This document shows positions 1 through 64,000 of a DNA stretch of 64,000 nucleotides, one piece after another. Positions within the stretch are counted from its first letter, which is position 1. Each line of letters starts with the position of its first letter. The stretch is from contig JAGGUP010000099.1 in NCBI GenBank assembly GCA_021158405.1, forward strand, positions 1,211 through 65,210, given 5' to 3'. The notes beneath the pieces are model-generated. The model made no database searches and was not told where the DNA came from. It saw nothing but the letters and a program-made list of their open reading frames with translations. The translations under genes were made by a program, and so were the position numbers. This DNA is from Bacteroidales bacterium. GTDB taxonomy: Bacteria; Bacteroidota; Bacteroidia; Bacteroidales; UBA12170.

Positions 1-1
1 G

Positions 2-526
2 AACAAAAGAACCTGAAAGCCCCGGAAGAATCATACTACAAGCGGCAATAATTCCACAAATAATTAAGTATAAAAGACCTTCGTTTTGCGTGGCAGGATT
101 TAGAAATGTAATAGTTAAAGCAATAGCTAAACCAATAATAAAAACTACGATTACATCCCAGCTCCATTTGCTTACGGTTTTTCCAACAAAATAAACGGAA
201 GCCAAAATAAGGCCAAAGAAAAAACTCCAGATATAAACGGGATAATGAATAAAAAGAAAATCGAATAAACGTGCGAAACTAAGAATAGATAAAACAACGC
301 CTAAAAATAACGCGATGAGAAAAGCTAAATCGGTATGTTTTGCAAAACCTTTCAAATCGCCTTTCAAAATTAGTCCTAAAGCAGTAAAATCGAAGGATTT
401 AATGCCATCAACTAAACGTTCGAAAATACCCGTAATTAATGCAATTGTACCCCCGGAAACACCTGGAATTACATTGGCTGCACCCATGGCAATTCCTTTT
501 ATAAAAACACCAATTAAATTTTTCAT
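2..526 (-). CDS. DUF368 family membrane protein (putative undecaprenyl-phosphate translocase), 3' end runs off the window
   Basis: Not in the ORF track because it has no stop in the window. ATG at 524-526 reads MKNLIGVFIKGIAMGAANVIPGVSGGTIALITGIFERLV, the DUF368 N-terminal signature. Confidence 0.85.
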   Translation of the reverse strand, partial: MKNLIGVFIKGIAMGAANVIPGVSGGTIALITGIFERLVDGIKSFDFTALGLILKGDLKGFAKHTDLAFLIALFLGVVLSILSFARLFDFLFIHYPVYIWSFFFGLILASVYFVGKTVSKWSWDVIVVFIIGLAIALTITFLNPATQNEGLLYLIICGIIAACSMILPGLSGSFV

Positions 527-606
527 CTATTAAAATATTATATCATTCGAATCAATCTCGAAAATTTATTTTGAGCGCTATTATAAATTGAAAAACGGGA
601 TAATTT

Positions 607-2028
607 TTATTCGTCTTTTAACAAATCAAAACGAATAAGCAATTTATCTAATGCAGGATTACTAAAAGAACTTAATTCGCTTTGCAATAGTGGATTATTG
701 TATTCCCCTTTATCTAAAAGAATTGCAAATTCAAAGTCAATTATTCCTTCTTCTTCTTTACCTTCAAGCAATTGGAAAAGACCTTTAAAATAATATAACA
801 ATGCTTTTTGATTGTCTTTTTTCATTTTATCAATCCCCATTGAAACAATTTTTATGGCATCAGCATAATCATCTTCAATTACAATTAGCAAGGCTTGATT
901 TACATAGTAAGCGGCTTCATCAGGATGAATTTTAATGAGATGATTTGTAAGAAAACGAGCCAATTGCCCATAGCCTTGTTCATGCATACGAACAGCTCTC
1001 AGATTCCAAAAAAGCGGCATAGGTTCTTCAATAACAGTCGCTTTAATTAAATTTTCATAGGCTGATTCTAAATCACCCAGCTTAAAATAAGTCCGCGACA
1101 AACCAATCAAAGCCTCAATAAAACCTGTATTTATTGAAATGGCATGCTTATAATTTTTAAGTGCATCCTCCAGCATTTCATTTTGCTCATAGGCTTCGCC
1201 TAAAAAATAATACGAAATAACATCAGGATCTTCTTTATTTATAGATTCTGTATAATGAATTATTGCTTGCTCAAAATTGCCCTTACTAAAATAAATATTG
1301 GCAATATTAAACCAGGCAGAAGCATATTCTTCATCTATCGCCAACACAAATTCGTAGGCCTCAATGGCTTTCTCACTGTTTCCACTCGAATTGTAAGAAA
1401 TAGCCAGATTAAACCACGCTCCTTTGCTATATGGATATTCATCGATAAAATTGTTAAAAAAAGTGATTGCCTCTTTGGAGCGATCAGCCATTTCATAACA
1501 AAGTCCAATTTCACTTAAAGTTTGATCATTTTCAGGATCCAATTCCAATACCTTCGACAAATATTCCAAAGCCTTGTCGTATTGTTCCAAATTTTCATAT
1601 TCGAAAGCAATATTGGAATAAACTTCTGTTAAATCGTGATTTTGATTTAAAGCGTGCGTAAACTCCTCAATAGCTTCACGGTACTGCTCAAGCTGACTCA
1701 ATATAGAACCTTTGGTCATATAAAAATCAGAATCACCAATATTCCCTAAGTCATCAAGCAATTCCAATCCTTTCTCAGGTTGATCTGACATGGCATAATA
1801 CTGAGCTTTCTTCAAAAGAAACTCATAATTACCCGGGTATTGCTCAAGGGAAAAGCGAATCGCTTTTTTCAAGGATTCCAAACTTCCATTTTCAAAATAA
1901 TAATCAATTATTGCTGATAGTTCATCGATATCAAAAAAAAGTGATTTTCCGGATTCCATCATTCGCTGAAAACGGTCAATCATCTCTTTTAAAATCTCCT
2001 CAGAATAATATTCAAACTCTTCTCCCAT
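607..2028 (-). CDS. Tetratricopeptide-repeat protein
   Basis: 473 aa with many 34-aa TPR-like repeats (e.g. AWFNLAISY...A..AYE, AWFNIANIY). Confidence 0.85.
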   Translation of the reverse strand: MGEEFEYYSEEILKEMIDRFQRMMESGKSLFFDIDELSAIIDYYFENGSLESLKKAIRFSLEQYPGNYEFLLKKAQYYAMSDQPEKGLELLDDLGNIGDSDFYMTKGSILSQLEQYREAIEEFTHALNQNHDLTEVYSNIAFEYENLEQYDKALEYLSKVLELDPENDQTLSEIGLCYEMADRSKEAITFFNNFIDEYPYSKGAWFNLAISYNSSGNSEKAIEAYEFVLAIDEEYASAWFNIANIYFSKGNFEQAIIHYTESINKEDPDVISYYFLGEAYEQNEMLEDALKNYKHAISINTGFIEALIGLSRTYFKLGDLESAYENLIKATVIEEPMPLFWNLRAVRMHEQGYGQLARFLTNHLIKIHPDEAAYYVNQALLIVIEDDYADAIKIVSMGIDKMKKDNQKALLYYFKGLFQLLEGKEEEGIIDFEFAILLDKGEYNNPLLQSELSSFSNPALDKLLIRFDLLKDE

Positions 2029-2096
2029 ATCCTTTCATTATTCTCGTCAAAAGTACATAATTTTTAAAGATTATTGGACAACTATTATTCAAGCAT

Positions 2097-2185
2097 TTAT
2101 GCACAACTTTATGCACAACTTTCAATTGTATTTTGAGGAAAAAAGTTGATAATTACAGTGGCAAATATGGTTTACATATGGATAA
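2097..2185. promoter_or_regulatory. Candidate DnaA-box cluster
   Basis: TTATGCACA at 2097-2105 and 2109-2117 both match TTWTNCACA. Minus-strand TTATCCATA at 2177-2185 has 1 mismatch and TTATCAACT at 2144-2152 has 2. Confidence 0.5.
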
Positions 2186-2253
2186 TACCATATCTTTGCT
2201 TTTTTAAAAAACGCAAGAACTGCTTATTAACGTAAAAGCATAAACAATTAATT

Positions 2254-3645
2254 ATGACCTTGATAAAATCAATTTCAGGTTTCAGAGGAACTATTGGCGG
2301 TGAGCCCGGAGATAATTTAACTCCTCTCGACATAGTCAATTTCGCTACTGCATTTGCTTTCTTTATTAAAAAGGAAAGCAAAAAGGAAAGTCCTACAATT
2401 GTTGTTGGGCGCGACGCTCGATTATCAGGAGAAATGCTCGAAGGCCTTGTGAACAATACATTAATTGCCATGGGAATACAGGTGGTATCACTTGGATTAT
2501 CAACTACGCCTACTGTTGAAATGGCAGTAATTGATTTAGCTGCAGATGGCGGTATCATTTTAACTGCCAGTCACAATCCTAAACAATGGAATGCCCTTAA
2601 ATTAGTGAATGCCAAAGGCGAATTTATTTCAGCCAAAGAAGGCAAATCATTATTAAAACTCATTGAAAATCAAGCATTTGATTATGCTAAAATTGATAAG
2701 ATAGGAAAAATATCGGTTGATAACACACAGATTGACAATCATATAGAAAAGATTCTTGCCTTAGAATTAGTCGATGTTAATGCTATTCGACAGGCCAATT
2801 TTAAAGTAGCACTCGATGCCGTAAATTCAACAGGAGGCATTTCCATTATTCCTCTTCTAAAAGCCTTAGGTGTAGCTGGTATTTTTGATATTTACTGTGA
2901 ACCAACGGGAATATTTCCACACAATCCGGAACCTCTTCCTGAACATTTAAACGATTTGTCTGACTTAGTATTAAGAGAAAAAGCGGATGTTGGTTTTGCA
3001 GTCGATCCGGATGTAGATCGATTAGCCATTGTAAGTGAAAATGGAATTCCTTTTGGCGAAGAATATACTTTGGTAGCAATTGCTGATTATGTATTATCGC
3101 ATAAAACAGGCAATACCGTTTCTAATCTTTCCTCCACCAGAGTTTTACAAAGTATTACTCAAAAGCACAAAGGCCTGTACTCAGCTGCGGCAGTTGGCGA
3201 AGTGAACGTAGTAGAAATGATGAAAAAAACGCACGCAATTATTGGAGGCGAAGGCAATGGAGGCGTAATTTATCCCGAATTGCATTCTGGCCGAGATGCT
3301 TTGGTTGGAATTGCTTTGTTTTTAAGTCTAATGGCAAAACGAAAACAAAAAGTTTCTATGATTCGATCCGGTTTTCCCGATTATTTTATCAGTAAGAACA
3401 AAATCAGTTTAGAAGAAGGAATGGATGTGGATGGTTTCTTATCGAAGATTGCGGAAAAATATAAGTCAGAACGCGTATCGACTATTGATGGTGTTAAGAT
3501 TGATTTTGAAAGTGAATGGGTTCATCTTCGAAAATCAAATACAGAAGCTATTATTCGCATTTATGCCGAAAGCGATAGCTTATCAAAAGCCAATCATTTA
3601 GCAGATAAAATCAAGCTTGATATTGGCGAGTTTATGAATGGATAA
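2254..3645 (+). CDS. glmM: Phosphoglucosamine mutase (alpha-D-phosphohexomutase family)
   Basis: TASHNP phosphoserine loop, DPDVDR metal loop, GGEGNGG sugar loop, Bacteroidota GlmM-type N-terminus MTLIKSISGFRG. Confidence 0.8.
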   Translation: MTLIKSISGFRGTIGGEPGDNLTPLDIVNFATAFAFFIKKESKKESPTIVVGRDARLSGEMLEGLVNNTLIAMGIQVVSLGLSTTPTVEMAVIDLAADGGIILTASHNPKQWNALKLVNAKGEFISAKEGKSLLKLIENQAFDYAKIDKIGKISVDNTQIDNHIEKILALELVDVNAIRQANFKVALDAVNSTGGISIIPLLKALGVAGIFDIYCEPTGIFPHNPEPLPEHLNDLSDLVLREKADVGFAVDPDVDRLAIVSENGIPFGEEYTLVAIADYVLSHKTGNTVSNLSSTRVLQSITQKHKGLYSAAAVGEVNVVEMMKKTHAIIGGEGNGGVIYPELHSGRDALVGIALFLSLMAKRKQKVSMIRSGFPDYFISKNKISLEEGMDVDGFLSKIAEKYKSERVSTIDGVKIDFESEWVHLRKSNTEAIIRIYAESDSLSKANHLADKIKLDIGEFMNG

Positions 3646-3653
3646 GAATTTAA

Positions 3654-4220
3654 ATGGATTTGGTTACTCTCCTCTTGATTGCTCTCGGATTATCGCTAGA
3701 TAGTTTTGCGGTTTCTTTAGCAAATGGCCTTTCTATTAAAAAATTAAATGCCTGGCTAATTTTCAAATCTTCTGCCAATCTTGCTATTTTTCAAGGGATA
3801 ATGCCTGTGCTAGGTTATTATTTAGCCATTGGATTTCAACACATTATTCAAGATTATGACCATTGGATTGCATTTATTTTGCTTGCATTGATTGGATCAA
3901 AAATGATTTATGAAAGCATCTACCAAAAAGAGTCAATAAAGAAGAAAGGAATCCAATTATCAAGATTACGGCTAGTTGGACAAGGTATTAGCACAAGTAT
4001 AGACGCTCTGGCGATTGGCATAAGTTTTGCCTTTTTAGAAATTGAAATTATCACTCCTGCCATCATCATCTTTGCAGTGACTTTTGTTGCAAGTTTAATT
4101 GGTATTCAAATTGGTAAATATTACGGCAACAAACTAGGAAAGAAAATGGAGTTTCTTGGTGGAATTATCCTTATTGGAATTGGAATTAAGATTTTGATTG
4201 AACACCTTTATTTTCAATAG
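3654..4220 (+). CDS. mntP: Manganese efflux pump MntP family
   Basis: Two DUF204 repeats (LSLDSFAVS; TSIDALAIG), hydrophobic 188 aa. Confidence 0.85.
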   Translation: MDLVTLLLIALGLSLDSFAVSLANGLSIKKLNAWLIFKSSANLAIFQGIMPVLGYYLAIGFQHIIQDYDHWIAFILLALIGSKMIYESIYQKESIKKKGIQLSRLRLVGQGISTSIDALAIGISFAFLEIEIITPAIIIFAVTFVASLIGIQIGKYYGNKLGKKMEFLGGIILIGIGIKILIEHLYFQ

Positions 4221-4244
4221 AATACAGTTTTTTCTCTCAAAATT

Positions 4245-4345
4245 TTCATTGATTTTCGCTGATTCTTTTCTGCGTTTATTTGCGCTATCTGTGGGAAATA
4301 ATTTTTATCACTTCGTCAGCTTTTCTCCTTATCCCTTTTCACTTC
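4245..4345. repeat. Degenerate short-period intergenic repeat between convergent mntP and pepD
   Basis: TGCG/TGTG-cored units in tctgcgtttatttgcgctatctgtggg, followed by a pyrimidine-rich periodic tract. Confidence 0.4.
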
Positions 4346-4356
4346 TTCTCTCCAAA

Positions 4357-5811
4357 CTACTTTACCGTTTTCAAAATATCCAAGGTTAAATCCCAAAACA
4401 TTTGAACTGTTTTTATTTCAATTCGCTCATCCGGAGAATGTGCTCCCTTGATCGTTGGACCGTAAGAAACCATATCCATTTTAGGATAAGTCTTACCAAT
4501 TAATCCACATTCCAATCCCGCATGAACAGCCAAAACTTTTGGTTTCTTTTTAAATAATTTTTCATAAGATAAGCTAGAAACCTCCATAATTTTGGACTTT
4601 GGATTGGGTTTCCAACCCGGATAGCCATCACTATGATTAATTTTTGCACCAGCCAATTTAAAAACGGAGGCAACCATGTTCATAACATCACACTTTGCAG
4701 TCTCTGAACTAGAGCGCTGACTTGTAGTAATCAAAATTTGATTATTCAATGTTTTAACGGCCGCCAGATTAGTGGAAGTTTCAACAAAGTTTGGAATATC
4801 CTGTGACCAAGCAATAACACCATGCGGACAAGCATAAAGCGCATTCAACAAACGATTTTGAAGATCCAAACGGAATACTTTTCTACCATTTTTCAATTCA
4901 CGTAATTCAATGTTTAAATTTGGTTCCGTTACATTTAATTCAACTTTTATATCTTTAGTCATTTGAGATATCATCTTCTCAAAATCACCAACATTTCCTT
5001 TAGGAAGACAAAATTCCGCAAAAGCCTCACGAGCTATAGCATTGCGCAGGTTTCCTCCATCAAATAAAGCTAAACGTAAATCGAATTTTTCTGCTCCTTT
5101 ATACAAAATCCGATTGATTACTTTATTGGCATTCCCATATCCTTTTTGAATATCATCGCCAGAGTGACCTCCACGCAAACCATTTACATCAATTCTATAC
5201 CAGCTCCGATGATCCGAAACATCTTCCCATTCCAAGTCGAAAGCCACATTAGTATCTATCCCTCCTGCACAACCAATAAAAAGTTCGCCTTCATCTTCCG
5301 AATCCAGATTTAGCAATAGTTCACTTTTCAGAAAACTGGATTTCAAACCAAAAGCGCCACTCAATCCTGATTCTTCATCAACAGTAAACAAACATTCTAT
5401 TGGGCCGTGATCAATATCATTGGCAGCTAAAATGGCCAATTGAGTTGCAACTCCAATACCATCATCCGCACCAAGAGTAGTTCCAACAGCTTTTACCCAA
5501 CCATCTTCAATTCGAGTTGAAATTGGATCAGTATCAAAATTATGCTCCACATCACTATTTTTTTCGCAAACCATGTCCATATGACTTTGCATAACAAGCC
5601 ACGGATAATGCTCATATCCTTTAGTTGCATTTTTTCTAATGAGGATATTCCCTACTTCATCTTCTAAAGTTTCAAGATTATATTTAGTACCGAAATCCAA
5701 TAAATAAGCTTTTATTTTTTCTTCTTTTTTGGAAGATCTTGGTATTTGACAAATGTCATCAAAAAATCTCCACACTCCCAAAGGTTGTAACTGTCTGATC
5801 GAATCACTCAT
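4357..5811 (-). CDS. pepD: Aminoacyl-histidine dipeptidase (M20)
   Basis: QSHMDMV, LGADDGIG, FTVDEE, NLDSE and HAGLECG metal-binding motifs. Confidence 0.92.
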   Translation of the reverse strand: MSDSIRQLQPLGVWRFFDDICQIPRSSKKEEKIKAYLLDFGTKYNLETLEDEVGNILIRKNATKGYEHYPWLVMQSHMDMVCEKNSDVEHNFDTDPISTRIEDGWVKAVGTTLGADDGIGVATQLAILAANDIDHGPIECLFTVDEESGLSGAFGLKSSFLKSELLLNLDSEDEGELFIGCAGGIDTNVAFDLEWEDVSDHRSWYRIDVNGLRGGHSGDDIQKGYGNANKVINRILYKGAEKFDLRLALFDGGNLRNAIAREAFAEFCLPKGNVGDFEKMISQMTKDIKVELNVTEPNLNIELRELKNGRKVFRLDLQNRLLNALYACPHGVIAWSQDIPNFVETSTNLAAVKTLNNQILITTSQRSSSETAKCDVMNMVASVFKLAGAKINHSDGYPGWKPNPKSKIMEVSSLSYEKLFKKKPKVLAVHAGLECGLIGKTYPKMDMVSYGPTIKGAHSPDERIEIKTVQMFWDLTLDILKTVK

Positions 5812-6053
5812 GAATTAAAATATAGATTTTATGCCTTTAGACAATAATTAATTTCTGTCGAAGATACATATTTTCCATGAATTGCCCTCTCAAAATTGAT
5901 GGAATTATCGTCATTTAGATAAATATTTGAAAGTAAAAAATAGAAAAAATGCCTTTTTAATCAACAGGTTATTCAATAAAATATGTTAAAAACTTTAATT
6001 TGATTTCGTTTTTTTTGTTCTTTCGCGCAACTAACTTTGAAGAAAACATATTT

Positions 6054-7208
6054 ATGGCTTCTTATAAAAAACTTTTATCTATTCTTATAATAGTACTTAT
6101 CAGTCATCCGCTGGGTATGAGTGCGTTATTAATAGATGGAAAGCCATTGACAGAAACAGCTAAAAGTAATGTGTTTCCTGTACCTGAAGAAATTATCAAT
6201 CAAACCCAAACAAAACTTCATAATTCTTTACAAAGATACCACTTCAATGGGACTGCTTTAATTGCTGTTCACGGAAAAATTATTTTTGAAGAAGCACGTG
6301 GAATAGCAAATTTCAACAGCAAAGCTCCTATTCATTTAGAATCAAGCTTTCAATTGGCTTCCGCCAGCAAACCTTTTACAGCATTAAGTGTTATGCTATT
6401 AAAAGAAAGAAATTTACTTCAGTATGATGATACTGTAAAAAATTATTTACCCAATTTCCCCTACCCGAATATAACGATTCGGCATTTACTTAACCATACT
6501 TCAGGACTTCAAAATTATATGTATTTGGTTGATCATTATTGGGTTAATGACAGCAGTCTTTCCAATCAGAAAATGCTCAATTTGATTGTTTCGCATAATT
6601 TACCTTTGAATAATTTTCCGGGCAGACGATTTGAATATTCAAATACAGGATATGCAATACTGGCTCTTCTTGTAGAGAAAATTACTAATCGATATTTTGG
6701 GGATTTTCTTCAAACAGAGATTTTCGACAAATTAGGAATGACTCATAGTTTTGTTTACAATCGAGCCAATTTGGAACAAGATACGAATCAAGTTCTGGGA
6801 TATGCTTCACAAGGGCGAAGAGCGCGACAGTATTTTCACGATGCGAATAACGAAATTTTAGGCGATAAAAGTGTTTATTCAACAGTGGAAGATATTTTTA
6901 AATTTACGAAAGCATTAAATAATTACGAATTAGTAGATAAAGAAACTTTGGAGGAAGCCTATACCAAAGCTATTTTACGAAATAATCGTACTGTAAATTA
7001 TGGTTTTGGTTGGCGCTTTAAAAAAGATGGTGATCATAACTATATTTTTCATAATGGAGCTTGGCATGGTTTTACCTCCACAATTACTTTAGAGCCGGAT
7101 AGTGATATTACACTTGTATTGCTAAACAATACCAACGCCTCCATATCTACCATCAAGAATGACTTGCTTTCCATTGTCAATTCAGAATTAGATTCCTATT
7201 TACAATAA
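6054..7208 (+). CDS. Serine hydrolase, beta-lactamase/AmpC-like family, exported
   Basis: SxxK (SASK), YxN (YSN) and HNG motifs. The signal peptide fits a start at ATG 6054 better than the TTG at 6000. Confidence 0.85.
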   Translation: MASYKKLLSILIIVLISHPLGMSALLIDGKPLTETAKSNVFPVPEEIINQTQTKLHNSLQRYHFNGTALIAVHGKIIFEEARGIANFNSKAPIHLESSFQLASASKPFTALSVMLLKERNLLQYDDTVKNYLPNFPYPNITIRHLLNHTSGLQNYMYLVDHYWVNDSSLSNQKMLNLIVSHNLPLNNFPGRRFEYSNTGYAILALLVEKITNRYFGDFLQTEIFDKLGMTHSFVYNRANLEQDTNQVLGYASQGRRARQYFHDANNEILGDKSVYSTVEDIFKFTKALNNYELVDKETLEEAYTKAILRNNRTVNYGFGWRFKKDGDHNYIFHNGAWHGFTSTITLEPDSDITLVLLNNTNASISTIKNDLLSIVNSELDSYLQ

Positions 7209-7359
7209 GTCCTTTTAACTCTTCGTCTTTCGTTAAAAAAGGGTTAAAAGAAACTAATTAGAAAAATAATTGTAATCATTTTCATATTTTTATGTCTTAT
7301 TTATGAAAACAAAAGATGATTATCATTAGATTTGTAAAGAAATAAAAAATCAGCTCTCT

Positions 7360-8199
7360 ATGAAAGATAAAATAAACAACATCATTCTAGTTCCCACAGA
7401 TTTTTCAGAAGTTTGTGAAAATGCTATAAATCAAGCTGCTGAAGCTGCAAGGTTTTTCAAATATGAATTACATTTGCTCCATGTTATTGATAAAAACACG
7501 AACGCCTACCTTAAAGAAGAAAAATTAGGAATAGATTCTATCTATACACGTTTGCAAGAAATTGCCGATGGATTAATCGCTGAATATGGCATTGAAGTTA
7601 AAATTAAAGCCGAAGATGGTGATATTTTTACTACCATCAATTCTGTTGCACAACATCTTGGCGCCAAACTTGTTTATTTAGGAACACATGGCAAAGTGGG
7701 TATGCAGAAATTAACGGGCAGTTTTGCTTTAAAGGTAATAACTGAATCTCCTGCTCCTGTTATTGTGGTGCAGAAACGTAAATTTAACGAAGGTTTTCGC
7801 AATATTCTATTGCCAATTACGAGCGATGCAGGGCCTTGGGAAAAAACCAATTGGGCCAGCTTTATGGCAAAACAATTGAATGCCAAAATTCATTTATTAA
7901 GCATCCCCGGTAAATCAATCGAGGCAACAACAAAAACACTTACAAAGTATTTTGAAGAGAATAACGTTGAATATACTTCAACTACCGTTGAAAAAGCAGC
8001 AAATTTTTCTCAGCAAGTTATTGATCATGCCACTTCAAACAATTACGATTTAATAATGATTATGACTAATCCGGATACGAGTTGGACAAAATACCTTTTG
8101 GGTTCTTACGACGAAGAAATCATTTTTAACACCTCGCAAATACCTGTAATGTGCATTAATCCAAGGAAATACAACTGGGAAAAAATAATGCAGTATTAG
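7360..8199 (+). CDS. Universal stress protein (tandem Usp domains)
   Basis: ILVPTDFS N-terminus, LGTHG motif, second domain ILLPI...PVMCI. Confidence 0.88.
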   Translation: MKDKINNIILVPTDFSEVCENAINQAAEAARFFKYELHLLHVIDKNTNAYLKEEKLGIDSIYTRLQEIADGLIAEYGIEVKIKAEDGDIFTTINSVAQHLGAKLVYLGTHGKVGMQKLTGSFALKVITESPAPVIVVQKRKFNEGFRNILLPITSDAGPWEKTNWASFMAKQLNAKIHLLSIPGKSIEATTKTLTKYFEENNVEYTSTTVEKAANFSQQVIDHATSNNYDLIMIMTNPDTSWTKYLLGSYDEEIIFNTSQIPVMCINPRKYNWEKIMQY

Positions 8200-8220
8200 A
8201 AATTATCCAATCTTAAAATA

Positions 8221-8250
8221 AACCGGAGTTAATAGTTCCGGTTTTTTTTG
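8221..8250. terminator. Intrinsic terminator, probably bidirectional
   Basis: AACCGGA-gttaatagt-TCCGGTT stem followed by a T run, between convergent usp and wbqC. Confidence 0.75.
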
Positions 8251-8252
8251 AC

Positions 8253-8861
8253 CTATATTTCCACCAAATAAGATTCCGCCTCAGGACCAAGATTAAAAAT
8301 CAGATCCAATATACTTAGATTTTCAAAAAACGGATATTGATCGGAAAATACTTGAATATAGCGTGATAAGCCAAGTGGATGAGCATCCTTTGGAGATAGC
8401 AAGAATCGTTTATCTTCTTGTACAGAAAGTTTATTAGGAAAAACAAATGTTTCTGTACGTTTAACATTTATATCCCACTCCATTAAGCTATTTATCAATT
8501 GAATAATTGCTTCATTCAAATCAAGCAAAAAGGGATGTTTCTTGCTAAAAAATTCTGCCATCTCATCTTGATAATAAAGCAAAAACGGAGATGAATTATA
8601 AGCTGTTTTAATGCTTCGCCAATGCAATTGTTGCCAAGGTTCTTTGTAAGATATTTGTATATCACGTGTGATTGTTTTATTTCCATACGGTTTTATAACC
8701 GGTACTGATAAAGACTGCAAACCATTGGCCGACAGAATGACACACCTATTCCGATAAGTTTGTTTCGGAAAAGTCTCAAACTGTTCCACAAGAGTATTCT
8801 TACTTTGGAACAACCAAGCATAATGCAATATGGGCGGAAAATATGCGGTTGAAACTAGCAT
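8253..8861 (-). CDS. WbqC family protein
   Basis: STAYFPP, KQTYRNRC, AYNSSPF and LSILDLIFNLGPE motifs. Likely start ATG at 8861. Confidence 0.85.
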   Translation of the reverse strand: MLVSTAYFPPILHYAWLFQSKNTLVEQFETFPKQTYRNRCVILSANGLQSLSVPVIKPYGNKTITRDIQISYKEPWQQLHWRSIKTAYNSSPFLLYYQDEMAEFFSKKHPFLLDLNEAIIQLINSLMEWDINVKRTETFVFPNKLSVQEDKRFLLSPKDAHPLGLSRYIQVFSDQYPFFENLSILDLIFNLGPEAESYLVEI

Positions 8862-8942
8862 AGGTCTAAAACGACAAAAATAGGCATAAAAAAAGCACAA
8901 CCCAAGGTCATGCTTTCCTATTTCTTTCCAAAATATATTGTC

Positions 8943-9293
8943 TTATTTCAATAATACATCGTTGATAGCCGAAATCAAGGTTTCTTTTGGTAAAGCACCC
9001 TGAGCCATTTGTGGTTGTCCATCTTTAGGGCAAAACAATAAAGAAGGAATACTTTTAATACCAAATGCACCGGCTAATTCTTGCTGGTCTTCGGTATCAA
9101 CCTTATAAATATTAATCTTTCCCTCATATACTTTGTCTAATTCCTCCAAAATTGGAGCAACCATTTTACAAGGCTGACACCAATCTGCGTAGAAATCAAT
9201 TAAACAAGGAAGTTCGCCTTCGAATTTCCAATCTTTGTTTTCTTCAAAATTAAATACTTTTTCTAAAAATACTGCTTTTGTTAAATGTTCCAT
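8943..9293 (-). CDS. trxA: Thioredoxin
   Basis: DFYADWCQPC active site and cis-Pro loop SIPS. Confidence 0.85.
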   Translation of the reverse strand: MEHLTKAVFLEKVFNFEENKDWKFEGELPCLIDFYADWCQPCKMVAPILEELDKVYEGKINIYKVDTEDQQELAGAFGIKSIPSLLFCPKDGQPQMAQGALPKETLISAINDVLLK

Positions 9294-9332
9294 TTTAATC
9301 TTTTATTAAATAAATTCTATGTTAATTTCTTT

Positions 9333-9848
9333 TTATTCTTCAATTTTTTTGTTTCCTAAAACAAACTCTTCAATAATTTTTTTGTATTGTTCTTCTTGCA
9401 TAGCTCCTGGTTGCATAGCTGGCTTCCCATTTTTAGGAATAAACATTACAGAAGGAATGGATTGAATTCCGAAAACGGAACTTAATTCGCGATTAGCATC
9501 GGTGTCTACTTTGTAAATTATTACTTTTCCGTTGTATTCCTGAGCAAGTTTTTCCATAATAGGTGCTACACGTTTACAAGGACCACACCAATCGGCGTAA
9601 AAATCGATGACAGCAGGCAACTCTCCTTCGTAAATCCATTCCTGAGGATTCTTGTTATAATCCCAAACCAAGGAACGAAAACTTTCCTCATTTAAATAAA
9701 CTACAGATTCCACATCCTCTGTTGCTGTTAAACTCACTGATTTCTCATTATTTTCTTTCGATATGCCTTTTTCAGCGGCATTCGAATTACAAGCTGTAAA
9801 ACCAAGATTTAATGATAGTGCAAGTAATAAGACTCCTAATTTTTTCAT
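9333..9848 (-). CDS. Thioredoxin with N-terminal lipoprotein signal
   Basis: WCGPC active site. MKK, hydrophobic stretch, then lipobox-like FTAC at Cys20. Confidence 0.85.
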   Translation of the reverse strand: MKKLGVLLLALSLNLGFTACNSNAAEKGISKENNEKSVSLTATEDVESVVYLNEESFRSLVWDYNKNPQEWIYEGELPAVIDFYADWCGPCKRVAPIMEKLAQEYNGKVIIYKVDTDANRELSSVFGIQSIPSVMFIPKNGKPAMQPGAMQEEQYKKIIEEFVLGNKKIEE

Positions 9849-9950
9849 TCTTTTTTGTTTATTCGTTTCTTAAAAGCGTGCAAAAGTAATAAATATTTTT
9901 AAATCGCTTTAATATCACTATTCTTTTCAATATTTATGCCAAAAGTATTT

Positions 9951-9960
9951 TATCTTTGCA
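9951..9960 (+). promoter_or_regulatory. Bacteroidota primary-sigma -7 box
   Basis: TATCTTTG(CA) matches TAnnTTTG, upstream of the 10031 and 10171 ORFs. Confidence 0.55.
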
Positions 9961-10030
9961 TACGACACATTGGCAGAATGTAATTTGGCAATTAATTAAC
10001 TTTTGACAATTTAAGATCAAAAAGTAATTT

Positions 10031-10171
10031 ATGAAGGAGTTAAAAAAAACAGCCTTTACAAGTAAATTGATATACAAAGGATTGATACTAATGAACATTC
10101 TAACGAATGCTTATCCAGAAAAATCTCTAGGTATCATTCAGACTGACTGTAAAAAACAAATTGTAATCTGA
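10031..10171 (+). CDS. Possible 46-aa leader ORF coupled to the next gene
   Basis: Reads MKELKKTAFTSKLIYKGLILMNILTNAYPEKSLGIIQTDCKKQIVI. Its TGA (10169-10171) overlaps the ATG at 10171. Confidence 0.3.
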   Translation: MKELKKTAFTSKLIYKGLILMNILTNAYPEKSLGIIQTDCKKQIVI

Positions 10172-10593
10172 TGAAGAAATTATTTAAAAATATCGATATA
10201 AAAGAATTCGACTCGCGTTTTTCAAGTGAAGAACAATGTCTAAAATTTCTTGTCAATAATAAATGGAAAAATGGTTTTATTTGTCGAAAATGTGGCCATA
10301 CAAATTACTGCGAAGGGCAAGTGCCCTTTTCCAGGCGTTGCACTAAATGCAAGCATCAGGAATCAGCCACTGCCCACACTATTTTTCATCGATGCAAAAT
10401 CCCTATTCAGGAAGCATTTAAAATTACCTATTTGGTTTGTACCTCACCTAACATCTCCAGTTATGAAATATCTCGCCGAATTGATATCCGTCAAATGACT
10501 TGTTGGAAATTTAAAAAGAAAATAACAGAATGCATCGATAAGCGAGGCGATTTAAATGTGATTCAAAAAGAAGAAATTAAGCAGAAAATTTGA
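10171..10593 (+). CDS. IS1595-like transposase N-terminal zinc-ribbon/HTH protein with no DDE domain
   Basis: EFDSRFSSEEQCLKFL..KW..GFICRKCGH...RRCTKCKHQESATAHTIFHRCKIP is the IS1595 Zn-ribbon. SSYEISRRIDIRQMTCWK is HTH-like. The ORF stops at 140 aa. Confidence 0.75.
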   Translation: MKKLFKNIDIKEFDSRFSSEEQCLKFLVNNKWKNGFICRKCGHTNYCEGQVPFSRRCTKCKHQESATAHTIFHRCKIPIQEAFKITYLVCTSPNISSYEISRRIDIRQMTCWKFKKKITECIDKRGDLNVIQKEEIKQKI

Positions 10594-10694
10594 GTGAACT
10601 AGAGTTTGAAGTGAGCTAAAGTTAGGCAAACTTACCAACTCAACAATTTAACAACTCTACAACTCAACCTCTCTACAACTCAACCTCTCAACTC
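10592..10694. repeat. 8/16-bp-period tandem repeat with a loosely complementary left arm
   Basis: CTCTACAACTCAACCT occurs twice in exact tandem (10655-10670, 10671-10686) with flanking CAACTC units. A GAGT-rich arm lies at 10592-10626. Confidence 0.65.
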
Positions 10695-11593
10695 AAAACA
10701 AGACATCCTCCATAAAGAAGAACAAAAAGCAACGTTTTTAATGCCAACTTTTTTAGAAATGTATCGAGCAATTTTAAATCGGTTATTCTTTTTATTTTTA
10801 TCAGATCTATTCCAAACAAAGGAATTATCGGAATCAACCATACTAACGATAAGTAATTCCGCATAGTAAGCAGATTAAAAATAAGAGCAGAGATCAATCC
10901 AAATGAGATTAAAAGCAAATGATAGTTCTTCGCTTTTTTTACACCCAATCTAACTGCAATCGTAATCTTTCCCGAATTTCTATCATTCTCAATATCACGT
11001 AAATTATTTAAATTGAGCACTCCTGTGCTAAGGAAACCCAAACTGGCAGCGGGAAGCCAAATATCCCATCTTAAAATTTGAGTGTTGAGAAAAAATGTGC
11101 CAATTACAGCCAATAATCCAAAGAAAATAAAGACAAACAAATCGCCGAAACCCGAATAACCGTAGGCTTTTTTACCTACAGTATATAAAATTGCTGCCGC
11201 AATGGCCGAAACTCCTAAAACAAGAAACAAGAATCCAATGCGTAAATCCAACCCTTTAATTCCATGAGATATCAGCACAATACCGCTAATTAAAGACAAG
11301 CCGATAAAAATGATAATAGTTGCACGCATTTGAGAAGCACTTATTTTCCCACTTTGAACAGCACGCTCCGGCCCCACTCTGTGTTGATTATCAGTTCCTT
11401 TTTGAGCATCGCCATAATCATTTGCCAAATTCGATAAAACTTGTAAAAAAATAGTGGTGAGTGCAGCCAATAAACTAACATCCCATCTCATTCCTCCATA
11501 AAATGCCGCTAAAAAAGCGCCCATAGCAATGCTTGAGAGTGCTAAAGGAAGTGTTCTTAATCGAAATGCGTCTATCCAATGTTGTATTTTCAT
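10688..11593 (-). CDS. menA: 1,4-dihydroxy-2-naphthoate octaprenyltransferase
   Basis: RLRTLPL, LSNLANDYGD and NNLRDIENDR UbiA-family aspartate motifs. Confidence 0.92.
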   Translation of the reverse strand: MKIQHWIDAFRLRTLPLALSSIAMGAFLAAFYGGMRWDVSLLAALTTIFLQVLSNLANDYGDAQKGTDNQHRVGPERAVQSGKISASQMRATIIIFIGLSLISGIVLISHGIKGLDLRIGFLFLVLGVSAIAAAILYTVGKKAYGYSGFGDLFVFIFFGLLAVIGTFFLNTQILRWDIWLPAASLGFLSTGVLNLNNLRDIENDRNSGKITIAVRLGVKKAKNYHLLLISFGLISALIFNLLTMRNYLSLVWLIPIIPLFGIDLIKIKRITDLKLLDTFLKKLALKTLLFVLLYGGCLVLS

Positions 11594-11599
11594 ATTCTA

Positions 11600-12424
11600 T
11601 TAAGGAAACTTAGGGAATTTATGAAAATCTGGTTCTCGCTTTTCGAGGAAAGCATGCTTTCCTTCCTGAGCTTCGTCTGTTAAATAATAAAGCAAGGTAG
11701 CATTTCCGGCAAACTCCTGAATACCAACTTGACCATCCAATTCGGCATTCATCCCTAATTTTATCATACGCAAGGCCATTGGACTTCTTTTATGCATAGT
11801 TTTACACCAATCTACTACTTCATCTTCTAGCTTTTCGAGTGGAACAACCTTATTCACCATTCCCATTTCCATAGCTTCCTGTGCAGAATATTGTTTATTT
11901 AAAAACCAGATTTCCCGTGCTTTCTTTTGTCCAACTATAGAAGCCAGATAAGACGATCCGAATCCTGCATCAAAACTCCCTACTTTTGGGCCTGTTTGTC
12001 CAAAAACTGCATTCTCAGAAGCTATAGTTAAATCACAAACAATATGCAAAACGTGACCTCCTCCAATGGCAAATCCATTTACCATAGCAATTACCGGCTT
12101 TGGCATCGAGCGAATTTTTCGCTGAACATCCAATACATTCAAACGGGGAATTCCATCTTTTCCTATATATCCACCTTTACCTTTTACATTTTGATCACCT
12201 CCGGCACAAAAAGCTTTGTCACCTTCACCCGTTAACACAATGGTGAGTACATCTTGGTTCTCGTGACAAATTTCCATGGCCACCGCCATTTCCGTTGTTG
12301 TTGTCGGTGTAAAAGCATTATAATAACGCGGACGGTTAATTGTTAATTTGGCAATACCTTCCCAATATTCCAACTTTATTTCTTCAAAATCGTGTAAACT
12401 AACCCAATTTCTTTTCTCAGACAT
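11600..12424 (-). CDS. menB: 1,4-dihydroxy-2-naphthoyl-CoA synthase
   Basis: Crotonase fold: [35 protein letters not shown]. Likely start 12424 (MSEKRNW). Confidence 0.95.
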
Positions 12425-12532
12425 AATTATTTTCTGTTTAAACGACAAAAATAATCATTTCTTGAGCAGGGCAATGCAAAATGCTTTTTAATATTGACTT
12501 AAATAACCTACCTTTGAAAGAAAAAGTCAACG

Positions 12533-13117
12533 ATGACATTAATTGACGTAAAAACACGCTGCGATTGGGCTGGAAGTGATCCACTTTATCAAAAATACCA
12601 CGATAATGAATGGGGTGTTCCGGTATATGATGATGAAAAATTATTTGAGTTCTTACTTTTAGAGACTTTTCAAGCCGGGTTAAGTTGGATCACGATTTTA
12701 CGTAAACGTGAAAATTTTCGTCTTGCTTTCGATCAATTTGATCACCATAAAATTGCTGGCTATGATACGCAGAAAGAAATGGAATTAATTCAAAATCAAG
12801 GCATCATACGCAATAAATTAAAAATTAAAGCCGCCATTTCAAATGCTCAGGCTTTTCTGAAAATTCAGGAAGAATTTAAATCATTTAGTTCTTTTTACTG
12901 GGCGTACGTTGATGGGAAACCCATTCAAAATAGATTCGAAGACATCAAAGAAGTACCCGCTAATACAGCTCTTTCCGATAAAATTAGTAAGGACATGAAA
13001 AACCGAGGATTTAAATTTGTCGGATCAACGGTTATCTATGCTCATATGCAAGCCTGCGGCATGGTGAATGATCATTTAACAACTTGTTTTAAACATACTA
13101 CTACGAAACATAATTAG
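12533..13117 (+). CDS. tag: DNA-3-methyladenine glycosylase I
   Basis: RCDW..DPLY..YHDNEWG, LETFQAGLSWITIL and MQACGMVNDH...C motifs. Confidence 0.93.
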   Translation: MTLIDVKTRCDWAGSDPLYQKYHDNEWGVPVYDDEKLFEFLLLETFQAGLSWITILRKRENFRLAFDQFDHHKIAGYDTQKEMELIQNQGIIRNKLKIKAAISNAQAFLKIQEEFKSFSSFYWAYVDGKPIQNRFEDIKEVPANTALSDKISKDMKNRGFKFVGSTVIYAHMQACGMVNDHLTTCFKHTTTKHN

Positions 13118-13124
13118 ACATCGC

Positions 13125-14111
13125 ATGGCAAAAATAATTATTGGAATCCATGGTTTAGGAAATAAACCTCCAAAAAAACTTTTAGAAAAATGGTGGAAAG
13201 CTTCCATTTTAGAAGGATTCGAGAAAATGGGGCTGCCTATTCCCTCTTTGAAATTTGAACTGGTTTATTGGGCAGATATAGTTTATAAATACCCTGAAAA
13301 TCCAAACATTACAGATAAGAACGATCCTTACTTTTTAGAAGAGTCTTATAAACCATATTCCAATAAAATAACTAAAAAAAGTGATTACAGTTGGCGCAAA
13401 AAAGTACTTAAATTTATTGAAAAAGAATTAGACAAAGTATTTCTAAACGAAGATTTGAGTTTAAATTATGCGAAAGTTTCGGATGCCATAATGTATAAAT
13501 ATTTTATGGAGCTCGAGATGTACTATAGTAATAAGAGTGATCAAATCAAGCTAAAACAACAAACACGAAATCGACTACTGAGTATAATTGAAAAACACAA
13601 ATATGATGAAATATTTATAATTAGTCATTCAATGGGGACTATTATTGCTTATGATGTTTTACAATTTGAACTTCAAAACCAATCCATTCATACTTTCGTA
13701 ACTATGGGATCACCCTTGGGTCTGCCTTTTATCAAAGCAAAAATTGCGAAAGAATTAAAGTCTGTTCATCATGATTTAAAAATTAGCACTCCTGATTGCA
13801 TTTCATCTGCCTGGCTTAATTTTTCAGATTTGGAAGATAAAATTGCCTTAAACTTTGACTTAAACAACGATTTTTCATCAAATAAAAATGGCATTCAAGC
13901 TACTGATTATGAAATAATAAACGATTATAGTATTGATGGAATAAAGAATCCACATAAGTCATACGGGTATTTGCGTAGCAACGAATTTATTTTACAACTC
14001 AATTCCTTTCTATCAGAGAAAAAAGAATTATCAATCAAGAACATCGTCAAGAACATTCGTAAAATTGGCCACAAAATTAAATATTTAAACTTATTAAAAT
14101 CAACATCATGA
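13125..14111 (+). CDS. Alpha/beta-hydrolase fold protein of unknown substrate
   Basis: IIGIHGLG oxyanion segment, ISHSMG nucleophile elbow, TMGSPLG, NPHKSYGY candidate catalytic His. Confidence 0.7.
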   Translation: MAKIIIGIHGLGNKPPKKLLEKWWKASILEGFEKMGLPIPSLKFELVYWADIVYKYPENPNITDKNDPYFLEESYKPYSNKITKKSDYSWRKKVLKFIEKELDKVFLNEDLSLNYAKVSDAIMYKYFMELEMYYSNKSDQIKLKQQTRNRLLSIIEKHKYDEIFIISHSMGTIIAYDVLQFELQNQSIHTFVTMGSPLGLPFIKAKIAKELKSVHHDLKISTPDCISSAWLNFSDLEDKIALNFDLNNDFSSNKNGIQATDYEIINDYSIDGIKNPHKSYGYLRSNEFILQLNSFLSEKKELSIKNIVKNIRKIGHKIKYLNLLKSTS

Positions 14112-15670
14112 ATAGAACAGAAATGATTTACCAGCTAAATACTGTAAAAAAATGGGATTTTATTATTATTGGTGGAGGAGCGACTGGAATAGGAACTGCC
14201 GTTGAAGCTGCTTCGCGCGGATTAAAAACACTTTTATTAGAACAAGTTGATTTTAGTCAGGGAACTTCCAGTCGCAGTACAAAACTTATTCACGGAGGCG
14301 TTCGTTATTTGCAGCAAGGAAATATTTCACTCGTTATGGAAGCCTTAAAAGAGCGCGGAATTTTAAGGCGAAATGCGCCTCATCTCGTTCACGATCTTCC
14401 ATTTATTGTGCCTGTTTATGATTGGTGGGAAGGTCCTTTTTATGGCATTGGACTCAAACTCTATGATATGCTGGCCAGAAAGGAAGCCTTTGGGCCATCC
14501 AAAATGTTATCACAAGAAGAAACTATCCATTGCATTCCCAATATAGAACAAGAAGGATTAAGAGGTGGTGTCATTTACCATGATGGTCAATTTGATGATT
14601 CTCGATTATCAATAAATCTAGCTCAAACAGCTGCTGAACAAGGCGCTTGTATGTTAAACTATTTTAAGGTTGATAAATTTAGTAAAACAAGCGGACTCCT
14701 AAAAGGAATAGAAGCCGTTGATCAGGAAAATGGAAAAAGATATGAATTAAAAGCCAAAGCAATTATCAATGCTACCGGTGTATTTTCAGATAGTGTTCGA
14801 AGACTAGATGAACCGGAATGTAAATCCATCATCAGTGGAAGCCAAGGAATTCACATCGTTTTAGATAAAAGCTTTTTACCCGGCGACACTGCTATTATGG
14901 TTCCACGTACAGATGACGGGCGTGTAATTTTTGCTATTCCCTGGCACAATCGTTTAGTCGTGGGAACTACCGACACTCCGGTGGATAATTTTTCGATAGA
15001 ACCTATTGCTCTTGAAGAAGAAATTGATTTTTTACTTAAACATACTGCAATTTATCTCAAAAAAGATCCAACACGTAAAGATATATTGAGTGTTTTTGCC
15101 GGCTTGCGTCCTCTGGTTACTTCCAAGGACGAGGAAAGCACAGCAGCCATTTCGCGAGAACACAGTATTATAATTTCCAGAAGTGGTTTAATAACTATTG
15201 CTGGTGGAAAATGGACCACTTACAGGAAAATGGCAGAAGATACCGTCGATCAAGCTTCCATTATTGCCCAAGTTTCTCCAAAAAAATCCAAAACAACACA
15301 CTTATCCATACATGGTTCTCAAGCGCGAGATATTTCTATGCATCTAACAGAAAACTATGGCTCTGATGCAATTAAAATTGAAGCTCTACTTAAAGAAAAA
15401 TCGAGCTTTAGAGAAAAATTGCATCCCGATTTTCCTTTTTTAGTAGGTGAAATTATCTGGACTATCCGCGAAGAAATGGCCTTAAAAATAGATGATTTTC
15501 TCTCGAGAAGAACACGCTGGTTATTATTAGATGCAAGAAGTTGTATTGCAATAGCTCCAAAAGTAGCGCAGATTATGGCAGAAGAACTTCAAAAAGATAA
15601 ACACTGGATTGATCAGGAAGTCCTTAGATTTAATCAGCTAGCTAAAAACTATTTACTGAATGGGAACTAG
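14108..15670 (+). CDS. glpD: FAD-dependent glycerol-3-phosphate dehydrogenase/oxidase
   Basis: IIIGGGATG FAD motif, GTSSRSTKLIHGGVRYL, GGKWTTYRKMAED. Confidence 0.92.
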   Translation: MNRTEMIYQLNTVKKWDFIIIGGGATGIGTAVEAASRGLKTLLLEQVDFSQGTSSRSTKLIHGGVRYLQQGNISLVMEALKERGILRRNAPHLVHDLPFIVPVYDWWEGPFYGIGLKLYDMLARKEAFGPSKMLSQEETIHCIPNIEQEGLRGGVIYHDGQFDDSRLSINLAQTAAEQGACMLNYFKVDKFSKTSGLLKGIEAVDQENGKRYELKAKAIINATGVFSDSVRRLDEPECKSIISGSQGIHIVLDKSFLPGDTAIMVPRTDDGRVIFAIPWHNRLVVGTTDTPVDNFSIEPIALEEEIDFLLKHTAIYLKKDPTRKDILSVFAGLRPLVTSKDEESTAAISREHSIIISRSGLITIAGGKWTTYRKMAEDTVDQASIIAQVSPKKSKTTHLSIHGSQARDISMHLTENYGSDAIKIEALLKEKSSFREKLHPDFPFLVGEIIWTIREEMALKIDDFLSRRTRWLLLDARSCIAIAPKVAQIMAEELQKDKHWIDQEVLRFNQLAKNYLLNGN

Positions 15671-16003
15671 AACAAGACGTAAATAGTTTTGCCTATCACA
15701 AATAAAGCAGATACAAACGAAATAGCAAGAATAGCCCAACGTGTATAACCTTTATCGAGGTATTTGGTAATACCAATTATAATTCCAAATGACTGATAAA
15801 TAAATAGAATTGTTTTTTCTTTTTTGAATCACAAAATCTTTTAATAGCCTTTTTATGGAAATATTATTTGATGAGAAAAAAGGAGAAAAGAAACTGTTTA
15901 TATCGGTTATTTGGGATTGTTGTATAACATATTTCGATAGCCAAAAAACCAAGGCAAATGCAGACAGCATCCATAAAAACAAACGGAATTCGATGCTGGT
16001 CAA
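15667..16003 (-). pseudogene. Possible frameshifted small membrane-protein gene
   Basis: The 83-aa ORF (TTG start) joins a second hydrophobic frame (TILFIYQSFGIIIG...GKTIYVLF*) if one A is removed from the A-tract near 15813-15825. Confidence 0.3.
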
Positions 16004-16325
16004 TTTTCCAACATAACTTGAGGAAAATAGAAAATTATAAATTGGGTAAATAACAAAAGTGATTTATTCTAATTTTTATACGCTTATCCCTTAGTACATG
16101 ACAAAAATCGAGTTTGATACAAAAAATTAGAATAGGCTGAAAGCTTTATTTAATTCAGCCCAATGCAAGGCATTGGGAAATAGAATAGAATGACATACAG
16201 CATTCTGAAAGGATAGCTTAATTTATTTGCCTTTTACTTACGGCGAGCTCGCAAGCTCGGTTCAAGGCGATTAAAATAGTTTAATATTTAACTCAGGGCG
16301 TTTCCGCCAGTTGGCGGATAAAATA

Positions 16326-16357
16326 AGCACTTTCGTCCTTAAAAATAGCACTTTCGT
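16326..16357 (+). promoter_or_regulatory. LytTR-type direct-repeat operator
   Basis: AGCACTTTCGT at 16326-16336 and 16347-16357, 21-bp period, about 100 bp upstream of the T9SS gene. Confidence 0.6.
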
Positions 16358-16459
16358 TCATTTATTATAACTTTTTAAGATAATCTATGTATACTTGCAT
16401 GATTAAGGGTCAATATTACTTGCAAAAGCAGGTAATACTTAATTTAAAATAAATAACAA

Positions 16460-19400
16460 ATGAGAAAGTTACGATTCTTTGTAGCTTTTGTATTGACCCT
16501 TGGTCTATTACTAAGCACTTCTTTTACAAATGCCCAAAATATTTTCTATGTTGATGCCGAAACAACTTATCTTGTTGCTGCTAATCTTACGCCAACTCCC
16601 GTTGGAGGTGATATTATTAAGATTCGAGCCGGCAGAACGAAAACATTAAAGTTCAAAGGCTTTGAAGGAAGCAAAAACTCCCCAATCTTATTTATCAATG
16701 ATGGCGGACAAGTCAATATTAATACAGAAGCTTGGGGCGCACTAACTTTTGAAGATTGTAAATTCATAAAAGTAAGTGGAACTGGAGATCCTAATGTTCA
16801 TTATGGTTTTAAATTAACCGGATTAACCAGTGGTTTAACTTTTGGAGAATACAGCAGCGATTGCGAGGCGGAATTTATTGAAATAGAAGGTGTCCCCTCT
16901 ACATTTTTCGGCATTTATGCTAAAAAAGATTTTAGTGGAAACCCACCTACTCCCTATCCCCTTTTTAACAATTTAAGTATACACGACACCTATATTCACG
17001 ATTTGGCTGAAGGGATGTATATTGGAGAAACCATTTCTCCAGGTATGGAATTTCATCACTTAAGAATTTATAACAATATTGTTGTCAACACATTACGCGA
17101 ATCTGTACAAATCGCAAATAGTGTTGAGGATGTAGAAATATACAATAACCTATTTTTAAATGCAGGACTGGAAAATACTCCTGTACAAAACAATGGTCTT
17201 CAAATTGGATCGAATACGATTGCTAAGGTTTATAATAATATCATCATTAATTCTCCAAGCTTTGGCATCATCGTTTTGGGAAATAGAGATATAGAAATAA
17301 AAAATAACTTTATACAAAATAATGCCGGTATTTTTATTGATGATCGTTATGCTATACTTCCCTATTCTGCCAATCGGATTGAGGAGAATTTTTTCGACCA
17401 AATCAATAATGTTCAAATCATTGAAAACAGAAATGAGTTCAACGATTTATTTATATTGAATAATTCCTTTAGCACCGATATATCATTCTTTAAGAGCACT
17501 GTTGATATTGCAGGCTTGTCTGACATCTCAAATAATCAACTTGTGAGCATCCCTGATTTTCAATATTCAATAGAGAATGGCGTTTTCACGAATTCAGCTC
17601 AGAATCCCGTTAGCTATCAAACTATGGGACCTCAAAATGGATTGAGTCATGTTTTTAATGATACTCCTATTTTGCAAGCTATTGATGATGTTTTAATTGT
17701 CTGCTCAACAAATAGTACTATTCAATTAAGCGCAACTGTTAATGATCAGGATATCATCCATTTTGAAAGCCGTGATTTACCTTCATTTGTACAACTTGAG
17801 GAGTTGTCTTCCGGCAAAGCCGAACTAATTTTGAATCCTTCGCTTGAAAATAAAGGAACTTACGAATTTGGCATTCTGGTTTATGACGAAAGTCATCACG
17901 CGTATGATCGTCAGATAGTTCAACTATCTGTACAAGAAGCCGATAATCAGGTACCAGTATTGAATTTCGAAAGTCCAATAACTTTAGAAGCCGCCTCAAA
18001 ATTCCAACTAAATATTACCGCCTCGGACGCAGATAATGACCCCCTATTTTATTCGGTCAATGCACTTCCTGCATTTGCCAAAATAGTTACAAATGAGTTG
18101 GGAGAAACATTTCTGGACATTCAACCAAAAATTACGGATATTGGTCTATATCAAATGGAAGTTGTAGCCGATGATAAATTTGGTACACCGGCAACTCAAC
18201 TGTTATATTTAATGATTAGTCAACCTGTATTAAGTTCTGACAGAATACTCTACCGCGTAAACTTTGGCGGCCCTGAAATTGAAGGTGAACCTATTAACTG
18301 GGAAGTTGATCCTATAAATTCTACAGCTGTTTATTCTACAACTTTTTTTCTAAAATCAGGAAGTTGGTCGTGGACAGGAAAAAATGCCACTTCTGCACCC
18401 AATAATCTTTTTGGACCTTATCGTTATGGAACTGAAATGCATTTTGCTTTTCCTCTTTCTGCAAATGGACACTATAAAGTAAAACTATTTTTTGCAGAAA
18501 GAAGCACCGAAGTCAATGCTAATACAACGGGAACATTCAATGTATTTCTTGAAAACATTGAAGTTTTGCACGCATTTAATATTTATCAAACAGCTGGCTA
18601 CGAAGCTTTAGAACAAAGTTTTGAAGTCTTGGTTGAAGATCAACTTCTTCAGCTGGATTTCCAAAGTATGGACAACAAAGCCAAGATTAATGGTATTGAA
18701 ATCAGTTATTTGGATGAAGGAATTCAGAATCAAGCACCGAAAATACAAGCAATTGCTCCAATCATTTTAAATGAAAATGAAGTTAGTAATATTCAGGTTC
18801 CCATTTTGGATGATGCTTTTGCCTCTTGCGGATCACTTCGTTTAACAGCGGAAAATGCACCAAATTTTCTTTCCGTCAACCAAAATGCCGAAGGCGAATT
18901 TTCTCTCCATCTTCAACCTGATTATAGTGCTGCAGGAGTTTATGAAAACATCACCCTTACTGCATTTGATGGTTGTTTAGAACATTCTATTGCAATTTCC
19001 TTAACCGTTATGAACACCAATCGTTTACCTGTTTTAGAAGATATTAGTACAATTGATTTGGAAGCAGGAAGCAATTTAACTGTTGAGGTTTATGCAAATG
19101 ATGCAGATGGTGACCAACTAAATCTGCTACTTTATAGTGCTCCCGATTTTGTAAAACTAAGCGATTTTGGAAGTGGGTATGGAAACTTGAATTTTAGCCC
19201 CGATCTTACAGTTACAGGTAATTTTGCTTTTGAAATAAGAGCGGAAGATGGACAAGGAGGAAGCAGTTCTGTGCTACTAAATGTTCAAATAACACCAGCT
19301 CCAGTTACGGAACGTATTGTTCTAAATACAGCAATGATTACCGATTTAGTGGATGGAGGTTCTCGTTATAGCCCCATATATTTAGCCAATGAGCAAAGTA

Positions 19401-19990
19401 TAGATCCGTATTCAAACGATCATCCAAAAAGCAAAAGCTGGTTGCCGGCAAAACGGGTTTCTTATGGCCCTTTCCAGGCTATGATCGATTTAGGTGAAGA
19501 CTATTTTATTGATTTTGCGTTTTTGCACGATATGCAATATACGGCCAATTTCCAGATTTACGCCGGAACTCCCGATCATTGGACTGAAATAACTACTTAT
19601 GAAACCTCATCTTTTAGACGATGGAAAGAAGTAGATTTAGGTGTAACATCACGTTATTTGTTGCTTTCCATGACCAATACCATTTATGCTTATATCAATG
19701 AGATAGCACTTTATGGCTATGTTATAAACCAAATGGATAAATCAGCGATGCATTTTAATCCTGAGGATTCTCCTGAGTATTTGATCTATCCTAATCCGAC
19801 TCAGTATCAAATTAAAATTCAAGATAAAACAGAGAATCAGATCGTTGAAATAATAAACATAAACGGGAAAGTTATTCTTAAAACACAAGAAAACACTATA
19901 AATATCTCCAATCTTTCAAACGGAATTTATTTACTCAGATTATATGATTATGAAGAAGTGATTTTCCAAGATCGCTTTATCAAAAGGTAA
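16460..19990 (+). CDS. T9SS-secreted multidomain protein: beta-helix, Ig/cadherin-like repeats, malectin-like, discoidin-like, type A CTD
   Basis: Signal peptide; Asn/Ile-rich parallel beta-helix repeats; N.AP...I / DADND Ig repeats; YRVNFGG...YKVKLFFAE...FNV malectin-like domain; C-terminal IYPNPT...ISNLSNGIYLLRL CTD. Confidence 0.85.
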   Translation: MRKLRFFVAFVLTLGLLLSTSFTNAQNIFYVDAETTYLVAANLTPTPVGGDIIKIRAGRTKTLKFKGFEGSKNSPILFINDGGQVNINTEAWGALTFEDCKFIKVSGTGDPNVHYGFKLTGLTSGLTFGEYSSDCEAEFIEIEGVPSTFFGIYAKKDFSGNPPTPYPLFNNLSIHDTYIHDLAEGMYIGETISPGMEFHHLRIYNNIVVNTLRESVQIANSVEDVEIYNNLFLNAGLENTPVQNNGLQIGSNTIAKVYNNIIINSPSFGIIVLGNRDIEIKNNFIQNNAGIFIDDRYAILPYSANRIEENFFDQINNVQIIENRNEFNDLFILNNSFSTDISFFKSTVDIAGLSDISNNQLVSIPDFQYSIENGVFTNSAQNPVSYQTMGPQNGLSHVFNDTPILQAIDDVLIVCSTNSTIQLSATVNDQDIIHFESRDLPSFVQLEELSSGKAELILNPSLENKGTYEFGILVYDESHHAYDRQIVQLSVQEADNQVPVLNFESPITLEAASKFQLNITASDADNDPLFYSVNALPAFAKIVTNELGETFLDIQPKITDIGLYQMEVVADDKFGTPATQLLYLMISQPVLSSDRILYRVNFGGPEIEGEPINWEVDPINSTAVYSTTFFLKSGSWSWTGKNATSAPNNLFGPYRYGTEMHFAFPLSANGHYKVKLFFAERSTEVNANTTGTFNVFLENIEVLHAFNIYQTAGYEALEQSFEVLVEDQLLQLDFQSMDNKAKINGIEISYLDEGIQNQAPKIQAIAPIILNENEVSNIQVPILDDAFASCGSLRLTAENAPNFLSVNQNAEGEFSLHLQPDYSAAGVYENITLTAFDGCLEHSIAISLTVMNTNRLPVLEDISTIDLEAGSNLTVEVYANDADGDQLNLLLYSAPDFVKLSDFGSGYGNLNFSPDLTVTGNFAFEIRAEDGQGGSSSVLLNVQITPAPVTERIVLNTAMITDLVDGGSRYSPIYLANEQSIDPYSNDHPKSKSWLPAKRVSYGPFQAMIDLGEDYFIDFAFLHDMQYTANFQIYAGTPDHWTEITTYETSSFRRWKEVDLGVTSRYLLLSMTNTIYAYINEIALYGYVINQMDKSAMHFNPEDSPEYLIYPNPTQYQIKIQDKTENQIVEIININGKVILKTQENTINISNLSNGIYLLRLYDYEEVIFQDRFIKR

Positions 19991-20152
19991 AAATAAATTC
20001 TAATTTCTTATTTTAAGAGCTTTGCAATACTATAGATTTTGATTCAAATTGAGGCAAAATCAGATGAAAAACCACAATTTACTTACGTAGATGAGGATTT
20101 TGAAGAAGATTTTAACGAAGAGTTGGCTCAAAAAATGAGTATTTCAAAGCTC

Positions 20153-21496
20153 TCATTTTATTAAAACGACATATCCCCAAGCAGATAATTTCATTTCGTT
20201 TAGGGCAAAATCACCTTCAAAGCCATTTTCCATATAGGTATTATAACCTTCAAAATCAGTATTTTCAAGGTTAAAATTAACTTCTTCAGTAGAAAGATTC
20301 AATAAAACGCGAACATTTCCACGATCAAAAGCAAAGATTTGCTCATCAGCAGAACTTGGAATACGTACAAAATGTTCACCATACGAACCACTATTTAACG
20401 CTTTTTGAGTGTGCTTTAAAGAGGTCAGCTTTTTAAAGAAATCTGTTTTACTGTATCCATCCCAATCGATTAAATCTTTTTCGAAAAACAACAAGCGTTT
20501 ATTCAATGCCGATTCCTGACCATTATAAATCAATGGCATATCGCCTACTGTAAAGCTTAAAACCGATAAAACGTCAGCAGCATCTCCTAAACGTTCACCA
20601 ACAGTTCCATTCCAAGAATTTTCATCGTGATTGGTGGTGAAATACATTTTATAGCTTCTTTCAGGATACAGTTCGTCTAATTCATCAAAATAGGCATTCA
20701 TATCATTGGCGTTGATATTTCCTTTAGCAATTTCATTCATTAAATGATGTTGATGCCAACCGTAATCCATATCAAAGGCTTTATTGACAAGTTCAGCTTT
20801 TTCAGCTTCTGCTAACATAAAAACGGGTTTTACCTTATCCAATTCTACACGCGTATTTTCCCAAAAATCGGTTGGGACTTCCCCTGCAACATCGCAACGA
20901 AAACCATCTACATCCATATTACGAACCCAAAACAACATCTCGTTTTTCATAGCTTCGCGCATATCCGTATTGCTATAATCAAAGGCCACAACATCCGTCC
21001 AATCGAAAGGTGAAACCATAACTCCTGTACTGTCTTTTTTATAATATTCGGGATGTTCAGTGACCCAGGCATGATCCCAGGCACTATGGTTAGCTACCCA
21101 ATCTAAAATTACATACAAGCCTAAATCATGTGCTTTTTCGATAATCGATTGCATATCTTCCATGGTTCCAAACTCGGGATTTACAGCACTATAATCTTGA
21201 ATTGAATAATACGATCCGAGACTTCCCTTCCGATTTTCTAATCCAATTGGAAATATCGGCATAAACCATAAAATATCAACACCCAATTCTTTCAATCTAG
21301 GCAATTCGGCTTCAAAAGCTTTGAAAGTGCCTTCCTCAGTATATTGACGAACATTTACTTCGTAAATAACTGCATTCTTCGACCATTCTACAGGTAGAGC
21401 GGCTTCACTTTTAGCTTTATTATCAACCTGATTACCACAAGATTGAAACAAAAGGCCACTACTAAACAATCCGATAAAAATTAAAACTTTTTTCAT
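20153..21496 (-). CDS. GH13 alpha-amylase family lipoprotein
   Basis: Lipobox FQSC; LDWVANH; catalytic GFRCDVA, MLAE and TNHDE. Likely start 21496. Confidence 0.88.
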   Translation of the reverse strand: MKKVLIFIGLFSSGLLFQSCGNQVDNKAKSEAALPVEWSKNAVIYEVNVRQYTEEGTFKAFEAELPRLKELGVDILWFMPIFPIGLENRKGSLGSYYSIQDYSAVNPEFGTMEDMQSIIEKAHDLGLYVILDWVANHSAWDHAWVTEHPEYYKKDSTGVMVSPFDWTDVVAFDYSNTDMREAMKNEMLFWVRNMDVDGFRCDVAGEVPTDFWENTRVELDKVKPVFMLAEAEKAELVNKAFDMDYGWHQHHLMNEIAKGNINANDMNAYFDELDELYPERSYKMYFTTNHDENSWNGTVGERLGDAADVLSVLSFTVGDMPLIYNGQESALNKRLLFFEKDLIDWDGYSKTDFFKKLTSLKHTQKALNSGSYGEHFVRIPSSADEQIFAFDRGNVRVLLNLSTEEVNFNLENTDFEGYNTYMENGFEGDFALNEMKLSAWGYVVLIK

Positions 21497-21635
21497 AGTA
21501 AACTTTTTTTGAATTAAATACATTGGTTAAGAAGCAAATATACAATAAAATTTTTGCTGTAAATTCGAAAATATCAATACCTTCTGCTTTGTACCAAATC
21601 AAAATACTTTTATACATTTGTTAAAAAGGAGTCTG

Positions 21636-22547
21636 ATGTCAGCTTGGGAATCACATATCTTAGGATTTAAAAATTATTTACGTTTAGAAAAATCACTTTC
21701 CAACAATTCTATCCAAGCTTATTTAAGCGATTTGGAAAAGCTTATTAACTTTTTGGAAGCTCATCAGCTCAATATACAGCCGCAACATATTGAATTAAAG
21801 CATTTACAAGATTTTTTACAATGGGTAACTGAATTAGGTCTTAGTGCACGTTCACAAGCTCGCTTGATCTCCGGCATTAAAGCTTTTTACAAATATCTGA
21901 TTCTGGAAAATTATCTTAAAAATGATCCAACAGAACTTCTCGATTCGCCCAAGCTCGGCATTAAATTACCCGAAACGCTTTCCATTTTAGAAATTGATAA
22001 GATGATCAATCAAATCGATCTGAGCAAAGCCGAAGGAGAACGCAACAAGGCGATGCTCGAAACTTTGTATGGATGTGGGTTAAGGGTGAGCGAATTGGTA
22101 AATTTAAAGCTTTCGAATATTTATGTTGATGAAGGATTTATCCGAGTTACCGGAAAAGGCGATAAAGAAAGATTGATTCCTATTGGATCACAGGCTTTAA
22201 AACAAATATCAAATTACGTAAATCAATCGCGCATACATATTGAAATTCAAAGAGGATATGAAGATTTTACCTTTTTAAACAGGCGAGGCAAAGTACTTAC
22301 CAGAACCATGGTTTTTCTGATAACAAAAGATTTAGCTGCTCGAGCCGGTATTCACAAAAATATTAGTCCACATACTTTCCGACATAGTTTTGCAACTCAT
22401 TTGGTTGAAGGTGGAGCTAATTTAAGGGCGGTACAAGAAATGCTTGGTCACGAGTCCATTATTACCACAGAAATATACACCCATCTCGATAGGAATTATT
22501 TAAAAGAAGAAATCTTGGTACATCATCCACGTTCAGTAAAAACCTAA
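21636..22547 (+). CDS. xerD: Site-specific tyrosine recombinase XerD
   Basis: Complete catalytic set: GLRVSEL, GKGDKER, SPHTFRHSFATHL, LGHESI.TTEIY. Likely start ATG 21636. Confidence 0.88.
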   Translation: MSAWESHILGFKNYLRLEKSLSNNSIQAYLSDLEKLINFLEAHQLNIQPQHIELKHLQDFLQWVTELGLSARSQARLISGIKAFYKYLILENYLKNDPTELLDSPKLGIKLPETLSILEIDKMINQIDLSKAEGERNKAMLETLYGCGLRVSELVNLKLSNIYVDEGFIRVTGKGDKERLIPIGSQALKQISNYVNQSRIHIEIQRGYEDFTFLNRRGKVLTRTMVFLITKDLAARAGIHKNISPHTFRHSFATHLVEGGANLRAVQEMLGHESIITTEIYTHLDRNYLKEEILVHHPRSVKT

Positions 22548-23029
22548 ACGTCACTATCTATTGTTCCGTCGTCTTTAATATAAACGCCCCAGTTAACTGC
22601 TTGTAATTTTCCCTTGACGAAGTAGAAATCCATAAGAGCATCTTCGCAGCTAAGTCTTCTTTCGCCCCACTCCTCTTCATCTTCTTCAAAATTACCATAG
22701 CCATTATCTTCCATTAGTTTTCTGGCTTCCGCTTCTGTTTTATCAAATATTTTAACTCCAAATAAAGTGGCTTCTTTATTATCAACATCAAAATTAGAAA
22801 CAATGGGTTCTATTAAACCTTCCAGGAAAACAGTAATTCCTTTATCAGGAAAGGATAAAATGGTCGTTTTAAGATCGTCATCCGTACGAACATCTTCTAC
22901 ACTTTCTGGTTCCCCCATAATTTTTGATAAGTTTTCTGGGATTTCGCCGAACAAAATATTGCCTAAACCTTCTTTCGGTTTAATTTCGAGATTTAACATA
23001 TTCATCATTAAGTTAACATTAGGATTCAT
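22544..23029 (-). CDS. Acidic hypothetical protein
   Basis: Long ORF with protein-like composition (EIKPKEGLGNILFGE...GEPE). Exact start is uncertain. Confidence 0.7.
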   Translation of the reverse strand: MNPNVNLMMNMLNLEIKPKEGLGNILFGEIPENLSKIMGEPESVEDVRTDDDLKTTILSFPDKGITVFLEGLIEPIVSNFDVDNKEATLFGVKIFDKTEAEARKLMEDNGYGNFEEDEEEWGERRLSCEDALMDFYFVKGKLQAVNWGVYIKDDGTIDSDV

Positions 23030-23129
23030 AAAAAAACAAATATAAAGTAAATTATAAGATAGCAAAATTTTTTAAAATATTTTATTGAATCGAAATCAAA
23101 AAAACACTATAAAAACTCGAAATAATATT

Positions 23130-23139
23130 TATCTTTGCA
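23130..23139 (+). promoter_or_regulatory. -7 box of the tRNA promoter
   Basis: TATCTTTGCA lies 11 nt upstream of the tRNA 5' end. Confidence 0.75.
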
Positions 23140-23150
23140 GCCGTAAATTT

Positions 23151-23224
23151 GGTCCAGTAGCTCAGTTGGATAGAGCAGCAGCCTTCTAAGCTGCGGGTCG
23201 TGGGTTCGAATCCCGCCTGGATCA
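23151..23224 (+). tRNA. tRNA-Arg (anticodon TCT)
   Basis: Cloverleaf: GGTCCAG acceptor pairing with CTGGATC, D arm GCTC/GAGC, anticodon arm GCAGC-CTTCTAA-GCTGC, T loop TTCGAAT. CCA is not encoded. Confidence 0.97.
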
Positions 23225-23227
23225 CAT

Positions 23228-23262
23228 AAACCGTTGTTAATAAATAGATAACAACGGTTTTT
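23228..23262. terminator. Bidirectional terminator between the tRNA and the sensor kinase
   Basis: AAACCGTTGTTA...TAACAACGGTTT inverted repeat followed by a T run. Confidence 0.8.
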
Positions 23263-26200
23263 TTAATTCAGATACTTTCCAATCATTTCTGTAAATAACG
23301 TTTTATCAATAGGCTTTGAAATATAATCATCACAACCTACATCCAATGCTTTTCTCCTGTCGCCAGAAATAGCATAAGCAGTTTGGGCTATGACTTTAAG
23401 ATTCGGCTTTATCTTTTTTATCTCGATGGTAGCATCATATCCATTCATTTCCGGCATATTAATATCCATGAGTACCAAATCAATATCCGACCTCAGCTTA
23501 CACACTTGAATAGCTTCTCTACCACTTTTAGCCCAAATTGTATTTATGCCCAATCGCCCAAGCACTATTTTTAAAAATTCAAAACTAGCTTCATCATCTT
23601 CAACAACCAAAACCGTTTTCTTGTCGAATTTACTTATTTTAATGCTTTCTATTTGTTCTGTTTTTTCTTCTATTGTATACCTTTCATTTGGGATGGTAAA
23701 ATAAAATATGGATCCACTTCGATTATTCTCTGAATCTGATTCCACCCAAAGTTCTCCACCTAAAAGTTCCGCCAGTTTTTTCGAAATGGACAAACCGATG
23801 CCTGTTCCGCCATAAACGCGTGTATGCGATTCTTCCACTTGCCTAAACATCTCAAATATAAGGCTTTGTTTGTCTTTCGGAATTCCAATACCAGTATCTT
23901 CAACAAAAAATTTAAGCATCGATCTTCCCTCTATCGATTCTACAGTAAACCCATAATTCACCTGTCCTTCATGGGTAAACTTAAGCGCATTTTTTAACAG
24001 GTTAATCAGTATTTGTTTAAACTTTGATGAATCGGTATAAATTATCAATTGTTCATAATCAGACGGCAGAATTTGATTAATGGCAATATTCCCCTTATCG
24101 ATATTCAGTTGCTCTATCTTTATGATTTCATCAATATTTCTTAGAATTGATTTTAATCTTTCTTCTTTTTTCTCAATTTGTATTTCGCCTGTCTCAATAA
24201 GAGTGATATCGAAAATATCTTCTACAATATCAAGTAGGTGCAAACCACTCGAATTAATCGTTTTATTAAACTCTAAAATCTCATCCAGAGGCACATCTTT
24301 ATCAATAATTTCTGAAAATCCGATAATGGCATTAAGAGGAGTCCGCAATTCATGAGACATAGTAGTTAGGAAAGTCGATTTCAAACGGTCAGATTCTTTT
24401 GCCATTTCAAGAGCACTTATCAAGTCTTGTTCTGCTTTTTTTCTACTAATTGCAAGGCCAATAGATTGAGAAACAAATTCAAGTATTTCCAAGTCATTTA
24501 AATTATATGCTTTTTCATCATCATAACTTTGCACTACAATGGCACCAGTTACTTTACCATTTAAAATCATTGGCACTCCAAGCCAAATTTCAGAATCTGA
24601 CCCAAAAGATTCAATCTTTCCACTTGCTTCCAATTCTGCCAATACTTCTTTAGTAGCAAATAGCGGTTTCTTTGTTTTTATTACATAACTAGTCAACGAT
24701 TTACCGGCAGGAAAAGAAGTGAAATTATCTTTTTTATCCGCCATATAAGGTAATAAAATAGTATTGGTTTCTTCCTCATAGATAGCAACAAAAAAATTAG
24801 TCGTATCGATTAGAGTTCCCAATCCTTCGCGGATAATGCTGATCAACTCATCCAAATTATCTGTTAGATTTACAGCAAACGCAATTTTATAGATAACCTT
24901 TTGCATTTTAGCCGTTCGTGTACGCTCAGTAATATCATTTGCAATGGATAAGATTCCATATTGTCCATTGGGAAGCATCACTTTTGTTTCGTACAACTCC
25001 ACATTTCTCAAGCTGCCATCTTTGGCTATATTTACAACTTCATGTTTAAGCGTTTTCCCATGCAATAAAGCCTGATAATTAATTTCTATTTCCCCTTCTT
25101 CGTTTGCCAGAATACTTACATTTTTATTTTGTAATTCTGCTGGTGTATATCCATTGTATTTGCAAAACGAATCATTGATATCCAGAATTATTCCATCCGT
25201 ATCCAAAACTACAATTCCACTGGGCGATAAATCGAAAAGTGCCTTATAATATTGTTCCCTGAGTAATAATTTCTCTTGCATTTTTTTATTTTCACTGATA
25301 TCTTTTACAGTTCCAAAAGCAACGGCTTTATTTTCATAAATGATACGGTCAATCGTCATATTTACATACACTTGTGTGACTCCATCTTTATGTAAAGCTC
25401 TAAATTCAAAATTATTAATCGGAGCCCCCCCCTTCATTCTTCTGATATAGTTGCCTAATACCATTTTCCAATCTTCCGGAGCTATAATTTTCTTGAAATC
25501 CATTCCGAAAACATCTTCTTTGGTATATCCAATAATGGAGGCAAAAGCTTCATTTACAAATAAAATTTTCTTCTCATTTATAATGAACACTCCATCTTGA
25601 ATATTCTCAATCAAGGTGCGGTATTTCTCTTCCGATTCTTTTAATAATAATGCAGCATTTTTCGTCTCCGAAATATCTTCGATTGTTCCTTCGTAATAAA
25701 TTATTTTTCCGGCTGAATCATAAAAAGCCTTGGCATTTTCACGAACAAAAACTGTTTCATTATTTTTTATTTTCCAACTTGATTCATGCCCTTTTAAATA
25801 TCCGGTACGATTAATCAATTCAAGAATCTTGGTTCTAGAAGTATCGGTATATAAACTATCTTCCGCCAAATTACGTTGAGTTAATTCATCAAGATCCCGA
25901 TACCCAAGCATAGCTACGAGTGCAGGATTTGCTAAAATGATTTTACCTTCGGGAGTAGTTCGATAAAACCCAATGGAAGTATTCTCAAACAAAACCCTGA
26001 AATGTTCTTCACTTTTTTTTAATTCATCTTCGGCTAACTTACGCTTGGTTATATCGTGGTTAATTGACAAACTTGCCACTTCACCCTTAAACTCAATGGG
26101 AGTAACTATTACTTCTGTCCAAAACTCAGTGCCATCTTTCCTCCTTTTCTTCTCGGTGGTGGTCACCATTTTTCCGGCAAACAACTTTTCATTCCAATCA

Positions 26201-26934
26201 CTGATATCAATTTCTCCCGTTCCTGCAATAGCCAAGTCATCAATAATATTCATTTGCAAGAGTTCCACTCTCGAATAACCTGTTTGCCTTACAGCCGCCG
26301 AATTCACTTCAACGATTTCGCCCATATTTGTTTTGCCAATTCGCGTAACAAATACAGCATCTCCAAGGTCGTCGAATAAACGTCTAAATCTTTCCTTGCT
26401 TTGTTTAAGTTCTTTTTCTGCTTTTTTACGATCCGTGATATCGCGCCAAACGGTATGAAGAACTTTATTGTCTTCCTCGTTTTCAATAACCGTTAATAAC
26501 ACTTCAACCGGGAAAATTTCTCCGTCTGCTTTTTTATGATTCCATTCAAATCGATAGCTCCCATGCTTAAAAGCAATTTCTATCATTTTGGCTTCCTTGC
26601 TTATGGACAATTGCCCGTCTTCTTGTTTTTCAGGCGATAAATCTGACGGATGCTTATTTAGAAATTCATTCTTACTATGATAACGGAGCATTTTTATGGT
26701 AGCATTATTACAGTCAACAAATATTCCATTTTGCAAAACTAAAATAGCGTCTTTTGATTTCTCGAATAAACCCTTATACTTTTTTGCGTTTTCCTGTAAT
26801 TCCTTATTTACTTGTGGAATAGCCTGTTCTGAATATTGTCGAGCACTTTCAGACTTTTCAAATCTGGCAATTTGAGCTTTTAAAAGGTCTATTTCTTCAA
26901 GAAGTTGTTCTTTTGTTTTGTCTTTGTTTTGCAT
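23263..26934 (-). CDS. Soluble hybrid sensor histidine kinase (about 5 PAS, GAF, HisKA, HATPase, REC)
   Basis: Repeated PAS/PAC ends (DITDRKKAE, DITKRKLAE, DITERTR), H-box SHELRTPLN, N/G boxes, receiver VLVVEDD...LMDINMP...K. No TM segment is seen. Confidence 0.93.
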   Translation of the reverse strand: MQNKDKTKEQLLEEIDLLKAQIARFEKSESARQYSEQAIPQVNKELQENAKKYKGLFEKSKDAILVLQNGIFVDCNNATIKMLRYHSKNEFLNKHPSDLSPEKQEDGQLSISKEAKMIEIAFKHGSYRFEWNHKKADGEIFPVEVLLTVIENEEDNKVLHTVWRDITDRKKAEKELKQSKERFRRLFDDLGDAVFVTRIGKTNMGEIVEVNSAAVRQTGYSRVELLQMNIIDDLAIAGTGEIDISDWNEKLFAGKMVTTTEKKRRKDGTEFWTEVIVTPIEFKGEVASLSINHDITKRKLAEDELKKSEEHFRVLFENTSIGFYRTTPEGKIILANPALVAMLGYRDLDELTQRNLAEDSLYTDTSRTKILELINRTGYLKGHESSWKIKNNETVFVRENAKAFYDSAGKIIYYEGTIEDISETKNAALLLKESEEKYRTLIENIQDGVFIINEKKILFVNEAFASIIGYTKEDVFGMDFKKIIAPEDWKMVLGNYIRRMKGGAPINNFEFRALHKDGVTQVYVNMTIDRIIYENKAVAFGTVKDISENKKMQEKLLLREQYYKALFDLSPSGIVVLDTDGIILDINDSFCKYNGYTPAELQNKNVSILANEEGEIEINYQALLHGKTLKHEVVNIAKDGSLRNVELYETKVMLPNGQYGILSIANDITERTRTAKMQKVIYKIAFAVNLTDNLDELISIIREGLGTLIDTTNFFVAIYEEETNTILLPYMADKKDNFTSFPAGKSLTSYVIKTKKPLFATKEVLAELEASGKIESFGSDSEIWLGVPMILNGKVTGAIVVQSYDDEKAYNLNDLEILEFVSQSIGLAISRKKAEQDLISALEMAKESDRLKSTFLTTMSHELRTPLNAIIGFSEIIDKDVPLDEILEFNKTINSSGLHLLDIVEDIFDITLIETGEIQIEKKEERLKSILRNIDEIIKIEQLNIDKGNIAINQILPSDYEQLIIYTDSSKFKQILINLLKNALKFTHEGQVNYGFTVESIEGRSMLKFFVEDTGIGIPKDKQSLIFEMFRQVEESHTRVYGGTGIGLSISKKLAELLGGELWVESDSENNRSGSIFYFTIPNERYTIEEKTEQIESIKISKFDKKTVLVVEDDEASFEFLKIVLGRLGINTIWAKSGREAIQVCKLRSDIDLVLMDINMPEMNGYDATIEIKKIKPNLKVIAQTAYAISGDRRKALDVGCDDYISKPIDKTLFTEMIGKYLN

Positions 26935-27341
26935 GTAATTCTATTTAAATAGATATCGAAAAACGTGCAGCAATCATACACTACCTAATTTTTACTAAAA
27001 TAGACATTATTTACTGTACTAATAAACCTATTTAGATTGAATATTCACAAGAGAATGTTAATAGGAATTCCTTTCTGACTAAAGTGTATTATACCAATTT
27101 CTTATTGGATTGAGGAATATAAAAAGATGTTTCAAATTGGAATAATGCCGATGTATATTGAATTGTTTATAGATTCATTTTACATTCTACTCAAATGAAA
27201 TAACAATCGGTATTACTCTCTATTCACAAAAATTAATACAATTGAATGCTTTTTTCAAAGAAATAAATAGGAATCTGTTTTTTCGTAATTTATAGCTACT
27301 TTTGCAAACTTTTTCAAGAACATTATATTAAAATATTTTAG

Positions 27342-28958
<1,617 letters not shown>

Positions 28959-29139
28959 TTATTAGTCTAAAGTCTGAAGGTTATGGTCTGAAAGTCTAAT
29001 ATTGGAATATATGACGGTATAAACTACTTTTTTCGAGAGTGTCGTATACTCTTTCTTAGTCTCCACTTTAACAATTATTAAAGAATAAATATCATCCTTA
29101 ATATGTATTTATTCTACCTTTGTATTCAAAATTTTTTTT

Positions 29140-30816
29140 ATGAAAACGTACGACACTTTAAGTTTCTCTAACTTTATCCCCGATGTGGTTTCACGATTTG
29201 CCAATAATAATGCTTTAGGCTATGTGGATGAACCTGCAATGACTTACGCCCAAATGGGGCAAAATATTGAAGCAGTAAAAGCTTTTCTTGAGGCTGGAAA
29301 CATCAAACCAGGAGACCGCGTAGCGATATACAGTCAAAATATGCCTAACTGGGGTGTTGTTTACTTTGCTCTACAATGTATGGGTGTTGTAGCTGTTCCT
29401 ATTTTACCCGATTTTAATGCGCACGAATTGCAAAATGTATTAGAGCATTCCGAAGCTAAAGTTATCTTTATATCTAAGAGCTTAGAATCTAAACTAAAAG
29501 AGGTTGATTCTGAGTTTATAGAAATGGCCATTCGTATTGACGATTACCAAGTATTAAAAGGAGAAAATAAAAGCTTTGTATTTGATGAAAATGCAAAATG
29601 TACCGGTGATTATACTCCTCAAGAAGATGAGCTGGCCATATTACTTTATACCTCGGGGACTACTGGAGATTCTAAAGGTGTAATGCTTTCGCAAAAAAAT
29701 GTACTTACTAACGTGATACAATCTGGTAGCGTACAAGAGATTTTGGAAAACGACAAATTCTTATCTGTCCTTCCTCTCTCCCATACCTATGAAAATACAA
29801 TTGGCCTATTATTACCCATTAGCAAAGGCGCAGGTGTAACTTATCTGAAAAAACCACCAGTTGCAAGTGTACTTTTGCCAGCAATGGCAACTGTAAAGCC
29901 AGACCTAATGCTTACCGTACCTCTAATTATTGAGAAAGTATTTAAAGCCAGTATTTTACCAACTATACAAAAGAAAACAGCAACGCGATTAATGCATAAA
30001 TACAAGCTTACTCGTAAATTAGTTTACCGAATTGCTGGAAAAAAATTGTATCAAACATTTGGTGGAAATTTAAAATTCTTTGGTATTGGCGGTGCCAAGT
30101 TAGATCCTGTTGTAGAGCAATTTCTTCGCGATGCCAAATTTCCTTATGCTATTGGTTATGGCTTAACAGAAACGGCTCCTTTATTGGCAGGATCAGGACC
30201 AGAGGCGACAAAATTCCAAGCTATTGGTCCTAAAGTAGACAATATCGAACTTATCATTAATAATCCTGATCCAAAAACGGGTGAAGGTGAAATTTGGGCA
30301 AAAGGATCTAATGTGATGTTAGGTTATTATAAAAACGAAGCGAAAACAAAAGAAGTTTTAACCGAAGATGGTTGGTTTAAAACCGGCGATTTGGGTGTCT
30401 TCGACAAAAAAGGAAGGCTCAGCCACAAAGGACGTCTAAAAAATATGATTGTAGGTGCTAATGGAGAAAATATTTATCCCGAAGAAATTGAATCCTTAAT
30501 CAATAATTTCAAACACGTTGTTGAATCTATTGTTATTGAACAAAAAGGTAAATTGGTTGCTCTCGTGCATTTTGATAGAGAAGAATTGGAAACGAAAATT
30601 AAAGGATTAACTACCGATATCAGCAGCAAGGTAGACGATAAGTTAAATGAAATATCGAAGAAAGTAGATGAGACCATCAATGATCTTTCCAAAGAGCTGA
30701 AGCATTACATCAATACCCGTGTGAATAAAATTTCGAAAATACAGACTTTGGTAGTTCATCCAGAGCCTTTTATTAAAACAGCTACTAAAAAAATTAAGCG
30801 ATATTTATATCACTAA
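29140..30816 (+). CDS. Long-chain fatty acyl-CoA synthetase (AMP-binding)
   Basis: YTSGTTGDSKG, GYGLTE and FKTGDLG adenylation motifs. Confidence 0.88.
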   Translation: MKTYDTLSFSNFIPDVVSRFANNNALGYVDEPAMTYAQMGQNIEAVKAFLEAGNIKPGDRVAIYSQNMPNWGVVYFALQCMGVVAVPILPDFNAHELQNVLEHSEAKVIFISKSLESKLKEVDSEFIEMAIRIDDYQVLKGENKSFVFDENAKCTGDYTPQEDELAILLYTSGTTGDSKGVMLSQKNVLTNVIQSGSVQEILENDKFLSVLPLSHTYENTIGLLLPISKGAGVTYLKKPPVASVLLPAMATVKPDLMLTVPLIIEKVFKASILPTIQKKTATRLMHKYKLTRKLVYRIAGKKLYQTFGGNLKFFGIGGAKLDPVVEQFLRDAKFPYAIGYGLTETAPLLAGSGPEATKFQAIGPKVDNIELIINNPDPKTGEGEIWAKGSNVMLGYYKNEAKTKEVLTEDGWFKTGDLGVFDKKGRLSHKGRLKNMIVGANGENIYPEEIESLINNFKHVVESIVIEQKGKLVALVHFDREELETKIKGLTTDISSKVDDKLNEISKKVDETINDLSKELKHYINTRVNKISKIQTLVVHPEPFIKTATKKIKRYLYH

Positions 30817-30937
30817 ATATTTTATTGGTTTATTTCTAAACCTATCTTAACTTTTGATTTTAAATAATTTAGATCTGAACATATAAATATTCATATCTAA
30901 ATTATTCCATTATCTTTGCCCCGATTTAAAAAAATAT

Positions 30938-32299
30938 ATGACATTTGAAAATTTAGGGCTTATTGAGCCCATCCTAAAAGCCCTCGAAGCAGAAGGCTAT
31001 AAATATCCCACCCCTATTCAAGAACAATCAATCCCAATACTTTTAAAAGGAAAAGATTTATTAGGTTGCGCCCAAACAGGAACTGGAAAAACAGCAGCTT
31101 TTGCTATTCCGATACTTCAGCATTTATATAAAAATAAAACTTCTGATAAAGGTCGTCGCAAGATTAAAGCGCTAGTTGTAACTCCAACACGGGAATTAGC
31201 CATACAAATTGGCGAAAGTTTTACTACTTACGGAAAATTCACAGGAATTAAAAATACCGTTATTTTTGGTGGGGTAAAACAATTGACACAAACACAAGCT
31301 CTTCAAAGAGGAGTTGATGTTTTGGTTGCAACTCCAGGAAGACTTTTAGACCTGATTGATCAGGGATACATTTCATTAAGAGACGTTGAATATTCTGTAT
31401 TGGATGAAGCCGACCATATGTTGGATATGGGTTTTATCCACGATATTAAAAAAATCATCGCAAAACTTCCTTCAAAAAGACAATCATTATTCTTTTCAGC
31501 CACCATGCCTACAGAAATTATTGCGCTATCAAGTAAGATTCTTGGTAATCCTGAAAAAGTGACTATAAATCCAGAGCAAACCACAGCAGAAAAGGTAGAG
31601 CAGGCGGTTTATTTTGTTAGTAAAGGCAATAAACCCAAACTCTTAACGCACCTTTTACAAACGGAAGTTTTCGGATCTGTTTTAGTCTTTTCTCGGACAA
31701 AACACGGAGCCGATCGGATTGTTAAATTATTGGGAAAAGCCAATATCAAAGCAGCGGCTATCCACGGAAACAAATCTCAAGCATCAAGACAAAGGGCTTT
31801 AGAAAATTTTAAAAATGGCGAAGTAAGTATTTTGATTGCTACCGATATTGCAGCTCGCGGTATCGATGTTGAAGAATTATCTTACGTAATCAATTACGAT
31901 TTACCCAATATCTCAGAAACTTATATTCACCGTATCGGTCGAACAGGTCGGGCAAGCTTAAGCGGAGTTGCATTATCCTTCTGTGATGGAGAAGAAAGGC
32001 CTTATTTAAAAGATATCCAAAAACTAATTGGTAAGGAAGTTCCTGTTATAACAGATCAGCCTTATGAAGATGATGGCACTTTTATACCATCTAAGAAAAA
32101 TTCAAGATCTCAACAAAGACCACAAAGCAGATCAGGACGGCCAGAAAGAAGTGGCGGTGGACGAAGTAGTAGCGGACGAAATGCTGGAAGTAGTAGAAAC
32201 AAATCGAGTGCTAGCGGACGAAGTGCGAGAGGCCATAGAAGTACCGGAAGTACTAGTCAATCGAAACCTCGTAGGTCTTTTTCAAAAAAATCAAATTAA
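30938..32299 (+). CDS. rhlE: DEAD-box RNA helicase, RhlE-like
   Basis: [21 protein letters not shown] and HRIGRTGRA motifs, with a basic Ser/Arg-rich tail. Confidence 0.85.
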
Positions 32300-32321
32300 T
32301 TCTACGTTATTTTATTTCAAA

Positions 32322-33602
32322 TTATTTCTCTGGCGATTTAGATTCAAGCAAGTTATTTTTATTTCCCAACATACAAGAATTCCCTGCCAGCCAACCGGTA
32401 GAATAGGCAATCTGTAAATTATAGCCCCCTGTTTTGGCATCCAAATCAATCATTTCTCCGGCAAAGAACAAACCTGAAACCAATTTAGATTCCATAGTTT
32501 TAGGAAATATTTCTTTGGTGGAGATTCCTCCTGCCGTAATAATGGCTTCCTTAAAAGATCGGGAGTGACTAACTTTAAAGGGCATATTTTTTAATAGATG
32601 GCGAATTTTTTTGCGCTCTTTTCCCGAAATCTGATGACATTCTTTTTCAGGATCAAGTTCTAAAAGCTCAATAAAAACAGGAATCATAGAAGACGGCAAC
32701 CAGTTACGGAATATATTACTGATCTTTTTCTTACCATGCTCATTCAAATCGCGCTGCAAACGATTATCTAGCTTTTGTTCATCTAAAGCAGGCTTTAAAT
32801 CAATGGTGATTTCCACTTTATTATTCTTTTGCAATTCGGCAACCATAATTCTACTAAGCGTAAGAATAATTGGACCTGATAAACCAAAATGCGTAAAAAT
32901 CATTTCACCAAAATCTTCACCCATTTTTTTGCCATTCACCCAAACAACAGCTCTTACATTTTTTAAATTTAAGCCTTGCAGTTTTTGCGCTACACCACCT
33001 TCGGTTTCAACAGGAACTAAAGCTGGAATTGGCTTTTCAATAGTATGCCCTACTCTTCTTGCCAGCTCATAGCCTTCACCATTCGAACCGGTTGCTGGAT
33101 AAGATTTTCCTCCCGTTGAGAGAATAACACTTTTGGCAAGAAACTCTTGTCCATTCGAGTAAAGACCTAGGATTTCATCATTTTCTACAATCAACTTCTC
33201 TACTTTAAAACCTGTACGTATTTCTACTTTTAAGTCATCAACCCAATGCAGAAGCGCATCCAAAACATCTTTGGCTTTATTGTTTGTGGGAAAATAACGA
33301 CCTCCTCTTTCTAATGAAACCTCAACACCATATCGCTCCAAAAGATCAATAATATCCTTTGAATAATACTGAGCAAAAGCGTTTCTTAAAAACTTACCGT
33401 TGGGAAAAACATATTTGATAAACTCACCAACAGAGGCGTCATTGGTAATATTGCATCGCCCCTTTCCTGTAATAAGCAGCTTACGTCCGGGATGCCTCAT
33501 TTTTTCCAGAATTAGAACTTTTCCTCCCAATTCAGCAGCACGACCTGCTGCTAATAAGCCAGCGGGTCCCGCTCCTACAACTATTACATCGTAACTTTCC
33601 AT
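32322..33602 (-). CDS. HI0933/YhiN/BaiN family flavoprotein
   Basis: VGAGPAG, GRKLLITGKGRCN, TAGG and GGYNLQIA motifs. Likely start 33602. Confidence 0.9.
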   Translation of the reverse strand: MESYDVIVVGAGPAGLLAAGRAAELGGKVLILEKMRHPGRKLLITGKGRCNITNDASVGEFIKYVFPNGKFLRNAFAQYYSKDIIDLLERYGVEVSLERGGRYFPTNNKAKDVLDALLHWVDDLKVEIRTGFKVEKLIVENDEILGLYSNGQEFLAKSVILSTGGKSYPATGSNGEGYELARRVGHTIEKPIPALVPVETEGGVAQKLQGLNLKNVRAVVWVNGKKMGEDFGEMIFTHFGLSGPIILTLSRIMVAELQKNNKVEITIDLKPALDEQKLDNRLQRDLNEHGKKKISNIFRNWLPSSMIPVFIELLELDPEKECHQISGKERKKIRHLLKNMPFKVSHSRSFKEAIITAGGISTKEIFPKTMESKLVSGLFFAGEMIDLDAKTGGYNLQIAYSTGWLAGNSCMLGNKNNLLESKSPEK

Positions 33603-33627
33603 TCGGTGCAAAGGTATCCTTTATTGC

Positions 33628-33828
33628 TTAATCGCCTTCTTCCAACTCAAAAATATCGTTGACGGTTTTATCGAAAATAAGAGCAATTTTTAAAGCCAAT
33701 ATCGTAGACAAATTATATTTACCCAGTTCTATTGCATTGATTGTCTGACGACTAACATTTGCCAATTCCGCCAGACGAGCCTGAGTGATATTCTTTTTAG
33801 CCCTTTCTACTTTAATACTATTTTTCAT
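33628..33828 (-). CDS. Small XRE/Cro-C1 HTH transcriptional regulator
   Basis: ITQARLAELANVSRQTINAIELGKYN helix-turn-helix, 66 aa. Confidence 0.9.
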   Translation of the reverse strand: MKNSIKVERAKKNITQARLAELANVSRQTINAIELGKYNLSTILALKIALIFDKTVNDIFELEEGD

Positions 33829-34294
33829 AATCCAATGTCTTCCTTGATTTATAAAGTGCCCAATTGTACCGAATAATAAAAAAGATAAGGACTGTAAACA
33901 TATTGAATACCATTACCCAGAAAAAACTCATATTATACACAAAAATTAAAGCGAGAATTAAAATGGCATAATTTACATAAGTGGCCCAAACCAATGATTC
34001 AAGTCTGATTTTGGAAATAAATTCATCTTCAGTTTTTTCTTTTGAAAAAGCAATAAAAATGGCACTGACAATAATTAGGATCCCAATAATCTCATCTACA
34101 ATATTGTTTTCGACAATTACAAAAAACTGAACACTATCTGAAAATTTTTCATTAAATAATGCAATTGTTTTGATATCGAAAGCTGTGGGTTCAAACTCAA
34201 AAATTACCCACAATAAACCTAATATCACAACCGGAATAAAAATTATCCAACCTATTCTTTTAAATCGATTGGGAAGTAAGAAATTTGTTTTCAT
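33818..34294 (-). CDS. Four-TM membrane protein overlapping the XRE gene
   Basis: Hydrophobic segments with a central FSKEKTEDEFISKIRLES motif. Overlaps the XRE start by 11 bp. Confidence 0.85.
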   Translation of the reverse strand: MKTNFLLPNRFKRIGWIIFIPVVILGLLWVIFEFEPTAFDIKTIALFNEKFSDSVQFFVIVENNIVDEIIGILIIVSAIFIAFSKEKTEDEFISKIRLESLVWATYVNYAILILALIFVYNMSFFWVMVFNMFTVLIFFIIRYNWALYKSRKTLDYEK

Positions 34295-34317
34295 AATATT
34301 TTATTTAAAAATTAGAC

Positions 34318-34363
34318 TGCAAATGTAATGTATAAATATCATTATGTCAAGTATTATTTACAT
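34318..34363 (-). promoter_or_regulatory. Promoter and palindromic operator of the membrane/XRE operon
   Basis: Minus-strand -7 box TACATTTG (34320-34327) and imperfect palindrome ATGTCAAG-TATTA-TTTACAT (34344-34363). Confidence 0.55.
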
Positions 34364-34614
34364 TTAGACGGCTTTGTTTGACATTATTCTTAAAATAATT
34401 GTTTCCTACTTTTGAAATTCACTTTTAAATTAAACAAGGACCGTACTGATTTTTCGATCATAACACACAATCCATCGACTTAAAAGAATGATCCTCAGAA
34501 CAATTATTTAACAAAAGACTTGCTATAACGCTTATATTTTTCTATATTGCTGCAATTTAGAGAATTAAGGTATTTTCATTTATCCGAAATTTTAATTTTT
34601 AGAAGGAAATAATT

Positions 34615-34902
34615 ATGAATCAAGCACAGTTAATACGGAATCTTGCGTTACGCATAGGCCAAACGCAAGTCGACACAAAACAGTTAATGAAAAGTTCCCT
34701 AGAAATTATTGTCGATATACTTGATCAGGACATTCCTGTCTCTATTCCCAGATTAGGAACTTTTTATACAGTCACCAATAAAAAAAGGAAAGCCTACAGC
34801 CCGTTTCACAAACAAGAAATGATATTACCTCCAAAGCGGGTCATTCGATTTCGACCTAGTTCTTTTATTAAGGCTGAAATAAACTCTAAACCGGTCGAGT
34901 GA
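34615..34902 (+). CDS. HU/IHF family DNA-binding protein (divergent)
   Basis: MNQAQLI helix, VSIPRLGTF, arm-tip Pro (AYSPFHK), VIRFRPS. Confidence 0.85.
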   Translation: MNQAQLIRNLALRIGQTQVDTKQLMKSSLEIIVDILDQDIPVSIPRLGTFYTVTNKKRKAYSPFHKQEMILPPKRVIRFRPSSFIKAEINSKPVE

Positions 34903-35987
34903 TGAAAGATAAACTGACATTTGCAAACCTAGTGGATAAGATTGCTTCCGAAACCGGTACAACAAAAAAACTGGTGCGTGATCTTTTAAAAGAAATGGTT
35001 GTTTTAAACAAGGAGAACCTTGTTAAAGATGGGAAGAATAACTTTCCCGATTTCGGAAGTCTATCTGTGAAATGGCATAAAGCAAAATTGGTTCGCAATC
35101 CTTCGAGTGGAGAAATCAATACTGTACCAGCTCATGCAGCGATAAACTTCAAAGCTCAAAATTCTATAGGTGAACATATTAACCGTGCATATTCCCATCT
35201 CCACCCTGAGCTAATAAAAATAGAGCCCATGGAAGGAAAAGAAAATCCTCCATTTATTCCTGTGATAGAAAAAGAGACTTTGAAAACTATTGAAGAAGTC
35301 CCTGTAAAAGAAAATAAAAAGGATGTGTTTATTCCTATTCAAGAAGTTTCAAAGAGAAATCCGCCTCCTCCTGAAAAAGAAGAAAAAAGTCACACTAGTA
35401 GATGGTGGCTCTTTTTATTTTTGCTTGCCCTCTTTCTTGTTTTTATATTCTGGCCTACCTCAAATTCAAAGAACGAAATACAATCTCCAAAGAAAGAAAC
35501 CCAAAACAATGTACCTAAAAAAACAAATTCGTCTATTGAAAATCAAGCTCCTGCAATCCAAACCCAAGAACTTATTGTTCAGAAAGATATTGCAAGAACA
35601 CCCTCACAAAAAATTAGTGTCGAAAAGGGAGAATATTATTATACTATTGCCAAAAAATATTACCACAAAGAAGCCCTTTGGCCACTCATTTATTATGCAA
35701 ACTATGTACAAGCCGAAAATCCGGATTTTCTACAGGTTGGTAGAGAAATCATCATCCCGGCATTGCAGGGTATTCCGGAAAATTTATCTGTACAAGATAA
35801 AAAAGAATTGGCACAAGCTTATGTGGAAATCTATCTTGTTTACAATCCCATCAACCACATAAAAGCAATGAGTTATCTATGGACGGCCAATCAACTGGAT
35901 ACGGAGTTATTGAAAGTTAATCGTAATCGCATTTCTGAAAAGGATGTGCAAACGATGAAGAGCATTAAAGGTAAATTGAAATATTAG
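34899..35987 (+). CDS. HU-domain, TM, LysM fusion protein
   Basis: N-terminal HU domain (FPDFGSL...RNPSSGE...INFKA), Pro/Glu linker, TM RWWLFLFLLALFLVFIFWP, LysM VEKGEYYYTIAKKYY...WPLIYYAN...NPDFLQVGREIIIP. Confidence 0.85.
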   Translation: MMKDKLTFANLVDKIASETGTTKKLVRDLLKEMVVLNKENLVKDGKNNFPDFGSLSVKWHKAKLVRNPSSGEINTVPAHAAINFKAQNSIGEHINRAYSHLHPELIKIEPMEGKENPPFIPVIEKETLKTIEEVPVKENKKDVFIPIQEVSKRNPPPPEKEEKSHTSRWWLFLFLLALFLVFIFWPTSNSKNEIQSPKKETQNNVPKKTNSSIENQAPAIQTQELIVQKDIARTPSQKISVEKGEYYYTIAKKYYHKEALWPLIYYANYVQAENPDFLQVGREIIIPALQGIPENLSVQDKKELAQAYVEIYLVYNPINHIKAMSYLWTANQLDTELLKVNRNRISEKDVQTMKSIKGKLKY

Positions 35988-36014
35988 AGGAAAAACTATA
36001 CTCGCTAAGATAAA

Positions 36015-36413
36015 TCAAATAAAACTGGACACTTTCGATTCCATCAAATATTTTTTAAAATCGTTAGTTAATTTATGGATAATTCCACCCATAATACATT
36101 TTTCAAAAGGGCAAATGGGTCGATCCAATGGACAGTCTTGCAATTCGATAGGTCCTTCTATCGCATAATAAATATCATAGAGTGTAATTTCGCTTGCGGG
36201 TCTTTTTAGTATAAATCCACCTGCAGGGCCTCGTGTCGAGCTAAGTAAATTGGTTTTTACCAAACGCTGCATCACCTTCGCTAAATGATTTTTACTGGAA
36301 GCTGTTGCAGTTGCTATCTGATTTACATTAACAAGTTTGTCGCTTCCTGCAATTAATATTACTGCATGTACTGCAAGTGAAGAAGCTTCGGATAAAGTGA
36401 CAACTTTTGCCAT
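36015..36413 (-). CDS. Rrf2 family transcriptional regulator
   Basis: STRGPAGGF wing and C-terminal C-x6-C-x4-C. Confidence 0.9.
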   Translation of the reverse strand: MAKVVTLSEASSLAVHAVILIAGSDKLVNVNQIATATASSKNHLAKVMQRLVKTNLLSSTRGPAGGFILKRPASEITLYDIYYAIEGPIELQDCPLDRPICPFEKCIMGGIIHKLTNDFKKYLMESKVSSFI

Positions 36414-36544
36414 TATTATGTTCTAAATTAGTTTTGTAAATATACAAATATTTCAGTAATTCATATCGGAAATGCAAATTTAGAATAAAAATATTGAAAA
36501 TGAGAGAAATAGTTCACTATAAGTAAACTATTTCCCTTGTGTTT

Positions 36545-38809
36545 TTATGAATTTTGAAGCTTAATCAAATTTAAAGCACTTCCTGCTTTAAACCAATCGA
36601 TTTGATTTTGATTGTAGGTATGATTGGCAAGTATTTCATCTTTAGAACCATCTGCATGGTTGATCACAATTGTAAGTTGTTTTCCAGGAGCAAAGTCTTT
36701 CAATCCAACAACATCAAAAAGATCATCTTCACGAACCAAATCGTAATCAGCTTTATTTGCAAAGGTCAAACCAAGCATTCCTTGTTTTTTGAGGTTAGTT
36801 TCGTGAATACGGGCAAATGAACGTACTAATACAACTTTCACGCCCAAATTACGAGGTTCCATAGCTGCGTGTTCACGACTTGAACCTTCCCCATAATTTT
36901 CATCACCGATAACAATAGAACCCATTCCGGCTTCTTTATAAGCACGAGCTGTAGCAGGAACTTCTCCTTTTTTACCAGTTAATTGGTTTACAACTTCATT
37001 GGTAGCTTCACCAAAATAATTTACAGCACCAATCAACATATTATTTGAAATATTATCGAGGTGACCACGATAGCGTAACCAAGGTCCAGCCATAGAAATA
37101 TGGTCAGTAGTACATTTTCCTTTCGCTTTGATAAGCAATTTCATTCCTTTATAATCTTTGCCATCCCAAACATTGAAAGGAGTCAAAAGTTGTAAACGAT
37201 CAGAAGATGGGCTTACAGAAATTTTGATTCCACTTCCGTCAACAGCTGGAGCTACAAAGCCATTATCTTTTACAGCATAACCTTTTTTAGGCAAAGCATC
37301 ACCTGTGGGCTCTTCTAACATCACTTCAATACCTTCTCTATTTATTAACTTATCTTTCAAAGGATTGAAACGCATATCGCCGGCAATTGTCATAGCGGTA
37401 ACCATTTCGGGAGAAGCAACAAAAGCATAGGTATTAGGATTACCATCAGCACGCTTAACAAAGTTGCGGTTAAACGAATGGATGATCGCATTTTTTTCTT
37501 GTTTTTCAGCACCTTTGCGAGCCCATTGACCAATACAAGGACCACAAGCGTTGGCTAAAACTGTTCCTCCAATACTTTCGAATATAGAAACAAATCCATC
37601 ACGAGCAACGGTATAACGCACTTGTTCAGAGCCGGGAGTAATACGAAATTCTGCTTTTACTTCTAAATTTTTATCGGCAGCCTGCTTGGCAATAGAAGCA
37701 GCACGACTAATGTCTTCGTATGAAGAGTTTGTACATGAACCTATCAAACCAACTTCCATTTTTGTAGGCCATCCGTTTTCTTCTACTGCTTTTGCAAACT
37801 CAGAAATTGGGGTTGCACGATCAGGAGTAAAAGGACCATTCAAATGTGGTTCTAATTCATCTAAATTAATTTCCACAATTTCGTCATAATATTTTTCAGG
37901 ATTAGTATATACTTCATCATCTGCTCTCAAGTAGGCAGCCATTTTGTCGGCTTCTTTAGCTACATCGGCACGATCGGTAGCGCGAAGGTATTCAGCCATT
38001 TTTGGTCCGTAAGCAAAAATAGAAGTCGTTGCTCCTACTTCGGCACCCATATTACATATCGTTCCTTTTCCGGTACAAGAAATTGAATCAGCACCTTCTC
38101 CAAAATATTCAACAATAGCTCCTGTTCCTCCTTTTACAGTAAGGATACCGGCCACTTTTAATATCACATCTTTAGGAGCTGTCCAACCACTTAATTTACC
38201 AATCAATTTAATACCTATTAATTTAGGAAATTTAAGTTCCCAAGCCATACCCGCCATCACGTCAACAGCATCAGCACCACCAACACCAATAGCAACCATA
38301 CCTAAACCACCGGCATTAACCGTATGAGAATCAGTTCCTATCATCATTCCGCCAGGAAAAGCATAATTTTCTAAAACAATCTGATGAATAATACCTGCGC
38401 CCGGTTTCCAAAAACCTAGTCCGTATTTATTTGATACTGAACCTAAAAAATCATACACTTCTTTATTGGTTATTTCAGCAGTAGCCAAATCTTCATTAGC
38501 ACCAATTTTGGCTTGAATGAGATGATCGCAATGAACAGTAGAAGGAACTGCAACTTTACTTTTTCCGGCTTGAATAAACTGCAGCAGAGCCATTTGAGCA
38601 GTAGCATCTTGCATAGCTACACGGTCGGGATTAAAATCAACATAAGATTCTCCCCGTTTATGTGTTTGAGTTGGAACTCCCTCATCTAGATGAGAATAAA
38701 GCACTTTTTCTGTATAGGTCAGAGGTCTTCCAACCAATTTGCGAGCAGCATCCACGCGTTCTGCCATACGGGCATATACGCCCTTAATCATATCAATATC
38801 GTATGCCAT
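36545..38809 (-). CDS. acnA: Aconitate hydratase (mitochondrial-like clade)
   Basis: [27 protein letters not shown] cluster ligands, TTDHIS and GSSREHAA. Confidence 0.93.
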
Positions 38810-38987
38810 AATGAAATATTTAGGTTTTATTTATTTAATTTCTTAAAATCGAGTGCAAAGGTAGTGAAAAGAGAAAAATTATTATGCATGAATAAGATTG
38901 ATTTTTAAACAACTTTAGTAAAATTAGCTTAGTTTAGAACAGATATAAATCAGTTTTGTAATAATCTATTTATTTGAATGGTTTTTT

Positions 38988-39141
38988 CTTTGCGGCTCTG
39001 CGACCTTGCGAGCATTCTTTTCTTTCGCTATGACATAAAAACACCAAGTATATATAAGACGCTTGTTTGGAACACAATCCTATGCGTTTCTGCGATTTTG
39101 CGTGACTAATTTTTCTCTCGCCAAGCTGCCAAGACGCTAAG
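38988..39141. repeat. Intergenic element made of 8-nt-period TGCG triads in both orientations
   Basis: ctttgcggctctgcgaccttgcgag (38988-39012), tatgcgtttctgcgattttgcgtga (39081-39105) and the inverse triad ctcgccaagctgccaagacgctaag (39117-39141). Confidence 0.6.
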
Positions 39142-39283
39142 CTCTTATTAAATGTGAATTTAAATAAAATCGCCATACTTTCCGAAAATTGCTCTCAAAT
39201 AAATTAACCTAATTTTAGCTTTATTAAAAATGGAATGTAATTTTTTCTTATTTTAATCGTCAGAGAGAGCAAGGAATAAACTT

Positions 39284-40174
39284 ATGGAAATTTTAAATAT
39301 CAATCAACTTACTAAACATTACGGCAAATTAACCGCTGTTAACAAACTCAATGTCAGTATAGAAAAGGGTTCTATTTATGGGATTTTAGGTCCAAACGGA
39401 AGTGGTAAGACGACTACATTGGGAATGATTCTTAATGTTATTCGGCCAAGTGCCGGCACTTTTACATGGTTTGCGAACACTAATCAAAATGTAAACCGAC
39501 AAAAAATAGGCGCCATTATAGAAACTCCAATTTTCTACCCTTATTTATCCGGACAAAAAAATTTGGAGATATTCTGTCGGATAAAAAGGATAGACAATAC
39601 GGATATTGAACGTGTTTTAAAAATTGTCGACTTATACGACAGACGAAAAGATACTTTTAAAACGTATTCGTTGGGGATGAAACAGCGTTTGGCTATTGCC
39701 GGCGCTTTGTTGGGAGAGCCGGAAGTATTAATCCTTGACGAACCTACAAATGGACTTGATCCACAAGGGATTGCAGAAATAAGAAATTTAATTATCGCTA
39801 TTGCTAAACAAGGACTAACGATTATTCTGGCGAGTCATTTATTGGACGAAGTACAAAAAGTGTGTAGCCATGTGCTGATTCTAAAAGAAGGCAAAATGCT
39901 TATTTCAGGAAAAGTGGATAATATCTTGCTTGAGCCTAATATTTTCGAAATTAAAGTTGATGAAAGAGAAAAGCTCCACAAACTTATCAATAATACTCCC
40001 GAAATAACCTTAGTTCAAGAACACAATAACCTCTTTATCGTAAACTATAAAAACCAGAGCAATGGACAGGAATTAAATCGCTTTTTATTTGAAAACGGTT
40101 TAGTAGCCAATCATCTGCAAAAACAAGAAAAATCTTTAGAATCTTACTTTTTAGATATTATAGAACATGCTTAG
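39284..40174 (+). CDS. ABC transporter ATP-binding protein (exporter type)
   Basis: GPNGSGKT, YSLGMKQR and LDEPTNG motifs. Confidence 0.92.
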   Translation: MEILNINQLTKHYGKLTAVNKLNVSIEKGSIYGILGPNGSGKTTTLGMILNVIRPSAGTFTWFANTNQNVNRQKIGAIIETPIFYPYLSGQKNLEIFCRIKRIDNTDIERVLKIVDLYDRRKDTFKTYSLGMKQRLAIAGALLGEPEVLILDEPTNGLDPQGIAEIRNLIIAIAKQGLTIILASHLLDEVQKVCSHVLILKEGKMLISGKVDNILLEPNIFEIKVDEREKLHKLINNTPEITLVQEHNNLFIVNYKNQSNGQELNRFLFENGLVANHLQKQEKSLESYFLDIIEHA

Positions 40175-40970
40175 ATTACTACATATAGAATTTATTAAGG
40201 CTTTTAATTTTAAAGCCTTGTGGTATTTATTTCTCATTTATATTCTTGCATTGGGACTAATCCTTTTTGGAGTAGAGACCTTTATTAATGATGTTATTGG
40301 TGAAGGCGGACGAAATTTGCCGATTACTTTGCCAAAAATGTCGCTTTATGCATTTCCTTTAGTTTGGCATAATGTGACTTATTTATCCGGTTTTTTTAAG
40401 GCTTTTCCAGCCATTATGATTATCATTTTAGTAACGAACGAATACAGTTACAAAACAATTAAACAACAAGTTATTTCAGGGTTAAGTCGCAACGAATTAT
40501 TTTTTGCCAAAATAAGTCTAATCCTTGCAACATCTGTTATTATGGGATTATTAGTAGGCCTTTTCGGTTTTATTTTAGGGATTTTAAACACAGAAACATT
40601 AGCATTCAAAACCCTTTTTGAAAAATCACAGTTTATACTTGTCTATATGTTCGAAGTATTTGCCTATTGTACTTTTGGCTTCTTAATTGCTACCTTGGTA
40701 AAAAGATCAGGATTTGCAATTGGAGTGCTCTTGCTTTGGGCCTATATAGCCGAACCCATAATTAATTATAAGCTTCCCGGAAATTGGGGTGATTATCTGC
40801 CTTTACAAAGTATTGGAAATTTGATTCGCATCCCAAACAGTCAATTAATGAAAATTGTCGGGATTGAATTTCAGGAATATATTTCCAGTGGTGATTTAAT
40901 GATCGCCTTGATTTATACTTTACTTTTTAGCTCCATCGTTTGGGTCATATACCGAAGAAGTGATTTATAG
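40167..40970 (+). CDS. ABC-2 type permease
   Basis: About 6 TM segments and NEYSYKTIKQ motif. Overlaps the ATPase gene. Confidence 0.88.
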   Translation: MLRLLHIEFIKAFNFKALWYLFLIYILALGLILFGVETFINDVIGEGGRNLPITLPKMSLYAFPLVWHNVTYLSGFFKAFPAIMIIILVTNEYSYKTIKQQVISGLSRNELFFAKISLILATSVIMGLLVGLFGFILGILNTETLAFKTLFEKSQFILVYMFEVFAYCTFGFLIATLVKRSGFAIGVLLLWAYIAEPIINYKLPGNWGDYLPLQSIGNLIRIPNSQLMKIVGIEFQEYISSGDLMIALIYTLLFSSIVWVIYRRSDL

Positions 40971-41069
40971 TCTTCACTTAGAGTTATTTTATCACCTAAA
41001 TCGAAACCGATAAAACACTAATTTTATTGGTTTCAGACAACTTTTAATGCTCCTAAATAATTCAACAAA

Positions 41070-41110
41070 TATATTTGCAAAGCACGAAGTCTTCGATTAT
41101 ATTTGCAAAG
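41070..41110 (+). promoter_or_regulatory. Primary-sigma promoter of the zap-6S-rny region
   Basis: TTTG (41074-41077), N20, TATATTTG (41098-41105), which is -33/-7 geometry. TATATTTGCAAAG is duplicated 28 bp apart with a CGAAG-T-CTTCG palindrome in the spacer. Confidence 0.7.
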
Positions 41111-41129
41111 TAGAACTTAGAAAGAAGAT

Positions 41130-41417
41130 ATGGAAGACGCTAGTATTTTGATTTCAGGTATTGAATACAAAATCAAAGTGCTAGCCGAAAACAACAAAAT
41201 TCTTTTTGATGAAAACGCAAAATTGAAACAACAGAATTCAGAGATTAATGCTTTGATTCATTTGCAGCAAGATGAATTAAAATTATTAAAAGAGAAAGTT
41301 GCTGTTTTAGAAGTATCGAAAACCTTTGGTTCGGATACAGATAGGCAAAGTGCCAAAATCAAAATAAACGAACTAGTGCGGGAAATTGATGAATGTTTAA
41401 ATCTTTTAAATAAATAA
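41130..41417 (+). CDS. Coiled-coil protein upstream of zapA (ZapB-like)
   Basis: Heptad pattern and C-terminal KINELVREIDECLNLL, in the position upstream of zapA usual in Bacteroidota. Confidence 0.75.
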   Translation: MEDASILISGIEYKIKVLAENNKILFDENAKLKQQNSEINALIHLQQDELKLLKEKVAVLEVSKTFGSDTDRQSAKIKINELVREIDECLNLLNK

Positions 41418-41426
41418 AAATTAATA

Positions 41427-41717
41427 ATGGATGAATTATCAATAACAATCACTATTGCAAATCGTCCTTATCGTTTGAAAATAAAAAAAGAAGAAGAGGA
41501 AGTTCTTAGATCATCTGCCAAAAAAATCGAATCGTTAGTAAAAGAATATGCTAAAAATTTTCACTTTAACGATTCACAAGATTTAATAGCTATGGTGGCT
41601 TTACAATTGGCGAAAGACTCTTCTTCATTGGAAAAACAAATTACTTATCGAGACACAGAAATGACAAAAAAACTGAAAGATATAGATGAGTACTTAAATG
41701 AAAAAGTAAAGATTTAG
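41427..41717 (+). CDS. zapA: Cell division protein ZapA
   Basis: ITIANRPYRL..EEEVLR.SA...DLIAMVALQ. Confidence 0.9.
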   Translation: MDELSITITIANRPYRLKIKKEEEEVLRSSAKKIESLVKEYAKNFHFNDSQDLIAMVALQLAKDSSSLEKQITYRDTEMTKKLKDIDEYLNEKVKI

Positions 41718-41740
41718 ACACGTTCTTTGAATAAAAATAT

Positions 41741-41916
41741 ACCGCATAATTCAACTTGTTTGTAAACTCAACATTTTACAAATTAGGGTAAAGCTTAGTG
41801 GATTTGAAAGCAGGCCTCAACCTTCGGGTTTCATTTATTTGGACAGTGGACGTTTGATGATTCCGGCACCCCTATACGTGTCGTATTGGGGTTTACTAAA
41901 CTCCGAATTATGCGGT
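41741..41916 (+). ncRNA. ssrS: 6S RNA
   Basis: Closing stem ACCGCATAATTC (41741-41752) / GAATTATGCGGT (41905-41916), further long-range pairing, about 176 nt, in the known zapA-6S-rny position. Confidence 0.85.
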
Positions 41917-41951
41917 TTTTTTATGTCCCGACTACTAAAAAAACTAAATCA

Positions 41952-43493
41952 ATGGAAAGTTTAACAATGATTGCTATTGCTTTGGTTTCTCTGGGAATAG
42001 GCTTTTTTCTTGCAAGCTATTTTGTAAGAAAAGCTTTAGAGCGCAAAAGCAATAACATTATAGATGAAGCTCAAGAAAAGGCGGAAATATTAAAGAAAGA
42101 AAAAATATTACAAGCCAAAGAAAAATTTCTACAACTCAAATCAGAGCACGAAAAATATGTGCTTGAAAAGAATTCCAATTTAAACAAAGCAGAAAATCGC
42201 ATCAAACAAAAAGAAACTGCTTTAAACCAAAAACTTGAAGATGTAAACCGCAAAAATCGAGAAGTTTCTTCTATTAAAGAAAACTTAACTAAGCAACTCG
42301 AAATTGTTACAGTTAAAGAAGCTTCTATCGAAAAAATGCACCGTCAACAATTAGAGCAACTTGAAGCTATATCTGGAATATCATCAGCAGAAGCCAAGGA
42401 ACGTATGATTGAGGCCATTAAAGACGAAGCAAAATCGGAGGCCATGGTTTACATAAGTGAGTTCAAAGAAGAAGCCAAACTGACTGCAAATCAAGAAGCT
42501 AAAAAAATCGTAATCGAAACTATCCAACGGACAGCCGCGGAATATACGATTGAAAACACCGTTTCAGTATTCCCTCTTGATAGCGATGAAGTAAAAGGTA
42601 GGATTATTGGACGTGAAGGCCGTAATATTCGTACTTTGGAAGCCATGACGGGAATAGAAATTATCATTGATGATTCACCGGATGCTATTATTCTTTCTGG
42701 TTTCGATCCTGTTCGCAGAGAAGTTGCTCGATTATCTTTGCATAAACTAGTAACTGATGGTCGTATTCACCCTGCTCGTATTGAAGAAGTTGTGAATAAA
42801 ACCAAAAAACAAGTGGAGCAGGAAATTATGGAAACCGGTAAGCGTACGCTAATCGATTTGGGAATCCATAATATGCACAACGAATTAGTAAAAATGGTTG
42901 GAAGAATGAAATACCGTTCTTCTTATGGCCAGAATTTGCTTCAGCACTCCATCGAAGTGGCCAATCTAAGTGCCACTATGGCTGCAGAACTTGGTTTAGA
43001 CACTAAAAAAGCCAAGCGTGCCGGACTTCTTCACGATATTGGAAAAGTACCTGAAAACGAACCTGATTTACCTCATGCTTTATTAGGTATGAAAATGGCC
43101 GAGAAATTTCGCGAAAGTCACGATATTTGTAATGCTATTGGTGCTCACCACGACGAAATTGAAATGACTTCACTCTTATCACCCATTGTGCAAGTTTGTG
43201 ATGCTATTTCAGGTGCACGCCCAGGAGCTCGTCGAGAAATTGTGGACGCCTATATCCAGCGTTTAAAAAAACTTGAAAATCTGGCATTAGAATACGAGGG
43301 CGTTGTTAAAACGTATGCTATTCAAGCAGGTAGAGAACTTCGTGTAATTGTAGGTGCAGATAAAATTAATGACAATCAAGCTATGGAATTAAGTTATGAT
43401 CTTTCGAGAAAAATTCAGGAAGAAATGACTTATCCCGGCCAAATTAAAATTACTGTAATCCGCGAAACAAGAGCAATCAACTACGCAAAATAA
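41952..43493 (+). CDS. rny: Ribonuclease Y
   Basis: N-terminal TM, coiled coil, KH ([13 protein letters not shown]) and HD (LLHDIGK) domains. Start placed at ATG 41952 because the longer TTG start overlaps the 6S RNA. Confidence 0.95.
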
Positions 43494-43506
43494 TTCAATA
43501 CTAATC

Positions 43507-43547
43507 AAACTGCTGCTTTTCGGTTACTTGAAAAGCAGCAGTTTTTT
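43507..43547 (+). terminator. Intrinsic terminator after rny
   Basis: AAACTGCTGCTTTTC-ggttactt-GAAAAGCAGCAGTTT followed by a T run. Confidence 0.85.
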
Positions 43548-43558
43548 ATTTTTAATCT

Positions 43559-45424
43559 ATGTTACGGATAATTAAATCTTTACTTAAACAATATATCTTC
43601 TGGTTATTGGTTTTTGCATTTATCCGATTGCTTTTCCTTCTGGCTTATTCTCGTACTATATGGTTAGAAAATATTCCTTTTAACGAGATTTTATCTACCT
43701 TCTATTATGCATTAAAGCTCGATATTGCTACAGCAACTTATTTCTTGCTTATTCCTTTTTTCATACTATTTTTTCAAACGCTATTCAGTCCAAATTGGTT
43801 AAATGTTTTCAATAAAATCTATACCGGATTTGCACTTTTTATCTTTTTACTCATTAACAATATCGAATTTGGATTATATGCCGAATGGAGAACAAAACTT
43901 AGTTATAAAGCTTTTAGCTATTTAGGACATATTGATGAAATTGCAAATTCGGCTCAAACAGGACCGAGCATTGTTCTGTTAATCCTATTAGTTGGATTAA
44001 CTGTCGGAGGCATCTATTTATATTCTCACTATTTTTTTACACCCATTTTAAGAATTCGAATAAAGCCCATTAATTCTACTCTTTTTGCGATTATAACCTC
44101 TTTGCTTATGTTAATTTTAGCTCGGGGTGGTTTTCAAAGCTTACCGATTAATCAAAGCGAGTCTTACTTTTCTAAGCATCTCATTTTAAATAATGCAGCT
44201 ACCAATTCGGCTTTTAATTTATTTAAAAGTGTATATGATAATACAAATAACCTTGATAAGAATCCTTTTATTGAAATGCCTTTTGAAGAAGCTGAACCTC
44301 TTATTAAACAACTCTTCTCAACTAAATCAGATAGCATTCCAAAGATACTTACGCAAGAAAAACCAAATATTGTCTTGCTCATTTTAAAAAGTTGGTCAGC
44401 CGATTTAATAGAAACTTTAGGCGGAAAGCCCGGTATTACTCCTTTTTTTCATTCTCTAGAAAAAGAAAGTCTTCTTTTTGACGATATATATGCAAGTGGT
44501 TCACGTTCGGAACAAGCAATGGCATCAATTTTTAGCGGCTTTCCGGCACATCCCCTTTCGTCTATAACTGTTCACCCGGATAAATACCACGATCTTCCAA
44601 GTTGGGTTCACCTTTTAAATGAACAAGGATATTTTACTTCTTTCTATTTTGGAGGTCAATTGATTTACGGTAACATAAAGAGTTATATTCTTTATAATGC
44701 ATTTGATACAGTGAAAGAAGTGTATGATTTTAATCCTGAATTACCGCAAGGGAAATTAGGTATTCACGATGAATACACTTTATTAGAAATGGCTAACGAT
44801 TTAGATCAAGTTCAGCAACCTTTTTTATCCGCCTTATTTACGCTGAGCTCGCATTCGCCCTACGATCAGCCTAAACCTGAAAAGGAAGTATTGCCTTGGG
44901 GCAAAAACCATCGCGATTATATTAACTCCGCATACTATACCGATCAGAGCCTGAAGAAATTCTTTGCGAAAGCCCGACAAAGCGATTGGTTTAAGAATAC
45001 GTTATTCATTATTGTTGCAGACCATTCGCACAATAGTTATCGCAACTATGCGATGCAGGAAGCCGCTTACAATAAAATTCCATTACTATTCTACGGCCCT
45101 GTATTAAAACCCGAATTTCGCGGAACAATTATAAAACATTTAGGATATCAACCCGATTTAGTGGCCACCCTATTACCACAACTTAATATGGATGCTTCCG
45201 AATTTCCATGGAGCAAAAATTTGCTCGACAGCACCTCCGGCAAATTTGCTTATACGGCTTATGAAGAAGGTTTTGTTTGGAGCAGGCCTTGTGGACAAAT
45301 CTCTTATGAAAAGCGTCTAAATTACTATTATAAAAATACGGTTCCGCAAGCTCAATTTGATTCTATAAGCAAAGAAGGAAAAGCATTCTTACAAGTTTTA
45401 TATCAAGATTATTTGGAGCGATAA
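43559..45424 (+). CDS. LTA synthase family / sulfatase-like membrane protein
   Basis: N-terminal TM helices, then PNIVLLILKSWS, GSRSEQ, SSHSPY and VADH alkaline-phosphatase-superfamily motifs. Confidence 0.85.
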   Translation: MLRIIKSLLKQYIFWLLVFAFIRLLFLLAYSRTIWLENIPFNEILSTFYYALKLDIATATYFLLIPFFILFFQTLFSPNWLNVFNKIYTGFALFIFLLINNIEFGLYAEWRTKLSYKAFSYLGHIDEIANSAQTGPSIVLLILLVGLTVGGIYLYSHYFFTPILRIRIKPINSTLFAIITSLLMLILARGGFQSLPINQSESYFSKHLILNNAATNSAFNLFKSVYDNTNNLDKNPFIEMPFEEAEPLIKQLFSTKSDSIPKILTQEKPNIVLLILKSWSADLIETLGGKPGITPFFHSLEKESLLFDDIYASGSRSEQAMASIFSGFPAHPLSSITVHPDKYHDLPSWVHLLNEQGYFTSFYFGGQLIYGNIKSYILYNAFDTVKEVYDFNPELPQGKLGIHDEYTLLEMANDLDQVQQPFLSALFTLSSHSPYDQPKPEKEVLPWGKNHRDYINSAYYTDQSLKKFFAKARQSDWFKNTLFIIVADHSHNSYRNYAMQEAAYNKIPLLFYGPVLKPEFRGTIIKHLGYQPDLVATLLPQLNMDASEFPWSKNLLDSTSGKFAYTAYEEGFVWSRPCGQISYEKRLNYYYKNTVPQAQFDSISKEGKAFLQVLYQDYLER

Positions 45425-46107
45425 TGGCTGTTTATCAACTTAATAAAGAACTTGGTTTTCCCAATCCTGAATTAGCCAATGAGGATGGCCTTTTGGCTGT
45501 TGATGGAGATTTAAGCACTAAACGAATTCTTTTAGCCTATTCACAGGGGATTTTTCCATGGTTTTCTGAAGGTTCACGACTTTTGTGGTGGTCGCCAAAC
45601 CCACGCCTTATTTTGTATCCGCAAAAACTTAAACTATCAAAAAGCTTAAAACGAACGCTGAAAAGCAAGAAGTTTAACTGTAAAATGGATACAAATTTTG
45701 AAGCTGTAATAAGAGCATGTGCAGAAACACCGCGTGAAGAAGACAATGAGACATGGCTTGTGGCTGAAATGATTGATGCCTACATAGAATTGCACAAACT
45801 CGGATTTGCCCATTCCATTGAAACCTATTTTGAAAACGAATTGGTAGGCGGACTCTATGGACTATCTTTGGGAAAAGCATTTTTTGGAGAATCCATGTTT
45901 TTTAAAAAAACCGATGCATCTAAAGTAGCTCTTTCGTATCTTTGTCGGCTAGCTGAAGCGATGGGATTTTATTTTATTGATGCCCAAGTAGAAACAGATC
46001 ATCTCATAAAACTGGGTGCGGAAAAAATAAAACGAAGCGATTTTATAGTCTTGCTAAATCAAGCTATCGAATACCCCACTTGCCAAGGCAGATGGACAGA
46101 AATATAA
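45424..46107 (+). CDS. aat: Leucyl/phenylalanyl-tRNA--protein transferase
   Basis: GLLAVDGDL, GIFPW, WWSPNPR, GGLYG, FFGESMF and DASK motifs. Confidence 0.95.
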   Translation: MAVYQLNKELGFPNPELANEDGLLAVDGDLSTKRILLAYSQGIFPWFSEGSRLLWWSPNPRLILYPQKLKLSKSLKRTLKSKKFNCKMDTNFEAVIRACAETPREEDNETWLVAEMIDAYIELHKLGFAHSIETYFENELVGGLYGLSLGKAFFGESMFFKKTDASKVALSYLCRLAEAMGFYFIDAQVETDHLIKLGAEKIKRSDFIVLLNQAIEYPTCQGRWTEI

Positions 46108-46140
46108 AAATCAATAATAATCAATAAAAAAATAGAAGTC

Positions 46141-46524
46141 ATGAGTTTTGAAATTAGTGGAAAGTTAATCGAAAAGTACGATACTGTTGTCATTAGCGAT
46201 CGTTTTAAGAAAAGAGAATTTGTTATTGAAATAAAAGAAAGTACACCTAATGGTTTTGAATATGTTGAAACCATCAAATTTCAGTTTACTCAAGATAAAT
46301 GTGATTCACTAGATTCAGTAAATATCAGTGATGACGTTACGGTACATTTCAATATTAAAGGAAAACGTTGGGAGAAGGACGGGAAAGTGAATTATTTTAA
46401 TAATTTGGATGCTTGGCGTATTGAAAAACAAGCCAGTGTTGCTTCTGCACCTCCGGCTCCGGCTCAATCTGCTTCCGAAATTCCTCCAGCGGAATTGGAT
46501 GAAACAGACGATTTGCCTTTCTAA
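46141..46524 (+). CDS. DUF3127 family protein
   Basis: FKKREFVI, FQFTQDKC, V.FNIKGKRW and YFNNLDAWRI motifs, with tail ETDDLPF. Confidence 0.85.
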   Translation: MSFEISGKLIEKYDTVVISDRFKKREFVIEIKESTPNGFEYVETIKFQFTQDKCDSLDSVNISDDVTVHFNIKGKRWEKDGKVNYFNNLDAWRIEKQASVASAPPAPAQSASEIPPAELDETDDLPF

Positions 46525-46548
46525 GGAGTATTAAGTTTTATAAAGCAA

Positions 46549-46580
46549 AACTCTACGAGATTTAAAATCCTCGTAGGGTT
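46549..46580. terminator. Hairpin between convergent DUF3127 and HMA genes
   Basis: AACTCTACGAG-N10-CTCGTAGGGTT. Confidence 0.65.
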
Positions 46581-46619
46581 AACACAACGCTCGTGTTAAC
46601 AACTTGCGCGTTTTCTTAT

Positions 46620-46898
46620 TTATTGAGCTCCAATCCGTCCAATAGCACAACTAACATACGATTTAGCTTCTGTAACAAAATTATTAGCAGCACCTACTTC
46701 CGGATAACCAATTTGAGCTAGCTTTTGTTTTATTTGATCAATTTGATCCTTGGAATCCTCTAATTCAAAATCAATACGTGACTGCTCCACATCAACTTCC
46801 ACTTTTTGAACATCGGAAAATTTAGATACTGTTTTCCGAATTGTATTAGCACAGCCGCCGCATTTTAAATTCTCTACAAAAATTGAATACGCTTTCAT
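46620..46898 (-). CDS. Heavy-metal-associated (CopZ-like) protein
   Basis: LKCGGCA metal motif in a ferredoxin-like fold, with an extra C-terminal SYVSCAIG. Confidence 0.88.
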   Translation of the reverse strand: MKAYSIFVENLKCGGCANTIRKTVSKFSDVQKVEVDVEQSRIDFELEDSKDQIDQIKQKLAQIGYPEVGAANNFVTEAKSYVSCAIGRIGAQ

Positions 46899-46991
46899 AT
46901 CTTTAACTTTTGGTCAAAGATAGTATGCAAAAGAAGCTCCAAACGAACATCTTTCTACAAAAAAATTATCAAATTTACAGGGACTTACAAC

Positions 46992-47555
46992 TTATATTTG
47001 ATCGAGAGGCTTTCTCAAATTGGCCATTTGCCCTTTGTATTCTTTGGGTGATAAGCCACACACCTGCTTAAATTGACGACTTAAATGGGCAGGACTGCTA
47101 TAATGCATTTTATACGCTATCTCGCTGATAGAAAGCTCATCATAAGAGATATATTCCTTAATTTTTTCAACTTTAAGGTGGATAATGTATTTCTCAATGG
47201 TGATTCCGGCAAAGGCAGAAAACAAACTACTTAAATAACGATAGTCCTTCCCAAATTCTTCAGAAAGATAGTTTGAATAATTAATATGCAACTCACTATC
47301 AGAATGCTGAATAAGACTAATTAAGGTTGTTTTAATCTTCTCGATAAGATGCTGTTTTGAATCATTCAGCAATTCGAAACCAATGTCTTCTAATCGGGAT
47401 TTTAATAGCTCATGTTTTGCTTCAGACAATTCGTTTTCCAACCAAACTTCTCCCAATTGAACATCCGTAAAAGCAAGATTCAATTCCATTAAAGTTGTCC
47501 GCACTGCTTGAATGCAGCGCGGACAAACCATATTTTTAATTAATATTTTTTGCAT
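46992..47555 (-). CDS. AraC family regulator with N-terminal CxxC (HMA-like) domain
   Basis: IKNMVCPRC N-terminus and C-terminal AraC double HTH (SISEIAYKMHYSSPAHLSRQFKQ). Confidence 0.88.
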   Translation of the reverse strand: MQKILIKNMVCPRCIQAVRTTLMELNLAFTDVQLGEVWLENELSEAKHELLKSRLEDIGFELLNDSKQHLIEKIKTTLISLIQHSDSELHINYSNYLSEEFGKDYRYLSSLFSAFAGITIEKYIIHLKVEKIKEYISYDELSISEIAYKMHYSSPAHLSRQFKQVCGLSPKEYKGQMANLRKPLDQI

Positions 47556-50500
47556 CTATTTTTTTTGAAGCAACACTTCCACCGCTTTCATTAATTGCTG
47601 ATCTATACCCTGACTTACTTTCTCTTTATCTTGAGCCACTTTAACATCGGGTTCAAGTTGCTGTCCCTCTAAATAATTTCCATTTAAATCCCATACACCC
47701 ATTTGTGGAATTCCAAAAACGATAGTTGGATCAATTTGACGTTCCCACCAAACAGCAGTCATTGTTCCGGGAACAGGCATTCCAACTAACTTACCAATTT
47801 TCAAGGCTTTATAAGCATAAGGAAAAGCATGAGCATCGGAATAATTTCCTTCTCCCATTAGTACTACAGATGGGCGATACCACTTTTCCATAGGCTCTGA
47901 GCCAACATAGCGACCACGAGGAGCAAAATCAACATAACGTTCTCCACTTAATAAAGTCACAAGATCGTCGTGCAACCAACCACCTCCATTAAAGCGCGTA
48001 TCTACAATGATGGCTTCTTTATCAACATTCCGACCTAAAATCTCCGAATAAACCACACGGAAACTAGCATCATCCATGCCTTTAACATGAACATATCCTA
48101 CTTTTCCATCAGAAAGACGATCCGTTTCTTCGCGCATAAATTTTGTCCAACGATCGTAAAGTAATCCCGACTTAGCACGCTGACTAATTGGTTTCATTAC
48201 AATAATAGAAGACTTTTGAGCTGTAGGACGATAGATTCTTAACTGTGTATTTTTCCCATCAACTTTATTCATCAACTTATAATAATTGATTTCAGGTAAA
48301 ATATCCACTCCGTTTATTTGCTCAATTACATCACCAACTTGAAGATCAAAATCCGATTTATCTAATGGCCCTTTTTCTATAATTTCGGCAATTTTCAAAC
48401 CTTTGCCTTGAAACGATAAATCAAAAAACGCCCCCAAACTAGCCGTTGCATCACCATTTCCACGATGAGAATAACGACCTCCTGTATGCGAACCATTCAA
48501 CTCACCCAACATCTCGCCTAAAAGCTCAGCAAAATCATAGTTATTGCTAATGCTTGGTAAAAATGCTTCGTAAGCTTCTTTATACATTTTCCAATCTACA
48601 CCTTTAAAATCAGGCGCATAAAATTTATCGTTTACCTGTTTCCATGCATGATTAAAAATATACTCACGTTCAGCAGCAGGATTCCAATCCATTTCCGCTT
48701 TAAAAGCGATACTCTTTTTTACTGGCTTATCAACATTTTTAATATCCAGTTTAATTATACTTCCTTCTGAAAGCAAGAATAGATTTTTCCCGTCTTTATC
48801 CATTTTAAGCTGACCACCCCGACCATTGAGTTTAAGTACAAGCTTGGTTTCCTTTTCTTTAAACTTATGCAACCATAAATCATAACCTTTTTCGAAACGA
48901 CTGAGATAGAATAAATTCTTTCCGTCTTTTGTTAAAACAGCATCGCCTAAAGAAGAAGAATTAATGGTAAGTCTAGCCACACGATCTTCGAGATTAGTAA
49001 GATTGAGTTCAACGCTCTTCTCTTCTTTCTTCTTCTCTACATCTTTCTTTTTCTTCTTTTTAGAATCTTTGTCCACATCAGGCTTCTCTTTATCATCATC
49101 TTTCTTTTTATCATACTTAGCTGCATACTCTTCTTTAGTCATGGTGAATTTCTCATAAAATTCCTGATTAAAAAACATCGCATAAGCATCTCTTTTTGCT
49201 CCCCAGCTACCGTGGCTACGCATACCGTTTCTATCAGAAAACCATAACATACCATTACCATTCATTATCCATTTCGGATTAGAATCGGCATAACCACTTA
49301 AACTTAGGTTAACAGGTTCTACACCGCCTTTGGCATCAACTAAACCAACTTCGTCTACCCAGCGTTTTCCACCTAAATAACTTACCAAGAAATATTTTCC
49401 ATCGGGTGACCACTGATACCACTGATCTCCATCTGAATAGGAATAATTATAGTCGCCAGACAAAATACTTCGTTGAGCTTTTGTGGCTAGATTAATTACT
49501 TTTAACTCTGTACGTTCTTCCAAAAAGGCAATCTCTTTTCCATCAGGTGAATATTCTGGTTGAAAAGTATTTTTATCGTTTGCGAGAATGACTTTTTCCT
49601 TAAGAACTGTTGCAGAAGCAAAAGATTCTTCATCAGTATTTACAATCTTAGTTTCATAAATATTCCAACTTCCATTACGTTCTGAAGCATAGAGAACAGA
49701 TTTACCGTCAGGGCTAAAGCTTACATTTCTTTCTTGTTCAGGAGTATTGGTAATCCGTTTTGTTGTAGCAAACTCAACAGAAGTCACAAACACTTCGCCT
49801 CGAACAACAAAAACGATCTCTTTTCCATCTGGCGAAACATTCATTTCTGTTGCTTCTTTTGAAAATGATTTCGGAATTGATTGTGCTACTTCCTTAAATT
49901 TAGGAATTGTTAGATTTAATTTTTTCGCATCATCGCCTTCCTTTTTGGTATACAATCCTCCATCGTAGATAAAGGCCAAAGTATTATCCTTGGCAGCACT
50001 TAAAAAACGAACCGGATGATTTTCAAAACTAGTCAATTGTTTTTCAGGACTTTCTAAGGTAAGCGCTTTCTCGTACACATTAAAAGTTCCATTTTGTTCT
50101 GAAAGGAAAAACATTTTTTCTTCATTAGCTGCAAAAACAGGATTTCTATCCTCACCTTTAAATGTACTTATTTTAGTATGCTTACCTTCCGTCTTATCAA
50201 AAACCCAAATATCGCGAGTGACGGAAGAAGTATGGTGTTTACGCCAAGGATCTTCATAGCCTTTTACATCGTGATAAAGCAATTTTGAACCATCTTTACT
50301 TACTTGCACATTTTCTGCTGAAGTGGTTAAACATTGCTTAATACGACCGCCATTTACAGGCACTTTGTATAGCTCGGTAAGCAATCCATAAGGAAACTGT
50401 GCATTTTTTACGTTATCATCCATGGTAGCCGAAAAAAGAACAAATTGATCATCCGGAGAAAATGTCCAAGGTACTTGCTTGGCCGAGTGATAAGTAATTC

Positions 50501-50795
50501 TAGAACTTTTTCTAGTTGCAAAATCGAAAATAAAAATATCAAAATTTCCATACAAATCGGAAGTATAAGCCATCTTCGTTCCATCGTTGGACCAAACTGG
50601 ATTCGATTCGTAAGCTTCACTAAGCAGAAGTGGCTCCGCCTTTCCTCCCCCCGAAGGAACTAAAAATAAATCGCCTTGATAAGCGAAAACAATTTGAGAT
50701 GCATCGGGCGAAATAGCCGAATAACGAATCCAGTCTTTTTGAGCGAATAAGTTCAAGCTCAAAAGAGCAAAAAATACAAGCATAAATCTTTTCAT
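47556..50795 (-). CDS. Tricorn protease homologue (S41)
   Basis: Signal peptide, PD40 beta-propeller repeats, PDZ, then ELNGSHTG, DTRFNGGG and NYSDAHAF catalytic region. Confidence 0.92.
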   Translation of the reverse strand: MKRFMLVFFALLSLNLFAQKDWIRYSAISPDASQIVFAYQGDLFLVPSGGGKAEPLLLSEAYESNPVWSNDGTKMAYTSDLYGNFDIFIFDFATRKSSRITYHSAKQVPWTFSPDDQFVLFSATMDDNVKNAQFPYGLLTELYKVPVNGGRIKQCLTTSAENVQVSKDGSKLLYHDVKGYEDPWRKHHTSSVTRDIWVFDKTEGKHTKISTFKGEDRNPVFAANEEKMFFLSEQNGTFNVYEKALTLESPEKQLTSFENHPVRFLSAAKDNTLAFIYDGGLYTKKEGDDAKKLNLTIPKFKEVAQSIPKSFSKEATEMNVSPDGKEIVFVVRGEVFVTSVEFATTKRITNTPEQERNVSFSPDGKSVLYASERNGSWNIYETKIVNTDEESFASATVLKEKVILANDKNTFQPEYSPDGKEIAFLEERTELKVINLATKAQRSILSGDYNYSYSDGDQWYQWSPDGKYFLVSYLGGKRWVDEVGLVDAKGGVEPVNLSLSGYADSNPKWIMNGNGMLWFSDRNGMRSHGSWGAKRDAYAMFFNQEFYEKFTMTKEEYAAKYDKKKDDDKEKPDVDKDSKKKKKKDVEKKKEEKSVELNLTNLEDRVARLTINSSSLGDAVLTKDGKNLFYLSRFEKGYDLWLHKFKEKETKLVLKLNGRGGQLKMDKDGKNLFLLSEGSIIKLDIKNVDKPVKKSIAFKAEMDWNPAAEREYIFNHAWKQVNDKFYAPDFKGVDWKMYKEAYEAFLPSISNNYDFAELLGEMLGELNGSHTGGRYSHRGNGDATASLGAFFDLSFQGKGLKIAEIIEKGPLDKSDFDLQVGDVIEQINGVDILPEINYYKLMNKVDGKNTQLRIYRPTAQKSSIIVMKPISQRAKSGLLYDRWTKFMREETDRLSDGKVGYVHVKGMDDASFRVVYSEILGRNVDKEAIIVDTRFNGGGWLHDDLVTLLSGERYVDFAPRGRYVGSEPMEKWYRPSVVLMGEGNYSDAHAFPYAYKALKIGKLVGMPVPGTMTAVWWERQIDPTIVFGIPQMGVWDLNGNYLEGQQLEPDVKVAQDKEKVSQGIDQQLMKAVEVLLQKK

Positions 50796-51094
50796 TTGTT
50801 AGGGTTTAAGTTTTAAAATGACAATAGAAACTCTTTATATAAACTTCGATGAATACCGAGAATCTTCAATTAATGGTTTCCTTTAGTTTGTGTTTCAATA
50901 ATGTAAGCCACCCAATAATAAAATGCGAATAGCTTCGATTTAATATCCGTCTAAATTAGACATTTTTCTCGACCTCAAAAAAAACCGAAAGCAGTACATT
51001 GTTAATTTATTCTAAAAATGTAACTATTCAGTGTCAAAACTCGAAAATATTTATGCGTTTGCTTTGTGATACTCATTGTCTTCTTTTGCCGAAT

Positions 51095-51160
51095 GCATCC
51101 CTATGGGAGTGATACCTTTGTGTTATAGCTGTTTCACTTCCAAAGGAATCCCTTCGGGAA
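51095..51160. repeat. Two short REP-like hairpins
   Basis: ATCCC-TAT-GGGA (51097-51108) and ATCCC-TTC-GGGA (51148-51159), 51 bp apart. Confidence 0.35.
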
Positions 51161-51486
51161 AAGATTAAGTGATAATTAATGAAAACACTTACTATTCTTA
51201 CTTTTTAGCATACTGATTAGTTACCTAAAAAATATTTATCCTATAAAATAACCCTAAGATTATCAGTATTTTATATCATATACGATTTACTATCAAGGAA
51301 TTAAATACTCGCTTCGTATCAACCTTATGGAATGGCTTATTTGAAAAGAGTAAAAATACCAAAAACCACCTCTTTTTCACATAATTTGTTTTAATTTTGG
51401 GCTCTTATCGTAAAGCAGAACAGCTTTGCTTATTTGTAAATTAATTTTTGTGTAAATCACAATAAAAATATCAAAAAACCTAAAAA

Positions 51487-52674
51487 ATGAATATTCACGA
51501 ATATCAAGGAAAACAAATCCTAAAAAGTTTTGGTGTTAGAATTCAGGAAGGTATAGTTGCTGCCACTCCTGATAAAGCAGTTGATGCCGCTAAAGAATTA
51601 CAAAAACAAACCGGTACGAGTTGGTGGGTTGTAAAAGCTCAAATTCACGCTGGTGGTCGCGGAAAAGGCGGCGGAGTAAAACTTGCAAAAAGTCTGGATG
51701 AAGTTAAAACTTTAGCGGATCAAATTTTAGGAATGCAATTGGTTACACACCAAACTGGCCCTAAAGGAAAACTTGTAAGTAAAGTATTAATTGCTCAAGA
51801 TGTTTATTATCCTGGTGAAAGTGAAACTAAAGAGTATTATATGGGTGTTTTATTGAATCGCGCAACAGGTAAGAATATCATTATGTATTCTACTGAAGGT
51901 GGTGTTGATATTGAAACAGTAGCCGACAAAACTCCTCATTTAATTCATAAAGAAGAAATAGATCCTAAAGTTGGTCTACAAGGATTCCAAGCTAGAAAAA
52001 TTGCTTTCAACCTTGACCTCAGCGGTGCTGCGATGAAAGATATGGTAAAATTCGTTACTGCTTTATATAGCGCTTACGTAGGAACTGATGCAACAATGTT
52101 CGAAATCAATCCGGTATTAAAAACTTCTGATAATAAGATTTTAGCTGTTGATTCTAAAGTAAATCTAGATGATAATGCTTTATATCGTCATTTAGATTTT
52201 AAAGAACTACGTGATGTCACTGAAGAAGATCCTATAGAAGTTGAAGCACGTCGTTTTGATTTGAACTACGTTAAACTTGACGGAAATGTTGGCTGTATGG
52301 TTAACGGAGCTGGTTTAGCAATGGCTACTATGGATATGATTAAAATGGCTGGTGGCGATCCTGCTAACTTCCTTGATGTTGGAGGTTCTGCCAACGCTAA
52401 ACGCGTAGAAGAAGCATTCCGTATCATTCTTAGAGATCCTAATGTAGAAGCTATATTGGTGAATATCTTTGGTGGTATCGTTCGTTGCGACTTGGTAGCA
52501 CAAGGAATTGTTGATGCTTATCAAAATATTGGCAATATTAGTATTCCAATTATCGTTCGTTTACAAGGTACTAATGCCATTGAAGGAAAAAAATTGATTG
52601 ATGATTCAGGACTTAAAGTTCTTTCAGCTATAGCTCTTGAAGATGCAGCTCGTTTAGTTAGCGAGGTTGTTTAA
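51487..52674 (+). CDS. sucC: Succinyl-CoA synthetase (ADP-forming) beta subunit
   Basis: MNIHEYQGK, KAQIHAGGRGKGGGV, NGAGLAMATMD and NFLDVGG motifs. Confidence 0.96.
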   Translation: MNIHEYQGKQILKSFGVRIQEGIVAATPDKAVDAAKELQKQTGTSWWVVKAQIHAGGRGKGGGVKLAKSLDEVKTLADQILGMQLVTHQTGPKGKLVSKVLIAQDVYYPGESETKEYYMGVLLNRATGKNIIMYSTEGGVDIETVADKTPHLIHKEEIDPKVGLQGFQARKIAFNLDLSGAAMKDMVKFVTALYSAYVGTDATMFEINPVLKTSDNKILAVDSKVNLDDNALYRHLDFKELRDVTEEDPIEVEARRFDLNYVKLDGNVGCMVNGAGLAMATMDMIKMAGGDPANFLDVGGSANAKRVEEAFRIILRDPNVEAILVNIFGGIVRCDLVAQGIVDAYQNIGNISIPIIVRLQGTNAIEGKKLIDDSGLKVLSAIALEDAARLVSEVV

Positions 52675-52691
52675 TTAAAAATACCTATTCT

Positions 52692-52727
52692 AAAATCCGA
52701 AAATCTCCTGAGGTTTTCGGATTTTTT
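52692..52727. terminator. Bidirectional terminator after sucC
   Basis: AAAATCCGAAAA-N10-TTTTCGGATTTT followed by a T run. Confidence 0.85.
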
Positions 52728-52764
52728 TATCTTTCAGAGTTTGAGAGTACAATCCCAATAATAC

Positions 52765-52812
52765 TTTTCAACTTTAGCTCTCTCCTAACTTTAGTCACTT
52801 TTAACTTTAGAG
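52765..52812. repeat. AACTTTAG repeats with 16-17 bp period
   Basis: AACTTTAG at 52770, 52787 and 52803. Confidence 0.5.
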
Positions 52813-54327
52813 CTATCTCTCCAAACTCAAGCGCTCAAAGGCCTTCATTAAATCTTCTTCGGGAACTAAGAAATTTTCTAAACCCCAAAAATTCACATCG
52901 TAACGAGGCGAAAGATCACTAAAAATAGTATTTGCTCTAATTGTTTGATCAGCAGTAAACCGTCTGGGTGCAGATCCGTTTAACTCAGTTGCAACCATTT
53001 CAAAGCTTGCTGAATATTTCGATGACAAAAATTTACGCTTTAGCTTCACTTTTAAAGTCAATTCTCCTTGAATATGATGCATATAATAGATACCTTCGGA
53101 TTCCTTATAAGTAACGGTATAATGCGCATTTTGCGGAATGATTAACAGTCGTGGACTCTGTCGCACAATAAAAGCATTTCGCATTTTTTGCAAAGAAGCT
53201 TTTGTATATTGAAACTCCAGCTCAACAAATGCCAAGCTTTTTACGTCTAAATAAATGTACCCTTCATAGACAAAAGCCTGTTTTGAATTCTTCGGTTTGA
53301 ATTCAATTTTATAGGCCAGTTTATCATCATTTATAACCATATCACGCATAGAATAAACATAATCATTCATCAATTCCAGATCAATAAATGAAAAACTATT
53401 TTTTACCACATCTAAATCTAAACTAGTTTGAATCCCTCCATACAACTTAATTTTAATGCTGTCTTTGCGTTCAATCGCCTTGAAGCTACGTTGCTTTACT
53501 AATTTCACTTGCTCCTTGAAAAGAGAAGGCCGGTAAGGTCGTTTTAAAACATCCAAAATTCCTTCAGAATAGAGCATATATTTTTTATCTCGCTTAATCG
53601 CTTCGCGATAAAATGCTCGTTGAACAAAGGAATGATTTGGATAATTTCTTTTTTTGTAATCAATAGCCATACGAATCAAGTTTTCGGGATGTAAACCCCG
53701 AATAATGACTTCTTGCAAAGGAATACTCGTCGATTCAAGCGAATATATTTTGTATTTTGGAATAAAATGAAGTGGGATTCTCAAAGTTCGATAACCCAGA
53801 TAACTTATTAAAATAGAATCGTTTGTATGACTATTTCTTATTTGAATATAAAAAAGGCCATCTTCATTGCTGATGGTCCCCAAGATTGAGTTCTGAACAG
53901 AAATAGCTGCAAAAGGGAGTGCATCTCCCGTTTTAGCATCACGAATCTCTCCTCCAAAAGAAATGATTTGTGATGATGAAAGACTATCCACTAGCACCAA
54001 AGCATTATCAGCAGGAATCTTTTGCTCATACACAACCAATTGATTTTCTATTATTTGATAATTCAAATTGGGGTTTGAAAATAAACTATCCAGGATAATG
54101 CATAAAGGAACATTTTTAAAATAAGCGTTCACTCTATTTGTGGTATGCAATAAATCCGATCTAAAAGTAAAATGCAAATCGGTTTGATTTTCAATAATTA
54201 AGAGAGCAGAATCGACAGAAATATTAGAAAATTTCAGGCTTTTTGGTTGATATAATACCTGCTCCTGCCCACTTAAGCGAACAGTTAAAAAAAGAAACAG
54301 TATTCCTATTAACCAGAGCTTAGGCAA
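52813..54327 (-). CDS. Exported STN + carboxypeptidase-regulatory-like + uncharacterised C-terminal domain protein (no TonB barrel)
   Basis: Signal peptide; STN-like aa ~25-100; GEIRDAKTGDALPFAAI...TISNEDG.F...ISYLGY domain; C-terminal AFYREAIK...FWG..N; only 504 aa and no terminal Phe. Confidence 0.8.
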   Translation of the reverse strand: MPKLWLIGILFLFLTVRLSGQEQVLYQPKSLKFSNISVDSALLIIENQTDLHFTFRSDLLHTTNRVNAYFKNVPLCIILDSLFSNPNLNYQIIENQLVVYEQKIPADNALVLVDSLSSSQIISFGGEIRDAKTGDALPFAAISVQNSILGTISNEDGLFYIQIRNSHTNDSILISYLGYRTLRIPLHFIPKYKIYSLESTSIPLQEVIIRGLHPENLIRMAIDYKKRNYPNHSFVQRAFYREAIKRDKKYMLYSEGILDVLKRPYRPSLFKEQVKLVKQRSFKAIERKDSIKIKLYGGIQTSLDLDVVKNSFSFIDLELMNDYVYSMRDMVINDDKLAYKIEFKPKNSKQAFVYEGYIYLDVKSLAFVELEFQYTKASLQKMRNAFIVRQSPRLLIIPQNAHYTVTYKESEGIYYMHHIQGELTLKVKLKRKFLSSKYSASFEMVATELNGSAPRRFTADQTIRANTIFSDLSPRYDVNFWGLENFLVPEEDLMKAFERLSLER

Positions 54328-54332
54328 ATCAG

Positions 54333-55319
54333 TTAGGGTTTTGGTGAATAAATTATAATTCTGTCTTCTTCTGTTTTTTGTTTCAAATTAAAAGTCAGAC
54401 ACATTGCATCCAGCAATGCATCCACGTCCAATTGATTGTATTTTGAAGTCAATGGCAATCCTCCCAATTCATTCTCCGCTAAATCAATTTGTACAGCATA
54501 TGCTCTGTTGAGGGTTTGAAGCACTTCTTTCAAAGGTGTATTATTGAATTCTAGCATTTTGGTTTTCCATGCCAAATAATTCAAATCATTAATCGACTTA
54601 TTTTGAAGCACATTATTTTTTAAGCTTGCAAAATCACCTTTTTCCAGAATCAACTCTTGTTCGGGATTTTGAACGCCTTGAATACGAACTTTTCCGCTGC
54701 TTACCAACACTTCCACATTGTTTTCCTCACCCAAAGCCCGAACATTAAACGATGTTCCAAGTACCTGAATCCTTGCCCTTTCTGTTTCAATAACAAAAGG
54801 CTGTTCCTTATCCGGTTTCACATCAAAATAGGCTTCTCCAGCGAGCTTTACAAGACGTGATTTCCCAACAAACTTATCGGGAAAAGATAAACTGCTATTT
54901 CCATTTAAATAAACAATTGTTCCGTCTGAGAGTTCCACTTTCTTTTGGTCAAACGCTGTTTGTATATTCTCCAATTGAATATCGCTTTGAACAATTTTAA
55001 AGATGCCATAGCCGATGCTCAACAAAACAAGTAGACTTGCAGCGATTCCAAACAAATTTTTGTGTTGGGAAACAAAACTCACACTTAGCTTTTCCTCTTT
55101 ATTAATTCTGGTATTCAGTTTTGTCCATGCCTTATTTGTCGCATCGGTATACTTATAATTGGCTTTTTCTGCCTGTTTCATTTTACTGTCCATTTCCATT
55201 AGTAACTCCTTTCCATCTTGCCTCTCAGCCCATGCTTCAATACGCGCATGATCCTCCTCACTTAACTCATTTGAAAAATAAGCTGTTATATTCTCCCAAT
55301 ATTTTTTATTTACTTTCAT
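54333..55319 (-). CDS. FecR family anti-sigma factor
   Basis: N-terminal YF..ELS helix, one TM (IAASLLVLLSIG), LSDGT.VYLN, VLGTSFNV and a C-terminal DUF4974-like domain. Confidence 0.92.
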   Translation of the reverse strand: MKVNKKYWENITAYFSNELSEEDHARIEAWAERQDGKELLMEMDSKMKQAEKANYKYTDATNKAWTKLNTRINKEEKLSVSFVSQHKNLFGIAASLLVLLSIGYGIFKIVQSDIQLENIQTAFDQKKVELSDGTIVYLNGNSSLSFPDKFVGKSRLVKLAGEAYFDVKPDKEQPFVIETERARIQVLGTSFNVRALGEENNVEVLVSSGKVRIQGVQNPEQELILEKGDFASLKNNVLQNKSINDLNYLAWKTKMLEFNNTPLKEVLQTLNRAYAVQIDLAENELGGLPLTSKYNQLDVDALLDAMCLTFNLKQKTEEDRIIIYSPKP

Positions 55320-55327
55320 TTCAACTT

Positions 55328-55879
55328 TTAGTTTATATGCACATATTCATCCATTTGGCGTTTCAAATATTTCAAAGCTTTTGTCATATTGGCTTCCACC
55401 GTTTTTATGCTGATAGCCAATTTATCGGCTATTTCACTATATTTTAAACCCTGATAGCGATTGAGTTTGAAAATTGTTTTGCAATTCTCGGGAAGCTCTT
55501 CAACTACCTTATTTATTTTAACGGATAGCTCATTATAAAGTAATATTTCGCCAGGATTCATGCTTTCATGGTTATTCCAATTTCGGCCGTCTTGCTGATA
55601 ATTCAGCTTTCTTTTCTCTCTTTTCAATAGTTGTAAGCAATTGTTATAAACGGCTTTATAAAGATAGGATGAAAAAGAAGTATGAATATCGAGCGATTTT
55701 TTATTTTTCCAGATACCAAAAAAAATATCCTGAACAATCTCCTCGGCATTGGCTTCCGATTTAATAATAGACACAGCATAGGACAGTAAGGGCTGAAAAT
55801 ATTCCCTAAACAAAAGCTCATACTCTTGAATATTGCCTTTCTTAATGGCTTTTAACCGTGCGATGTCTTGTATTGTCAA
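55328..55879 (-). CDS. ECF sigma-70 factor (Bacteroidota FecI-like)
   Basis: AEEIVQDIF..IW (region 2) and LKYSEIADKLAISIKTVEANM.KALK (region 4). Confidence 0.93.
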   Translation of the reverse strand: MTIQDIARLKAIKKGNIQEYELLFREYFQPLLSYAVSIIKSEANAEEIVQDIFFGIWKNKKSLDIHTSFSSYLYKAVYNNCLQLLKREKRKLNYQQDGRNWNNHESMNPGEILLYNELSVKINKVVEELPENCKTIFKLNRYQGLKYSEIADKLAISIKTVEANMTKALKYLKRQMDEYVHIN

Positions 55880-55970
55880 TGCCTGAAAATTTAGACTCTA
55901 ATTTACACAAATAAATCAGAGGGTCGAAGTTTTTATTCTCCTTCCCCCTGTAATATACTTGAAACTCTAC

Positions 55971-57266
55971 CTATCTGTTCATAACTCTATTCAACTTCCG
56001 AATCGCAACCTCAATTGATTTATCCGGTTCAATTGTATTGTATTTGCCCCAAAAATTTTCGTCAGCAAAAACACCTACTTTATCGTTCAGCACATCCCTT
56101 CTTTTAAAACGATCTTTATTTGAAATTACTTCCACATTTTGCTCATCGCGATCTGTAATAGCAATCTCCGACTTAAGCGTATAAGTGGTTGAAAATAATT
56201 TCTTTTTCCACTTTACTTTGAATTGCACTTCGCCAATGGCATAATTAAAATACCATTTTCCATTTTGCTCACGATATCTTATCGAATATTTGGCTACTGT
56301 TGGAATAACTTTGGCACCAAAAGGCTTTTTTCTAATGAAAAGTCTGCTCGCTTCTATCGGTTTATCAAGATTCAAACTAAAATCTGCAGATGTCAATGCC
56401 AGCGTCTCCACATCTAAATAGAATTTTCCTTCATACAAGGGAAAATCCTCTACTTTATGACGTTCTTTAAAAGCGATTACATAGTTCAACTTATGATCAA
56501 TTTTTACCATATTTTCGAGCGTAAACTCATAATGTTGCAACATTTCTTCATCAATAAGAATATCAGGGTTTTTCATTGCGTCAAGCAATAAAGAGGTAAC
56601 AGGACCTCCTTGCAATTTAAACAATAAGGTATCCATTTTACGTTCATTCATCCCCTTACGGCCTCTAAAAATTCGAATCCTATCATTCGTATAACTGGTA
56701 TAAGGCGCTTTATAAATATCAACGACAGCTTCTGATAAACCAACATAAGTGTTTCTTTTCTTAATCGATTCGCGATAGAAACCTTTCATTGCATTGGCTT
56801 CATTCGCATAATTTTGGCCTATCCTTCTTAACATTGCCCGCACTATTGACTCAGGAGAGTCAGGAAATACTTGAACTTCATTCAAAGTAATAACAGCTGG
56901 TTGGAGTTCCAATATATTTCCTTCTGCTTTTAATTTAATTAGAGGAAAAGAAAGATTGTAATAGCCTAAGAACGAAATAAATAGGTTCTGAGATTTACTT
57001 TTTTTACTAATCTTAATTAAAAATTCGCCCTCTAAATTGGTAATCGTGGCAGTGTTCTCATCTTCGACAGTTACACTGGCAAAAACAAGTGGTTTTTTGG
57101 TTTGAGCATCAATAATCTTCCCTTTAAAGCTACGATAGCTTAAGGTATCGCTATCCTGATTACTTTTGGTTCTTAAATCTAGAGCCCATCCATTTGTGAT
57201 TGAGGTGACAAATAGCATGAAAACCACTGCTATCATTCTGATTTGATTAATTCTCCTTGTTTTCAT
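55971..57266 (-). CDS. Exported carboxypeptidase-regulatory-like domain protein, paralogue of 52813..54327 without STN
   Basis: Signal peptide; GKIIDAQTKKPLVFASV...TITNLEGEF...ISFLGY; GFYRESIKK; LQGGP; C-terminal FWGKYNTIEP. Confidence 0.82.
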   Translation of the reverse strand: MKTRRINQIRMIAVVFMLFVTSITNGWALDLRTKSNQDSDTLSYRSFKGKIIDAQTKKPLVFASVTVEDENTATITNLEGEFLIKISKKSKSQNLFISFLGYYNLSFPLIKLKAEGNILELQPAVITLNEVQVFPDSPESIVRAMLRRIGQNYANEANAMKGFYRESIKKRNTYVGLSEAVVDIYKAPYTSYTNDRIRIFRGRKGMNERKMDTLLFKLQGGPVTSLLLDAMKNPDILIDEEMLQHYEFTLENMVKIDHKLNYVIAFKERHKVEDFPLYEGKFYLDVETLALTSADFSLNLDKPIEASRLFIRKKPFGAKVIPTVAKYSIRYREQNGKWYFNYAIGEVQFKVKWKKKLFSTTYTLKSEIAITDRDEQNVEVISNKDRFKRRDVLNDKVGVFADENFWGKYNTIEPDKSIEVAIRKLNRVMNR

Positions 57267-57327
57267 GATGATTATTTTAAGTTTATAAATATAACGAATT
57301 CAAAGACCTATAATTTGGGCTTCTAAC

Positions 57328-57358
57328 AATAAGATGATTGAAAAGCAAAATACCCTAT
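57328..57358 (-). promoter_or_regulatory. Candidate ECF-dependent promoter
   Basis: Minus strand TAGGGTA-N14-CATCTTAT about 62 nt upstream of ATG 57266. It resembles the GGG(G)TA..TCTTAT pattern I associate with Bacteroidota FecI-like sigmas. Confidence 0.45.
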
Positions 57359-57480
57359 CGAAAAAACAAAAATAAATTTTCTCTCCATCAAAAGTAAAGT
57401 GCATAAAAACAAAAATAGGTATAAAGATTTTACTGCTATTAATACTAGCGGATTATTCCTTTGGAAAACTTCGTCTTACC

Positions 57481-57548
57481 CTTTGTGTGACTTTGTGCTT
57501 ACCTTTTTTTTACCACTAAGGGGCACCAAGAAAAGCACTAAGGCACAC
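57481..57548. repeat. Inverted pair of CTTTGTG/CTTAGTG repeat arrays
   Basis: ctttgtgtgactttgtgc (57481-57498) faces ccactaaggggcaccaagaaaagcactaaggcacac (57513-57548). Confidence 0.5.
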
Positions 57549-57561
57549 TCAATTAATAAAC

Positions 57562-57588
57562 AAAAAAAGGAAGCCCTAAGACTTCCTT
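57562..57588 (-). terminator. Terminator of the rnf operon
   Basis: AAGGAAG-N8-CTTCCTT, followed by a T run on the minus strand. Confidence 0.7.
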
Positions 57589-57614
57589 CAAAATATATAG
57601 ATTTTTATTTTTGG

Positions 57615-58187
57615 CTAAACCAATCCGGTAAATCCCATAAATGCAAGAGCAAGAATACCAGCAGTAACTAATGCTATTGGCACGCCTCGCATACCTTTAG
57701 GCACTTCCATGTTATCAAGATGCTCGCGTATGCCGGCAAAAATAACCATCGCTAAAGTAAAACCAATTGCAGTTGACATTGCAAAAACAACGCCCTCCAT
57801 TAAATTAAAGTCTTTTTGGATGGTTAAGATTGCAACACCCAATACAGCACAGTTAGTTGTGATTAGCGGTAAGAAAACACCTAAAGCACCATAAAGTGAA
57901 GGGCTTAATTTCTTTAACATAATCTCAACCATTTGCACCAAAGCAGCAATTACCAAAATAAAAGTAATCGTTTGTAAAAAGGTAATTCCTAATGGAACCA
58001 AAATATAGTGTTGAGCTAACCAAGTTACAACGGTTGCTAAAGTCATTACAAATAAAACAGCACCTCCCATTCCAATGGAAGTAGAAATTTTTCCAGATAC
58101 TCCAATAAAAGGGCAAATACCCAAAAACTGAGCAAGAACAACATTATTAACAAATATGGCGGCAATAATTATAATAGCATATTCCAT
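57615..58187 (-). CDS. rnfA: Rnf electron transport complex subunit A
   Basis: NNVVLAQFLGICPF and LPLITTNCAVLG motifs. Confidence 0.95.
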   Translation of the reverse strand: MEYAIIIIAAIFVNNVVLAQFLGICPFIGVSGKISTSIGMGGAVLFVMTLATVVTWLAQHYILVPLGITFLQTITFILVIAALVQMVEIMLKKLSPSLYGALGVFLPLITTNCAVLGVAILTIQKDFNLMEGVVFAMSTAIGFTLAMVIFAGIREHLDNMEVPKGMRGVPIALVTAGILALAFMGFTGLV

Positions 58188-58205
58188 GATTCTATCTATT
58201 TAAAA

Positions 58206-58793
58206 TTAAGCGTTCTTTTTATTTATACGATTGATGATAGCAATTAGATAACCCAAAGCAATAAAAGCACCTGGAGCCAATACAAATACTAACATAGCAT
58301 CACCTTCAATAAATTTAAAATTAAACAAGGCACCACTACCGAGGAGTTCACGAACTCCACCGAGAAGTGTTAAGGCAAAAGCAAATCCCAATCCCATTCC
58401 TAAGCCATCAACCAGAGAAGCTCCAACAGAATTCTTTGATGCAAAAGCTTCTGCACGTCCTAAGACAATACAGTTTACAACAATTAAGGGGATAAACAAA
58501 CCCAACTGCTCATATAAACCTGGTAAATAGGCTTGCATAACCAATTCAACAATTGTTACAAACGAAGCAATAATGACAATAAATGAAGGAATCCGTACTT
58601 TATCCGGAATAAAATTCTTTACAGCAGAAACCACCGTATTCGATCCCATCAATACAAATGCTGTAGCTAAGCCCATGCCTAATCCATTAAGCGCAGAAGT
58701 AGTCACACCTAAAGTTGGGCACATTCCTAAAAGCAGAACAAAAACAGGATTTTCTTTAATAAATCCTTTAGTAAAATTTTTAAGCTGACTCAT
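58206..58793 (-). CDS. rnfE: Rnf subunit E
   Basis: [15 protein letters not shown] and [15 protein letters not shown] motifs. Confidence 0.95.
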
Positions 58794-59371
58794 TATTCTT
58801 TTCCTCCTTTATTTTTTTCAAAGGTGTCGTAAGCACGTTGAACGGCATCAGAAAATGCACGTGAGCTAATAGTAGCAGCCGTTATAGCATCAACATCGCC
58901 TTTATCTTTTTTTACTTTCAATACAAATTTAGCAGGGTTAACGCCCATAAACTGATCTTTAAATTTAGGTGTGGACATCTTTGTTCCTAATCCTGGAGTT
59001 TCTTTATGTTCCAAAACGGATATATTTTGAATACTTCCATCAGGTAAAAAACCCACCATTAATTTAACCAGTCCACCGAAACCTTTCATCGTATAGGTTT
59101 CAATAGCCGTTCCTACATAAAGACTATCTTTTTTAGCGACATAGAAATTTAACATTTCTGTACCATTTGCTTCCTGAACTGTTTGCACTTCAACCTGATC
59201 AAAAGCTGGAAGAACAGCTTCAATAGCTTTATTCAATTTAGCTTTCTTTGCTATTTCAATTGGCTCTTTGGTTAGATTATAAACACTACCCAAAGCAAGG
59301 CCAGCAACAGCGGTCACAACAAAAAGAACGACCACCATATTTATAAATGTAGATTCTGTTTTAGCAGCCAT
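58793..59371 (-). CDS. rnfG: Rnf subunit G
   Basis: N-terminal TM, ETPGLG, flavinylation motif DAITAAT. Confidence 0.93.
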
Positions 59372-59373
59372 AA

Positions 59374-60360
59374 TTATTTCCTCCCAAATCTTTTTGGTTT
59401 AAAAGCTTTATTCAATAATGGGGTAACACTATTCATAAGTAAAATAGCGAACGACATTCCTTCGGGATAAGCACCCCAAGTACGTATGGTAACTGTTAGC
59501 AAACCAATTCCAACTCCATACACAAGCTGTCCATTTCTCGACATCGGTGAAGAAACCATATCGGTAGCCATAAAAATAGCTCCCAGCATCATACCACCTG
59601 TAAGCAAATGAAATAAAGGATTCACATAATGCGTTGGATCAATCAACCAAAAAATACCAGAGAAAATTACAACCGTTAAAAGAATACTAAGTGGAATTTC
59701 CCAAGTAATAATTTTTCTTCTAAGCAAACAAAAGCCGCCAAGCAATAATGCCAAAGCAGAAACTTCTCCAAGAGATCCTCCAATTCCACCAATAAACTGT
59801 TGCATAAACGAAGGCACTTGAGCCATCACTTGATCAACAGTTAAGCCTGCATCCAAACCTTCCTTTACAATTCCTAAAGGAGTTGGTCCGGTAATGGCAT
59901 CAGCTATTCCATTGGTTATAGGACTAATTTTTGGCCACGATGTCATTTGAACAGGAAAGGAAATCAATAGGAAAACACGACCAACGAGAGCCGGATTAAA
60001 TACATTTTTACCAAGACCACCAAAAGACATTTTACCAATTCCAATAGCAACAAGTGCACCTATTACAATAATCCACCAAGGTAGATTTGAAGGCACGTTA
60101 AAAGCTAATAAAACACCTGTTATTACTGCTGAACCGTCCATATAGGTATCGGCTCCTTTTATTAGGTATTTTTGGAAAAACCATTCAAAAAATATGGAAG
60201 CCGCAACGGCTATCAATGTTACTCTAACAGCATCAAGACCAAAATAGTAAATAGAAACCAACATAGCCGGAACCATTGCGATTACTACTCCCCACATAAT
60301 CTTTTTTACTGAATTATCTCCGTGAACGTGCGGAGATGCCGAAATAGATAATAAACTCAT
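59374..60360 (-). CDS. rnfD: Rnf subunit D
   Basis: SPH N-terminus, GGLGKNVFNPAL, DAITGPTPL flavinylation site, FMATD. Confidence 0.94.
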   Translation of the reverse strand: MSLLSISASPHVHGDNSVKKIMWGVVIAMVPAMLVSIYYFGLDAVRVTLIAVAASIFFEWFFQKYLIKGADTYMDGSAVITGVLLAFNVPSNLPWWIIVIGALVAIGIGKMSFGGLGKNVFNPALVGRVFLLISFPVQMTSWPKISPITNGIADAITGPTPLGIVKEGLDAGLTVDQVMAQVPSFMQQFIGGIGGSLGEVSALALLLGGFCLLRRKIITWEIPLSILLTVVIFSGIFWLIDPTHYVNPLFHLLTGGMMLGAIFMATDMVSSPMSRNGQLVYGVGIGLLTVTIRTWGAYPEGMSFAILLMNSVTPLLNKAFKPKRFGRK

Positions 60361-60367
60361 AGGTATC

Positions 60368-61699
60368 TTATTTCTGATTTCTGTTTCTAATTATCTGACC
60401 CACTTTATTTTTTCCTAAGCGGATATAATCGAGCAATGGAATATTTGAAGGACAAGTGAATGAACACGAACCACACTCAATACAATCCATTACCAATTCT
60501 TTTTCTACAACATCAAACTTTGCAAGCTTAGATGATTTTGAAAGCAAGAAAGGCTCTAATCCCATCGGACAAGCTTCAACACATTTACCACAACGAATAC
60601 AGGTATTAACTTCTCCGCGTTTAGCATCACCATCAGCCATTAAAAGAATACCCGAGGTTCCTTTAACAACGGGAATATCAGTATTTAACACTGCTTTCCC
60701 CATCATTGGACCACCACTGATAATCTTACCTGTATTATCAGGTAATCCTTGAGCTGCCTCAATTAAGCTTTTAATCGGTGTTCCAACTCTAACTAAAAAA
60801 TTTGAAGGTTGTATTACCGATTTACCAGTAACCGTTACAACACGCTCAAACAAAGGCTTGTTCTTCTGAACAGCTTCATAAACAGCATAAGCAGTACCCA
60901 CATTATTCACAACGCATCCAACTTCCAAAGGCAGTTTTCCAGAAGGGACTTCCCTACCCGTTAAAGCTTTTATCAATTGCTTCTCACCACCCTGAGGATA
61001 TTTCACTTTCAAAGGATGAATACTAATACCTTTATATTTGGTCGCTAATTTTTTAAGATGTTCAATGGCATCAGGCTTATTATTTTCAATTCCAATCATG
61101 GCCTTGTTGGTATTCAAGCCTTTCATCAGAATAGTTGTTCCTATAAGCATCTCCTCCCCTTTTTCCATCATCAATCGATGATCGGAAGTTAGATAAGGCT
61201 CACATTCAACGCCATTAATAATAAGATAATCAACTTTCTTACCCTCAGGAACCATCAACTTAACAAAAGAAGGAAAAGTAGCACCACCAAGGCCTACAAT
61301 ACCCATTTCGTTTAGTTTATCGGTAATTTCTTTGGAATTAAGCTTAATGTCAGCATCAATATCATCAGAACGATTGATGGTCTCTAACCATTCATCACCT
61401 TCAACATTAATAATTATAGATGGTCGGCGAAAACCGCTGGCATCATAAACATTATCAATTTTAAACACTTTACCAGAAACTGGAGAGTGAATATTTGCTG
61501 AGATAAATCCGCTTGATTTTGCAATTAATTGGCCAACTTTTACCTCATCGCCACGCTTTACAACCGGAGTTGCAGGAGCGCCAAGATGCTGACCAACAGG
61601 CACAACAACTTGCTCAGGAATAGGCAAAGTTTCTATAACAGCCTCAGCGGATAATTTATTTTCAGGTGGGTGAACACCTCCTAATTTAAAGGTTTTCAT
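60368..61699 (-). CDS. rnfC: Rnf subunit C
   Basis: GGVHPPENK, GLGGATFP, NGVECEPYLTSD and two 4Fe-4S motifs. Confidence 0.95.
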   Translation of the reverse strand: MKTFKLGGVHPPENKLSAEAVIETLPIPEQVVVPVGQHLGAPATPVVKRGDEVKVGQLIAKSSGFISANIHSPVSGKVFKIDNVYDASGFRRPSIIINVEGDEWLETINRSDDIDADIKLNSKEITDKLNEMGIVGLGGATFPSFVKLMVPEGKKVDYLIINGVECEPYLTSDHRLMMEKGEEMLIGTTILMKGLNTNKAMIGIENNKPDAIEHLKKLATKYKGISIHPLKVKYPQGGEKQLIKALTGREVPSGKLPLEVGCVVNNVGTAYAVYEAVQKNKPLFERVVTVTGKSVIQPSNFLVRVGTPIKSLIEAAQGLPDNTGKIISGGPMMGKAVLNTDIPVVKGTSGILLMADGDAKRGEVNTCIRCGKCVEACPMGLEPFLLSKSSKLAKFDVVEKELVMDCIECGSCSFTCPSNIPLLDYIRLGKNKVGQIIRNRNQK

Positions 61700-61732
61700 A
61701 TGTTTTCCCTTTAGTTTTTTTAAGAGAATATT

Positions 61733-62683
61733 TTATGACTCTTCAGTTTTATTTACTTTGTCTTTTTTCTCGGCAGCACTTGTTTTCGCGCTAACTGTTT
61801 CTGTTGTTTTAGCTGCAGAAGCAACTTTTGCCGCTTTTTCCTTTTCTTCCTTCACGATTAGTTTCCTAACGGGAAAATTAATTTCGTGAATAGCATCGGT
61901 TGGGCAAACATCCACACATTTTCGACAAAGCTTACACTTTTCATAATCGATATATGCACGGTTGTTTTTCATCTCTATTGCGTCGAAAGCACAAACATTA
62001 AAACACTTTGCACATCCAATACAAGCCACTGTACAATTCTTTTTGGCAGGAGCACCTTTTTCTTCGTTTACACAAGAAACAAAGATGCGGCGTTCTTTTT
62101 TACCCACATTTCTGAGTTCAATAATATCGCGCGGACAAGCTTCAACACAAGCACCACAAGCCACACAATTTACATCTACTACAGGTAATCCCGTTTCAGG
62201 ATTCATATGGATAGCATCAAAGTCGCAAGAGGCAACACAATCGGCTAAGCCTAAGCAACCGTAACTACATCCTCCATCACCAGCATAAAGCACATGTGCA
62301 GAAGCACAGGTTGAAATACCATCATACTCAACTTTTTTTGGAGAATTGGCTAAAGAACCATTACAACGAATAACTGCAATTTGAGGTTCTGCTGCTTCCG
62401 CAACTAAGCCTAAAATACCTGCAACTTCCTGCATTACATCTGCTCCACCTACCGGACAGTTAAAGCCTTCCATAGCTCCAGCTTTTACTAATCCTTCTGC
62501 AAAGGCACGACAACCGGCATATCCACATCCACCGCAGTTTGCACTAGGTAATGCTTCTTCTACTTCGTCAATTCGCGGATCTTCATAGACTTTAAATTTT
62601 TGCGCGACAAAATATAAAATAATTGCTGCAACAACACCTATGGCACCTAAAGAACCAACTGCATAAATCAATACTTCGTTCAC
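61733..62683 (-). CDS. rnfB: Rnf subunit B
   Basis: N-terminal TM, LPSANCGGCGYAGC, polyferredoxin CxxCxxCxxxCP repeats. Confidence 0.94.
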   Translation of the reverse strand: MNEVLIYAVGSLGAIGVVAAIILYFVAQKFKVYEDPRIDEVEEALPSANCGGCGYAGCRAFAEGLVKAGAMEGFNCPVGGADVMQEVAGILGLVAEAAEPQIAVIRCNGSLANSPKKVEYDGISTCASAHVLYAGDGGCSYGCLGLADCVASCDFDAIHMNPETGLPVVDVNCVACGACVEACPRDIIELRNVGKKERRIFVSCVNEEKGAPAKKNCTVACIGCAKCFNVCAFDAIEMKNNRAYIDYEKCKLCRKCVDVCPTDAIHEINFPVRKLIVKEEKEKAAKVASAAKTTETVSAKTSAAEKKDKVNKTEES

Positions 62684-62957
62684 ATTTCAAAGTTTTAGTG
62701 AGGTTTATATTCCAAACCCTTTATTGATGCGCAAAAATATGAACAAATTTAAGAAGAGAGCACTTTTAAGCAAGCTATTTTTCAGCAAGTAAAACTCTGA
62801 TACAAAGTTGTTTAGCAGCTTTTTTAAAACGTATTACGCATCGAATAATGTACTTATCTACTGATTTACTGAAAGTTACATTCTATGTTTAGAATGATTA
62901 TAAATTTTTAAAACTCATCAGGAAGGAATATCTTTGCCTGGCATTTAAGCTCACAAG

Positions 62958-63266
62958 ATGAATGAGAAAATAAAACTTGATCTAACAGCCAGTCAGTTTT
63001 CCGCACTGGCACAGTGCATGTTAAGCATTGAAAAGCTTTATGGCGAAGATCCCGACAAAGAGATTATGGCGCGTTTTCTTTTAGGACGTGTGCTTAAAAA
63101 AATGATCAATCGCTTTCAGGATTTGAAAAAGAAAAATAAAATAAGTTTAAATAGTGCCGAAGCAGCTGCTTTTAGAACCATTATGAGTGTTCAAATTGAA
63201 AATTGTGGCATTTATGAACAGACTATTATTCGTGAAATATTATCTCAAATAGGAACTAAACAATAA
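62958..63266 (+). CDS. Hypothetical protein (102 aa)
   Basis: ORF preceded by a TATCTTTG -7 box at about 62929-62936, ending 8 bp before the PMM start. Confidence 0.7.
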   Translation: MNEKIKLDLTASQFSALAQCMLSIEKLYGEDPDKEIMARFLLGRVLKKMINRFQDLKKKNKISLNSAEAAAFRTIMSVQIENCGIYEQTIIREILSQIGTKQ

Positions 63267-63274
63267 CAAAACAT

Positions 63275-64000
63275 ATGAATGCTTTTAAGGCTTACGATAT
63301 CCGCGGTGTTTATAATCGCGATTTTAACAAAGACGATATATATAAAATAGGATTCTTTCTTCCCCGACTAATGAAATCGAATAAAGTGTTGGTTGGACGT
63401 GATGTACGAACTTCTTCACCAGAAATATACAAATACCTTACAAAAGGCATAACAGATTCAGGTGCTGATGTCTACAATACAGGATTGGCAACTACACCGA
63501 TGATTTATTGGGGAACAGCTCAATATGGTTTTGATGCTTCCGTAATGATAACTGCATCGCATAATCCCAAGCAATACAATGGTTTAAAATTCTCAGCAAG
63601 TAATGCCTTGCCCGTTGGTTACGATAGTGGCTTGAGCGATTTGGAGCAACTGGTTTTAAACGAAAAAATTGAACCCGCAACTGTAAAAGGAAAAATTATC
63701 GAAAACGATTATAGAGCCGAATATCTTGCTTTTCAAAAAGAGAAACTAAAAGATGTTTCGAATTTGAATATTGCCGTGGACGTATCAAACGGAATGGCCG
63801 GATTGTTTATCCGAGATATTTTAGGTGATAATGTGCATTATATTTTTGAAGATCTCGACGGAACTTTTCCCAACCACGAGGCAAATCCTTTAGAACCTGA
63901 AAATATTGTTGATGCTCAAAAATTAGTTAAAGAAACAAAGGCTGATATTGGAGTGATTTTTGATGGCGATGCTGACCGAGTGATGTTTGTCGATGAAAAT
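63275..64000 (+). CDS. Phosphomannomutase/phosphoglucomutase, 3' end runs off the window
   Basis: Open frame MNAFKAYDIRG...GRDVR...TASHNP...FPNHEANP...DGDADR with no stop before 64000, hence absent from the ORF track. Confidence 0.93.
   Translation, partial: MNAFKAYDIRGVYNRDFNKDDIYKIGFFLPRLMKSNKVLVGRDVRTSSPEIYKYLTKGITDSGADVYNTGLATTPMIYWGTAQYGFDASVMITASHNPKQYNGLKFSASNALPVGYDSGLSDLEQLVLNEKIEPATVKGKIIENDYRAEYLAFQKEKLKDVSNLNIAVDVSNGMAGLFIRDILGDNVHYIFEDLDGTFPNHEANPLEPENIVDAQKLVKETKADIGVIFDGDADRVMFVDEN

Follow-up and report, generated by a model that had tools for sequence, protein, structure and literature searches.

Transposases of the IS1595 family (PF12760 and PF12762 in Pfam; NF033547 in NCBIfam) combine a zinc ribbon of the CxxC...CxxC type, a T-C-W motif and a helix-turn-helix (HTH) with a catalytic DDE domain. 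A DNA-binding part of a transposition system is also found as a separate protein in IS1, whose InsA is an N-terminal DNA-binding protein that is encoded inside the insertion sequence (IS), binds its ends, and represses transposition. Transposon proteins have been exapted as transcription factors, including those of the THAP, FHY3/FAR1, and CENP-B types in eukaryotes and TldR, derived from TnpB, in bacteria. Thiol-based stress regulators of thioredoxin or peroxidase genes include RsrA-SigR, Spx, OxyR, OhrR, and sensors of the ArsR/CstR type.

This article is focused on a small protein encoded in a 64-kb window (the whole stretch of DNA that was analysed) from a Bacteroidales bacterium. The 140-aa product of 10171..10593 is herein referred to as ZnR. 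Full-text literature searches revealed no description of the ZnR family or of IS1595-derived regulators, and PF12760 gave one match in the literature, where it is cited merely as a transposase marker. The ZnR family most likely represents a type of bacterial stress regulator that had not been described, and we regard it as reasonably probable that a domesticated transposase DNA-binding domain acts here as a thiol-sensing transcription factor for a thioredoxin operon.

Domain Structure of ZnR

The ZnR gene and the genes most often associated with it are as follows:

10171..10593, plus strand: ZnR gene, encoding a 140-aa stand-alone IS1595-type zinc ribbon and HTH protein, ATG start
9333..9848, minus strand: thioredoxin gene 2, 171 aa, lipoprotein-type signal peptide ending at Cys20, WCGPC active site
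8943..9293, minus strand: thioredoxin gene 1, 116 aa, no signal peptide, WCQPC, second in the divergent operon
8253..8861, minus strand: WbqC-like gene (PF08889, Pfam match), often downstream of the thioredoxin genes

The Zn_ribbon_IS1595 model (PF12760) matches residues 19–63 of ZnR with an E-value of 2.2e-9 and 37.6 bits against a gathering score of 25.4, and the ribbon cysteines are C38-R-K-C41 and C57-T-K-C60. The NCBIfam model NF033547 ("IS1595 family transposase") aligns to residues 75–127 only, through profile positions 2–56 of 215, and its score of 29 bits is far under the cut-off of 75, a match that takes in the HTH portion and leaves out the catalytic one; DDE_Tnp_IS1595 (PF12762) had no match in the 140-aa protein in the Pfam scan. 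These matches confirm the original prediction of an intact ORF with four ribbon cysteines and a putative HTH and without a DDE domain, although the set of conserved cysteines is larger than the four it named. Ten cysteines, i.e., the ribbon residues together with C23, C47, C75, C90, C111, and C121, are invariant along with H73 in 120 of 120 cluster representatives, in which pairwise identity falls to 48%. The HTH region further contains an invariant R107-Q-M-T-C-W112 segment. Helices are predicted at residues 79–91, 97–104, and 112–124 in an AF2 model (pLDDT 82), and the HTH is a predicted one on the basis of this model and of homology to the transposase HTH. A fold and sequence search of the PDB with ZnR returned the zinc ribbon of NudC as its sole match (E = 0.4) and no sequence relative.

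ZnR resembles IS1595-family transposases in the CxxC...CxxC ribbon, C23, and the T-C-W motif, then the HTH. Residues R107, Q108, T110, C111, and W112 are kept, with some substitution, across the transposases, the ZnR family, and the sensor fusions described below. By contrast, C75, C90, and C121 are specific to the ZnR family, and the transposases and sensor fusions have hydrophobic or small residues at these positions; in a second ZnR subfamily, found in metagenomes, C121 is absent.

Conservation and Origin of ZnR

The original prediction had pointed to a conserved length, a dN/dS below 1, and an IS1595 zinc ribbon without a DDE domain as marks of a host regulator, and all three were found. 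There are 603 close homologues of ZnR, and at least 572 species genomes carry the gene; the top 120 cluster representatives are 132–169 aa in length, each with PF12760 only, and dN/dS is 0.03–0.25, with synonymous sites saturated. ZnR is single-copy on long contigs, whereas its full-length DDE relatives reside on contigs of approximately 1 kb, as many as 54 for a single protein, and are true multi-copy IS elsewhere. The nearest full-length IS1595 transposases are only approximately 44% identical to ZnR over approximately 125 aa and none lies in the window, in place of the near-identical copies that had been named as the sign of a simple remnant. No second ZnR copy or other IS1595 element was found in the 64-kb window, no DDE relic was found 3′ of the ZnR stop codon in relatives, and the flanks of the gene show no IS-type terminal inverted repeats or duplications, the last as originally claimed. 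Extensions past the ZnR stop obtained by tblastn in two relatives (L032 and L021) were low-identity read-through across stop codons and were rejected as DDE relics.

These data bear on the explanation that ZnR is an IS1595 remnant or a trans-inhibitor of transposition resembling InsA of IS1, with no host function. Its homology to the transposase N-terminus, together with public records that say "transposase," would suit such an origin; nevertheless, this explanation is already contradicted and we consider it extremely improbable, because length, synteny, and sequence are kept across hundreds of species under a dN/dS well below 1, the cysteines and histidine are invariant, repeats and a second copy are absent, and the neighbours are thiol genes rather than IS ends. 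The trans-inhibitor version, which had been offered as an alternative, is disfavoured by the lack of an IS around the gene and by a conserved 19-bp element at its promoter that is unlike the repeats of related IS. The ends of the nearest full-length IS, defined from four insertion contexts, carry a 13-bp inverted repeat, TTGAATTAGGCAT. A derivation of the candidate operator from IS ends was considered and rejected; the repeat is unlike the 19-bp element, and the specificity is therefore not traceable to the ancestral IS.

ZnR is a conserved single-copy host gene and most likely not a dead mobile element. It would have originated from the N-terminal zinc ribbon and HTH module of an IS1595-family transposase by loss of the catalytic domain. 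Compared with the transposases, ZnR lacks the DDE domain, terminal repeats, and target duplication, has three extra family-specific cysteines, and is held in a fixed neighbourhood under purifying selection, whereas the true relatives carry the TTGAATTAGGCAT repeats. Like InsA, it is a small protein with a zinc finger and an HTH, equivalent to the DNA-binding portion of a transposase, and would be a repressor at specific DNA; InsA, however, is located inside an IS, whereas ZnR is a host gene with a candidate host operator at thiol-stress promoters. As with THAP, FHY3/FAR1, CENP-B, and TldR, a transposon-derived module targeting nucleic acid appears to be reused for host regulation, although ZnR is derived from the DNA-binding domain of an IS1595 DDE transposase and its recognition would be by protein, not RNA-guided.

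The Divergent Thioredoxin Operon

Two or three thioredoxin genes are divergent to ZnR in the window and in 77 of 80 related loci, the remaining three being cut by contig ends, and thioredoxin gene 1 is 71–93% identical across 77 loci. Thioredoxin gene 2 heads the divergent operon and is the proposed target of ZnR. The WbqC-like gene is present in 63 of 80 loci (60 loci by clustering), and its membership in the thioredoxin unit is uncertain. On the other side, a UbiA-family (menA-like) gene convergent to ZnR ends at 10688, leaving a gap of 94 bp after the stop codon at 10593. The divergent thioredoxin genes and the clean stop just before menA therefore stand as originally described; of the synteny suggested with both trx and menA, the thioredoxin half is general, but menA occurs in only 4 of 80 loci. 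Since menA and menB are found beside ZnR only in the four closest relatives, they were rejected as part of the unit. A search 3′ of the ZnR gene for a terminator or hairpin gave no significant result (z = -1.0). A 46-aa upstream ORF at 10031-10171 lies in a leader segment that relatives lack, and gave no Pfam match.

A small protein rich in cysteine and zinc beside thioredoxin genes recalls the logic of RsrA-SigR-trxBA, and ZnR might accordingly work through protein contacts, either as an RsrA-like anti-sigma factor or as a Spx-like switch on RNA polymerase, with thioredoxin closing a feedback loop. This appears quite improbable: the conserved neighbours of ZnR comprise only thioredoxin and WbqC-like genes, with no sigma-factor gene among them, the RsrA-like H-x3-C-x2-C motif is absent from the ZnR sequence by inspection, and the homology of ZnR is to a DNA-binding transposase domain.

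A Conserved 19-bp Element between Back-to-Back Promoters

The intergenic region between ZnR and the thioredoxin operon contains the following features:

9901..9919, plus strand: 19-bp element AAATCGCTTTAATATCACT (consensus T-AAATCGCnTnAnTATCACT) between divergent promoters, candidate operator
9881..9888, minus strand: CAAAAGTA (minus-strand reading, TACTTTTG), a Bacteroidota −7 box (TAnnTTTG) for the thioredoxin operon, 12 nt to the left of the element
9951..9958, plus strand: originally proposed −7 box (TAnnTTTG) of ZnR, TATCTTTG, 31 nt right of the element
9963..9975, no strand assigned: imperfect palindrome CGACA-cat-TGGCA, immediately 3′ of the plus-strand −7 box

The 19-bp element, which had been missed in the original reading of the locus, is asymmetric and resembles a direct repeat of ATCGC and ATCAC, 11 bp apart. 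It is present upstream of ZnR in 81 of 81 loci, once in each and in a single orientation, at fixed distances from the two −7 boxes, and coincides with the −33 region of both Bacteroidota promoters, which lie back to back. In a position weight matrix (PWM) scan of the 64-kb window, 9901-9919 was the only strong site (33.8 bits), with 11.2 bits for the next best, and the 794 kb of 80 related loci contained no second site of at least 17 bits. On the left of the element, a CAAAnnTA box is found at 15–17 nt in 61 of 77 sites and at 12 nt in the clade of the window, and the plus-strand −7 box follows 5–9 nt past the element in most relatives (65 of 77 sites). The host-type −7 promoter originally assigned at 9951 is thus supported in part: the box is present and is shared by the four closest relatives (L001–L004), but its distance of 31 nt from the element is unusually large. 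In the 200 nt preceding the ZnR start, the motif TGNCA-N3-TGNCA is seen in 18 of 81 loci (0.08 expected), and the palindrome at 9963..9975 is possibly a second operator.

No RNA runs are listed for the hydrothermal-vent metagenomes of the window's own organism, and a homologous locus of a Lentimicrobium (L041) was taken in its place. Metatranscriptome contigs covering this locus show that both units are transcribed. Two divergent transcripts are observed, whose inner ends at 5838/5842 and 5936 flank the element at 5885-5903, and the thioredoxin RNA contigs stop just past the minus-strand −7 box; one RNA contig (run X17) crosses the intergenic region. The thioredoxin genes are covered by RNA contigs and the WbqC-like gene by none. 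Contig depth is approximately 80 for thioredoxin and approximately 7 for ZnR, depth being a poor gauge of expression.

The Element beyond the ZnR Locus

In metagenomes, the exact 19-bp element was found approximately 31 times adjoining ZnR homologues of two subfamilies and approximately 35 further times in promoter context on contigs without a nearby ZnR gene. The genes 3′ of the latter copies form a coherent set of the thiol, oxidant, or arsenic type, and the element-bearing promoters precede genes for a membrane-anchored thioredoxin, OsmC, DUF302, YgaP-like, and DUF6132 proteins, and an ArsM-like methyltransferase.

Given that some copies of the element are distant from ZnR genes, a different, unlinked regulator might bind it. 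ZnR would then be a mere member of the regulon, for example a zinc-thiolate redox protein, a client of thioredoxin, or a chaperone that no longer binds DNA, for which its very high cysteine content would be suitable. We consider this explanation unlikely, although it deserves more weight than the other two. ZnR is the only regulator-like gene repeatedly beside the element, both in the 81 genome loci and in the two metagenome subfamilies, and the asymmetric bipartite site fits a monomeric binder with two subdomains. The HTH residues from R107 to W112 listed above are kept, with some substitution, in transposases and sensor fusions as well, and membrane sensors have the same module as their sole candidate output domain.

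Sensor-Fused Relatives

A ribbon-HTH module of approximately 125 aa forms the only cytoplasmic domain of membrane sensors of the 7TMR-DISM and beta-propeller types. Among 72 long matches, the module is C-terminal in receptors with 7TMR-DISMED2 and 7TM domains in 69 and in Reg_prop/Y_Y_Y proteins in three. Nine sensor loci were examined; SusC is downstream in six of them, with SusD also visible in five, and two more adjoin glycoside hydrolase genes. The regions upstream of susC at sensor loci contain paired same-strand AAGCGTATC(A/G) repeats, nine observed against 0.12 expected, and these repeats have the half-sites AAGCG and TATCA in common with the ZnR element. The sensor fusions resemble the hybrid two-component and other regulators of polysaccharide utilization loci (PULs) in having periplasmic glycan-type domains (7TMR-DISMED2, or Reg_prop and Y_Y_Y) beside SusC/SusD; however, the output of the hybrid regulators consists of a kinase, a receiver, and AraC, whereas the sensor fusions have the IS1595-type ribbon-HTH module instead.

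Proposed Mechanism of Regulation

The claim that ZnR is a host regulator is well supported by comparative evidence, from which we infer that the protein binds the conserved element at its own promoter and regulates from there. In the proposed mechanism, ZnR would bind the asymmetric element AAATCGCnTnAnTATCACT in the −33 region of the back-to-back promoters, the ribbon and HTH sub-domains each reading one half-site, one helical turn apart, and the bound protein would control its own gene together with the operon of thioredoxin genes divergent to it. Its targets in other genomes may also include the promoters of the membrane-anchored thioredoxin, OsmC, DUF302, YgaP-like, DUF6132, and ArsM-like methyltransferase genes. 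The signal would be thiol chemistry, such as oxidant, reactive sulfur, or arsenite-type stress, acting on C47, C75, C90, and C121 and thereby altering DNA binding. In the simplest version, ZnR would be a repressor, because the site overlaps the −33 region, and would be released by thiol modification; it may instead be an activator. The original prediction had placed the redox sensitivity in the zinc site itself; a redox-sensitive feature is retained here, but, from the pattern of residue conservation, it likely consists of the extra cysteines C75, C90, and C121 and the invariant C47 rather than the ribbon.

By analogy, ZnR would share with RsrA-SigR, Spx, OxyR, OhrR, and ArsR/CstR-type sensors a reactive-cysteine sensing that leads to thioredoxin, OsmC/Ohr-type, and arsenic- or sulfur-handling genes, as well as a regulator gene divergent from its target and probably autoregulated. 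It differs from them in its unrelated fold and ancestry and in a candidate operator that is asymmetric, not palindromic.

Perspectives

A broader proposal, for which we see the case as about evenly balanced, is that the IS1595 ribbon-HTH is an unrecognised class of transcription-factor DNA-binding domain that has been exapted repeatedly in Bacteroidota: as a stand-alone cysteine-rich regulator of thiol stress with a 19-bp operator and the regulon described above, and as the output module of sensors of the 7TMR-DISM and beta-propeller types, which would constitute a new type of PUL regulator, with AAGCG and TATCA half-sites read in both. The annotation of ZnR-type and sensor genes as "transposase," "hypothetical," "LadS histidine kinase," or "ParA" conceals a widespread family of regulators, and mobile-element counts are inflated by this misannotation. 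If the proposed function is true, ZnR would represent a rare bacterial exaptation of the DNA-binding domain of a DDE transposase into a host transcription factor, and would bring with it a ready-made operator as well as a candidate regulon for thiol, sulfide, or arsenic stress in anaerobic Bacteroidota of sulfidic vents, sediments, and digesters. The same module would furthermore account for the missing output of 7TMR-DISM sensors beside SusC/SusD and would define a new class of PUL regulators, PUL regulation being of wide interest in both gut and environmental Bacteroidota.

The ZnR Gene and Its Immediate Flanks

ZnR (zinc-ribbon/HTH protein) and the elements of its locus in the window are as follows.

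Features of the ZnR locus (window positions)
10171–10593, plus strand: ZnR ORF, 140 aa, intact in the window sequence
9951–9958, plus strand: −7 box (Bacteroidota promoter motif TAnnTTTG), TATCTTTG, read from the window sequence
9901–9919: 19-bp element T-AAATCGCnTnAnTATCACT, 0 mismatches
9881–9888, minus strand: −7 box, 12-nt gap left of the element
9333–9848, opposite to ZnR: first thioredoxin, lipoprotein-type, WCGPC
8943–9293, opposite to ZnR: second thioredoxin, 116 aa, WCQPC

The original prediction described an intact ORF with a CRKC/CTKC ribbon and an HTH but no DDE domain, and this description is accurate. Briefly, the Pfam family PF12760 (IS1595 transposase zinc ribbon) matches residues 19–63 above the gathering score (E = 2.2e-9), with the ribbon cysteines in CRKC (38–41) and CTKC (57–60), and the NCBIfam IS1595 transposase model (215 positions) aligns by no more than its first 56 to residues 75–127, the HTH stretch directly after the ribbon; no DDE domain was found by the Pfam scan. 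The stop codon is separated by 94 bp from a convergent UbiA-family (menA-like) gene, leaving no room for a DDE domain as had been stated, no IS-type inverted repeats were found in the flanks searched, again as expected, and the −7 box proposed at 9951 was confirmed. Neither a second ZnR copy nor a DDE transposase was found within the 64-kb window. The convergent gap is filled by a short tandem repeat, CAACTCAA (~7 copies, 10636–10692), within which a 16-nt unit, CTCTACAACTCAACCT, is present in 2.2 copies, and no significant hairpin or terminator was detected in this gap (z = −1.0). A 46-aa ORF (10031–10171) overlaps the ZnR start codon with its stop codon (TGATG); it is probably not a gene, because the ~150-nt leader segment holding it is missing from the closest relatives and it has no Pfam match.

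Conservation as a Host Gene

A search of 5.8 billion proteins yielded 603 ZnR homologues. The best 120 of these (cluster representatives) are all 132–169 aa long (142 aa in 50 cases), have PF12760 as the sole domain and are 58–100% identical to ZnR; length is thus conserved, as anticipated for a domesticated gene. When one genome per species was scanned, ZnR relatives turned up in at least 572 genomes; among the matches listed, most carriers belong to the Bacteroidales as defined by GTDB, including Prolixibacteraceae, Lentimicrobiaceae, Draconibacterium, and others. The anticipated dN/dS below 1 was likewise obtained: 0.03–0.15 between the window gene and its relatives, and 0.02–0.25 (median 0.13) over 33 usable pairs, with synonymous sites mostly saturated.

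Homology ties ZnR to the IS1595 transposases, but it lacks three of the four features that define them: the DDE domain, inverted repeats with target duplication, and mobility. Its identity to the closest full-length IS1595 transposases is only ~44%, and these act like genuine IS elements: they typically sit on contigs of ~1 kb, since assembly breaks at repeats, a single protein lies on up to 54 contigs, the insertion contexts are varied, and a perfect terminal inverted repeat of 13 bp, TTGAATTAGGCAT, is present. No DDE relic was found 3′ of the ZnR stop codon in relatives. A simple IS remnant had been expected to show near-identical full-length copies or neutrally evolving truncated orthologues; the ~44% identity and the purifying dN/dS point the other way. 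ZnR is therefore almost certainly a domesticated host gene, and the reading of it as an IS remnant or transposition inhibitor, for which its homology to the transposases speaks, is hardly credible.

Thioredoxin genes, two and at times three, lie directly upstream of ZnR on the opposite strand in 77 of 80 related loci, the three exceptions having <310 nt of contig upstream. A WbqC-like gene (PF08889; 8253–8861 in the window) follows them in 63 of the 80. The predicted synteny accordingly holds for the divergent thioredoxins and fails for menA; menA and menB adjoin ZnR in the four closest relatives only, and the genes downstream of ZnR vary across loci. Therefore, the conserved unit is [thioredoxins] <-> [ZnR gene]. 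Conservation of the tandem universal-stress-protein (Usp) gene at 7360–8199, upstream of the WbqC-like gene, is likewise limited to the four closest relatives.

The 19-bp Element and the Divergent Promoters

The element T-AAATCGCnTnAnTATCACT is located upstream of the ZnR gene in 81 of 81 loci, once each and in a single orientation, and is readable as a direct repeat ATCGC/ATCAC, 11 bp apart. The minus-strand −7 box, CAAAnnTA, flanks it on the left with a gap of 15–17 nt in 61 of 77 sites, and the plus-strand TAnnTTTG follows on the right with a gap of 5–9 nt in 65 of 77 sites and of 31 nt in the window's clade. These gaps put the element in the −33 region of both promoters of a back-to-back pair. 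A position weight matrix (PWM) built from the sites of the loci scores 33.8 bits at 9899–9921 and 11.2 for the runner-up in the 64-kb window, and no second site of ≥17 bits was found in 794 kb of 80 loci. In 18 of 81 loci (0.08 expected), and so not universally, a palindrome TGNCA-N3-TGNCA stands 3′ of the plus-strand promoter; the window has an imperfect version, CGACA-cat-TGGCA (9963–9975), downstream of the plus-strand −7 box, and TGNCA-type half-sites at 9963–9975 and 9985–10012. A second minus-strand TAnnTTTG box, CAAAAGTA (9940–9947), right of the element and beside the 9951 box, is confined to the window's clade and could be an additional promoter toward the thioredoxins.

The window's organism, known from hydrothermal-vent metagenomes, is present in no RNA run; the RNA data are metatranscriptomes containing the homologous Lentimicrobium locus (L041). 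The thioredoxin RNA contig ends at 5838 or 5842 in two independent runs and the ZnR contig begins at 5936 in one of them, the gap holding the element (5885–5903) and −7 boxes at 5862–5869 and 5912–5919; one contig from a third run bridges this gap. Contig depth, a rough measure, is ~80 for the thioredoxin genes versus ~7 for ZnR. The WbqC-like gene (4020–4667) may be its own transcription unit, because no RNA contig lies over it while the thioredoxin genes are covered.

When metagenome contigs were scanned for the exact pattern, at least 122 element sites emerged. Among the matches listed, ~31 adjoin a ZnR homologue, 24 of them with a divergent lipoprotein thioredoxin; the others belong to a 144-aa subfamily (47–51% identical; loci L151, L158, L163, L185, L193, L117, and L200), whose divergent neighbour is a gene for an ArsM-like SAM methyltransferase, for OsmC or for a membrane-anchored thioredoxin and which often has two tandem element units with a period of about 20 bp. 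A further ~35 listed sites (metagenome loci L081–L200) have a Bacteroidota promoter context and no ZnR gene nearby.

Genes downstream of ZnR-free element sites
membrane-anchored thioredoxins
YgaP-like 67-aa membrane protein (TM)
OsmC/DUF302 divergent pairs
Cys-rich DUF6132 protein
116-aa thioredoxin-like protein
thioredoxin-glutaredoxin fusion
ArsM-like methyltransferases

The leftover listed sites (39 by gene-neighbour labelling; 59 without either −7 box) appear to match by chance, and most are within apparent coding DNA. The element-linked genes bear the signature of a candidate regulon for thiol-, oxidant-, sulfur- or arsenic-type stress. Sites lacking a nearby ZnR gene would suit ZnR being a member of this regulon and not its regulator; among the matches listed, ZnR is the sole regulator-like gene recurring next to the element, and we consider such simple membership unlikely.

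The Ribbon–HTH Module as a Putative Sensor Output Domain

An exhaustive profile search with the ribbon–HTH module gave 8,876 matches at E ≤ 1e-3, and the best 150 representatives were classified: 30 are stand-alone proteins of ≤180 aa, 17, at ~300 aa, have ≥120 aa of additional C-terminal sequence, resembling the DDE transposases among the scanned proteins, and 72 are long proteins with the module at the C-terminus. Of the last, 69 are 7TMR-DISMED2 plus 7TMR-DISM_7TM receptors with a coiled-coil linker (~600–650 aa) and three combine a Reg_prop beta-propeller with Y_Y_Y (~1050 aa). These sensor fusions (proteins P0134–P0270, loci L209–L217, outside the window) are found in Pedobacter, Mucilaginibacter, Sporocytophaga, and Cytophagaceae. 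They are publicly named "7TM-DISM protein," "transposase," "ParA" (chromosome partitioning protein) or "LadS," and stand-alone ZnR family members "transposase," "hypothetical protein" or "sensor histidine kinase LadS"; such labels seem to be misannotations inherited via the shared domain.

A SusC-type gene lies just downstream of the sensor in six of nine contexts, with SusD visible in five and, at L215, a ThuA gene in between; two further contexts of the nine adjoin GH3, or GH81 and GH16, genes. The sensor fusions look like an undescribed class of polysaccharide utilization locus regulator.

Upstream regions of susC at sensor loci
L209, 5909–6222
L210, 5927–6243
L214, 5810–6086
L215, 6716–7068
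L216, 5885–6189
L217, 5924–6504

Same-strand copies of AAGCGTATC(A/G) occur in these six regions, paired 78–92 bp apart in four or five; SCGTATC is present nine times in their 2,147 nt, versus 0.12 expected, with no copy on the opposite strand. The ZnR element AAA(T/G)CG(C/T)-N5-TATCAC also contains the half-sites AAGCG and TATCA, spaced differently, a likeness that is a lead and not proof. Because membrane sensors have no cytoplasmic part other than this module, and related DNA repeats accompany it, the module is most simply a putative DNA-binding output domain. ZnR itself is probably a transcription factor acting at the 19-bp element; a regulator working through protein–protein contact, of the anti-sigma or Spx type, would be quite improbable.

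Cysteines and Proposed Mechanism

Cys 23, 38, 41, 47, 57, 60, 75, 90, 111, and 121 and H73 are invariant in 120 of 120 best representatives, among which pairwise identity falls to 48%. C23, the four ribbon cysteines and C111 are common to ZnR and the sensor fusions, position 111 being Cys in only about half of the transposases, and C47 is variable outside the ZnR family. Only the thioredoxin-linked family has C75, C90, and C121 together, in place of L/I/V, S/Y/T, and A, respectively; in the 144-aa subfamily, C75 and C90 are retained and position 121 is Ala. An AF2 model (pLDDT 82, pTM 0.71) places C75 just before helix 79–91, C90 at the helix end, and C121 inside helix 112–124; the three residues might make up a second metal site or a disulfide switch. 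Thiol sensing via the extra cysteines is proposed tentatively, at slightly less than even odds.

Eukaryotes offer well-known cases of transcription factors derived from transposases, and bacteria have the TnpB-derived TldR regulators. Full-text literature searches returned no description of an IS1595-derived regulator, of the thioredoxin-linked ZnR family or of 7TMR-DISM sensors with a ribbon–HTH output domain. In its proposed function, ZnR resembles regulators that act through thiols on thioredoxin, Ohr or arsenic genes, but its fold is unrelated. In the best-supported account, a domesticated transposase DNA-binding module would have become a stand-alone transcription factor that binds the asymmetric 19-bp element, the ribbon and the HTH reading one half-site each, and controls the divergent thioredoxin operon and its own gene. 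Activation is possible, because neither divergent promoter has a clear TTTG −33 box on direct reading; repression would be the simplest mechanism, because the element covers the −33 region of both promoters, and ZnR, responding to thiol-reactive stress through its family-specific cysteines, would be released upon thiol modification.

Follow-up and report, generated by a model that had tools for sequence, protein, structure and literature searches.

Proteins in which a single HU domain is followed by a disordered region, a transmembrane (TM) segment and a LysM domain were described by Burroughs, Kaur, Zhang & Aravind in 2017, who predicted that they share a two-gene operon with a free-standing HU protein and proposed, from comparative genomics, a heterodimer tethering the nucleoid to the envelope (PMC5499826). 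[quoted passage not shown] Noc and RacA-DivIVA were cited as parallels (PMC5499826). A literature search found no experimental test or follow-up of the tether hypothesis. The pair analysed here consists of a free HU protein, HU1, and a long protein, HU2-TM-LysM, whose HU domain is referred to as HU2. The preliminary description of this DNA had implied that the coupled soluble partner was new, but PMC5499826 had already set out the operon, a heterodimer and the tethering of the nucleoid to the envelope, and the pair and its interpretation as a tether have stood as a computational hypothesis since 2017. What is added here is full-length, basic, classical arms on both HU domains, a distinctive arm motif in HU1, a helical tail without a structural match and a periplasmic spacer of narrowly constrained length.

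The bacterial HU-CCDC81 clade has an architecture identical to that of the long protein (HU/disordered/TM/LysM), the same operon and the same bias towards the bacteroidetes lineage. The present pair differs from it in that the HU domains are about 90-97 residues long, with gapless arms and 6-10 K+R in the clasp, and in that it is the anchored HU that carries the classical RNP arm and the free HU the modified one. The helical extension that follows the LysM domain here is absent from the main text of PMC5499826. PF18175 was matched by 14/44 HU2 members, the best at 29.2 bits (P0018) and so below the cutoff of 35, and HU1 members matched PF18174 (4/10) and PF18175 (6/10), all below cutoffs. Treating HU1 and HU2 as the HU-CCDC81_bac_1 and bac_2 domains, which would have provided a Rosetta stone for the heterodimer, was rejected as HU1 members match both models weakly.

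IHF, an alpha/beta heterodimer, also comprises two divergent paralogues of the HU/IHF fold, as do HU1 and HU2, which are likely to act together, and in both systems the arm is full-length and keeps a Pro where the kink is induced. The best NCBIfam matches of HU1 and HU2 were IHF-alpha models at about 34 and 28 bits, far below the equivalog cutoffs of 111-120 bits (NF001401, TIGR00987, NF001222, TIGR00988). A split of HU1 and HU2 into IHF alpha and beta was abandoned, both being nearest to IHF-alpha. The pair differs from IHF in having no clean alpha/beta assignment, in that one subunit is predicted to be anchored in membrane and wall and in the overlap of its two neighbouring genes.

HubP, FimV and TsaP are likewise bitopic, with a periplasmic LysM anchor and other parts that organise a cellular machine, and HubP anchors the origin region of the chromosome at the pole through ParA1. 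In these proteins, however, a signal sequence is followed by an N-terminal LysM and the cytoplasmic part comes at the C-terminus, the reverse of the order in HU2-TM-LysM; they have no DNA-binding HU domain, their contact with DNA is indirect and their homology to the long protein is confined to LysM. Noc and RacA-DivIVA of Bacillus offer a functional analogy, as a DNA-binding protein brings chromosomal DNA to the envelope, but their folds are unrelated (ParB-like and MerR-like), attachment is by an amphipathic helix or a partner and there is no contact with the wall. FtsN, DamX and DedD resemble the long protein in their N-in single pass, disordered linkers and C-terminal peptidoglycan-binding domain, whereas their cytoplasmic tails are short and lack a DNA-binding fold and their SPOR domain, unlike LysM, is targeted to septal denuded glycans.

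The features of the pair, as located within the window (the whole 64,000-nucleotide stretch of DNA that was analysed), are collected in Table 1. The sequence around the HU1/HU2 junction is GTGATGA, in which the long reading frame could open at either of two codons. All homologues of the long protein start MK.K and a database protein identical to HU2-TM-LysM (P0001) is 361 aa long, which makes it almost certain that translation begins at the ATG (34902) and not at the GTG. Of the reading frames first described, the 95-aa HU1 and the overlap were borne out, whereas the 362-aa product of the GTG start has to be replaced by one of 361 aa from the ATG. Ahead of HU1 a CTTG (34519-34522) is followed, after a gap of ~20 nt, by the conserved block TCTATATTGCTGCAATTTA (34541-34559). 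The TTATATTGCTGCGAATTA block and the upstream TTG are kept in 6/7 syntenic loci, about 55-75 nt ahead of the HU1 ATG. A sigma-70-like scan also picks out 34520-34548, and the strict Bacteroidota promoter TTTG-N17-23-TAnnTTTG had no match upstream of HU1. A promoter role for this region is probable, judging by the sequence.

Table 1. Features of the HU1/HU2-TM-LysM gene pair, with nucleotide positions in the window and residues of the long protein
Feature	Residues	Position	Strand	Basis or remark
Probable promoter region of two-gene operon		34519..34559	+	Conserved block, syntenic loci
HU1		34615..34902	+	Free HU/IHF-fold protein, 95 aa; PF00216 6.6e-17
HU2-TM-LysM long ORF		34899 (GTG) or 34902 (ATG) to 35987	+	ORF listing
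TGATG stop/start junction		34900..34904	+	HU1 TGA and HU2 ATG, one base in common
HU domain of long protein, classical R-N-P arm	1-97	34902..35192	+	PF00216 4.6e-14
Cytoplasmic disordered Glu/Pro/Lys-rich linker (predicted)	98-166	35193..35399	+	pLDDT 49-68
Single transmembrane helix, N-in/C-out (predicted)	167-185	35400..35456	+	Hydrophobic peak, family charge bias
Periplasmic polar spacer (predicted)	186-232	35457..35597	+	pLDDT 43-55
LysM domain	233-290	35598..35771	+	Family profile, predicted fold
Four-helix C-terminal extension (predicted) and stop codon	291-361	35772..35987	+	Packed on LysM, AF2

Profile searches placed both HU domains firmly in PF00216, which was matched by 10/10 HU1 members and 44/44 HU2 members; against a cutoff of 22.4 bits HU1 scored 62.0 and HU2 52.9, the match in the long protein covering residues 8-94. 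The AF2 model of the HU2 domain (pLDDT about 90) has helices at 7-18, 22-43 and 87-97 together with five strands. Its best Foldseek match was the Anabaena HU-DNA structure 1p71 (TM 0.76 normalised to the target), and the matches to 1p71, IHF and Hbb had target-normalised TM values of 0.72-0.78. HU1 is also predicted to have the HU fold: it aligns without gaps to T. maritima HU over 89 residues and, again without gaps, to IHF-alpha, with the arm Pro kept. The RNP arm of HU2 is intact, as first noted, since VRNPSSGE aligns gap-free with GRNPKTGE of a solved HU. The arm of HU1 reads KKRKAYSPFHKQ...PPKRVIRFRPS, in which KAYSP lines up with KGVNP and PGRNP; the Pro is thus retained and R-N is replaced by Y/F-S/N. 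This motif is strongly conserved across the HU1 type as [KQ]-x-[RQ]-K-[SA]-[FY]-[SN]-P ... PPKR. The HU1 and HU2 domains are only about 20% identical, as against 41-69% within the HU1 type, and by sequence comparison HU1 is an orthologous lineage separate from HU2. Counted from the beginning of the arm strands up to the domain's end, K+R number 10 in HU1 and 6 in HU2, with 8 in the family consensus. Both domains have what appear to be full-length, basic, classical arms of the DNA-binding type and look competent to bind DNA.

The only hydrophobic segment of the long protein is RWWLFLFLLALFLVFIFWP at residues 167-185, modelled by AF2 as a helix from 167 to 183, and one such peak is found in 44/44 family members. 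No signal-peptide-like stretch was found at the N-terminus of the long protein, in agreement with the single TM segment without a cleavable signal that had been proposed. Mean K+R counts beside the TM segment are 4.45 on the N side vs 1.73 on the C side, the N side being higher in 40/44 members, and the expected topology, with a cytoplasmic HU domain and a periplasmic LysM, is upheld by this bias and by the single segment. A caveat that must be applied to the window protein is that its own flanks are neutral (3 vs 3), and its orientation is therefore deduced from the family bias together with the lack of a signal peptide. The cytoplasmic linker contains 13 Glu, 11 Pro and 10 Lys in 69 residues and is highly variable in length in the family (median 98, range 12-315), whereas the periplasmic spacer varies little in length (median 53, interquartile range 46-63). 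A constrained spacer beside a free linker fits a spacer spanning a fixed distance from membrane to wall. A Pfam KASH match on the TM segment (E 0.18) was set aside as compositional.

LysM is a general binder of GlcNAc glycans. In the window protein alone the domain scored 17.5 bits with the Pfam model PF01476, under the threshold of 20.9, but PF01476 was matched by 29/44 family members (best 8.4e-10) and the NCBIfam model PRK11198 LysM by 40/44. The family profile also found the solved LysM domains of Kbp/YgaU (2.4e-9), Ecp6 (6.2e-9) and TsaP (2.4e-7). A beta-alpha-alpha-beta fold is predicted, with strands at 236-239 and 282-285 and helices at 246-254 and 257-266, and the model superposes on Kbp, Ecp6, CtCBM50 and a CIS-baseplate LysM with rmsd values of 0.9-2.7 A over about 52-55 residues. 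The LysM domain that had been recognised at the outset, although sub-threshold in the window protein, is confirmed at the level of the family by the profile, and is supported by the predicted fold. Kbp (YgaU), a BON-LysM protein, has the solved LysM nearest in sequence and one of the nearest in structure (rmsd 0.9-1.9 A), and the signature N-P-D...G-x-x-L-x-I-P is common to the two LysM domains; Kbp has neither a TM segment nor an HU domain. Kbp is cytoplasmic and senses K+, from which it follows that the LysM fold is no guarantee of peptidoglycan binding.

The helical tail noted earlier is also borne out, as four helices (297-314, 319-332, 336-339 and 346-353) are modelled with pLDDT >90. In the model of the C-terminal module (pTM 0.87) the tail is packed onto LysM, where it might alter or occlude the glycan groove. 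The motifs LS/T-x-x-D-x3-IA-x-GY-x-x-VYL-x-YK and YLWVA are conserved in the tail. No Pfam, PDB-sequence or Foldseek match covered it, and Foldseek rows for GH9, a bromodomain and a J-domain were discarded as weak (rmsd >9 A or probability <0.4). A word-index search with the C-terminal module returned generic LysM proteins only and was uninformative on other N-terminal partners.

The check on co-occurrence proposed with the preliminary description gave a uniform result. In 25/25 distinct loci, retrieved starting from either partner and drawn from Bacteroidia MAGs, Balneolaceae and KSB1, a HU1-type gene lies directly 5' of the long gene, with gaps from -8 to +3 nt (-8, -4, -1, +1, +2 or +3 nt in the loci other than that of the window). 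The genes flanking the pair are unrelated between loci. Recurrence of the two-gene arrangement in 25 independent loci is far beyond chance, and HU1 + HU2-TM-LysM is a self-contained two-gene module. Among species-representative genomes the long gene was directly downstream of 14/14 HU1-type genes found, with none alone, as expected of a free HU that is a dedicated, coupled partner. A single-sequence pattern search of species-representative genomes gave no matches; the 44-member alignment was too divergent for designing patterns and smaller alignments served instead. Every upstream HU was matched better by the HU1 profile than by that of HU2, and the HU1 and HU2 lineages have therefore been inherited together. 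The pair is also present in cultured organisms, these being Rhodohalobacter species (R. barkolensis and R. halophilus).

The reading that we favour, with moderate confidence, is that of a two-gene operon for an envelope-anchored DNA-binding complex of the HU/IHF type, in which HU1:HU2 pairing couples DNA to the sacculus. HU1 would be a soluble HU-fold protein and the long protein a bitopic protein of the inner membrane with a flexible acidic/proline linker behind its N-terminal HU domain, the two being made in about equal amounts through translational coupling. Their HU folds would pair, probably as a HU1:HU2 heterodimer, to give a body that clamps DNA on the cytoplasmic side of the inner membrane, while the LysM module would hold the other end on peptidoglycan. 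Chromosomal DNA would thereby be coupled to the sacculus, with a role in nucleoid positioning or segregation. The analysis establishes the gene structure, the domain folds, the topology bias, the strict conservation of the pair and its tight coupling; we infer from these that the two proteins heterodimerise, that they bind DNA and peptidoglycan and what they do in the cell, the heterodimer itself being plausible. The sole two-HU protein among 257 family representatives is a HU2-HU2 tandem, and this HU2-HU2-TM-LysM variant (two samples) retains HU1 upstream. It fits poorly with a simple obligatory 1:1 HU1:HU2 dimer, as the retention of HU1 suggests that HU2 domains may pair mutually and that HU1 may act separately.

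HU-fold proteins commonly homodimerise, and HU2 homodimers would put two membrane chains in each DNA-binding body, leaving HU1 as a separate soluble homodimeric factor that might be, for example, architectural or regulatory, preparing the DNA site or autoregulating the operon; the tether could still hold. This arrangement, which we consider unlikely, would accommodate HU1 upstream of the tandem variant, the lack of any natural HU1-HU2 fusion among the 257 representatives (0/257) and the strong difference in arm motif between HU1 (Y/F-S/N-P) and HU2 (R-N-P). The constancy of the association speaks against it, however, since no HU1-type gene was found apart from HU2 (14/14) and the stop/start overlap suggests stoichiometric co-production, both of which would be more usual for subunits of a single complex. 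The heterodimer was also the form favoured in the published analysis (PMC5499826).

A more specific form of the heterodimer, which is distinctly unlikely, would have HU1:HU2 act as a site-specific IHF-like heterodimer that pins one locus, e.g. the origin or terminus, to the sacculus through the spacer of fixed length. The non-canonical HU1 arm would give specificity and the LysM-plus-four-helix module would be dedicated to recognition of the wall or a partner. If this were true, it would be a direct bacterial bridge from chromatin to wall, conceptually LINC-like, in Bacteroidota/Balneolota-group lineages.

The strongly conserved HU1 arm, suggestive of IHF-like site-specific recognition, would also suit one-component trans-membrane signalling of the ToxR/CadC kind in place of a passive tether. 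The LysM-plus-helical module would then sense the state of peptidoglycan or muropeptides and change how the cytoplasmic HU domain is clustered or proteolytically released, with an effect on DNA architecture and transcription at specific sites. Membrane-bound transcription regulators have the same bitopic layout, the conserved family-specific tail, having no structural match, could bind a ligand or partner, and weak matches to CadC and anti-sigma NCBIfam models were found in a few members. These matches are, however, marginal (E about 1e-3 to 1e-4, in 1-2/44 members) and fall within stretches of low complexity or the TM segment; HU/IHF folds are architectural and not classical regulators, no protease, kinase or sigma factor is associated with the pair and the flanks vary among loci. 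Signalling of this kind is very unlikely. Highly improbable is a LysM-anchored divisome or envelope scaffold similar to FtsN/DamX, in which the HU folds would serve protein-protein contacts: SPOR proteins are likewise bitopic and N-in and end in a wall-binding domain, protein-protein roles were proposed for the two-HU HU-CCDC81 relatives (PMC5499826) and HU-CCDC81 models are matched below threshold, but both HU arms are full-length and basic with a conserved Pro, unlike HU-CCDC81, the HU domains score best as classical PF00216 or IHF-like, and no division genes consistently adjoin the pair across the loci compared, ZapA and RNase Y lying ~5 kb off in Bacteroidia loci only.

If the reading of HU1 and HU2-TM-LysM as an envelope-anchored tether is right, two genes would suffice for a protein link that runs directly from the chromosome to the cell wall across the inner membrane, which could explain nucleoid positioning or segregation in bacteria of the Bacteroidota group, where these have been little studied. 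The tether is now easier to test, the pair being strictly conserved, self-contained and present in cultured Rhodohalobacter, with two HU domains that look fit to bind DNA. The observations best placed to discriminate are the HU2 tandem, the narrow range of periplasmic spacer lengths and the helical cap that covers LysM and is so far uncharacterised. One further feature of the genomic context is that an aconitase gene lies next to the pair in R. barkolensis as well as in the Bacteroidia loci; the pair was found at 0/80 other aconitase loci of Bacteroidota, and the adjacency is taken as residual synteny or coincidence.

Both open reading frames of the preliminary description were present: HU1, and the long gene encoding an HU domain (HU2), a transmembrane helix and a LysM domain. 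A family search, exhaustive over 1.84 billion cluster representatives, found 1884 matches with E<=1e-3, of which 416 reached 1e-10 or lower and 67 reached 1e-30 or lower; many of the matches span the whole length. Named members came from Rhodohalobacter species and Balneolaceae and were annotated 'HU family DNA-binding protein' or 'LysM domain-containing protein'. The nearest genome relatives (31-40% identity, full length) were in MAGs labelled Bacteroidales, Draconibacterium and Bacteroidetes. A 92-101-aa HU gene lay directly upstream of the long gene in 25/25 distinct readable loci (the window; L001-L003; Rhodohalobacter barkolensis L006, L007, a JGI contig; L008-L011; L047; ten more from an HU1-based search; and the distant members L129-L131). 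The HU1-based search found the long gene downstream in all 14 matches and HU1 never alone, which supports the free HU as a dedicated partner. The HU1 stop and the long-gene start were separated by -8, -4, -1, +1, +2 or +3 nt. Genes flanking the pair vary between lineages, so the conserved unit is the pair itself.

Three near-alike 334-aa long proteins (L041, L042, L043), each with an HU1 gene at an 8-nt overlap, came from MAGs labelled Desulfobacteraceae, Desulfobacterales and Planctomycetota, in which they sit on short contigs, reflecting either mis-binning or lateral transfer beyond the Bacteroidota/Balneolota group. Aconitase adjoins the pair downstream, after the Rrf2 gene, in Bacteroidia loci and also upstream and divergent in R. 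barkolensis; no HU pair was found near aconitase in 80 other Bacteroidota aconitase loci. The window aconitase shares 74-77% identity with its counterparts in Bacteroidales MAGs and in Carboxylicivirga.

In the window the operon consists of HU1 and the long gene and nothing else, with a GC content of 36.1% against 34.9% for the window. The 362-aa length first described, which would correspond to a GTG start at 34899, did not hold: all homologues begin with MK.K and P0001, a database protein identical to the long protein, has 361 aa, so that the true start is almost certainly the ATG, giving a 1-nt TGATG overlap with the HU1 stop (GTCGAG TGA TGA AAG). The block TCTATATTGCTGCAATTTA, ~55-75 nt upstream of HU1, and a TTG ~20 nt before it are common to 6/7 syntenic loci and are likely to be the operon's promoter. 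The block runs past a -7-like TATATTG element, and its GCTGCGAATTA part might serve as an operator or 5'-UTR element. Upstream lies a divergent gene pair that encodes a 158-aa multi-pass membrane protein without matches in Pfam and, with an 11-nt overlap, a 66-aa Xre-type HTH_3 regulator; the pair recurs upstream of the operon in L002-L005.

Features of the HU operon, its products and their surroundings
Feature	Position	Strand	Remarks
HU1	34615-34902	+	ORF, 95 aa
HU1 stop	34900-34902	+	TGA
Long gene	34902-35987	+	361 aa; ATG 34902-34904
HU fold	residues 1-97		pLDDT ~90 (AlphaFold2)
Cytoplasmic linker	residues 98-166		disordered (AlphaFold2)
TM	residues 167-183		single helix (AlphaFold2)
Periplasmic spacer	residues 186-232		disordered (AlphaFold2)
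Compact C-terminal domain	residues 233-355		pLDDT 91-98 (AlphaFold2)
Four-helix extension	35772-35984 (aa 291-361)	+	packed on LysM
Putative promoter block	34541-34559	+	TCTATATTGCTGCAATTTA
Gene upstream of HU1	33818-34294	-	divergent
Membrane-protein/HTH_3 pair	33628-34294	-	divergent
Rrf2 regulator	36015-36413	-	convergent
Aconitase, window	36545-38809	-
Aconitase, L006	2569-4527	-	R. barkolensis
Tandem-HU2 gene (P0018)	L047 4001-5794; L048 4001-5794
DEAD-box helicase	30938-32299	+
Malectin/Ig protein	16460-19990	+	1176 aa
tRNA gene	23151-23224	+
Hybrid sensor kinase	23263-26934	-	1223 aa

The domain architecture was examined by profile searches and an AlphaFold2 model of the full long protein from a 44-sequence alignment (mean pLDDT 80.7). 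Both proteins matched PF00216 (HU1 6.6e-17, long protein 4.6e-14), and Foldseek placed the N-domain of the long protein on HU/IHF structures, including the Anabaena HU-DNA complex 1p71 (target-normalised TM 0.76), IHF and Hbb. The HU2 arm KLVRNPSSGE aligns gaplessly with RTGRNPKTGE of a solved HU; that of HU1 (RKAYSP...PPKRVIRFRP) aligns gaplessly with T. maritima HU and IHF-alpha, retaining the proline with R-N swapped for Y/F-S/N. From the arm strands to the domain end HU1 has 10 K+R and HU2 six. With such full-length, basic, proline-keeping arms both domains look competent to bind DNA.

The last 134 residues, modelled separately (pLDDT 93.6, pTM 0.87), formed beta-alpha-alpha-beta followed by four helices, in agreement with the LysM and helical tail described earlier. 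Alone, the LysM of the window protein scored 17.5 bits, below the Pfam threshold of 20.9, but 29/44 family members matched (best 8.4e-10) and the family profile found the solved LysM sequences of Kbp (2.4e-9), Ecp6 (6.2e-9) and TsaP (2.4e-7). Structural relatives (Foldseek) covered the LysM part only: Kbp, Ecp6, CtCBM50 with GlcNAc3 and contractile-injection baseplate LysM domains (rmsd 0.9-2.7 A, ~53 residues). The helical tail, conserved family-wide with the motifs D-x3-IA-x-GY-x-x-VYL-x-YK and YLWVA, had no relatives in Pfam, PDB sequences or the fold search and may be an undescribed LysM-associated module.

All 44 members have a single hydrophobic peak, with a mean of 4.45 K+R in the 15 residues before it and 1.73 after, the N side being higher in 40/44; the window protein alone is neutral (3 vs 3). 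This family bias, with no N-terminal signal sequence in the long protein, places HU on the cytoplasmic and LysM on the periplasmic side, a predicted topology that agrees with the one first proposed. Both disordered segments are Glu/Pro/Ser/Thr-rich. Among 227 complete members the cytoplasmic linker varied greatly in length (median 98 residues, IQR 67-128, range 12-315), whereas the periplasmic spacer was narrow (median 53, IQR 46-63), which would fit a need to bridge a fixed membrane-to-wall distance.

HU folds require a partner. Together with the strict co-occurrence, the stop/start overlap and the absence of solitary HU1 genes, this makes the predicted HU1:HU2 heterodimer plausible. Identity is ~20% between the HU1 and HU2 domains and 41-69% within the HU1 type, and upstream HUs always score better with the HU1 than the HU2 profile; the two are distinct paralogous lineages passed on jointly. 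Against or neutral to a heterodimer are P0018, a 597-aa protein from two independent samples with two HU2-type domains in tandem before TM and LysM, divided by an extremely acidic linker of ~120 residues, where HU1 is nevertheless kept 3 nt upstream; the lack of any HU1-HU2 fusion among 257 representatives; and the failure to find a clean mapping of HU1/HU2 onto IHF alpha/beta or HU-CCDC81 domains 1/2.

The coupled soluble partner had been implied to be new. However, bacterial HU joined to a disordered segment, TM and extracellular SPOR or LysM was described by Burroughs, Kaur, Zhang and Aravind (Cell Cycle 2017; PMC5499826), who already put forward the hypothesis of a heterodimeric nucleoid-to-envelope tether with its stand-alone HU partner. 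No experimental follow-up was found in the literature searched. The present pair resembles the published system in architecture, operon and predicted mechanism, but the HU-CCDC81 clade of that paper is marked by truncated arms with few basic residues, whereas both HU domains here are full-length, basic and classical. The clade's Pfam models gave sub-threshold matches only and the pair falls outside the clade by its sequence features; it may be a classical-like basal branch or a sister fusion. The tether interpretation is reasonable and partly supported, in that domains, topology and dedicated partnership hold, its mechanistic core being a prediction. New here are the strictness of pairing, the classical arms of both HUs together with the distinctive arm of HU1, the helices capping LysM, the narrow length range of the periplasmic spacer and the tandem-HU2 variant, and cultured Rhodohalobacter species offer experimental entry points.

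Elsewhere in the window, the 1176-aa protein combines Malectin with bacterial Ig domains and ends in a T9SS sorting domain, which marks the organism as a member of the Bacteroidota with type IX secretion. The DEAD-box helicase ends in ~80 residues highly enriched in Ser, Arg and Gly, and the tRNA gene lies next to the hybrid sensor kinase, which has five PAS domains, one GAF domain, HisKA/HATPase and a receiver domain.
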